The notes beneath the pieces are model-generated. The model was not told where the DNA came from, searched no databases, and was given only the letters and a program-made list of their open reading frames with translations. 64,000 bases of DNA from Macrostomum hystrix (taxonomy: Eukaryota > Animalia > Platyhelminthes). Within the stretch, counting starts at the first letter, position 1; every line of letters begins with the position of its first letter. Where the stretch lies: assembly GCA_950097015.1 (NCBI GenBank), contig CATNEN010000033.1, positions 496,001-560,000 of the forward strand. The letters run 5' to 3'. The position numbers and the translations under genes are program-made. Below are positions 1 through 64,000 of the stretch, piece by piece.

Positions 1-1158
1 TCCAACGAGTCCAATCATGTCTCTGTCGGGTGGAGCCTTGTCCACGAAGCAGCCCATATAGAGAGGAGCGGCCTTGCGCTGGCTCAGCGACCCAGTGACC
101 AGCAGAGCAGCCATTGCTATGGCAACCAGAGATTTGGATTTTAGGGGCATTGGCGACAAGTTCTAGCAGCAGTTCTAGGTATGTTTTTTTATCGCATTTA
201 TATTTATTGCTGCTGCAAGCTAGTCCCAGGATCACGCTCGAGAAAGATTGTGTCGCAACTACATTAGGCTTTACTGTTTGCTGTTGCAAGGTTCTGCACC
301 GGAGGGGAAGTTTGAAAAAAGAAAGAATGGAGCAGATCGGATATTCACTAACAGGGAGGCACTGTTGGTAGTACAATAATAGGCCTGCCATTGTACCACG
401 AACAAAAAAATGCAAAAAGCAGAAACAGAAGGTAAAATAATCTGTTGGATGGGAGCTGGAGTGAGTCGGAAACAGTTTTGTGTCCCGAGACGGACCAGCT
501 GGCTTTGCCTCACGACCTTTACGAGCAGGCAGACTCAGCACTCCAGTCCTTCTACTTGCCGGCGAACTGTTATACTAAACATGCTGACAGAAGGCCGACA
601 ACCGGGGTCGCAATAATGCACAGGCCCTGGTGGCTAAATGTCCCAGTTTTGAACCCAAAGTTTCATAATACCGAGCCTAAACACACATACTTTTGCCGTC
701 AGCTCTTGCTTCTCAACTCGTTGACTCACTCGTATTTACAGTACGAGTAATTGAGACGAAATATTCAATACTGTTTTCACGAGCAACAACAAAACATGTC
801 AACAAAAGCATCTATACTCGCGATACGGTCATGTAAGGCTTGCATCAAATGCGCACATGGTTAGGGTGGCGGTGGGGTGGGTGACAGCACTTCATTTCAA
901 TCATTTCATGATTAATTTAACATGTTTACTGCACTTGGTGCCTTGATTATGAGCCAGGGCCTACGGAAGAGTGACGTTTTGCGCGTCACTGACGTTAGTT
1001 GCTATTTTTAGAAACCACGTGATTCCACGTGCAAGGTCCCTGCCTATATAAGAAGCACCGCTTCCTCGCTCCTCTTCATGAGTTTGTTTCATTCTAAAGA
1101 TTCAACTCCAGTTTGTGTCATATGTGCTATCGGTGTTCGAGTTCCCTGCATCTGTCTC

Positions 1159-1159
<1 letters not shown>

Positions 1160-1196
<37 letters not shown>
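1160..1196. repeat. (TG)n microsatellite
   Basis: Uninterrupted TG dinucleotide run of about 18 units. Confidence 0.95.
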
Positions 1197-1197
<1 letters not shown>

Positions 1198-1933
1198 TTG
1201 CAAGCTCCGTTCTGGCTAAGTCCCGAAACAAACGTTGCCTTCCATCCTCACTGGAGCTACCCAGGACTCTGATAGTCTGACTGTGCCTGGAAATCAGCAC
1301 GGTGTGCGACTCTCGAGACTTCTTGGCTTCATCCTTTCGGGCCAAGGACCCTTCACCTCACCGAAGGCCAAAGACCTGACGCCCTGGTGGCAGTACTACT
1401 ACGCAACATTTGACTTCACATTGGAGTCTACCGGATCCCGCAGTGTTCAGCAGGACAGCCGGTACAACAATATAGATTTCTGCCCAACGCTTCTTCGTCG
1501 TTGTCAATTTAGAATAACAAAAATGCAAAGCAAATCATATAAAGGGCAGAGAGAACTACAAGACGCTGATCTAAGCATGAAGCTAGAGAAAATTAATTGA
1601 GTAAGTCTCATAAAAAATCTACTGATTCATCTAGACACGGATGGAATTACGGTATTACCTTATTCTATTCATTTAGTAAGTTTTTGTCTGGTAATAAAAC
1701 AAGACGAAGACCACTAGTTAAGTAACATACTGGAGTTTTCCACTTAGTTCTTACAAAAAAAAATCGATTTGTGATATAGCTCGATCGTACGAGGCACTAC
1801 AAGAGTGTTTTAAACTAAACTATTGATCTGTACGAAATCTTATGCTATCGTCCAAATAGACTTTTCAAAGTGCATTAAAGTATTTAGCCAGCAGCAGTTT
1901 AGAAAGGTTCAACTGGTCGTTACGCACAGCAGC

Positions 1934-2833
1934 TCAGCTGGCAATCCATACATCGCTGGAATCGCCGCCTCTCATAGCAGCAAATCGGCTGAGCCGGCAG
2001 AGGCCGCTGCTACTGTTGAAAGCGTGGGCCTGGCAGGTCCGAGCAGCCAGGCAGAGCACGGCGCAATGCACGCCATCCACCGCCAAAAGATTCCAACTAG
2101 ACGGGACTCGTACGATGCTAGGGTCGAAAACCACCAGTGGAGCGTCGGTGGCGGCGACTCTGCGGAACCGAAAACAGCCGCCACCGTAAGTGGAAGCTGC
2201 GAATGGAGCGAGTAAAGAATTTTCCTTAGAAGTAATAGGCTTCATGTGATAAAAATTATCCAACTTTCTTCCAATGGTCTCTCACAAATACTCGTAAATA
2301 ATTCGCAACTGCAGCCTGCAAAGCATTTGTCAAGATGGGACTAACAAGCCTTTGGGAAAGTTCTGGGAAATTTACTCTAAACTCTCACTCAAATAGGAAT
2401 TTTCGAAGATTGAGTTGAACAGCATGCCACCGCACTTCTGAGATGAACTCCCTGCGCAGCTCAATGAGCAGTTGGACTCCACCGCACTGCCCAGTGAGCC
2501 GAAGCTCCAGCCGCAGCTGCACTCCACTCCGTTCTGAACGGCAAAGTACGGAAGACCGCCAAAGGCGCAGACCTCGCTGCACAGCTGCACCGTCATGCGC
2601 TGACTGGACAGAATTCCCTGGCTCGTGTAGTTAACGTTAAACGGACCGAGCCTGTCGACTCCAATTAGGCCTTGCATATCCCTGTCAGGCATCCGGGCAT
2701 CCCTGTAGCAGCCCAGGTAGCTGATTGTGGTGACAGTTCGCTGAGCCAGTGACTGCTCAATGATCAGAGAGGTAGCCGTGACTACTATCATGACTGCGAG
2801 ACTCAAAGCCATCGCCTTCGCTGATAAGTCCAT
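1934..2833 (-). CDS. Secreted WSC-domain + PAN/apple-like protein (2 exons), paralog 1
   Basis: Exon 1 runs from 2833 (first ATG; 2812 is an alternative) to 2389: hydrophobic signal peptide, then WSC pattern YLGCYRD...MTVQLCSEVC...YFAVQNGVECSCG...CSLSCAGSSSQKCGG. Phase-1 donor A|GTGAG at 2388. Acceptor ccattcgcAG at 2197 is phase-compatible with exon 2 (2196..1934), which encodes CAVLCLAARTCQAHAFNSSSGLCRL (PAN/apple-like Cys spacing). Intron 192 bp. Confidence 0.8.
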
Positions 2834-3659
2834 CAGTCGGATGCAATAATTTGAGTTCAAATTATCCGCAACTCGATCTATTCAGCAGAATTCTTTTGAA
2901 AGAATTTGACACAAAGGTAGATATGTAGACAGAGTCACAAAGGGTGTTTGAGCAGCTTAAGCTTCTTGGAGAGGTTCATTGTTCCCATAATTTCAAGAGT
3001 CCATTGGCCAAACTGTTTCTGAAGCCATCGACGCAGGAAAAGCTGACTTGTTGAAAGTATTTAGTCAGCATTATTGATGCTTTGCTATCACTTTGTGTAG
3101 ACTTGAATCATGCTCTTCTTACTTTTCTTCGCTTGCAATTGTCAAGTGGCAGTCAAAGTTGGTGCCATGCTTTGCAGCAGGTCTAAACGCTTTGTGACCT
3201 CGAAGTTGCGATATTTTAAAGCTACAAAGCAAACTTTGCAAGAAAGAAAGCTGAAGCTACGCCAGCTTTTACCAAAATACGGCACCAAGCACTTTGGATT
3301 TCCCTTGTAGGATCATACATGTGCACACTGCAAGCTGTAGTACAAATATTGGGATCATACATGCGAGGAAGCTACAGAAAAAGTTTTGGGATCAATATGG
3401 TATCAGGAATCTCCTTCGTTATCGCAGATTAAAACTCCGATCAGACCCATACGGCCGTAATTCCGACACGATTTAGTCTAGTTGGAGCTGCCAATCGTGT
3501 CCTAATCATCTAACAGCTAGTCAATCAGGGGCTCGTGTCGCGTCGTGTCATGTCGTCACCGCCGTCAAAGTATTTCACTCTTTAAAATGGTACCAAAGAG
3601 CAATCGCGTCTACGTCGTGGAAGCTACTTCCCGCAGTCAAAAACTGCTCAACTCTTTTC

Positions 3660-3965
3660 CCAAACGGTGTCTGGGTTCGCGACTGCGGCTCAGGAACTCG
3701 CCAGTTTTTACTGCAGGCTGTTGGCCATGTACAAACCCAAGCTTGAAGCCAGCGTCCCTCCTTCTTGTTCGCGATGTGGTATCGCCGACGACACCACGAC
3801 TCACCTGTTAGCCTGTCCGACCAATCCGACGATCTTTCAACCGATCGAACTCTCGAGAAATCCTTAGTTAATCCTAAAGGCGTTATCGAACTCATCGAAA
3901 CACTATATCCGTGCGAGGCCCAAGGACCGGGTACGCCCCAGTAGCCTGGGCTACCACAAAAAAAC
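3660..3965 (+). mobile_element. Degenerate 3' end of a non-LTR retrotransposon (LINE)
   Basis: ORF 3667..3867 contains CSRCGIADDTTTHLLACPTNPT, the CxxC..H...C C-terminal motif typical of LINE ORF2. It is followed by a short UTR, an A-run and a (CA)n tract. No RT core present. Confidence 0.5.
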
Positions 3966-4090
3966 GCGCGCGCGCACACACACACACATACACACACACC
4001 TGCTTAATAAACGTAAGTCAAGCCCTTTCTCGAGAGGCCCTAATATAGACCGATGAAAAGAAATGAAATTGCCAACATAAGTTTAAAGTG

Positions 4091-4125
4091 CCGAAGCTTT
4101 TCGTCCTAAGCGGACATCGTCAGGG
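4091..4125 (-). ncRNA. Minimal hammerhead ribozyme motif, inverted copy
   Basis: Exact reverse complement of 4617..4651 inside the inverted arm. It is in sense orientation relative to the WSC paralog-2 pre-mRNA. Confidence 0.6.
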
Positions 4126-4616
4126 TCGATTTATTGAAAACGAAAACACTGGTATTTAAAAGTAGGTTGTTGCACATTGTGAGTTAACATTGTGAGTTGA
4201 CCCGGACCGGGACCATTTGCTAGGTTGCGATAGTTGTTGTAATAAGGAGCCACTTGAACTGTTCAAAGTTGTTGACACGTGTAGGCAAGATTACAAACTG
4301 ACCATTCTTGAAGCCATGTACATCAAGGCCCTCAAGCCAAACCTTAATGTCCAATTAGCGGGGAACGGTGCAAGCCAACAGCTCCAAGTGTTCTGACGTA
4401 TGAGGCACGCTCTCTCTCTGAGTTGTGTGTGCGCTCCTCTCCAACCTCTGGTTCGCCTTTTGACCTGCCCATCGGACTTTATCTCACAATGTACAATAAC
4501 CTTTTAAACACCTACGTTTTCGTTTCTCAATAAATCGACCCTGTCCATCGGACTTTAACTCACAATGTGCAACAACCTACTTTTAAATACCAGTGTTTTC
4601 GTTTTCAATAAATCGA

Positions 4617-4651
4617 CCCTGACGATGTCCGCTTAGGACGAAAAGCTTCGG
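4617..4651 (+). ncRNA. Minimal type-I hammerhead ribozyme motif (PLE type)
   Basis: CC-CTGACGA-T-GTCC-GCTTA-GGAC-GAAA-AGCT-TC-GG: CUGANGA core, 4-bp stem II, GAAA, palindromic AGCT loop in place of stem III, UC cleavage site. Stem I has only 2 obvious bp. Confidence 0.65.
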
Positions 4652-4734
4652 CACTTTAAACTTATGTTGGCAATTTCATTTCTTTTCCTGTTGCTTATAA
4701 AGCGAGTTACCTTACCAGACCGATGAAAACTTAC

Positions 4735-5143
4735 ATAGGTACACATTTTCGTATACGGAGTTGTACCAGATGCCACCGCACTTCTGTGATGAACTCCCTG
4801 TGCAGCTCATCGAGCAGTTGGACTCCACCGCACTGCCCAGCGAGCCGAAGCTCCAGCCGCAGCTGCACTCCGCTCCGTTCTGCACGGCAAAGTACGGAAG
4901 ACCGCCAAAGGCGCAGACCTCGCTGCACAGCTGCACCGTCATGCGCTGACTGGACAGAATTCCCTGGCTCGTGAAGTTGACGGTGAACGGACCAAGCCTG
5001 GCGACTCCAATTAGGCCTTGCATATCCCTGTGGGGCATCGGGGCATCCCTGTAGCAGCCCAGGTAGCTGATTGTGGTGACAGTTCGCTGAGCTAGCGACT
5101 GTGCAATTAACAATGCGGCCATCAGAGAAATACGTTGCTTCAT
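4735..5143 (-). CDS. Secreted WSC-domain protein, paralog 2 (first coding exon; downstream exon not located)
   Basis: ATG at 5143, short signal peptide, WSC domain nearly identical to paralog 1. Phase-1 donor T|GTAAG at 4734 sits at the same codon position as the paralog-1 donor. Confidence 0.8.
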
Positions 5144-6184
5144 TGTAGCGAGTAGGGAAAATTTTGCAGCAACTCAAGGCTTCTCTTTTTGCAGCAGCTC
5201 ATACAAACTGTCTTTGTTTTGTGAGGCTGTGGGGCTAAAAACCTGTCATATGTCAGTCTAAAGTAGAAATAGAAGTACCATTGTAGCATTCTTAGAACAA
5301 ATTCAAGGAGGAATTGCACGGTTGCTACTAAGCTATTGATCAGTTAAGCGCCTCACCACTCCCAGCAACGCGTACTTCACACTATGTCTTTCAATTTGAG
5401 CAAACATGCCAGAGTGCAATTCTCACTATTGTCATTGATTATCATGGCTTTAATATATAGTTTGCCTTATGCGGGAAATACTATACCTGCCTTCTAAAAA
5501 ATTTGCACAAAACGCGATTGCACGTCCTGTGTTGTTTAGCAGTGTTGTTTAGTAGTCCTTGGTTTTCGCTGCAGAACAGGGCGCGAGCAGCACAAGCAAT
5601 AGTTTATGGCAAGAGAAACTCATATTATGTCTGGCAAGTAAATGGATATGGAAGCTATGAGCTACATGTAGATACATGCAACTTTCTCTGAGAAAATTGT
5701 GTTGTTGACTTGTTGGCTCGGCAGGTGATTTCATCATTTCACAATTTCAACAAAGTTGTAACTTGCTTAAAAAGACGCTTTCTTTTTTAAAATTTTTCGT
5801 AGCCTAGTCGTAGATTTTTATCTGCCATTCCGTCTCCCTTGCTTTCTTGTCCCTCTATCTTTCTGTTAGGGTTATTTTCTTTGTTATGTATTTATCTCAA
5901 TGATGCCACCAAAGTTGTACCAGGTCTTTACTTCTTAAGCTAATTAATTATCTAATTTCACCGAATGCTACCAAAGTTGTTGCAGGGCAAAATTATTAAT
6001 TAAGATCCCACCGCTGTTGACTTAATTTAATAGATTTTTAACTGGCGGTCCTTAAATGGGCCATTCTAACTTCTCAAATGGTAGCGTATGAATTTGCACG
6101 AGCGGTATTTAGGCAACTGTATGCGTCTCCAGTCAATTAGGCGTCCCCGAGATTAGAGTTTAGCAGTTTCCCTTTTGTAATATT

Positions 6185-6795
6185 CTTAGTATAATTCTGA
6201 GTATAATTCTTAGTATAGTTCTGAGTATGGTTCTGTGTATAGTTCTGAGTATCGTTCTGAGTATAGTTCTGAGTATAGTTCTGAGTATGGTTCTGAGTAT
6301 ATTTCTCACTACTATCTTCTCTTAAAATGAATAACACAATGTAACACTTCAAACTTCGAAATTTGCTTTAAAACACACACTTAACACTTTACACTTTACA
6401 CTTTACACAACTTAACACACAACTCACAACTTCAACTTCAACTTCAACTTCAACTTCAACTTCAACTTCAACTTTATTTTCTTGGTAAAAAATTGCAGCT
6501 ATATATATACAGTAAAACTTAGCGTTTGTTTAAATTGAAACATTTTACATTAATATTGTGCATACGGTACAAATTAAAACAAAAGATTTATATATAGTAT
6601 TATTTTTGTTACGGTAAAAAGTTAAAAAAAAATTTTTTGGCGCGCTTTTAATTTTTTTTTATTTTTACGCATTTTATAGAAAACATATTTACAAAGAAAC
6701 TTATTTACAATAATGAAACGAAAACTAAAATACACTGTTATATTTCTCTTAATCACCTTAATCTTAATCTTAATCTTAATCTTAATCTTAATCAT
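6185..6795. repeat. AT-rich low-complexity block with 12-bp (TTCTGAGTATAG), (TTCAAC)n and (TTAATC)n tandem repeats
   Basis: Visible arrays at about 6185-6302, 6428-6474 and 6748-6793. Confidence 0.85.
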
Positions 6796-7399
6796 CTTAG
6801 TCATATAGACACAGCTGTTGCATTGCCAAATCAGTCAAAAACTTGCTTTAGTTTTATTATTTACAAGCAGTCTCTAAGAAAGACATTATTTTTATGTAAA
6901 AAACATGCAAAAAACTAGGTTGCTGCATTTTCTATTATTTTTTGTAGCTAGGTATAGCAATTTAGCAAAAGTAAAAATAGTTCTATTGATTTAGCCATTT
7001 TGCAGATTATGTAAATTATTACACTTGAAAAACTTTAAATCAACAATCAGACATTGTGGTATTATACTAGTCTTTTATGACCATATTTTTTATTTATTAA
7101 TAAAATAAAATAGTTGTACCCATTTCTGTACCTATTAGTTATCTATTAGTTAGCTAGCTCCATGAATTTCTATTTGTAGTGCTTAGCATGGTAAACTCAC
7201 TAAATGATTATATTTGTACTTTTATAGCTCTTTTGAAAACTTAATTGCCAACACAGTTCTTATCATTAGTTTGTTAGAGGATAACAGGCTGTCCTTAAGT
7301 ACTATTGGGATAATTCTTAAGGACACAGTTCTAGTGTCTCTATAGAAAACAGGCATCATTTTCATAGTGTCTCTTCTGGCTGAAGACTGTTTCTCTTGT

Positions 7400-7900
7400 G
7401 CAGCTACATGCTTGACCTTGCTGTTTAGTAACCGATGATGATACTCGTGCAGCCCCTAACTCCACATTGGTATGCTTGATGACAGGCTTGTCCCGAGTGA
7501 CCTCGGGATAAACAGCAAAAGCAGCCCAAAATTCTCAATCAATAAGCTGCTTGAAGTTTGAACATTTCCAAAGTTTGTGAGACTCCTGGCAAAGGGTGTG
7601 CATTCTGTTTAAGTGGTGGCCTGAATCTTGATATTCGACAAAATGGCTCCTTGTTGAACCATTCAATCATGCACAATCTCCATGGCTTCTGTCTGGAACG
7701 CGGCTTCCATCAGCAGCCGCTCTCGCAGCATCCTGTCTGTGCCCATTGAACAGCCAGTGCCAGTACTGTGCCACCATCGGCTCAGGCATATTCTTCTGCA
7801 GTTTTTGCATAAATGCCATGTTCTGCAAAGAAAAAAATAGTCCCCTTGCCTAAACGGCAGTAATCATCTTCCTCCTTTGGGTCACTGCACTCATGCGGCT
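7400..7900 (-). mobile_element. Possible BEL/Pao gag relic (frameshifted)
   Basis: Minus-strand fragments LGKGTIF / FMQKLQKNMPEPMVAQYWHWLF / LRERLLMEAAFQTEAMEIVHD resemble, from memory, a conserved BEL/Pao gag segment. Frameshifts and stops are present. Not verified by search. Confidence 0.35.
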
Positions 7901-8154
7901 TGAGAATGCTGTTAGAATTACTCTAGAGACAGTAGAGAGTAGAAACGTCTTCATCTCCTGATCGCAGTCAGATTTTTTCTTGCATACCTATCAAATGTGT
8001 AGAACCTGATAAAAACTATCTCAAATGGTAAAAATTCTTAACTTTGCTATGAAGTTTTGCTAAATTCGAATATTTGCTGTAGTCAGTGGATTAAGAATTC
8101 GAGATGCCGCGCAGAATGTTTTTATTCTAATCAATCTAATGTTTGTTTTCAGCC

Positions 8155-11100
8155 ATGAGCTTCGGTCGAGGCTTTAGTCGCAGTTTGCTCATCGGCCTGA
8201 CACAGCAGGCAGATGCTCCTGCTACCCCCACTGCTGCTGCTACTGCCTCAGCCTCAGGTGACTCCTCAACCGCTGATGCCTCATCATCTTCAATTGGTCG
8301 GGCCAGGACTTCGGCTCCGGTGCCTCAGGATGCCTCGGGCCCCTGCTTTGCCTTTGGTCGCGGCTCTGGAGCTGCATCTGCTCCCGCTGCTGTTGCTGCT
8401 GGCCCAAGCGGTGACTCCGCTTCCAGGACATCGCCAACCGTGACAACTTTCGGCCGCGGCTCTGTCCCACTTAGTCGGGACGCTTCAACCGGGGCGCCGG
8501 CAGCCGCATTCGGTCGCGGCTTTGGACGCGGCCTGGCTGCCGAAGCTGCAGCTTTGCCAGACTCGTTGAACCGGCTCAGTGTGCAAGACGCCACAGCAGC
8601 AGCCGCTGTGCAGCCTGCTCAGTCGCGACCCGCGCGTCTCAGGCTATCGCAGGTGCAGCGAGTGGGTCCGGCAGACAAGCAGGGCTCGGCTGGCCAGCGC
8701 CTGACACTGGGTGTCAATTTCTTGCGGGTGGAAGGCGCGGACTGCCTGGTGTATCAGTACAGCATCGTTTTCAAACCCAGCGTGGACTCTCGAATGCAGC
8801 GGGACAGGCTTGTCATGTCCATTCAGGACCCGGACTTCCAGAGCGTGCCAGGCCGCGTGCCCTCGGGCAACTCGCTCTACACCAACAGGCCGCTGCCCAG
8901 GGAGTGCGGCGTGTACCAGGCTGCCTCCGGCAACATGCGAGTGTCCATCCAGCTGCAACTGGTTGGCACTGCCACTTTGTCCAGCCTGCCCAGCGTCTAC
9001 AACATAATCTTCCGCTCCATCCAGGCTCGGATGGACCTCATCGAAGTTCGCCGGCATTATTACAACCCGCACGCCAGCGAGAGAGTTCCCGGCCAGCAGA
9101 TGGAGGTGAGTGGCGCAAACTCAAAGTCCTGCTAAAATCACTGGGTCAGCTGTTTGAGTACAAGCCAGACATGTGGGTGTGTGGGTTGGTGCCAGCCATG
9201 TGGGTGTGTGGGTAGGTGCCAGCCATGTGGGTGTGTGGGTTGGTGCCAGACATGTGGGTGTGTGTGTAGATGCAAACAATATGGGTGTTGTTGTGGCTGC
9301 TAGCCAAATAAGCGAGGCGAGGCCAAGTCCAGTTAACCAAGGGTGAGGGTGCTCTCTCGCGTAGCGAGAGCCGTGTATATATATTATTGAACCTCACATG
9401 TACATTGATTACATAAGTACACTATGAGCAAATGTGCACATAGGTCATTCACAACATCATCCCCCCTCCAAAGAGATGACAGGCAACGGGCGGGATGGCA
9501 TAGTTTGAGACATGCATTTAATCAGTTCGTATCGCATGTGATTGCTCTCTCCACAACAGTCACTTGAGTCACATGTCGGTTCACACTCAATCGTGGGTCA
9601 CGACACTGCCGAACCGTTGAGGCGGTGCACGATGCCTCTCAGAACGACGCAGCGGTGGCATTGGTGGCGCCGGGCTTGTCGGCGCACCCGCTGGCTGGGG
9701 TGGCAGCTCACCGTCACCGTCATCGTCGCACCAGCCGCGGCGGTTGTCTGGGATGCAGCGGCTGATGTGCCAGCGACTGCCATCGGTTAGCGTCAGTGTG
9801 TTGCCGTTGCGACCGACGACCGTCATCGGCTCGGAGATGCCGCTGCCGAGTTTGCTTTTCTTCGGTCGGCGTACGCGGACACGACTGCCGACGGTCAATG
9901 CGTCGCTCCGCGGTTGCTGATTCTGCTTGGAAGGTTTCCGGCGACTTTCGGCTCGCTGCTGTTGTTCCTGGACGGTGCGCCGCAGCGCCTGGCTGGGCGC
10001 GGACTCAGGCTCGGCCGGTTGAAGCCGGTCAAGATGCAGGCGAAGCTTCCGCCCTAGCATCATCTCGGCCGGGGTCTTCTTGGTCAGCGCGTGTTCAGCC
10101 GATCGATACGCTAGCAGGAGTTCCTGCACAGCTTGCTTCATGGCCACGCCGTCGGCCAACAGGGCTCGTAGAGAAGACTTGATGAAGCCGTTGAACCTTT
10201 CGACTCCGCCGTTCTGCTGCGGACAATAGAATGGAGTCCGGCGATGCTTGATGCCAAGTGAGCTGAGGAAGTCCGTGAACTCGCTCGACACGAATTGTGG
10301 TCCGTTGTCAGTTGTGATCTCGTCTGGCAGGCCCCAGCGGACGAACAGGCTGCGAAGGGCCTCGATGCAGGCAGTAGAGGTTACGGATGAAGACGCGATG
10401 ATCTCGGGCCACTTGGAGTAGAGGTCGTGGACTACGATGAGGAATCTGTGCGAATTTGGCGCTTCGGTTGCCGGGAGCTCTCCGACGATGTCGACTTGGA
10501 GCTGTCTCCACGGGCCGGCTGGTAGTTCCGTGGTTGACCAGGGCACCTTGATCGGCTTGAACGCCTTCTCCGACAGAATGCAGGCACTGCAGTTCCTCAC
10601 GAATGTCTCCACGTCGCTGTCAATGCGCGGCCACCAGACAGTTTCGCGGCATCGCGCCTTGACCTTCGCCACGCCGAGATGCCCTTGATGCGCCTCCGTC
10701 AACACCAGGTCGCGGAGTGAGGCTGGGATGACCGCACGGCTGCCTCTCGCCAGACAGCGCCCGTCGTTCCACAGGCAGAGCTCGTGCTGCACCTGATGGA
10801 AACCCTTCAGGTCGCTAGGAGTCTCGGTGGGCCATCCGTTGAGCACGAACTGAACGACTCGCTGCAGTTGGTCATCGCTAGCTGTGGCCTCGGCGAGCTG
10901 AGCAACTGAAATAGGCTCGGAGCTCCTGGCAAGCACTAGGTTGATGTCTGACTCAGTTTGACGTTGATCAATCGATTCTTGGCCGATCTTTTTACGATCG
11001 TAGCCGTAGCGGGACAGAAAGTCAGGTTGGACGTTTAGCTTACCAGGAACATACTCGATGTCAAAATCGTAGACGAAGAGTCGCTCACACCAGCGTTGAA

Positions 11101-14100
11101 GCCGAAGAGGCCGCTGGCCGCTTCCGCGTGCTGATAGCAGGGTGGTCAGAGCCTGGTGGTCGGTCAGCAGCTTGAACTTCCGGCCGTACAGCAGAAGGTG
11201 CCAGTGCTCGCAGCTCCAGACGCAGGCCAGGGCCTCCTTCTCCGTCGCGGAGTAACGGCGCTCGGTGTCGGACAGAGCGCGCGAGGCGAAGGCGACTGGA
11301 CGAAGTTGTCCACGCTCGTCAATTTGGCCCAGAGTAGCGCCCAGGGCGACGTCGCTGCTGTCACACGAGACGACTGTTTCGTGGCTCTGATCGAAGAATT
11401 TTAGGCACGGCGCGGATGAGATGAGCCGCTTGACCTCACTGAAGGCTGCCTCGCACTTCTTGTCCCAGTTCCAGGGCACATCCTTGCGCAGGAGTGCTGT
11501 CAGCGGCTCGGCGACATGCGACAGGTTCTTGATGTAGAACTGGAGAAACTTTGCGAAACCGAGGAAGGAAGCAAGCTCGGACGCGTTCGTCGGTGCCTTG
11601 AGTTGCTCTACTGACTCAGCGTGGGACTGAAGCGGCTGGATGCCGGTGGCGCTGATCCGATGTCCGACGAACTGGATCTCTGGAACCTTGAAAACGCACT
11701 TCTTGAGGTTGATGGTGACTCGGTGATGCAGCAGCTTGTCCAGGACTCGGAAAAGGCGTTTGTCATGCTCGGCTTCCGTTGCCGCGTGAACCGCGATGTC
11801 ATCTTGATAGTGCATGACGCCGTCGATGCCTTCCAGGATCTTGCCGACGACCTTCTGGAAGGCCGCCGGAGCTGAGCTGATTCCGAATGGCATTCGCTTG
11901 AATCGGTACAGGCCGGATTCTGTGTGGAAACAGGTCAGGTTCTTGGCGTCTTCGTGCAGCGGCAGTTGCAGGTACGACTGGTTGAGATCAATCCGCGAGA
12001 ACCACTTGGAGTTGGAAAACTCGGTAACTAGGTCGGCGAATGTTGGCAGTGACATCGAGTCTGGGACAATCGCCTTGTTGACACTGCGCAGATCGACGCA
12101 GAGGCGAAGCTTCCCGTCAGACTTCCTGGCGCAAGTGACATTCGATTGCCAATCAGGAACGTCGCCTTCGGCGCGCTCGATGATGCCTTCTTCCTTCCAG
12201 CGATGGATCTCCGCAGCACACTCTTGGCGCAGAGCGAGCGGCAGCCGGCGCATCCGCTGGGCTACCGGCGGCACGGTCGGGTCTACCCTGGGGCGGTGGC
12301 AGAAGCCCTTGATCTCGCCGAGACCGGTGCCTAAAGTGTGGTACTTGGCAGGAATCCAATCTGGCATAGGTGGCATACCTGAAGCCTCGTTACCCGAGCT
12401 AATAGTGAAGATTTGATGGCCGGAAGGTCCGAGGACCTTGCAGTCGAGTTTGTCCATCAGGTCGATGCCCATCAGGTCGTCGCCGTCCATCACAATTGTG
12501 AAGGTGAACAACGGAAGCTGAACGCCGTCGAACTCGACCCTGGCATCGATCTCGCCGGCGACGCTGATACTGGAGCCGTTGTAGGAAAGCAGCTTCTTGT
12601 CGCACGGGCGCAGAGGAATTTTAGATCCGAAGATTTTGCGGCTTGTCTCCATGCTGAGGATGGAGACTTTGGCGGCTGTGTCCACCAGTAACGTGATGCT
12701 GTGACCATTGATTCTTATGCTGGCCCTCTTGTATTGGCCTTTGTGGCTCGACCCGACAGCGAAGATACTCTGCTGTCTGGAGCTGTCTATCTCGACGCCT
12801 TGAATCTTCTTTTGGCCTGAGGTCGGTGCCGTCGTGCTGCTCTTGCACACCTTGGCGAAGTGGTTGAGCCTCCCGCACTTCGTGCACGCCTTGCCTCGTG
12901 CCGCACAGCGCGGATCACTGCCTGTGCGGTGGCCTCGCTGGCCGCAGTGCGAGCAGCAGAACTGGTTCTGCTGACCCGTCTGGCGCTGCTTGGCGTCGTA
13001 GGAAGCTCTCTTAAAGTTGATCTTCTTGATGCTGTCGTCGGCTGCTGTCTTGCCAGTCAGCGACTTCTCACTGTGGACCGCCATTTCCACCTGGGCTGCA
13101 ATTTGGATTGCCCCGCCCAGCGTGAGCTCCTTCTCAAGTAGGAGTCTTTCGCGCACCTTTGAGGACGAGGTGCCAAAGATCAGCTGGTCCAGGATGAGGT
13201 CGTCATGGAGGACTCCAAACTGGCAGTCCTTGGCGGCATGGCGCAGATTTGCCACAAAGGCTTGCACGCCTTCGGCGCTTCGCTGGACGCACTTCCGGAA
13301 TTCGTGCCTCTTGGCATACACGCTCACTGCTGGCTGGAAGTGCTGCTTCAGGAGATCGCATGCCGCTGCTAGTGTTGTCGGAGCCGTTTCCTGGTCAGCC
13401 GAGAGAGTCCGGTAGATTCGTACTCCTTCGCGCCCAAGGCAGTGGGTGAGCAGCGCAATCTTCCTGGCTTCTTGCAGGCTATCGATTCCGGATGCTAGCA
13501 GGTAGGTGTCAAACTCAGCGGCCCAGATTTCCCACGAAACTGCAGGTGTTCCTGGGTTGTCCAGAAATGGTGGAGGTTCTCTGAGGTTCAGGCGTAGTGC
13601 TGGCGCTGTGGCATTCTCAGTGCTACCCATTTCCGATTGGCTCAACTGGCTGACTTGCAGTTGTGAGTGGCGTATGAGTGCGAAAGTCGCTTAGTGGGCC
13701 TGGCTGCCGTGAGTTGATTGGCTGGACTGCGCTGGTTTGGGGGGTTTGCTCTAACCCCTGCTTGCGATGCCAGTGTTGTGGCTGCTAGCCAAATAAGCGA
13801 GGCGAGGCCAAGTCCAGTTAACCAAGGGTGAGGGTGCTCTCTCGCGTAGCGAGAGCCGTGTATATATATTATTGAACCTCACATGTACATTGATTACATA
13901 AGTACACTATGAGCAAATGTGCACATAGGTCATTCACAACAGGTGTGTGGGTAGGTGCTAGCCATGTGGGTGTGTGGGTAGATGCCAACCATGTGGGTGT
14001 GTGGATTGGTGCCAGCCATGTGGGTGTGTGGGTAGGTGCTAGCCATATGGGTGTGTGGGTAGGTTCCAGCCATGTGGGTGTATGTTGAGTGGCCTGTCAT

Positions 14101-17100
14101 GTGGTTAGAAGACAGTAAGTCTATACATCCAAACTTTTTATGAGCTAAATTATCATATTGGCATATTGAGTAGCCAATCAAAGTGAGCTGATATTCGGCA
14201 TTCCCGCAGGTCTGGCCTGGGTACATCACCTCCGTCAGCCACGTTGACGGCGGCCTTCGCCTGATGGTGGAGTCCAGTCACCGGGTCGTTCGGTCCCAGA
14301 CTGTCTATGACCTGTTCCAGTCGCTGGGCACTCGCATCGACGCCATGACGGATGCCATTGTGGGCACCTCGGTTGTAACCCGGTACAACAACAAGATCAT
14401 GCGCGTGGACCAGATTGAAACATCGATGGATTGCACGCACACCTTTGACCGCAATGGCACGCAAATGTCCTTCCTAGACTACTACAAGCAGGCCTATAAC
14501 ATCGAAATTAAGGATCCGCAGCAGCCTATGCTAATCAGCCGTGGCAAGCCAGTCCGAGGAACAGATGGCAAGACCCTGGAGCAGCGGCAGGTCTGTCTGG
14601 TGCCTGAACTGTGCTATGTCACCGGACTCACTGATGAGATGCGGCGCAACTTTCACCTGATGCGCGATTTGGCCAAGTTCACGAAGGTGAGTCGCTGATC
14701 TGTGAATGGAAATGTGGGAATTTTCACATCCTGAGAATGTGCTCAAGCTCTGCTCAAACCCAACTTTTCCAGCTGTCCCCGGACCGCCGGCTTCACGAGC
14801 TGCGCAAATTCGTCCAGACAATCAACAACCGACCGGAGTGCCGCAAACTGCTGGACGCCTGGGGCCTGCGCCTCCTTGAGGAGCCCGACTCCGTGTCGGC
14901 CCGCCGCTTCGTCAACGAGCGGGTCCTGTTTGGCGGCGGCGGCCGCGGCCCGTTCGCTCCGGTGCCAGTTGGCCAGACCAGCGAGTTTAAGAGGGCCCTG
15001 GCTGACAATCGGGTGCTGATTGACGGCCGCCTGTCCAAGTGGCTAGTGGTCTACCCCGCCAGGGAGGAGCGGACCATCGGCTCCTTCTGCGAGACAATGA
15101 TGAAGAAGTGCCGCGCCATGGGCATCACCATCGCCCAGCCAATCACGGTGGCCCTGCAGAATGATTCGACAACAAACTACACTAAGGCCATCAGAGAGAA
15201 CTTCAGCACTGACCTGAATCTGGTCTGCACCGTGTTCACCTCGCAGCGTGAGGAACGCTACAACATGGTCAAGAGGCTCTGCTGCACTGAGCTAGTGGTG
15301 CCCACCCAGTGCCTGTGGACCAAGACCATCGGCGATCCCAAGAAGATGGGCAGCGTGGCCGTTAATGTTGCTGCCCAGATCAACGTCAAGCTGGGAGGCG
15401 CCCTCTGGGGCATCGACATTCCGTACGAGCGGTTCATGGTGAGCTGAACGAGTCCTTAGATTAACTCAACTCACCCAGCCCCTCACCAACTCACCCTGCC
15501 CCTCACCAACTCAGCCAGCCCCTCACCAACTCACCCTGTCCCTCACTAACTCACCCAGTCCCTCACTAACTCACCCAGCCCCTCATCAACTCACCCAGCC
15601 CCTTACCAACTCACCCAGCCCCTCACCAACTTACCCTGCCCCTCACCAACTCACCCAGCCCCTCACTAACTCACCCAGCCCCTCACTAACTCACCCAGCC
15701 CCTCACTAACTCACCCAGCCCCTCGCTAACTCACCCAGCCCCTCACTAACTCATCCAGCCCCTCAATAACTCACCCAGCCCCTCGCTAACTCACCCAGCC
15801 CCTCACCAACTCACCCAGCCCCTCACCAATTCACCCAGCCCCTCACCAATTCACGCATTCCGCTCCCGCAGATGGTGGGTATCGATGTCTACCACGCGGA
15901 CAAGGCGCGCACCAAGTCGGTGACGGGCATTGTGGCCTCAGCGGACCAGGCCTGCACCCGCTGGTACTCTCGGGTGGCCTTCCAGCGCAAAGGCCAGGAG
16001 ATTCTGGACTCTATGCGCGTCATCTTTCAGGCCCAGCTCATCCGCTACATAAACAACGTCGGCGCTCCGCCCAACGTCATCTTCGTGTTCCGCGACGGCG
16101 TCTCAGACAAGCAGGTTGGAGAGGTGCAGCAGCAGGAGGTGCGGGCCATCTACGAGGCGGCCAAGGGCATCGACCCTAACTACAGGCCCAAGCTGGTGTT
16201 TCTGGTGGTCCAGAAGCGAATCAATCAGCGCCTGTTCCTGCGTCAGGGCAACGCCTACTCGAATCCTCCGCCAGGTGAGCAAAACGGCATGCCTAGCCGC
16301 ACTGCTGATTGAGCAGTCAGGTCCTGAGCAGTCAGGTCCTGAGCAGTCAGGTCCTTCTCTGTGCAGGCCCCAGCGTCTGCACCATCTACGTGGCATTAGC
16401 CATTCCATCATTATTCTGAGTAACGCATGCTCTTCCCCGATCGCCCATTGCGCAGTCCACTCAGATCCCAGTGCTGCAGTTCTCACAGATCCCAGTGCGG
16501 CAGTTCTCCCAGATCCCAGTGCGGCAGTTCCCACAGATCCCAGTGCGGCAGTTCTCACAGATCCCAGTGCGGCAGTTCTCCCAGATCCCAGTGCGGCAGT
16601 TCCCCCAGATCCCAGTGCGGCAGTTCTCACAGATCCCAGTGCAGCAGACCTCACAGATCCCAGTGCTGCAGTTCTCCCAGATTTCAGTGCTGCAGTTCTC
16701 CCAGATCCCAGTGCGGCAGTTCCCACAGATCCCAGTGCGGCAATTCTCACAGATCCCAGTGCGGCAGTTCTCACAGATCCCAGTGCGGCAGTTCTCACAG
16801 ATCCCAGTGCGGCAGTTCTCCCAGATCCCAGTGCGGCAGTTCTCACAGATCCCAGTGCGGCAGTTCTCACAGATCCCAGTGCGGCAGTTCTCCCAGATCC
16901 CAGTGCTGCAGTTCTCACAGATCCCAGTGCGGCAGTTCTCACAGATCCCAGTGCGGCAGTTCTCACAGATCCCAGTGCGGCAGTTCTCCCTGATCCCAGT
17001 GCAGCAGACCTCCCAGATCGCAGTGCGGCAGTTCTCCCAGTGCAGCAGACCTCCCAGATCCCAGTGCGGCAGTTCTCCCAGATCCCAGTGCGGCAGTTCT

Positions 17101-17591
17101 CCCAGTGCGGCAGTTCTCCCAGATCCCAGTGCGGCAGTTCTCCCAGTGCGGCAGTTCTCCCAGTGCGGCAGTTCTCCCAGATCCCAGTGCGGCAGTTCTC
17201 AAATCCCAGTGTGGCAGTTCTTCCAGATACCAGTGCGTCAGTTCTCGCAGATCCCTAGTATCGGTAAAGTCGCTCATCCCCGCCCGCAGGCACCGTGCTG
17301 GACCATTCCATCACGCGGCCGGACATGATGGATTTCTTCCTGGTGCCGCAGCACGTGACTCAGGGCACTGTGACGCCCACGCACTATATTGTGGTGGAGT
17401 GCAATGGTGATGTGCCCGTGGACGAGATTCAGCAGCTCACCTTCCGCAGCTGCCATCTTTATTACAACTGGGCCGGCTCCATCCGAGTGCCAGCGCCCTG
17501 CCAGTACGCCCACAAGCTGGTGTACATGGTGGGCCAGAACATTGGCGTGGAGCCCGCAGAGGCCATCTGCGACCGCCTGTTCTACTTGTGA
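8155..17591 (+). CDS. piwi: PIWI-clade Argonaute (5 coding exons, about 932 aa)
   Basis: Exons 8155..9105, 14210..14686, 14773..15438, 15872..16274, 17290..17591, all GT-AG with consistent phases (0,0,0,1). Junctions rebuild hallmark motifs: QQME|VWPGYITSV, PAZ (TRYNNK...SFLDYYKQAYNIEIKDPQQPMLI, LVPELCYVTGL), INVKLGGALW, M|MVGIDVYH, KGQEILD, FRDGVSD, NPPP|GTVLD, QGTVTPTHY, RVPAPCQYAHKL, RLFYL*. The D-E-D-H tetrad is intact and the N-terminus carries GRG motifs. Confidence 0.97.
9289..13941 (-). mobile_element. Full-length Ty3/Gypsy LTR retrotransposon (Mag-like), 4653 bp, in piwi intron 1
   Basis: LTRs 9289..9456 and 13774..13941 are 168 bp each, identical by eye, with TGTTG...CAACA termini. 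5-bp TSD GGTGT (9284..9288, 13942..13946). PBS TGGCATCGCAAGCAGGGGTT (13753..13772) lies 1 nt from the 5' LTR. PPT GGAGGGGGGATGA (9457..9469) abuts the 3' LTR. Confidence 0.97.
9587..13630 (-). CDS. Gag-Pol polyprotein (single ORF, 1347 aa from first ATG)
   Basis: Gag with two CCHC knuckles (CSHCGQRGH...C, CTKCGRLNHFAKVC), protease LVDTAA, RT (LCVDLR, IDLNQSY, MPFGISSAP, YQDD), RNase H (CDSS, EKEALA, TDH, DFLSR), integrase (HQGH..C..C, DDE: QVD, TDNG, GGVERFN). Order PR-RT-RH-IN defines Ty3/Gypsy. No stops or frameshifts. Confidence 0.97.
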   Translation of the reverse strand: MGSTENATAPALRLNLREPPPFLDNPGTPAVSWEIWAAEFDTYLLASGIDSLQEARKIALLTHCLGREGVRIYRTLSADQETAPTTLAAACDLLKQHFQPAVSVYAKRHEFRKCVQRSAEGVQAFVANLRHAAKDCQFGVLHDDLILDQLIFGTSSSKVRERLLLEKELTLGGAIQIAAQVEMAVHSEKSLTGKTAADDSIKKINFKRASYDAKQRQTGQQNQFCCSHCGQRGHRTGSDPRCAARGKACTKCGRLNHFAKVCKSSTTAPTSGQKKIQGVEIDSSRQQSIFAVGSSHKGQYKRASIRINGHSITLLVDTAAKVSILSMETSRKIFGSKIPLRPCDKKLLSYNGSSISVAGEIDARVEFDGVQLPLFTFTIVMDGDDLMGIDLMDKLDCKVLGPSGHQIFTISSGNEASGMPPMPDWIPAKYHTLGTGLGEIKGFCHRPRVDPTVPPVAQRMRRLPLALRQECAAEIHRWKEEGIIERAEGDVPDWQSNVTCARKSDGKLRLCVDLRSVNKAIVPDSMSLPTFADLVTEFSNSKWFSRIDLNQSYLQLPLHEDAKNLTCFHTESGLYRFKRMPFGISSAPAAFQKVVGKILEGIDGVMHYQDDIAVHAATEAEHDKRLFRVLDKLLHHRVTINLKKCVFKVPEIQFVGHRISATGIQPLQSHAESVEQLKAPTNASELASFLGFAKFLQFYIKNLSHVAEPLTALLRKDVPWNWDKKCEAAFSEVKRLISSAPCLKFFDQSHETVVSCDSSDVALGATLGQIDERGQLRPVAFASRALSDTERRYSATEKEALACVWSCEHWHLLLYGRKFKLLTDHQALTTLLSARGSGQRPLRLQRWCERLFVYDFDIEYVPGKLNVQPDFLSRYGYDRKKIGQESIDQRQTESDINLVLARSSEPISVAQLAEATASDDQLQRVVQFVLNGWPTETPSDLKGFHQVQHELCLWNDGRCLARGSRAVIPASLRDLVLTEAHQGHLGVAKVKARCRETVWWPRIDSDVETFVRNCSACILSEKAFKPIKVPWSTTELPAGPWRQLQVDIVGELPATEAPNSHRFLIVVHDLYSKWPEIIASSSVTSTACIEALRSLFVRWGLPDEITTDNGPQFVSSEFTDFLSSLGIKHRRTPFYCPQQNGGVERFNGFIKSSLRALLADGVAMKQAVQELLLAYRSAEHALTKKTPAEMMLGRKLRLHLDRLQPAEPESAPSQALRRTVQEQQQRAESRRKPSKQNQQPRSDALTVGSRVRVRRPKKSKLGSGISEPMTVVGRNGNTLTLTDGSRWHISRCIPDNRRGWCDDDGDGELPPQPAGAPTSPAPPMPPLRRSERHRAPPQRFGSVVTHD
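15464..15853. repeat. 20-bp C-rich minisatellite (AACTCACCCAGCCCCTCACY) filling piwi intron 3
   Basis: About 19 tandem units between the donor at 15439 and the acceptor at 15871. Confidence 0.95.
16450..17250. repeat. 21-bp minisatellite (CAGATCCCAGTGCGGCAGTTCTC-type) in piwi intron 4
   Basis: About 38 units; explains the repetitive ORFs at 16103-17328. Confidence 0.95.
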
Positions 17592-19039
17592 GCATCGCCA
17601 CGGCTGTTTGTGAACACTGGCACTTCTGACATTGTGCAGTGCCTTTTAATAACTTGTTTTTAGCCTTCTGGTCGGGCTAGTTTTATCAGCTTCTATGAAT
17701 GTTCTTTATTGTCGGTTGCTGACACATGGCTGTCACTGAGTTTAGCTTTTTATCGTCGGTGCCGGTTAACAGTAGAACTAACTGCCTCTGACAATTTTTG
17801 TGCTGCACCCGAATGGAGCAATGCAAGCACACGAAACGCAAGAACACGGGCCTACTTTCTGTTGCGCATCTTCTGAAACAAGAAACAAGTCGCCAGCTCT
17901 TCAGACCGTCGAGATATTCAATGTTTCTGGCCGAAGGTCTGATTTTTTCCATAAGCGCTAGTGTATTTCATACTCCCCTATACACGAAATAGCACTGTGC
18001 CTCAGTGCGGCCTTGCCAGGCCTTCAAAATTTATCTGCATGTCACCCAAATGTGCCTGCATCATCTCCGTCTTCGGTGGTCACCTATCTTTATCTAGACG
18101 GACTGCTGGACCTTCAAGAGCTACCACAGGTGGAACTAGGCCACTATGGACACCTTAACGCGAATTTCTCCAATTTCACTGATCAAGCCTAAATACTAGG
18201 CGCAGTTCAACCATAGGACACCATCGCCTAGTCTGCCAACCAACCAGTCTGTTACCACCCAACGCTGTTAGCATTCGGCGCCGCCAAAAAAATTTAGGGG
18301 GGGGGAACTTTGGTATAAAAACGGGCCGCAAAATGGCTTGGTAGTCCTGCTGTTAATGAAAATGATTTATGGTAGCTACTCATTATTTTAAACTAATCAT
18401 TATTGTCATATGTACATAATTATTGTACTGAATTTTTGTCTAAGACGCTGATATTTTCAATGCTTAGTCAGTTGCAAAGTTGAATTTTGCACAAGCGTCC
18501 CTGAGTTCGATTTCGCGGCTAGGCCACATTCATTTGGCGCACCCGAAACTGTATATAATTTCATGTAAGGATTTGTTTCATCTTGTTGTAGGATTACATT
18601 TTTGTGCGTATTCATAATCATTTTATCTTGAACGAATTGCCATTATTTATTTTGTGCACAGATAAAAACTACTATAGCCTTATTCAAATCACTCTGCTTT
18701 TGTGCGTGTACTTTTACCCTTTTGTTTTCTAATTTTTCTAGTCCTCTGTGCGTTCCGCTTTTTCTTGAAGTTCTGATTTTTTATTTGAAACCTTTATCAA
18801 TATTTGCTGAGAAACACGTGTCACTAGCGTAGCTTCCGTACATTTGTTTTGTATCTCATTACTTATACTTTTGTGGTTGATTTATTCCACAACTTTTGCT
18901 ATACAATTAAACTGACGGCTTGTCCTACAGTTCTGATTTCTTTTTGATTTTCTAAAAGTTCAAACTGAGTTGCTTTGGCTTCTGGCTTGTAAATTCATTT
19001 ACTGCTGCAATACCTGCCTCACAGAGTCCAAGGCTCTCT

Positions 19040-19392
19040 AGGCATGCAGTTTGGGGTAGGCCTGCAGTGTGGGGTAGGCTTGCAGTGTGGGGTAGGCCTG
19101 CAGTGTGGGGTAGGCTTGCAGTGTGGGGTAGGCTTGCAGTGTGGGGTAGGCCTGCAGTGTGGGGTAGGCTTGCAGTGTGGGGTATGCATGCATTGTGGGG
19201 TAGGCATGCAGTTTGGGGTAGGCTTGCAGTGTGGGGTAGGCTTGCAGTGTGGGGTAGGCTTGCAGTGAGAGGTAGGCTTGCAGTGAGAGGTAGGCTTGCA
19301 GTGAGAGGTAGGCTTGCAGTGAGAGGTTGCTTGGAGTGTAGGGTAGGCTTGCAGTGGGGGAGTAGGCTTGCAGTGGGTGAGTAGGCTTGCGG
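19040..19392. repeat. 18-bp minisatellite (GCAGTGTGGGGTAGGCTT)
   Basis: About 19 tandem units between the 3' ends of piwi and ACSF2. Confidence 0.95.
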
Positions 19393-19799
19393 TGGGGGAG
19401 TAGACATGGGAAAGAGAAGCAGGCCGGAAGGCAGGATTTATCCAAGCGTGCATCTCATTTCGACAGAGAAATGTGTCAAAAGCATGATCATCGCAGAATT
19501 ACCTATCCTTAACATGAGAAAGTGAAAGTGTCTATTTATTATTGACACTAAGATGTAGCGCATAGTATAACGAAGTTTCAGCTTTCAGATTTGCGGTTTC
19601 AAATCAGTGAAATTGTGCTCGAAACACACAGTATGAGTTCGCCATCGAGATAGTGGATTAAAACAAAAGACGAAATAAAAGTTCTGTTGTTGGCACACAA
19701 ATTGTCCAACAATCGCAGAGCTACAGAACAGGCATCGAAACCTAACGAAAGCCTTTGTTCAGCCTTTGTTGCAGCCCAGGCTGCAACAACAAGAAATCA

Positions 19800-21614
19800 T
19801 CAGGCGATCTCGATAGCGGCCGCCTTCTCCAGGTGGAGCTCCTTGATCACCTCCTCCTTGAGCATGAACTTTTGCACCTTGCCGGTGACCGTCATGGGGA
19901 ACTCCTTTCTGAACAGCACGTAGCGCGGGATTTTGAAGTGCGCGATCTCGCCCTTGCAGAAGGCCTTCAGCTCGGCCTCAGTCAGCGACATCCCCGGGCG
20001 CAGTCGCAGAACGGCGCAGAGCTCCTCGCCCAATCGCTCGTCGGGCACACCGACAATTTGGGCCTCGGCAATGGCTGGATGGCTGTGCAGGAAGTTCTCT
20101 ATCTCCGCGGGGTAGAGGTTCTCTCCGCCGCGGATCACCATGTCCCGGATGCGGCCCCGGATGTGGCCGTAACCGTCAGCGTCTAGGAAGCCGATGTCGC
20201 CGGTGCGGTACCAGCGGTCCTCGCCGATCACCTCTGTAGTCTTCTTGGCGTCGTTGAAATAGCCGCGCATAACGGCATAGCCGCGGATGCAAATCTCGCC
20301 ACGCTGTCCGATGGGTACCATGCGGCCCTCCGGGTCGGCGATCTTCACCTCCATGTGCGCGGACAGGCGCCCGACAGAGCCCGTTCGCTTCTCTAGACTG
20401 TCGTCCGGCAGGCCCTGGAAAGTGACGGGGCTGTTCTCCGTGGTCCCGTAAGCGATGGTCACCCGCTCCATGTGTAGCTCGGACACGATGCGGCGCATCA
20501 CCTCCACCGGGCAGGGCGAGCCGGCGATGATTCCCGTCCGAAGCGAGCGGAGGTCCCGCTTGGCCAAGTCCGGCTGCGATAGAATATCGATGAACATTGT
20601 CGGCGTGCCGTAGAGCGCCGTGCATCTTTCTGACTCCACGGCGCTCAAGCTGGCTGCAGGTTCGAAGCTTGGCGACGGATAAACGCAGGTGGCGCCGTGC
20701 AGGACGATCTGCAGGTTGCCAAGGCCCATGCCGAAGCAGTGGTAGAACGGCACCTGGACGCAGATGCGGGCCTGATGCTTGTGAAACTCGCAGCGCATGC
20801 CGACAAAATAAGCATTGTTGATGATGTTGTGATGCGTCAGGGCCGCGCCCTTCGGACTGCCGGTGGTGCCGGAGGTGAACTGGATGTTGATCACGTCGTC
20901 CATCTGCAGCCGCTCGGCTAGCCGGCGAAGCTGAGCCTCAGTTGCCGGGTCGGAGCCGCCCGCCTGGCACACCTCGTCGTACAGGTAGGCTCCCGGCCTC
21001 TCCTCCTGACCCATCATGATAAGGTGCGTTAGCGAGGGCATAGCTCGGCCAGACAGAGAGCCCGGCTTTGAAGTGGGCAGCTCCGGGCAGAGGTCGCACA
21101 GCATGCCGTAGTAGTCAGACGTTTTGAAGCTGGGCGCGGAGACCAGCGCTCGGACGCCGACCCGGTTGACGCAGTACTCGAGCTCGTGCGGACGGTAGGC
21201 CGGGTTGATGTTCACCAGCACTAGGCCGGCCTTGGCTGCGGCGAACTGGGTGGTCACCCACTCCGGGCTGTTGGGCCCCCAGATGCCCAGCCTGTCTCCC
21301 GGCTGCAGCCCCAGCGACAAGAAGCCCCTGGCGAGGCGGTCAACATCGGCGCGAAACTCCGCCACAGATCGGCGCAGCGGGCCGCCATCCGGACCACCGA
21401 AGCGGAACACGAAGGCCTCCCGGTCCGGCTGCTTGGCGGCAGCGGCGTCCAGCAGCTGGCCGACTGTCCCACCCATCAGCGGAATGTCAGCCGGGCCGCA
21501 CGCATAGCTCAATCGCTCCGGCAGCAGCGGCATCGGCGGTGGTGACGGCAGCTGCTGGCACGGCCGGAGACCGCTAAGCGACAGGTGACGCAGCCCCTTG
21601 GCTGTAGGGAGCAT
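19800..21614 (-). CDS. ACSF2: Medium-chain acyl-CoA ligase ACSF2-like (AMP-binding ANL enzyme), intronless CDS, 604 aa
   Basis: Motifs IQFTSGTTGSPKG, AYGTTENSP, YRTGD, IRGGENLYPAEIE, FKIPRY, TGKVQKF, plus GDRLGIWGPNS and NPAY..ELEY segments recognisable from animal ACSF2. Basic/hydrophobic N-terminal extension is consistent with a mitochondrial presequence. Confidence 0.9.
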   Translation of the reverse strand: MLPTAKGLRHLSLSGLRPCQQLPSPPPMPLLPERLSYACGPADIPLMGGTVGQLLDAAAAKQPDREAFVFRFGGPDGGPLRRSVAEFRADVDRLARGFLSLGLQPGDRLGIWGPNSPEWVTTQFAAAKAGLVLVNINPAYRPHELEYCVNRVGVRALVSAPSFKTSDYYGMLCDLCPELPTSKPGSLSGRAMPSLTHLIMMGQEERPGAYLYDEVCQAGGSDPATEAQLRRLAERLQMDDVINIQFTSGTTGSPKGAALTHHNIINNAYFVGMRCEFHKHQARICVQVPFYHCFGMGLGNLQIVLHGATCVYPSPSFEPAASLSAVESERCTALYGTPTMFIDILSQPDLAKRDLRSLRTGIIAGSPCPVEVMRRIVSELHMERVTIAYGTTENSPVTFQGLPDDSLEKRTGSVGRLSAHMEVKIADPEGRMVPIGQRGEICIRGYAVMRGYFNDAKKTTEVIGEDRWYRTGDIGFLDADGYGHIRGRIRDMVIRGGENLYPAEIENFLHSHPAIAEAQIVGVPDERLGEELCAVLRLRPGMSLTEAELKAFCKGEIAHFKIPRYVLFRKEFPMTVTGKVQKFMLKEEVIKELHLEKAAAIEIA

Positions 21615-22094
21615 GCTTGCTGCCTGCTTGCACAGCTGCTACTGCTGCTAAGAGAAGCAATTGGATTGTGTGAGTGAGCAGTGCTGAGCAGTAATTTTCT
21701 ATGCCTTGTGTGCGCACTGGTCACATTGTGGGCTGGCTGCAGACTTGTACGCCTTGCACACGGTGTGAAGCTATTTGGGTAGAGGGTAGAGAGAAAAGTG
21801 TCACATGACGGGTCACTTATCCTGTGCAACTGCCTTTTTCGAAGTACAGCCCTTGCAAGGCTTGGTCAATATAAACAAACTGGTGAAAGATAGGTTGGCA
21901 GCCCGAGCTCTTTAAGTTGTACTTCTAAAATCAATTGGATAAGAGTGACAACGGCAAATTTTTTGTTTTCTCTGCCTTTATCTGAGACATTGAGACATCT
22001 GTGACATTGCCCAAGACCATGTTCTGAAAACAATGGCCAATAGAGTTTGCCATCTTCTATGCATGGATGAGTTCAGAGTAACCTATGCGCGGCG

Positions 22095-22415
22095 GGGAAC
22101 GAGATTCAGAGTGGTAAACGCATTTGCCTCTCGCACTAAGATTCCTGAGCTCTATGCCGCGCGGTGAGGCCACATTCATTTAGTGCGCAGCCTCGGAGAG
22201 AAGGCTTGAGGGCTTGTCGTGCAATTTACGCCCTTAATGGCCAACTTCCAAGGCACAGTTAGAGTGCACACTGCCTGACGATGAGAAAGTCAGGGAAGAT
22301 TTACACACCTGTGTGAGCGTGTGCCTGCGTACGGTATCTGTGTGTGTGTGTGCTCAGGAGTCAGCGAAATGGGCAGAATTGCTACCTCGCTGGCTGTCTG
22401 TCACCAAATAAGTGG
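22095..22415 (+). mobile_element. tRNA-derived SINE copy (diverged)
   Basis: Shares the body (GGCCACATTCATTT...GGAGAGAAGGCTTG...CTGCCTGACGATGAGAAAGTCAGG...GCTCAGGAGTCAGCGAAATGGGCAGAATTGC) with the copies at 31764, 37641 and 51511. Confidence 0.8.
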
Positions 22416-22561
22416 CAATTTTCTGTGGCTAAAACTTATGATACGCTCTTGAAACTCAAAGTGTTGCTGTCAACCCTAACAGTGCCATGCACTGCTCCAT
22501 GATCTTGATAAAAATTTTAATTGGCGCTCTGAAAACTGTTCAGGTTTTTGTTGGATAAGCA

Positions 22562-23040
22562 GGCAACCCCTTCACTGGAGAACAGCTGAATCAGAGGGCA
22601 ACCCCTTCACTGGAGGACAGCTGAATCAGAGGGCAACCCCTTCACTGGAGGACAGCTGAATCAGAGGGCAACCCCTTCACTGGAGGACAGCTGAATCAGA
22701 GGGCAACCCCTTCACTGGAGGACAGCTGAATCAGAGGGCAACCCCTTCACTGGAGGACAGCTGAATCAGAGGGCAACCCCTTCACTGGAGGACAGCTGAA
22801 TCAGAGGGCAACCCCTTCACTGGAGGACAGCTGAATCAGAGGGCAACCCCTTCACTGGAGGACAGCTGAATCAGAGGGCAACCCCTTCACTGGAGGACAG
22901 CTGAATCAGAGGGCCACCCCTTCACTGGAGGACAGCTGAATCAGAGGGCAACCCCTTCACTGGAGGACAGCTGAATCAGAGGGCAACCCCTTCACTGGAG
23001 GACAGCTGAATCAGAGGGCAACCCCTTCAGTAGAGGACAG
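22562..23040. repeat. 35-bp minisatellite (GGGCAACCCCTTCACTGGAGGACAGCTGAATCAGA)
   Basis: About 13.5 nearly identical units with no spacers. Confidence 0.95.
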
Positions 23041-23087
23041 AAAAGAATGTAACTAAATTAGGAAATGTAATCCAATGAGCTCATTGC

Positions 23088-26000
23088 TTAAAGTACAGTC
23101 AAAGAACCAAGGCGGTGAACACCGGATTCAGGCATCAGTCTCGCCTCATCCACTCGCAGCTCCGGCTGCTCTAAGAAGCGGATGACGAATTCAGTAGCTT
23201 AAATAGCAAGAGTAGTATGTAAAACATTTTTGAGTAGCTTGTGTATTGTTTTCAGGCCTTCAAATTAAAATTAATTTCAGGGCAGAAAATACTAGTCGAC
23301 AATAGTTGATAAAGCGACAAGGTTACCATATATTCGGCGGTTAAGCATAAACAATACAGGGTGATTGGTGTCATAGGGTTTGCTGCTGTACTACTGAGGT
23401 GCTTGTCGGTAAGAGTCTACTGTGCCGATGTGACTTGCCACGAAAGAAACTGCCGCTTTGTGTCAGTACACAAGAGAACAATAAAATGATTAGATAAAAA
23501 TTATTTAAATCAACATTTTAAACTCACTTACGATAGTCGAGTTTTCAAAAAAATAGGGCGAAAAAATCGAATCTGCCAACTTGCGGTAGCAAAAAAGAGA
23601 ATAAAAAATCGTTTCTCAGGCTCGAAAAAAGTAGAATAAAATCCAAGGAGTTTTGTAGAAATCACGGAAAATATACACTGGGTTTTCTATTTCCGGGAAA
23701 AATAACAGGACGGTCATCGTTCTTTCTGGAATGTACGAGCGAAAGTTAACAGTGCAATTGTTGGTGTTGAGATGTAGGCCTGTGGTGAGTGTCGAGACTT
23801 TTATATAATCTTTCATATTTTTCATTTTTTAATACATTATGCTAAATATTGATGTTATAACAGTGCTCTAACTACTGTTGTGCAATATAAAATAGCTGGG
23901 TCAGGTTTAAACTGCCCTTTTTATTAGGGCTGTGGACCAGTAAATAGAATGCTGGGAGCTTTGGTTAAACTGACAGTGAGTTTTTCATTTCGGATTGTCG
24001 GCTGGCGTTTTCCTGCCGTCTTTATTCGCGCTCTGAAATTATTTAGGGCAGTTAAGACTTATATCGATTTTGCCTTTGATATATATAGTAACAAGTTTCA
24101 GTAATAGCATTGTTGGTATATCTGGCTGGATGTTGTTAAAAATAGAATAGGCGGAGGGTTATGGAGGGAGACTGTCTGAATGATGTTTCTAAAAATAGAA
24201 TAGGCGGAAGGTTATGGAGGGAGACTGTCTGAATGATGTTTCTAAAAATAGAATAGGCGGAGGGTTATGGAGGGACATTGTCTGGATGATGTTTCTAAAA
24301 ATAGAATAGGCGGAGGGTTATGGAGGGACATTGTCTGGATGATGTTTCTAAAAATAGAATAGGCGGAGGGTTATGGAGGGACATTGTCTGGATGATGTTT
24401 CTAAAAATAGAATAGGCGGAGGGTTATGGAGGGACATTGTCTGGATGATGTTTCTAAAAATAGAACCGGCGTCAGGTCACGTAGGGAGATTGTCTAAACG
24501 ACTTTTCTAAAAATAGAATTGGCGGAAGGTTATAGGGGGAGATTGTCTTGAGAATGTCTTGGTCTTACCTGATTTGCTTCCGACTTAATGACGCCCATTG
24601 CCTGAAATGATTTAAGTAGGATCAAATGAAAAAAATGTAATTGCTAAATTCTAAGTATAGTGTAAGCTGGTTAATTTCACAACATCCAGTCATGCTACAG
24701 GGGAAATAAATAAGTGTTCACGGAAAAAATAAAGGCTATTTTATTTTTTTTACTATGGCTTTGGTGAAGTTAGTTATATTTGATAAATATTGCCAATTGA
24801 ATTTATTGAATTTGACTACTCCATTGAATCGAGTGCCTGTGCATGCGCAGTGTACGGACTCCGTGCTGACACGCCCAGATCATTGTCTCCAGTCGCCATT
24901 TCATTAATTTTTTCAAGTCAACTTTTTTAGATGGTAAGCATAAAATCTACAAGCGAAGCCGTTAATATTTTCCTGGGTCATCCCGATTGCGACCTGCTAT
25001 TGAGATCCTACACAACAGCTCGCTCGGATAAGCTATCAGAGACTATGGGAATAATGTTAGGCAATGCCAAGGTTGTGCTGGAAAGCGAGCAGGAGGAACA
25101 GGTGAGTAAGCTGCGCCAGCAATCAGCAGGGGCTGGGATACCTTCGGCATCGTGCAACTCCTGGACCCGCCTGGCCGCCTGCTCTGCGATGTCATCGATC
25201 AGGGCCTTGGCTGCAATCCGGGGGGTTTGGCAATGGTTTTCAGACAGCTTCCAATGCTTTTCTGTGGCACTGCTCAGCTAGTACCTTGAGAACACAAGCC
25301 TGAGTAAATCATGAGCATATTTATTTGCAACAATGCGATCGCAGCTAAGTCTAAAAAGAGAAAAGGCAGAGGTGCGAACACCCAAATATCTAGGCAGGAG
25401 CAGAGAGGCGTGCAAATATTTAGCCGGACAGATAATGCTGATGGGAAGTCTAAATCCCTCCTCCAGAACAATTCGTTAGCCACCTCACTCCTCTAACAGC
25501 CACCTCACTCCTCCAACAGCCACCCCACTCCTCCAACAGCCACCTCAACTCCTCCAACAGCCAGCTCACTCCTCCAGCGGCCACCTCACTCCTCCATCAG
25601 CCACCCGAATCCACAAACGAGCACCCCACTGCCCTGACCCATTCTGAACAGCCACCACACTCCTCAAACAGCCACCTCATTCCTCCAACATCCACCTCAC
25701 TCCTCCATCAGCCACATGAATCTCAAAACGAGCTCCCCACTGCCCTAACCCATTCTGAACAGCCACCCCACTCCTTTAACAGCCACCTCACTCCTCCAGT
25801 GTCCACCTCACTCCTCCAACAGCCACCTCACTCCTCAATCAGCTAACCGAATCCACAAACGAGCACCCCACTGCCCTGACAAATTCTGAACAGCCACCTC
25901 ACTCCTCCAACAGCCACCTCACTCCTCCAGCGGCCACCTCACTCCTCAAACATCCACCTCACTCCTCCATCAGCCACATGAATCTCAAAACGAGCTCCCC

Positions 26001-29000
26001 ACTGCCCTAACCCATTCTGAACAGCCACCCCACTCCTCCAACAGCCACCTCACTTCTCCATCAGCCACCCGAATTCACAAACGAGCACCCCACTGCCCAA
26101 ACAGCCACCTCGCTTATCCAATCAAATCCGAACAGCCATGTCACACCTCGAAGCCGATCCGTAAATCCAAATCCAAATCCCTCATCCAAGCCTATTTAAA
26201 CAGCGAACTCAGTTTTGTTGCCAATATTCCGGTCAAACCTCGAGCATTCTACTGGATAAGTGATGTGAGGATAGCTCTAGACTTTTCCTAATTTACAGTG
26301 CTAAAAAGATTGTGACACGTACGTTTCTATGTGCAAGTAAGGGTCTCAGATGTTCACTAATCGTGAACGGATACTGTGTAAGTGGATTGTTAAATAAAGA
26401 TAAAGAGAAAAAACAGCAGCCCGTTGTTGGGTTCTAGCACAAACCTTTGGCCTCTGAAATGAAAAGAATTGAGTTTTTTTCGAAAACTGTGTACGATACA
26501 TATCAGTGATGAATTTTGACAGACATATAAGTCATTGATATAGTACATTACTATTACAGTTTTACTCTTGCAGAAAGGTTTAGTAAAGTTTTAAAAAATA
26601 ATACTTATGGTGATTCGTTAATAGCGCTTCATTTTTAAAAAGCTTTTAAAAATAAGCATGCAAGCTAGATCAATGTTAAAGAGAATTCAATACTTTAATA
26701 TATGCTTATTCCTTGCCCAACCTTCTATTTTGTCAACCTCACTCTACATCCACCTCATTATAAACCCACCTGCCTTCACGCCAACCCCACACCCACTTCA
26801 CTTCACACCCACCTCACTCCGCACCCACATCACTTAAAACCCACCTCACTCCGCACCCACCTCACTCCACACCGAACTCTCTCCGCAGTCACTTTACTCT
26901 GCACCAATCTCACTCCGCACCCACCTCACTATAAACCCACCTACCTCCACACCAACCTCACTCCACACCCACCTCATTCCGCACCCACCTACCCACCTCA
27001 CTTCGCACTCTCTCCACACACTTTGGTCAACTTTGATGATATTTCCACGAAACGCAATAGAATTTTGTGTTAAATAAATCAGAGTACGCTCTGACATTAA
27101 GAAAAACAGAAAGCTTGTCTACACAGATCTTGCGTACATATGTTAATATAAGATCCATGGTCTAAACCAACTTTATTTACAGGTTAACCACAAATTTAAA
27201 GAAAAAAAGTAAATTAATTCAGTTTCTAATTTTTAGCTTGCTTTACTAAGATTGCAACTGTGGACCGGCCCTCGAATTACATCAGTATTTAATAAGTTCT
27301 AATGTACTGTCAGCTAATTACCATAGACGTCGAGCAAGTCTCGGAAAGTTTGGGTCGATGGCTGAATGAGAAGCAGCTGCTGGTCTGAAGTGTTATTCGG
27401 TCCCACGGCTGGTTTTAACCCCAGGCTCAAACTCCGGTCCTGTTTTTTGTTTTAATGCTTCCTTAAAGTGCCTTTAAATTCCTACAAAACGCAGGCCTTA
27501 CCATCTTCCTCGTACTGCTTTAGCTCGTCATCTTCCGTCAGATTTTCTGAAAAGTAAAACATTATGTTTGCATTACATAAAATTAGTTTTATTTTTTTGT
27601 GGAATTTATTGGTAAACTCATTAAACAACAACCCTAATAATGCAGTCCAAAACTTGCCAAGCAGCAAAGCCAAAAAAACTAGGAAATTTAGCAGTGCACA
27701 AAATATTGACAAACAGCATTGGATTGCAGGATCAACATCACAAAATCACAAAATGACACAAATTTCTTTCAACTGCTTTCAGCTAGCTTTCACAACTAAA
27801 GCAATATATTAAGTATGAGTCTTAATTTTTCCTTTGTGTACAACCGTAAACTATTTAACTGTAAACTGTTAAACGGTAAGAAACACGATCTAATCAGATA
27901 AAAGTACAGGTCAACAAAAAACTAGCGGCTTGTAGATGCGCAGACAATATTAAAAGCTTTAAGCGGCCAATTTCTAAGGAAGTTTCTATTCTATGGCTAC
28001 AGTTTTTGGCGATAGTCTATGGCTACAGTTTTTGGCGATAGTCTATGGTTACAGTTTTTGGCGATAGTCTATGGCTACAGTTTTTGGCGATAGTCTATGG
28101 CTACAGTTTTTAGCGATAGCCAACGGCTAAAGTATATGGATATAGTCTATGGGTATAGTCAACGGCTACTGTCCACGGCTATAGTCTATGGCTATAGTCT
28201 ATGACTATAATCTATGGCTACAGTTTTTGGCTATAGTCTATGGCTATAGTCTATGGCTATAGTTTTGGCTACAGTCTTTGGCTATAGTTTATGGCGCACT
28301 CCCGTGCATGTCCCTTATCATAAAACGCAAGCATCCTTGCGAATCGTTAAATATTCGAATGCGCAAAATATTTCGTCAAATTATCTTAAATAAACCATCA
28401 GACACTCGAAGGCCGGTGCGTTTCATCGCTTGAAGTCAAAGCCTATTGTACAAGGAGCAAATCCCAATGCTCAATACCCATGCGTGTGCTTGTGTACAGG
28501 GGACTTACAGAGTGCATTGTACATGGCATGCGGCTGGGTAAGGGGCCTGTCTGCCTGCCCAGTACAGTGGGAGAATTGTGCTCTGCGACTATAAGCTACG
28601 CTGGGGATTTAACCAGTTGTGGATCGTTAAAAAATAATTCCGTTACAATTCAAACCTATAAGTAAGAGGCTTTGTAACGTAGTTTTTTCGTCAATAACAA
28701 TTGACGATAGATTTAAAGTTGTAGCAAAAAGAATGTTTCGTTAAACTAAATCTCTGATTCGTTAAATCGACGATTAAGAAAAAAGTGTTAACGATACCTA
28801 CCGCTGTAATTTGAAACGCAAAAATTCAAGTAACGAATTTTATTTATTAAACGATATCCACCACTGGTTGCTGCCATAGTTACTAGGCTAAATGATCTAC
28901 AAAAGTTATTTTTAGATTCTAAAGCTAATTCGCGCTGCAGTGAAGCAGTCGTCAGACATCGAACCTGACTGCTCATGCTGCAACTCCAGCACGGCTGCTG

Positions 29001-29042
29001 ACACAGCTTCGGCCACCAGCCTGGAGGTGGCTAGAGACAGGC
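23088..29042 (-). CDS. Candidate 3' micro-exons of the DCX-PLAT gene
   Basis: Phase 1-1 compatible candidates: 29042..28965 (LSLATSRLVAEAVSAAVLELQHEQS; weak GTTCG donor), 27546..27502 (ENLTEDDELKQYEED; tttcAG/GTAAG), 25210..25142 (AKALIDDIAEQAARRVQELHDAE; ttgcAG/GTATC), and a possible last exon 23170..23088 (EQPELRVDEARL...TVL*). Support is only splice-site and phase fit. Confidence 0.4.
24138..24520. repeat. 53-bp minisatellite
   Basis: TCTAAAAATAGAATAGGCGGAGGGTTATGGAGGGACATTGTCTGGATGATGTT recurs at 53-bp spacing (24241, 24294, 24347...). Confidence 0.9.
25488..27020. repeat. C-rich complex repeats (CAGCCACCTCACTCCTCCAA family; CCACCTCACTCC family)
   Basis: Imperfect 19-20-bp units with higher-order blocks at 25488..26110, and a related degenerate array at 26720..27020. 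Confidence 0.85.
27992..28285. repeat. 26-bp / 10-bp minisatellite (GTCTATGGCTACAGTTTTTGGCGATA)
   Basis: Tandem units visible, decaying into CTATGGCTAT repeats. Confidence 0.85.
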
Positions 29043-29089
29043 CTGTGAAACAGGATCGGTGACCTCCGGGTGCGTCAATAGGAAATACG

Positions 29090-29495
29090 TCAAGCATATT
29101 CAAGCTATTTTTAGCAGCCAATGAGTGAGCATTCAAGCAATTTTTAGCAGCCAATGAGTGAGCGTTCAAGCTATTTTTAGCAGCCAATGAGTGAGCATTC
29201 AAGCTATTTTCAGCAGCCAATGAGTGAGCATTCAAGCTATTTTTAGCAGCCAATGAGTGAGCATTCAAGCAATTTTTAGCAGCCAATGAGTGAGCGTTCA
29301 AGCTATTTTTAGCGGCCAATGAGTGAGCATTCAAGCTATTTTTAGCAGCCAATTAGTGAGCATTCAAGCAATTTTTAGCAGCCAATGAGTGAGCGTTCAA
29401 GCTATTTTTAGCGGCCAATGAGTGAGCATTCAAGCTATTTTTAGCAGCCAATTAGTGAGCATTCAAGCTATTTTCAGCAGCCAATGAGTGAGCAG
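29090..29495. repeat. 33-bp minisatellite containing a CCAAT box in each of 12 units
   Basis: TTCAAGCTATTTTTAGCAGCCAATGAGTGAGCA; CCAAT at 29118 + 33n up to 29481. Confidence 0.95.
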
Positions 29496-30538
29496 TCGAC
29501 GCGGGCTGTGAATTAACTCTGACATTCAATGACCGCCAGTCAAATGTTGACGAACAAGGTGAAGCTGGCGAACTCTGATTTGTAACTTAAGGACTTCTTT
29601 TTACTCTTTATGTGCTTTGCTAGTCGGGCTGTCAAAGAGAACGATTTGAGCAGTCATGTGTAAGCGTATAGGATAAAAAACTCCTGTGTTTAAAGTCCTA
29701 TTAGAAAGGAGGAGACAGTAAGTAATTTCTTGTCTAAAAAACGTAAACTACGTTTGTAGTTAGTACTGCTTACAATCTTCACCCCAAGATTAGGCTCAAT
29801 GAAATTTAACTCGCCCAGATAGTTTTTTCGTGATTGAACATTCTGTGTACAGCTGTTCAGTCCACGGACTGAAGGCCGATACACCTATTTTCAGACCCAG
29901 TTAATACTGGTGCCCATTTTAAAGCTGGATAAACTGAAGACCCCACTCAACCCGTCCTCCGACCCTACCCACCCCTCCACAGACCCAACCAACCCCGACA
30001 CCCACCCCAGCCAGCCAGCCAATCTGCGAACTGCGCTATAGAGGACCATTTTCCAAGTACTCACATACTCAAATATGCACAGAATAAAGTAATTTCAGAT
30101 TCATCCTACTCATTGCTAGGTCATTGAGCGGTATAATTCTATTAAATGCAAAGCAAAGCAAATATTACAAATCCGGCATTATAACACATAAAAGTACATT
30201 CGGCTATTCTCAGCTAATGCAATAAAAAGTCGAAATGTAGTATCGAATGTAAGCTAGCAGCCCGCTGACCCGCATAACCATTGTTTATTAGGCATATTCT
30301 ACTGTCACTACTGGCGAAAAGTAGTAGTGTTAAGCGAACAACACCGTCGGAATTGTGTAGTAGGAAAGTGTTGTCCTGAGAAGCCAGCCCATATATTGTT
30401 TAAATATTTGTTTATATGCTAAATTACCCAGCTCTTGTTCCTTGGTGTCCGCAAACTCTGCAAATAATTAAAATTGACAGGCATCTGACAGGAATCTGAC
30501 AGACCAGCTAGGAGAAAATATTAGTCGCTAGACTATTT

Positions 30539-30552
30539 GTTTCCATGGCAAC
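30539..30552. promoter_or_regulatory. RFX X-box GTTTCCATGGCAAC (intronic)
   Basis: Perfect match to the X-box consensus; an identical 14-mer also occurs at 41387..41400. Confidence 0.55.
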
Positions 30553-30574
30553 AAAGCGAGCGTTCAGAGCTCAC

Positions 30575-45654
<15,080 letters not shown>

Positions 45655-45855
45655 CGATGCGGCGGCGGCTCAACTGTTTGGCAGGCGATGTCAGGGACGA
45701 ACTGGTGAGAAACAAGAGTCGGCGCCCTCCAGTGACACAAACACGCGAGTGGGATTGGGGTGGGACAGGAATTGGGATGATAGGAGCGCCGGTCGGGCCG
45801 CGCAGTTGCTTAAATAAATGATTAGAGACGCCTCGCGATTCCCGCTGCACCATCG

Positions 45856-46208
45856 GTTGCTATTAGCAACCACCTGGCGCGCCCGTACAGCCAGGGTTAG
45901 GGTGGGGGTTTTGGGAACCGAAAAATTATAGGGCGCGGGCAGCACTGGCGGAGCACCAAAGAGCTTGGCGCAGCACAAATCTGATCCCCAAAATGCTGCA
46001 CAGACAATGCCCTCTGTCTCCTCTATCTTTCTTCCCCTTGGCGGGTCGGGTAGCTCCACTCTATGGCAACGGGCTATTGAGTGGCAGCTGGCCCAATAAA
46101 AGAAATCTGGTCCCCTGCAGTGCTCACAAAACCAATTGTCGAAATGTGCGACCTCCCCGATTCACTCGCAAAGAGAAAATATCAAGTCAGGGCCGTTTCC
46201 ATGGTGAT
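45856..46208. promoter_or_regulatory. Upstream X-box cluster of the DCX-PLAT gene
   Basis: GTTGCTATTAGCAAC (45856..45870), half-site CTATGGCAAC (46061..46070) and GTTTCCATGGTGAT (46195..46208), 200-550 bp upstream of the ATG at 45654. Confidence 0.5.
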
Positions 46209-46904
46209 TGACTGCCCCGGGGGGCTATTGAAGTGGGGGAGGGGACAGGTGGGCCGCAGGGCCAGGGGCAGATCAGACCAATTGGCAGTCTCAGCCAAGC
46301 CACAGACAACAAATTGACTTCTGTTTCAATGTCGGGGCGCCCGAGAGCAGTTTCACTGGCGATCATGCTGCCTTCTCTGCTCTCACCCGGTGTTTTTCTT
46401 TGAAGTGGCTCTCCCCCCTCAACGGAACACATTCCGTGGGCGCTGTGGCGTGGCGTCAGGCAGTCGCCATTGGAGACGGTTGATTCTCGGGGGTTGGGGG
46501 GGGTGGGGGCTCACAGCACTCGGCCATCAGCAATGTCAGTTTTGTAAAACACACTCAAGCATGATTTGTTCCATTTGTTATCCGGAATTGCACTGATTAC
46601 AGCAACTCAGCTAGAGTGAAATTTCTAGTAGCATATTTTTTCGCTTTCATACATATTAATAAACTCTCTCTGAGTTTTATGTAGCACAATAAATGAAAAC
46701 AGAGAAGATAATATGCATGTTCTGTTTCTTTGTGTCTTGTACGACTTATTTCTAAATCTAAGAGCGTTAATTTCGAATTAATCGTAATAAATGCGGCTAA
46801 AAAGTCGCGGAGGCTATCTGGTATATTTAACGGCTGATATAGTTAAATAAAACTACACACTGCACTTTCTGATTATCTTTGGCAGTATTAAGCACATTAA
46901 CAAA

Positions 46905-47690
46905 AAAGTAACGGCGATGGCGGTAACGACGTGACGAAAATTTATGAAGCAATAGTAACGGTCGTTACTTTCAATCGTTACTTTCCGTTTTTTCACACTT
47001 GTACCCTAAATCTGCTACTTTTACGTAAGCATGTTACAAATGCGTGTAGCTTTTTATCGGTCATTATTCATATCATGCGTTGTAATCTCCAACATCGTCC
47101 AATTTTTTTGACTCCGTTATCATTATCACTCTCACTAGCTGATTTTGACCTTTCGGGCTTGGGTTTAGTAACCTTGAGATCACATGAAGATTTTAGACTA
47201 GATTTTAAATATATATGATTGATGACAATATAAAATTGTCGTCAGAGTAAAGGAGCAGACTATAGTCAGTCTATGGATTGACCAATAAATATATCATGGA
47301 ATTTGGAGTTCGCAACAAAAACAAACAACTTCTGATCAAAATGAATGCAAAATGTATCAATATAAACAAAGAAATCGAAATATATAATTGCTAATTTTAT
47401 AATTTTGATTATTTTTATGCTATTTTTTCGAAAAGAAAAAATCGAAAATTTTAAATTTTGTTAATGCAGAAAAATATATAATTTGCAGTGCTGCTAATTG
47501 GACTTATTAATTTTTTTTCGGAAACTGGTAACGAAAACAGGTAACGGGAAATGCACACTGTTGGTAACGACTCGCTACCATCATTTTCGTTACCAGCCCG
47601 TGGTAACGCGAAAAGTAACGTTCTAAAAAAGGAACGAGCGTTACCACATTGGTAACTAGTAACGAGTAATGCGCCCTAAACGGAAACGAA
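46905..47690. mobile_element. Possible non-autonomous DNA transposon with GTAAC(G) subterminal motifs
   Basis: Dense GTAACG/CGTTAC motifs at 46905-47000 and 47520-47670 around an AT-rich core. No clear TIR or TSD found. Confidence 0.3.
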
Positions 47691-50600
47691 AGCGCTTCAA
47701 AAAATTGTTGATGTTTTGGCCAGTACTTTAACTAACTACTTTGGATTCGTACATTTTAGATGCTCAGGTGCATTTATTGTAGCTTCTTTTTTATTTTAAA
47801 AATATTTATGTATTTTAAAATATATTGTAAAAATCTTTTTAAATTAGAAAGTCTCAGTAGAAAAATTTAATTAACTTTATTCGTTAGCAAATCGGCTTTG
47901 CAATCAATTTGTGACATTCGATCAAAAGCCACAAAGCTACAAATAAGATTTTTATTATAACTACCAAAAATATAACTTCATGCATAACTATAATTTTAAT
48001 ATATCAATCACGACATAAAATTTGATAGTCATATTCATATCGATCCCCTACAAACTTTTACTTGTTATTTGTTACATTAACCTTTTTATTTACTGTTTTT
48101 TTACTTACTGTTCATTTACTGTTTTTTTACTTACTGTTTATTTACTGTTTTTTATTATTTACTATTTATTAAAAACTATTGCACAAAAACTTTTACTTAC
48201 CCTATTCTACTGTACTACTCGTAATATGGTATGTTCATTGCATCTATATTTTTCACTCAGTTTCTGCCCTGAACTATTGAATTACAATAAACAAAAGTTA
48301 TAAACATAACTAACTTTGATTAGTTAACTGTATGAAAATTACAATCTTCACGTGCTTGAGTAAAGAATTAAATTATTTACTATATGATACAGCTCAGGTT
48401 GACGATATTAAAATAAAGAGGACTCTATTTAAAGAAATCAAAAGTAATTTTCCCATGCACTTAGCTGTTTGTTTAAGTTTAATTTGGCACTCACCATAAT
48501 CTTCGCGGCTGTTTTTTGAAATGATTTTGTGATTAGATTCGTTTATTGTACGGAGCCCTCTTGGTATTTCCTTCAAAATTGAAATTCTGCCATTTGTATT
48601 TACGCATAAAGAAGTTGTTAAAACAAACGTTTCTTTTTTTGACAGATTTCATTTATGGCTTTTTAAGGTCCGTTTTTTGCACTATAGTCAGCCTTTAATG
48701 ATATTACTGCAAAAAAGTGAAAACAAAGTTTTCTGTTTATTGTCACTAAACATAACACGCTAGCACGCAACCGTGAGTCTATCTTTATTGCAACGAACTC
48801 AATTATGCTGTCTGGCTGCAGCGCGCCCCCATTCCTTGCGGTTAGGTGTTTGTCATCCCAGATTTGTATCTGGGATGACACGCCGTATCGCTCGCCTATC
48901 GCACAATTTCGTATTTTTCATTTAAAGACCCAAAATGATGGTTTATAAATATATTATTTAGTTATATACACGCTTAAAATACTTAAAACATAAAATTTGC
49001 CGCAAATGATTTCTGTAATCCACAAGAAATGGCGTAATGTCTTTCGCATTTCAGTTTTATAGCTTTTTAGCTTGATTTCTCGTGGTTTTTTATCCGTTCG
49101 ATTGTCTTCCTAAAAATGATAATTAAAATCAAGTTCTTTTTATTTGTCTGACTTCAAATATGAAAAACCAGGAATCATGCCTTTGTCGGGTGCTTTTTAT
49201 AAATTCATTTAATACAAAAGCTGCTAAAAATTGTAAATTAAAAGTACTATTATTTGCGAATGCCTCAAAATTAAAAAATACTACTAGCATGTCCATTTTG
49301 CAGCGAACAGCAGCAACAGCGATCGCATCATCAAAACGTTTTCAGTATGACCAATGAGCAGCGGCAATTGTATGACACGCGATACGAATGCATTTTGTGG
49401 TCGGAGCCATCAGCCAAGCCAGCCGTGGACAATTTAGGTGGGCTGTAAGCTACCCACTGCTGTTGCAAGGAGTAAGCGAGATGCAATTAAGCGCTAGATA
49501 ACAGGAATCAGAAATATATTTCTGATCAAAGCTATCCATTGTATTGATTTATAAAAAATATGCCAAGGTGTACCTAACGGAATCAAGGATGGGAAGGAAG
49601 GGCAGCTCAGTATACTGTCTTGCAGCCTAGCACCTGCTAGTGTTACTGTCATCCGTAAATCAATTATCGACGGTGAGACTTTGCACTTATTTTTCGATTT
49701 TTCGATGGCGATTGGTTGAATAATTTTGGAGAAACAGAAAAATGAAAAATATAGGCATTTGAAATACTCCCATTGTATTAATACTGTTAACAAATTTCTG
49801 TGTTTAATACTTGTTTATCACAGCTGCAGTCTTTTGAAAGCTTAAAAAGTGTAAATGCTTTGAGTGTTAGCCTACCTAACTACATAATTTAGCACTCAAA
49901 AGCATCAAGGTTCAGATCATTAATTAACCTGGTTTGCTAATTATAGAATCGAGCAGTTTGTGCTCGAAAAATGGCTCTGCCATAGCGTTTTCGTCTTCTG
50001 TCTGTCGTAAAAGAGCCTCATGCACTTTTCAGAAGTCAGAGCGAAACACAAATGTATTTTCATGTCACTAAGGCTTCTGAATTGTTTTTTTTAACGACAA
50101 GGCTTTATCTACAACACGAGTGAAATTTGCAGAGTAATTGCTATTTGCTATAGCAGCGCATTAAACTCTGGGGTGCCCGGAAACGTTCGGGAATTTTCCA
50201 AAGCCGAATTCTACCACAAAGTTCATGCAGCGGCAATCGTTGAAGCAACATGTACTGCCGGCTGACACAGCACCAGTGAAGGGAGAGATTGTGGACTCTG
50301 TGACGGTTGAGAATGCTTGGAGATAAGCCGGCAGTACATGCGCACACCTGCAATCAAGCGAGCTGGCCCGAAACCAAGACAAGAGTGACTTGTAACGGGC
50401 GCACTGCACTACCCGCTCTCCACTCAGCGCACTGAATGCACAGAGTAAAGAGCATTCACTGCGACCAGTTGTTTATTTTCTGATTTGGGAGCCTGCATTT
50501 CAACATGCTAGTATTTCAGACCTACTGACCCAGTTTCTATCGAGCTAGTCTACCGAAGCCTCTCTCCAAATGATTTAGAGCAGTGATAAGAGCTCACTAC

Positions 50601-51510
50601 CCTAACTTATGCCCTTTTGCACAACTTGCTTTGCCGCAGTAAGCCTTTGCAAAAATTCGGGCGTGCTAAAATTCTATTCGCTCTAGAGAAGTACACTTGG
50701 TCGCGTTTGCCACGAAGCTTCTCGATCCACAATGAGATCCAGTCCGGATAGCTGAACTGCTAGTTGCAATGCTTAAAAGAGTAGAAAGACTACGGCGGTA
50801 TTTCAAATATCCACATTTTTTCTTTTCTCCACATCGCCTAAATCGCCATGAAAAACCTGCACAAAGGCGAATCTATTCGGTAAAACAACATTGGAATCGT
50901 CGAGATACTCAAGGATTCTCATCGGGGTGTCTGGTGGCAAAGGCTCTTGTTTTTATTTTAATACAATTAAACCAATATGATTCGCCCTAGAGGCACTGTT
51001 ACCCCTTGTAACCCCAGAGGCCCCTTGTCACCAGAGTCCGACAAGAACCGCTGAATATCTGGACGATTCTGACGTCGGATGGCCTCGGAAGTTAGTTCAT
51101 CGTGAAGGGCGGGAAATTGAGAGTTTTTCACGAAAATCGGTCATTGGGTTTGGGAGCTATCGGGAAGTAGGCTGTGGGTACTTTAGCCCCGCGGTCTTCC
51201 CCAGGGGGAAATGGCGTGGTATTTCTACCGAATTCACGGAGCTAAACTTGATTTCTAGAGCAAGTATCTAATTAGTATGCATAGTCTATATATTCAGTTC
51301 GAGCAATAAAATAACGGAGCTCTAGACTAAATCGGTCCGGGTCCACAGGGGTCTGTTGAAGAAACGCCGAAATTTATCAACCAATATTGATGGTGAAGCA
51401 GTTTTACTTTTACTGATACTTTTGAAACTCTAAAATCTGGCCCACTCAGCTGTTTAGGCCTTATTAAAGGAAACCGAATTTACTAATCACCATTCATGAC
51501 CAAGCAAGCA

Positions 51511-51882
51511 GGGGGTCGGTGGCAGAGCGGTTATCGCGTTTGCCTCTCGCACCACGGTCCCTAAGTTCGCTTCCACGGCGAGGCCACATTTATTTGGGGC
51601 GCAGCCGCGGAGAGAAGGCTTGGGGGCTTGTCGTGCAATTTATGCCCTTGAGGGCCAACCTCCAAGGCACAGTGAAGTGTACACTGCCTGACGATGAGAA
51701 AGTCAAGGCAGATGTACACACCTGTGTGAGCGCATGCCTGCGTACAGTATCTGTGTGCGTGTGTGCTCAGGAGCCAGCGAAATGGGCAGAATTGCCTCCT
51801 CGCTGGCTGCGGGTCTAGTGTCACTAAGTGATGTGCCACTGCCCGCAGCTCTCCTGCAATTACAAGTATTATTATTATTATT
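51511..51882 (+). mobile_element. tRNA-derived SINE, full length, with 15-bp TSD
   Basis: TSD ATGACCAAGCAAGCA at 51496..51510 and 51883..51897; A/B-box-like head; (TAT)n tail. Confidence 0.9.
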
Positions 51883-52663
51883 ATGACCAAGCAAGCACTG
51901 ACGCAATCGCGTGTTGGCAGGGTCAGAATTACAAATATATGTTTTGCATTTTCTTCTAGAAAAGCTTCTCATTGTCAATCGGCTGAAGTTTTGTTTGTTT
52001 GCGACACCAATTGTTTCATATGCATAATTACCATACGCAAGACCCATTTGCGAGTGGGGAGGGACCTCCTCTTTAAGATCGGTCAGGTTCCTTCTTCGTT
52101 TGCATGCAAGCCTGTGAGTGCGTAAGCAGCAATGGGCCCGCAGGAAACGAGCTAGAGGTAGGTGAAAGCCTGATTTCCATTCTAAAATCTCGGGCAGTAC
52201 GATTCGAGGTCGGTAAAATTGGCGCTGCGACTGTCAAGCCAGTTCATGCGTTTCATGCTTGACCGGCCGTTCGTCTGTGAAAAAAACGCTGGAAGGTTGT
52301 CGAAGACCCGTGACCAAATTATTTCTTTACAATTAGGTTCTTCCTGTTTTACAATCGAGCAACGAGTGCAGCAGTTGCCGTGGCTCACTGACAAGGCGAC
52401 TGAAATTAGCATATTTCAGTGACGAATCGAAAATGCACTTCGATGCAATTCGAGATTGTTGGACTCCCCACTCCCCTTGTATTCTGTCACAATGGAGCTG
52501 GTATAAATTCAAAGCTAGCGATTTTTTTCTTTATATTCACGTTGTCACCAGTGCGTGGCGGTGAGCGCTGCAACCCGGTGTGTATGCATTTACACCTAGG
52601 ACAGCGCATTTGTAAATTAATTACGACCCGATATCAGCTAAATTTAGCCGAATCATTTATATG

Positions 52664-53890
52664 AGATAATGTTGGACACACAGGAGTATCAGGTGATAAT
52701 GTTGGACACGCTTGAGAGTCAGGAGATAATTTTGGACACACTTTGGAGTGGCAGGAGATAATGTTGGACACACTTTGGAGTGGCAGGAGATAATGTTGGA
52801 CACACTTTTGAGTGGCAGGAGATAATGTTGGACACACTTTGGAGTGGCAGGAGATAATGTTAGACACACTTTGGAGTGGCAGGAGATAATGTTGGACACG
52901 CTTGAGAGTCAGGAGATAATGTTGGACACACTTTGGAGTGGCAGGAGATAATGTTAGACACACAGGAGTATCAGGTGATAATGTTGGACACACAGGAGTA
53001 TCAGGTGATAATGTTGGACACGCTTGAGAGTCAGGAGATAATTTTGGACATACTTTGGAGTGGCAGGAGATAATGTTGGACACACTTTGGAGTGGCAGGA
53101 GATAATGTTGGACATACTTTGGAGTGGCAGGAGATAATGTTAGACACACTTTGGAGTGGCAGGAGATAATGTTGGACACACTTTGGAGTGGCAGGAGATA
53201 ATGTTAGACACACTTTGGAGTGGCAGGAGATAATGTTAGACACACTTTGGAGTGGCAGGAGATAATGTTAGACACACTTTGGAGTGGCAGGAGATAATGT
53301 TAGACACACTTTGGAGTGGCAGGAGATAATTTTGGACACACTTTGGAGTGGCAGGAGATAATGTTAGACACACTTTGGAGTGGCAGGAGATAATGTTAGA
53401 CACACTTTGGAGTGGCAGGAGATAATGTTAGACACACTTTGGAGTGGCAGGAGATAATGTTGGACACACTTTGGAGTGGCAGGAGATAATGTTGGACATA
53501 CTTTGGAGTGGCAGGAGATAATGTTGGACATACTTTGGAGTGGCAGGAGATAATGTTAGACACACTTTGGAGTGGCAGGAGATAATGTTAGACACACTTT
53601 GGAGTGGCAGGAGATAATGTTAGACACACTTTGGAGTGGCAGGAGATAATGTTGGACACACTTTGGAGTAGCAGGAGATAATGTTGGACACACTTTGGAG
53701 TGGCAGGAGATAATGTTGGACACACTTTGGAGTGGCAGGAGATAATGTTAGACACACTTTGGAGTGGCAGGAGATAATGTTGGACACACTTTGGAGTGGC
53801 AGGAGATAATGTTAGACACACTTTGGAGTGGCAGGAGATAATTTTGGACACATGGAAGCGTCTGGGGTGATGTTGGACACATGGAAGTGT
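52664..53890. repeat. 32-bp minisatellite (GGACACACTTTGGAGTGGCAGGAGATAATGTT), about 1.2 kb
   Basis: More than 35 units including 31-bp variants. Confidence 0.95.
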
Positions 53891-56800
53891 CAGGTGATAC
53901 TGGACTGGCTGAAGTGTCATTTCTAGCACAATGAAGTACCAAAGTATAATAAGAATGAGGATGGAAAATGAAGGCAAAGTGGAGTCCTACTCGTATGAAA
54001 TGCGGCCCAGAACCAGGTAATCACATGCTTGAAGTGTCTCTATGTCTAATTTATAATGGCAAACCGTGTCGACCTGAAAGCAGCTGCATTCTGGATGCAA
54101 TGCAATGCACTAATTTTAGCTCGCCCCCATTCTACCAGAATGAAGCCACCCGTTCTGATGATAGTGCATGGCATTTCACATCTCCCGCTCTCCACCCGAA
54201 AGCAGCAGAGACAGAGAAGCTTCATTTAAATTAATGCCCGGAGAGTTGATCGGTGTGGACGCAGGGCGCTATTTGCATTGTTGGGCCACAGCCACTGTAC
54301 AGCTGAAATCCACAGCTTCCCAATGATCCAGCGAAGGCTTGTGCTAGCCTAAAAGTGCACTGCCCTATTTTTTTCCGCGGACTCGCTAGTAGGGGAAGGG
54401 ACTCAGACTCAAAGTCCGAAAAGCCACAGACCTATGATGTCAGGGCAGCATTCTCTAGCGAGAGCAGCAGAACAAGTACGCGTGGCACTGGGCTAGAGCT
54501 GCTGCTGCTCTGCCCCACTCTGACATGGCCTGATTCAGAAGATGGGGCATGCTGGGGGTTAGAAAACAGAGACAGGGTGAGAGAACGGAGAAGCCAGATA
54601 GAAGTACCTGCAGCTCTATCCTGCAGCAGCTCGGGAAACCAGTTTAGAAATGCCTCTTCGCTGCCGCTAGTCTAACTCAAAAACATGAAGAACTTTTAAG
54701 CACCAATTTCCGTGCCTCTGGCAGACAAAAGCAAGATTTCCTGCTTCGCCAGTGGGTTTATTGGCAGTTTTACTCACGTAAAATTATCGCGTGGCACAGA
54801 CAGTTCAGATGGCGGGGGTCCAGAGACAGAAATTAGGTAAGGCGAAAATGTGCAAGAATAATGCCATTGTCAAATCGATTAAATAGTTAAAAACACAGCG
54901 AGCTATAGAAATGTGTGTGGTGCACCAGCGATCGGAATGACAGTGTGTTCTGCGAGTAAATAAGATCAAGGAGAAAACGCATCATAACAGCACACTTTCT
55001 CTATACAGCTTTACTAGCAGCAGGTGGAACGTACGCAGTAAGTTATAGAGCTCTTGGGTGCAAGTGCTACTCAAATAGGTTGCAGAACCAAACTAGACAC
55101 AAGATATTAGCTCAAAAAGCAACAATTAAAAATCCAAGTATGCAGAAAATTGGCATTAACGAGGAGGAAAATGATTTGTGCCAGAAAAAATGCTCACCTA
55201 AATAGGTGAGAACATGCGGACAGGTGCCGCTGAGTATACAATGCCCCATAGCTGACAGGGATAGCGAGGCAAGAAGAGAAACTAACTGAACGACTAAAAT
55301 AAAATGATGGCTTTATGTTTTGCGACTACAAATACATTTGAAGCATTCGCGAAGCGGCACAACGATCACTAAAAGATCGAATCGCTTTATTAGTACGAAT
55401 TTTCAACATGGACTGGGCAACTGTTCTGCCGTAGTGACGAATGGGGCTGGGTGAGTCTTTTGGTTGTTGGCATTTTCGACAAGCAAAAAGTAACGGTAGC
55501 ACAATAGGTCAGAAAAGGAGAATGGACAAACAATAACACGATGAAAGGAAATTGAAGCACAGCTAGTCATCTGTAGACAATTAATGTCGCCCATAATTAG
55601 CATGTCTGCGAATTGAGCTCTAATTCTTACGGTTAACTTCTTTGCTTACAAAACAGTACAAAGGCTTGGGCGCCTCTCTCGCTATGGTCAGATTCAAAGA
55701 GCGCCATGCACTGCCAAGTTGCTTTTCTGCCCGCCGAGTGCGGATAGCTAAAACCTTGCCGAACCGGACGATTGGGCGGAAGGCATAGGAAATGGCTTTT
55801 TTAACACTGTACAGGGCGGGCCAGGGTGAAGGGGGAACAGGAGAGCTGGTACGGAAGCGGGCAGTTGGGAATGCAAGAATGCGCGTGGGGTGAAGAGTCG
55901 GGAGAAGAGAGGAGTGAAGCCAACTCAGAATGTACTGTACAGCTCAGGAAGATCGTTTCCTGGGCGCACAGGACTCACGGCCTGCTCTGACACTTGACAC
56001 GGCCAAAAATGTGTCCACGCTCCTCCGCGCAGCTGTGTGGCAGGCGGGCAAGGGTGAGCGGGACGTCCAACTCGGTTGGAGTGGCTTGCAGTGAGTAAGA
56101 GGGCCGGGGGTAGAGGAGAGAACGGGGTGGGCTAACGTTCAAGCTGACAAGGTTTCCTATAGGGCCTTCTGTGCTGCCCTAGTTTCCCTTGAACTCTTAG
56201 GAGATGAGCCAATCGGGTTCTGACGCGCCTGCCTGATGCGATACCAAAAGAGGTTGAATTGCCATGGAGACAGGATTACAAAAGCAAGTAAATATTGGGC
56301 ACTCATGCATTCAGTGAGACCAATTTGCATGATAGCAGGGACATCAGTTAGAGCTCTAAAAGTCAGGTGGAAAAGTAAATTAGCAAACAAGGAATGATAC
56401 AAAAGTCCTTCACAAGTCGTCCTGTACACAATCGATAGTTTATGGGCGTTAAATAATGATCTTACAGGCTACAATGCACCTTAACTCCATTGAGTGGGGT
56501 TCAAAACAGACTGGGGAGCCATTTGGTTTGATTGAAGAAGCTCGAGAATTCTTTAAAAAAACCCCAGCTTCACGCCGCATGAATGTACAACAACGTCAAA
56601 GTTTGAACAACACGAACGGATGGAATGTAAAAGGAATTTGGAGCCTCCGTGGCTCATCGGACCTAACATAATCTTTGCTGCAGGATGTCAATAGAGATTC
56701 TCAGGACACGCATCAGCAAAGCGAAGGACGCAGTGCAGTTGGCATCCCTAACTCCTGAAAATTGATCTGTTAAACAAAAATAACTCTGTGTTGTCATGCA

Positions 56801-57135
56801 AAATCTTTGAAAACAATTTAAAGCAGATATAAACTGCTCTCACTGACCAGAGAAACCGCTGGTCATTCAGGCATTGCCTATTTCGATCTCATAAGGGTTT
56901 TGCTGGGCTGTTATTTATCCCGAGAAAATCTCCGATGAAATGTTGCCAACGACCCCTGGAATAATGTGCTAACTAATTCGGCTGTTTCTAAAACAATATG
57001 CGCGAATAAGTCAACCAAGGACTACATCGCTTTCCACAATGAATGACCGAGCTTCTTCTGAACGATTAATGACAAAAAACAACAAGCTGAGCTGGGGCTG
57101 ATGCTGGAGCAGCTGGGCGCAGGTGCAGGTGAAAT

Positions 57136-60100
57136 TCAAGTGGCCTCCAGCTCCTGCATGATCGGCGGCGCGGCAGTGATTTGCATGACCTTGGAGCCGT
57201 CGCTGTATCGAACGTCCAGCCAACGAATGGGCAGCAGCAGCAGCAGCGCCCTCTTCGCCTTGTAGTTGGCGGCCGCAGGCACCGCCTCTTGCATGTTGGC
57301 TAGCCCGTCCAAGTATTGCATATAGTGCCATTGTGTGGCCTTAACCAGAGCTTTCTCAGCGTCGCTCAGCTCGAGACCAACGTCATCCTCGAGCAGGTAC
57401 AATCCCAGCAGAATGAGGGCGGCGACTTGGCGTTGCTCGCCAAACAGGGCGCGTATCTCGCAATAGTAGTTGCGCAATGTCTCGTAGATGCGCTCGACGT
57501 CAGCGGCGCTGTACAGTGGACGACCATCTACACAACGTCGCGTCATCAGACCCATGAAGGTGACCATGGTGGCCGCTTTAGTTTCAAGGACGACCTCCTC
57601 TAGGTTGCCATTGGCGACGCCGCCATTGTTGGCTCCGCCAGACTGTGAGGGATTGTCGAGCAGCAGCACCCACGCGTCGCGCGAGTAATCGTAGGAGAGC
57701 ACGCTGGCCAGCTGGATGCCGCCAAACACCTTGAACTGCAGGTGGAGGGCGGCCCTTGAGGCGCTTTGTTCATAACGACCATGCAAGTTTATTAAGTAAA
57801 TGTATGCACCAACATCTATAAATCAGGCGTTTGATATAAGCTCATAAGAAAATATGAGAAGAGTAGGTATTGAAGCATGGGATGCGCTGGAGTAGGGTGC
57901 ATTCCGGAAGTAAAATGGAGCCAGGCAGTGCTCGCAAATTTACTCAGCGATTTTAAAAAGCCAACACAAATAATGATTTAGTTAACAAAACGTGACCTTT
58001 CAAGCCCAAGAGCTTGAGAAAAAAGGAAAAGGGAAATGAAAATTGAGCAATTAGCAAGAGCAAGAAACAAAAAACACAGTGAGCTAAAAGCAGCGTGCTT
58101 TTCAGTACCCCGAAAATACGACGACTTCGCAAGAACTTCTGCGTCTCATCTGCCAGCTGCCATTAATCTCGATGCTGAAGACGTTATTGTGTAATTAGAA
58201 CTTCTCACCTTAACAATGCGGCCCAGAAGATTCTTCTCCATGTTCTCGAAGCCAGGCAGCTGCGGAATGAGGCGAATCATCTTGCGCACCGAGCTTTCAA
58301 GCGTTGAGAAGCCCTCCTCAGGGTTGAACAGCTTGGACGACACGCAGGGCCCACGCGACTCGTACGGCTGCTGATAGTTCTTCACGCACAGTAGCAGCTG
58401 CTGGTACACAAGTGAGAGCTCAAAGTTGTGAGCTAGCGATTCAATTTCCGTCAGCGAAGCAGCTCTACTCTCATCCAGGTCGCTAGTTGACGAGTCATCG
58501 AAGGCACCGGCTGCAGCGGCGGCGACGGCGGCAGCAGCAGCAGCCGCTGCACCCCCGCCAACACCAGCAGGGAATTCTACCTGCGAAGGCAGCGCCCGTG
58601 GAAGAGGCGGAAACGGTGGGGGAGGCAGCTGCCTGGAGGAGGCAGCGTTGGCAGCGGCTACAGCGGCCACGGCTGCGGCAGTGGCGGCAGCGTTGGTGGC
58701 TTCTGGGTCGTGTAGGTGATGATACTGCTGTGAGCCAAGCGGATGCTGGAACATGCGCAGCGGTGGCATGAACTGCTCAGCAGAAAGATCTCCGTTCCCA
58801 CCCCCGGTCATGCGGGGGATGCCGCGGCGCATCGCGGAGCCGTGAAGGTTAGGGCCAGTAGCCCCGATGCCAGAGAGCAGCTGGTCGACATTGACATCCG
58901 CTGGCACGCGGCACCAGCGGAAGCGCGGCTTCTTGAATGTTGGCCGGGCCCGCGTCTTCAACTTTTCGTCGGCTGTTGGAATGCCGGGTTCGAGTGACAA
59001 TAGTTCTTGGCGATTTCATTGCTCCATATTGAGAATGCTTAGGGCACTTAACAGACTTCGCAAAATACGGTCAGTATCGCGTACAGAATATTCAGTCTAG
59101 CCCAAAAGGGAGCTTGCAGCCCATTGGTTAGAGCTTCTGACCTTAGGATTTCTGACCAAAAGGTCGCGAGTTCGAATCTCAACCCAGAAGAAACTGCTTC
59201 TGTACTTGAAAAAATTTGATTCCCTGTAGCTCAAAAAGCTGTAAAATAAGTACTAGCATCAGTGCAGAATTCAATAGGGTAGCATTTTTGGTGGACGTGG
59301 CGGCCTGCCTAGTCCATGGACTGAACACTGTACACAGCCTTACAAAGCACCGAGGAATAAATACGGCTCTGTACATTTGGTCTAGGTTCCATTTCCATTA
59401 CTATCTATCTACGAAAGCTCGGACATGTACAAGGTTCCCACATCGCCAGCTGCAGGTAAAATACGAGTAGTGAACTCACACAGAATGAGGTCCTTCTTCA
59501 TGCCGACAGCGAAGCACTTGCGCAGCCGGCAGGCGGTGCAGGAGCGCCGGTACTCGCGCAGAATGTTACAGTTGTTCTGGTGCAGGCACTTGATCTGGCT
59601 CGGCTGTCAGGGGGGATCAAGGGGGGAAATCAAAGCTGTGCAAATATAGCTATCCCAGTGTTTATTAGCAGTCTCTGTTAGCCCAGGTGTGAAAGTGGCA
59701 TTGCGACGTTCCTGAAGACGAGTTTTCCAATCCTTAAATCACTGCGATGATGGCGATGTCGCTAATGTTTGAAAAATAGATTGCTTCTACGAGTAATTAG
59801 GTGAAACTATAGTGCGGAATCGAACAAGGATTATCCACCCAATTTTAACACTTTATCGACTTTTTATAGTCTAATGTACCTGCACACTTCACTAATGACT
59901 TATGCCGGGTTACTCGCCTTTAAGTTTAGGAAAGCAACCGTGCCAATCATTTTATAATCCAAGCTAAACGCAGAACGTCAAGGCGAACAAAAGTACATCT
60001 TCTCCTACCTCTCGCTTAGCGTTCCGCCGGAAGAAAGTCTTGCACGACTCGCACGTGGCCACTCCGAAATTGTTTCCGGATGCGGCTAGCTCGCACACAC

Positions 60101-60299
60101 AGCATTTTATTGCTACCTGCTGCTGCTGCTGCTCCTGCTGCCGCTGATCCTGCAGCTGCTGCTCCTGTTGTTGCTGCTGCTGCTGCTGCTGCTGAAGATG
60201 ATGCTGCTGCAGCTGTGGCGGCTGCTGATGAAGCTGATGCCGCATTGTCCAGGCTGGGAGGCCGAAGAAGCGACTGCTGGTATCTGCGCCGTCTCCCAT
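57136..60299 (-). CDS. Nuclear hormone receptor, NR1J/HR96/DAF-12-like (4 exons, about 592 aa)
   Basis: Exons 60299..60009, 59603..59480, 58972..58209, 57735..57136, GT-AG with consistent phases. DBD CCVCELAASGNNFGVATCESCKTFFRRNAKRE|PSQIKCLHQNNCNILREYRRSCTACRLRKCFAVGMKKDLIL|SDE. LBD: MIRLIPQLPGFENME...IVK|FKVFG, with AF-2-like PPIMQEL. Poly-Q N-terminus and poly-A hinge. Confidence 0.9.
59116..59184 (+). pseudogene. tRNA-like fragment (tRNA pseudogene or SINE head)
   Basis: TGGTTAGAGC A-box-like and GAGTTCGAATC B-box/T-loop motifs; no complete cloverleaf could be folded. Confidence 0.3.
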
Positions 60300-61391
60300 G
60301 CTGCATTCTGGTGGAGTTAGCCAACTCCTTCAGCTTAGAGTATATATAACTTTGACATGCCGTTTAGTGCTACGTTATTATTATTTTTATTCACGTGAAA
60401 TGTGAAAGACTGATTAGTATAGTATCTTCTAAAATCTCTCTCGCAATCCCGATGGATTCAAATTGAGATTCAAATTGTTTACCTTGCTGCTTACTAACGC
60501 ATGAACTCACCGCGTTAACTGGAAGATTGGTTTCCGTGTTGACTGGAAATGGACTCGGTCGCTGGCTCCTCGCACTGGCTTCACTATATTGTTAGTGTTA
60601 TGCAGGCTTCACTAAGAGCAGGTCTTTTTCTATCAGTTGTGCAGGCTTTCTTCCACGCTTTGTCAAACAAAACAACAGGAGACCAAATAAGAGCTAGCGC
60701 TTGTAGTAGAAGGACACGTTGCTTTGGAAAGTCGGTCGGGTTTTAGGGGTGGAGGTCGCACTTGCCTGACAATAAAAGCTTGGCGCGGGTGGGATGGTGG
60801 CGGCGGAGGGGGCGACTCGCGGGGTGGGGTTGGCTGGGACTGGGACCGTGGTCCATTTCTCTCTTTTTTCTCTATTTTTCTCTCCTCGTCCCCCTTTTGT
60901 AACTGAACAGTTTGAAGGCCTGGCCTCAGGCAGTACCCAGGGTGCAGTATTGCATAGATAAACAGGACCGGCTGCTCCTTCTAACTGGCGTTCACTCAAT
61001 GGTGTGCCTCTGTGTCCTCTGCTCTGCCCTGGCACTGCTATTGGCGTTTAAGCTTGTATTTGTGCATGCACAGCCACCCGGTGTCTATCTGCGCCAGTGC
61101 AATTTCTCCTCCGCACTTGCACGACCAAAAGTACAAGGCAACCTAGTTGTCGATGCTGAACTGTGTTGGGCCTTCCCAATTGTCGCACCTCCTTTGTTGA
61201 ATTTCCATGAAGTTTTGAAGAAACGGAATAGCATGCTATTTGTATTTCTTGGAACTCTAAGGCCTCCCCACAGCCCACGCTGGTCGATTTGTAGCTTGGA
61301 GCCTGGAGTTTTTATTATGTAGCTTGGTGAGCTCCATGACACACCATCCTAAAAAGGCATACTGGTACTGACAGACACGACTGTCATGACC

Positions 61392-61875
61392 TAACGATTG
61401 CAATCCGGCATTGCTGTCCGGGATTTAATTAAATTCTCGGGATTCTAAAAGTGACTATTTCCCGGGATGCTGTTCTACCCCGGATTAGGGATCCCGGGAT
61501 GTTCGTCCTTTAATTCTGTAGGTATGTCCAGACTTTCTTTAAGAAAATCGGACGTGAAGTCATATTGAGAAATTATTTTTACAGCATAACGACAATCGTT
61601 ATTTCTATAGTGAATTACTTCTTCCGTAAATTTGGCACATATTTAAATGTTTAATTCGTATTCGTTGTATACTCGTATGGTAAAAATGTTTTAAAAAAAC
61701 GAATTAAAGTTAAATTGACATTACTTGCCCTTGCTTCTAGGCATAGCAATCCCGGATTCCCGGGATTTTAGGAAATTTCATGCGAAAAGTTTTAGGATTT
61801 AAATCTTCAAATATTTCCGGGATTGAAATTTCGGGATTGGGATGGGGATGGGGGATCTGGAAATTGCAATCCCTA
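61392..61875. mobile_element. Degenerate MITE-like element with CCCGGGAT subterminal repeats
   Basis: Imperfect TIR TAACGATTGCAAT / ATTGCAATCCCTA and many (C)CCGGGAT motifs near both ends; no TSD seen. Confidence 0.45.
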
Positions 61876-63060
61876 AGGTGTAGCCCCATGTTGCTGCCGA
61901 ATTAATGCGGACCATAATTGCAAGTACACGAGGTGGCGGGGCAAGAGGCAGAGTCTACAGTGTGCAGAAAGCGGTGCTGGCCGTGTGAATAGTCGCATAA
62001 CATGCGTACGCCACCAACCCCTCCCTCCGTGGCTCCACCCTCCCCTCCACGCATGGACAACGGTCAGCGAGCGCTGATACACGCATTAGGGTTGACTCAA
62101 TGCAAAGTTCCAAGTTCCGAAGTGTCGACACTCACTGCGTATTTTCTGGGGCCCGACCCTCCAGAGCCAACTGCACCTGATGGGCCCGTGAAAGTGTACA
62201 ATAAAAGACGGTCAGCTCTGCTGGTATTTTAGTCTCTCGCCTGTTCTCTAACTGTTCCCTCTGTCTGTCTCTAAAGAAAGCAAATTATATCGGTCGCCAG
62301 TGCCACACCGCTCTTTCGTGGTGCACTCAGGAAAGCCCGGCCCACTATGATATCGCTGGGCCAGGAGGGCTAGCAGCTTTATTGAAGTCTAACCCTAACC
62401 CACACAGCACGCTGTAACGGGAAGAGTGAGAATTCCAAAGTGTGTGTTGGTGAGTGTTGTATCGCGTCCCACACTGCGCGCACACACACGGAGAAGTGAG
62501 GTAATGGTCGGTGTGCATGTACACTGCCAGCCAATTCGTGATCTTGATACAACTCTCTATAGACTGTACGAAGAATTTTTCTAGCACATAGCTGTCATAA
62601 GACCAACGAAAATGTCTTCCTAGGCTTTGGATCAGAATTCCAGAATTAAACTATTTATTTGTTTACTGTTAACTAGAGAGAGACCACCGGCAAATTTCAA
62701 ATAACCAAATGTTTCTTTTTTCTGTATTTCCCAAAATTCAGTTAATCGCTGTATCCTATCATCCTATGAAACGATTTCCAGAATCACAACACATTGGCAT
62801 TATCGAGATAGTCAACGATAAGCGTAATTTTTCTGTTGATCCCGGATGGTGGACTTTGACGAAAATCGGTCATTTGGTTTGGGAGCTGTCGTGAAGTAGG
62901 CAGTGGGTATTTGAAATAGAACACACTCAGGCTCACGGATACTGCAAGCAGGCACACACTCACACAGAGTTGTACATCTGCACCGACTTTCTCAGCGCAA
63001 TATAGTGTGCACCCTCACTAAGCCTTCGATAATATAAATATTCGACCAACTGAAAGCTAA

Positions 63061-63669
63061 GTGAGAATTCCAGCAGTGTCAGAGTGACGGGAAGAGTGAG
63101 AATTCCAGCAGTGTCAGAGTGACGGGAAGAGTGAGAATTCCAGCAGTGTCAGAGTGACGGGAAGAGTGAGAATTCCAGCAGTGTCAGAGTGTCTGGAAGA
63201 GTGAGAATTCCAGCAGTGTCAGAGTGTCTGGAAGAGTGAGAATTCCAGCAGTGTCAGAGTGACGGGAAGAGTGAGAATTCCAGCAGTGTCAGAGTGTCTG
63301 GAAGAGTGAGAATTCCAGCAGTGTCAGAGTGTCTGGAAGAGTGAGAATTCCAGCAGTGTCAGAGTGTCTGGAAGAGTGAGAATTCCAGCAGTGTCAGAGT
63401 GACGGGAAGAGTGAGAATTCCAGCAGTGTCAGAGTGTCTGGAAGAGTGAGAATTCCAGCAGTGTCAGAGTGACGGGAAGAGTGAGAATTCCAGCAGTGTC
63501 AGAGTGACGGGAAGAGTGAGAATTCCAGCAGTGTCAGAGTGACGGGAAGAGTGAGAATTCCAGCAGTGTCAGAGTGACGGGAAGAGTGAGAATTCCAGCA
63601 GTGTCAGAGTGACGGGAAGAGTGAGAATTCCAGCAGTGTCAGAGTGACGGGAAGAGTGAGAATTCCAGC
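63061..63669. repeat. 35-bp minisatellite (GTGAGAATTCCAGCAGTGTCAGAGTGACGGGAAGA)
   Basis: About 17 units in two variants (GACGG / GTCTG). Confidence 0.95.
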
Positions 63670-64000
63670 ATTATTAGGAATAAAAATGCAAAAACCTGTC
63701 CTCTATTGTCATGCTGGCGGGGCACCCTGTCAGGTGCATTGTGGGAGAAGTCCTGCATTCGCATCCCGAAGTACTCCGAGCTAGTTTGGAATAAGCTTAG
63801 GCCAGGCAGACGGGGAGCAAGTTAGAGAACGGGGCAGCACCATCCAGGTAGGCAGGCAAGAGGAAAGCTGCTTAAGATTAGCATTCAGACGGGGAAATCG
63901 GTGAATATTACTCGATAAGCTTGAGGAAAGGGGAAGAATTTTAGGAAAGGAGAATAATTAGAGGAAATGGGGAGAATCGGATGAAAGAAGAAGAATTGGA

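Follow-up and report, generated by a model that had tools for sequence, protein, structure and literature searches.

A very young antisense Ty3/Gypsy retrotransposon occupies the first coding intron of a piwi gene of Macrostomum hystrix, probably with little effect on its host

The piwi-A locus

The window analysed in this study is a stretch of 64,000 nt from M. hystrix (GenBank assembly GCA_950097015.1, contig CATNEN010000033.1, positions 496,001 to 560,000 of the forward strand), and it contains a piwi gene, here named piwi-A, with a complete LTR retrotransposon in its first coding intron. The features are listed below, numbered from the first nucleotide of the window.

8155 to 9105, plus strand: piwi-A coding exon 1, 317 aa, beginning at ATG, with an FGRG-rich N-terminus
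9106 to 14209, plus strand: piwi-A intron 1, 5,104 nt, GTGAGT to CCCGCAG
9164 to 9288, no strand: 27-bp minisatellite, left part, the insertion target
9284 to 9288, no strand: target-site duplication GGTGT, left
9289 to 13941, minus strand: complete Ty3/Gypsy LTR retrotransposon, 4,653 bp (identical LTRs, TG..CA ends, flanking target-site duplication, 100% self-match in the genome search)
9289 to 9456, minus strand: 168-bp LTR at the element's own 3' end
9457 to 9469, minus strand: polypurine tract GGAGGGGGGATGA, adjoining the 3' LTR and the same in all ten family copies
9587 to 13630, minus strand: gag-pol coding sequence without interruption, 1,347 aa and stop
13755 to 13772, minus strand: primer-binding-site (PBS)-like, TGG-initiated 18-mer TGGCATCGCAAGCAGGGG, 1 nt past the 5' LTR
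13774 to 13941, minus strand: 168-bp LTR at the element's own 5' end
13942 to 13946, no strand: target-site duplication GGTGT, right
13942 to 14081, no strand: 27-bp minisatellite, right part
14210 to 14686, plus strand: piwi-A exon 2, PAZ domain (Pfam PAZ, E = 2e-29)
14773 to 15438, plus strand: piwi-A exon 3, covering MID and the beginning of the Piwi domain
15872 to 16274, plus strand: piwi-A exon 4, Piwi domain, with catalytic D at 15884-15886, E at 15998-16000 and D at 16094-16096
17290 to 17591, plus strand: piwi-A exon 5, last part of the Piwi domain, with catalytic H at 17511-17513 in QYAHKL and the C-terminus DRLFYL followed by the stop

The gene comprises five exons encoding 932 aa, all of them open, and all of its introns are bounded by GT/AG; a TTTTCAG acceptor lies 2 nt upstream of the ATG. 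Pfam PAZ and Piwi domains were both detected. Comparison with the PDB, made exon by exon, gave Ephydatia Piwi-A, Piwi-like 1 and Piwi-like 2 at E = 1e-24 to 1e-34, as against 1e-10 to 1e-15 for AGO, and the best matches of exon 2 were likewise PIWI proteins; these matches indicate that piwi-A is a member of the PIWI clade. The catalytic DEDH tetrad was found to be complete in equal-length aligned ranges (D5, E43 and D75 of exon 4, H73 of exon 5), those of exon 4 aligning to Siwi (5guh) without gaps. It falls on what we take to be Siwi D670, E708, D740 and H874, and hAgo2 D597 and H807. The preliminary description of this DNA had reported the splice sites of the interrupted intron (GTGAGT, CAG) and the tetrad as intact, and our analysis agrees.

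Several FGRG and GRG motifs occur within the first 130 residues of exon 1 and are candidate symmetric-dimethylation and Tudor-binding sites. When exon 1 alone was searched against protein databases, the single match was a fragment with 55% identity, located on a Logan contig of 1,054 bp with an open frame that runs about six codons beyond the end of the match; no M. hystrix transcript matching the exon was returned by this search. No Rfam family was found between positions 6000 and 19000 of the window.

The retrotransposon and its insertion site

The two LTRs of the element are 100% identical over their 168 bp and have the termini TGTTGT..ACAACA. A motif scan of the LTR placed a TATA-like TATATAT at position 74 and detected no heat-shock elements, which sets it apart from the M. 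lignano LTR families in which such elements are present (PMC12801592). The minus-strand open frame extends over 9587-13645, with the ATG at 13630, and the Pfam domains of the encoded gag-pol are ordered gag, protease, reverse transcriptase (RT), RNase H and integrase. They consist of a Retrotrans_gag domain with a CCHC knuckle (CTKCGRLNHFAKVC), a protease of the aspartic type (residues 309-396), RVT_1 (507-664; RT motif YQDD), RNase H (727-857) and, in last position, the integrase with its H2C2 zinc domain (973-1025) and rve (1045-1138). No env is present and no chromodomain was detected. Animal Ty3/Gypsy elements (Metaviridae) of the 'K02A2.6-like' or 'transposon 17.6-like' kind share the TG..CA LTRs, the 5-bp duplication, the polypurine tract, the single CCHC-bearing gag-pol and the Gypsy domain order, whereas the element in piwi-A differs from them in its very short LTRs (168 bp), its lack of env and the absence of a detected chromodomain. 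The nearest protein to its gag-pol among 5.8 billion was 61% identical and came from a metagenome contig, followed by one of 43% identity from sea urchin, and the family is therefore undescribed at the sequence level.

A primer-binding site had also been claimed, and this was upheld in part. The PBS-like stretch is conserved in 9/10 family copies, with one substitution in the remaining copy (L003), but a convincing cognate tRNA gene was not seen at the matches examined: there was no tRNA gene at three of the four exact 13-mer matches to its complement outside the element copies (those other than the match on C39), and eight one-mismatch sites scanned with ARAGORN produced a single call, a 94-nt tRNA-Gln overlapping the match, which we take to be spurious or SINE-like.

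The insertion interrupted a 27-bp minisatellite of 9.6 units in all, and taking out the element and one GGTGT restores a regular unit. It lies 183 nt from the donor of intron 1 and approximately 265 nt from the acceptor, and without it the intron would measure 446 nt (5,104 - 4,653 - 5). As read from the sequence, the element is wholly intronic, between intact GT and AG sites, and not exonic; gag-pol is on the minus strand and piwi-A on the plus strand, so that the element is antisense to host transcription. Neither AATAAA nor ATTAAA occurs on the plus strand inside the element. At the motif level this strand does carry two GTGAGT donors and four acceptor-like sites, which define one cryptic exon (13478-13662 or 13478-13708) with stop codons inside. 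The preliminary description was thus right to report an intact, very young Gypsy element with identical 168-bp LTRs, a 5-bp duplication, a polypurine tract and an uninterrupted gag-pol, antisense in a first coding intron (9106-14209) that has grown from about 446 to 5,104 nt.

Copies of the element in the genome

The preliminary description had called for a genome-wide count of the family, which was run on the M. hystrix assembly of 220,453,370 bases in 42 contigs (PMC10468722). At least ten full-length copies were identified, including that in piwi-A, which the nine others match at ≥99%. Each of the ten has no LTR-to-LTR mismatches and its own, different 5-bp duplication; the copies differ pairwise by 11-25 substitutions and seven of them retain the full gag-pol frame. 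These results come from comparing the copies with one another. This Ty3/Gypsy family is, judging by its copies, recently active, and with identical LTRs in all ten it is a candidate for transposition that still continues in the SR1 line. Elsewhere the genome contains older fragments of the family in a degraded state, at 80-97% identity.

Half of the ten copies are located in minisatellites, so the site in piwi-A fits the usual kind of target of the family. The copies are scattered over the genome, and at least nine others are as young as that in piwi-A, so there is no sign that piwi was targeted or that the site was selected for.

A near-identical paralogue with an empty intron

Our analysis revealed a second complete piwi gene, piwi-B (G000:C33:957723-962100), on the same contig, approximately 450 kb away and inverted. 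Its exon structure equals that of piwi-A, but its intron 1, which carries the same 27-bp minisatellite, is without the element and measures 419 nt, exactly one repeat unit less than the 446 nt of the empty piwi-A intron. Across 2,297 shared coding nucleotides the two genes show 30 differences (98.7% identity), and a ratio of 23 synonymous to five nonsynonymous codon differences implies that both were under purifying selection in the past. The similarity is limited to positions 8657-17685 of the window. That piwi-B might be a haplotig of piwi-A was ruled out by this confinement, by the unrelated flanks and by the differing N-termini.

In the N-terminal region, piwi-A is 55% identical to an outgroup fragment, compared to 69% for piwi-B; the N-terminus of piwi-A is therefore the more diverged, and the two paralogues may not be fully redundant. 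Outside the first ~165 residues they are approximately 99% identical. Macpiwi1 and Macpiwi2 of M. lignano (Zhou et al. 2015, PMC4604429) are likewise a pair of PIWI-clade paralogues with catalytic residues present, from the same genus, although that pair is 80% identical; the comparison made here is one of general similarity. Through piwi-B the cell would have an element-free source of almost identical Piwi protein, and at least nine Piwi-domain loci were found by genome search. The claim that every piwi pre-mRNA carries the element is consequently wrong for the gene family, as the near-identical piwi-B has an empty intron 1.

Origin and effect of the insertion

The locus is probably best explained by a very recent and unremarkable event, in which a member of an active Ty3/Gypsy family entered intron 1 of piwi-A; it would be spliced out and leave the function of the gene essentially unchanged. 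Integrase would have cut the minisatellite, leaving the 5-bp duplication, and the antisense copy, far from both splice sites, would most likely be transcribed within the piwi-A pre-mRNA, removed with the intron and degraded, with piwi-A functioning essentially as before. Removal with the intron is most likely because the piwi strand of the element lacks a canonical poly(A) signal and the splice sites are distant, while some mis-splicing into the plus-strand splice-like motifs may occur. The analysis shows the anatomy and youth of the element, the activity of its family, a host gene that is intact and a paralogue that is empty; for piwi-A itself, normal splicing and a neutral or near-neutral effect appear most likely. 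LTR elements are also transcriptionally active in the sister species M. lignano (PMC12801592). In the M. hystrix genome, young LTR elements inserted in introns are routine; the host gene looks unharmed and the insertion matters little as found. Nevertheless, piwi-A and piwi-B form, within an inbred laboratory line, a natural filled and empty pair whose transcripts can be distinguished by their 30 coding differences, and the pair offers modest material for studying whether an intronic insertion affects host-gene output and whether it seeds piRNAs in a flatworm.

The structural reading in the preliminary description was right, but its proposals of a piRNA trap, a feedback loop or a transposon counter-strategy were found to be without support and are weakened by piwi-B, by the scattered copies and by the intronic position. 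It seems unlikely that antisense piRNAs silencing the family are made from part of the piwi-A pre-mRNA, with its 4.6 kb of antisense element RNA. The orientation of the element would suit such a role, and piwi-A is presumably transcribed in the very cells, of the germline and the stem-cell pool, in which the piRNA machinery operates; in M. lignano, Macpiwi1 and Macpiwi2 are expressed in gonads and neoblasts, and ping-pong piRNAs target transposons (PMC4604429). In Drosophila, one antisense Tirant insertion within a host transcript suffices to trigger piRNA immunity, irrespective of which gene is the host (Rafanel et al. 2026, PMC13226689), and there too it is host transcription that makes antisense element RNA. 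However, those insertions are exonic, in 3'UTRs, and their chimeric transcripts are exported and processed, whereas the copy in piwi-A is intronic and in a flatworm, and is expected to be spliced out; moreover, since the identity of the host gene is irrelevant in the Tirant case, piwi as the host would make no mechanistic difference. The family, with seven open copies out of ten and identical LTRs in all, has not been visibly curbed, and the 80-97%-identical fragments elsewhere could already supply piRNAs. That the intronic copy is a working source of antisense piRNAs against a currently active family, fed by unspliced or slowly spliced pre-mRNA from the very cells in which the piRNA pathway runs, while piwi-B keeps Piwi dosage safe, is by the same measure quite unlikely; if true, the filled and empty pair would bear on the intronic seeding of piRNA immunity outside arthropods. 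Nuclear PIWI proteins can place repressive chromatin on intronic insertions and so dampen host genes, as is known from Drosophila ovarian somatic cells, and the insertion sits in the 5' part of piwi-A. Even so, we consider it very unlikely that piRNA-guided silencing of the copy spreads, lowers piwi output and couples dosage to silencing, whether as negative feedback or as a counter-strategy of the transposon. Such a loop would be buffered by the intact piwi-B with its empty intron 1, and the genome has its other Piwi-domain loci; Macpiwi1 is cytoplasmic in the sister species (PMC4604429), a misfit with self-imposed co-transcriptional silencing, and this is one of many scattered insertions with no hint of selection for its site. 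In our literature search, no natural case came up in which a transposon inserted in a piwi intron serves as a feedback device.

An assembly artefact, with a copy of the family put into the intron by a repeat-induced misjoin, is scarcely credible. The family has at least ten near-identical copies, and the assembly was made from a worm pool with long noisy reads and with separately assembled haplotypes purged (PMC10468722), yet the 5-bp duplication is precise, the flanks are collinear and restore the 27-bp register on rejoining, and the empty introns of the two paralogues differ by exactly one unit, none of which a misjoin would produce. It is also improbable that the insertion, while genuine, has damaged piwi-A through a cryptic exon, premature termination or antisense transcription into exon 1, is tolerated only through piwi-B and marks a first step towards loss of piwi-A. 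The possible stop-containing cassette exon, the direction of the element's own transcription, towards exon 1, and the more diverged N-terminus of piwi-A would be in keeping with this, but the exons are all open, the splice sites are canonical, the codon differences reflect past constraint and canonical poly(A) signals are absent from the plus strand of the element. The insertion would in any case be too young for such damage to show as decay in the sequence. The properties of a piwi intron can limit Piwi levels and hence transposon control, as in Drosophila, where weak splicing of piwi intron 4 limits Piwi dosage (Malone et al. 2014, PMC4197963). That effect stems from a weak polypyrimidine tract and involves no transposon, whereas the native splice sites of piwi-A are strong and untouched.

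The host gene and the insertion

Our analysis is best explained by a recent, plain intronic insertion of a Ty3/Gypsy retrotransposon that is probably near-neutral for its host, the plus-strand PIWI gene piwi-A. This gene was modelled as five coding exons encoding 932 aa, with GT/AG boundaries at all introns:

8155-9105, plus strand, piwi-A exon 1
14210-14686, plus strand, piwi-A exon 2
14773-15438, plus strand, piwi-A exon 3
15872-16274, plus strand, piwi-A exon 4
17290-17591, plus strand, piwi-A exon 5

Each exon was submitted to searches singly. Pfam identified PAZ and Piwi domains, and among solved structures each exon matched PIWI proteins (Ephydatia Piwi-A, Piwi-like 1, Piwi-like 2 and Siwi) far better than AGO. 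The slicer residues D, E, D and H were located from equal-length aligned ranges at 15884, 15998, 16094 and 17511, respectively. The native splice sites and the DEDH tetrad are intact, as the preliminary description had claimed. FGRG motifs were abundant in the N-terminus. A TTTTCAG splice acceptor 2 nt upstream of the start codon (window 8146-8157) is compatible with an intron in the 5'UTR, or with trans-splicing of a spliced leader, a process known from Macrostomum. An uninterrupted AMP-binding enzyme gene (acyl-CoA synthetase-like, 604 aa) was also seen 2 kb downstream of piwi-A, on the minus strand (19800-21614).

The insertion was described beforehand as a complete LTR retrotransposon lying antisense to piwi-A and enlarging intron 1, and all three points were confirmed. 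A repeat search of the window returned direct repeats at 9289-9456 and 13774-13941, which are LTRs of 168 bp each and 100 % identical; on inspection the element termini read TGTTGT..ACAACA, and a 5 bp target-site duplication, GGTGT, was present at 9284-9288 and 13942-13946. The sole long frame in the element (9587-13645; ATG at 13630; 1,347 aa) is open on the minus strand, opposite to the piwi exons, and contains, in sequence, the Pfam domains Retrotrans_gag, aspartic protease, RVT_1, RNase H, integrase zinc domain and rve, a succession that assigns the element to Ty3/Gypsy. Both a canonical CCHC knuckle and YQDD were found in gag-pol. A purine tract adjoining the 3' LTR is conserved family-wide, as is a TGG-initiated stretch 1 base past the 5' LTR; for the latter, no convincing primer tRNA was found among the exact and one-mismatch genome matches examined. 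Each LTR also carries a near-perfect hairpin, GCTCTCGC-TA-GCGAGAGC (window 9340-9362 and 13825-13847), directly downstream of a TATA-like box in the element's sense, which may represent an R-region stem.

Intron 1 measures 5,104 nt, and subtracting the element and one copy of the duplication leaves 446 nt, the length given in the preliminary description. Distances from the insertion to the donor and acceptor are 183 nt and about 265 nt, respectively. The element landed in a 27-bp minisatellite, the register of which is restored once the element and one GGTGT are taken out, making an assembly misjoin very unlikely. The assembly was generated from long reads of the inbred line SR1, with haplotig purging, and comprises 220,453,370 bases in 42 contigs (Wiberg et al. 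2023, PMC10468722). Outside the element, ~17.5 % of the window consists of tandem repeats of period ≥7 (50 arrays), and many of these arrays lie inside piwi introns, such as a 24-bp array in intron 4 (16444-17259).

A recently active family

The preliminary description had called for a genome-wide count of family copies, and our search of the species' own genome found at least 10 full-length copies at ≥99 % identity, alongside older fragments at 68-97 %. No LTR-to-LTR mismatches were seen within any of the ten, every one has a different 5-bp duplication, and any two differ by 11-25 substitutions; a full open frame of 1,364-1,367 codons is kept in seven. The family has therefore moved very recently and repeatedly, and the piwi copy is one among many insertions. 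The remaining three copies form a subfamily in which a deletion of 9 bp near the LTR end leaves LTRs of 159 bp; because their LTR pairs are identical yet all three frames are interrupted, their sequences suggest mobilization in trans by intact copies. Half of the full-length copies (5/10) lie inside minisatellites (periods 14, 15, 23, 27 and 34 bp), compared to a minisatellite share of 17.5 % taken from this one window (binomial p = 0.019). This is a hint, not proof, that integration or survival may be biased towards minisatellites. The nearest protein to the family gag-pol is 61 % identical, and the family itself is undescribed.

An empty paralogue

In a genome search, both insertion flanks matched a second, inverted locus that lies on the same contig at a distance of about 450 kb. 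This locus is a complete second gene, piwi-B (G000:C33:957723-962100), with five exons and splice sites as in piwi-A. Its intron 1 is 419 nt, with the 27-bp minisatellite one unit shorter, and inspection of the fetched locus found neither an element nor a solo LTR in that intron. Similarity between the two genes is limited to window 8657-17685 and the flanks are unrelated, so piwi-B is a paralogue and the haplotig reading was rejected.

Downstream of mid-exon 1 the genes are about 99 % identical, through to the 3' end. The 30 differences in 2,297 shared coding nucleotides affect 23 codons synonymously and 5 nonsynonymously, indicating purifying selection on both copies. The N-terminal ~165 residues are strongly diverged, and a fragment from an outgroup, found in a public run, was closer to piwi-B (69 %) than to piwi-A (55 %), which identifies the derived N-terminus as that of the element-bearing gene. 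The abrupt similarity boundary inside exon 1 (window 8657) is suggestive of gene conversion between older paralogues. A PF02171 search of the genome found at least nine Piwi-domain loci. Most are paired (C33 504k/960k, C30 1319k/2063k, C10 2044k/C2 7485k and C28 630k/C39 310k, plus C11 1628k, by contig), and the members of the same-contig pairs (C33 and C30) are inverted to each other.

Consequences for piwi-A

Antisense element RNA in the piwi-A pre-mRNA had been proposed to yield piRNAs against the family. In Macrostomum lignano, gonads and neoblasts express Macpiwi1 and Macpiwi2, Macpiwi1 is cytoplasmic, and the piRNAs, mostly derived from 436 clusters, carry 1U and ping-pong signatures (PMC4604429). 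In Drosophila, antisense Tirant insertions in host transcripts do trigger piRNA immunity, irrespective of the gene; however, those insertions are in exonic 3'UTRs and the chimeric RNA is exported (PMC13226689), whereas the piwi-A copy is intronic with good splice sites. Many intact copies with identical LTRs also give no sign of the family being curbed, and we consider this proposal unlikely. Less probable still, and hardly to be expected, is that silencing of the intronic copy lowers piwi output, as any such feedback on Piwi dosage would be buffered by piwi-B with its empty intron. Our literature search turned up no published case of a piwi intron harbouring a natural transposon with a regulatory role; the closest theme was Drosophila piwi intron 4, a weak intron (PMC4197963), in contrast to the strong native splice sites of piwi-A. 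The chief value of the two genes lies in offering a natural pair, one filled and one empty, on which a simple RNA and small-RNA test could be run.

Only the structural part of the preliminary interpretation, a young Gypsy element antisense in intron 1 of an intact piwi, is supported. A plain, near-neutral insertion would be accommodated by native splice sites that are strong and far from it. Antisense is the usual tolerated orientation for intronic LTR elements. A motif scan of the element plus strand found no AATAAA or ATTAAA, although the chance expectation is itself below one. The same strand carries two GTGAGT motifs, four acceptor-like sites and one candidate, stop-containing cassette exon, and so some mis-splicing at the element is possible.
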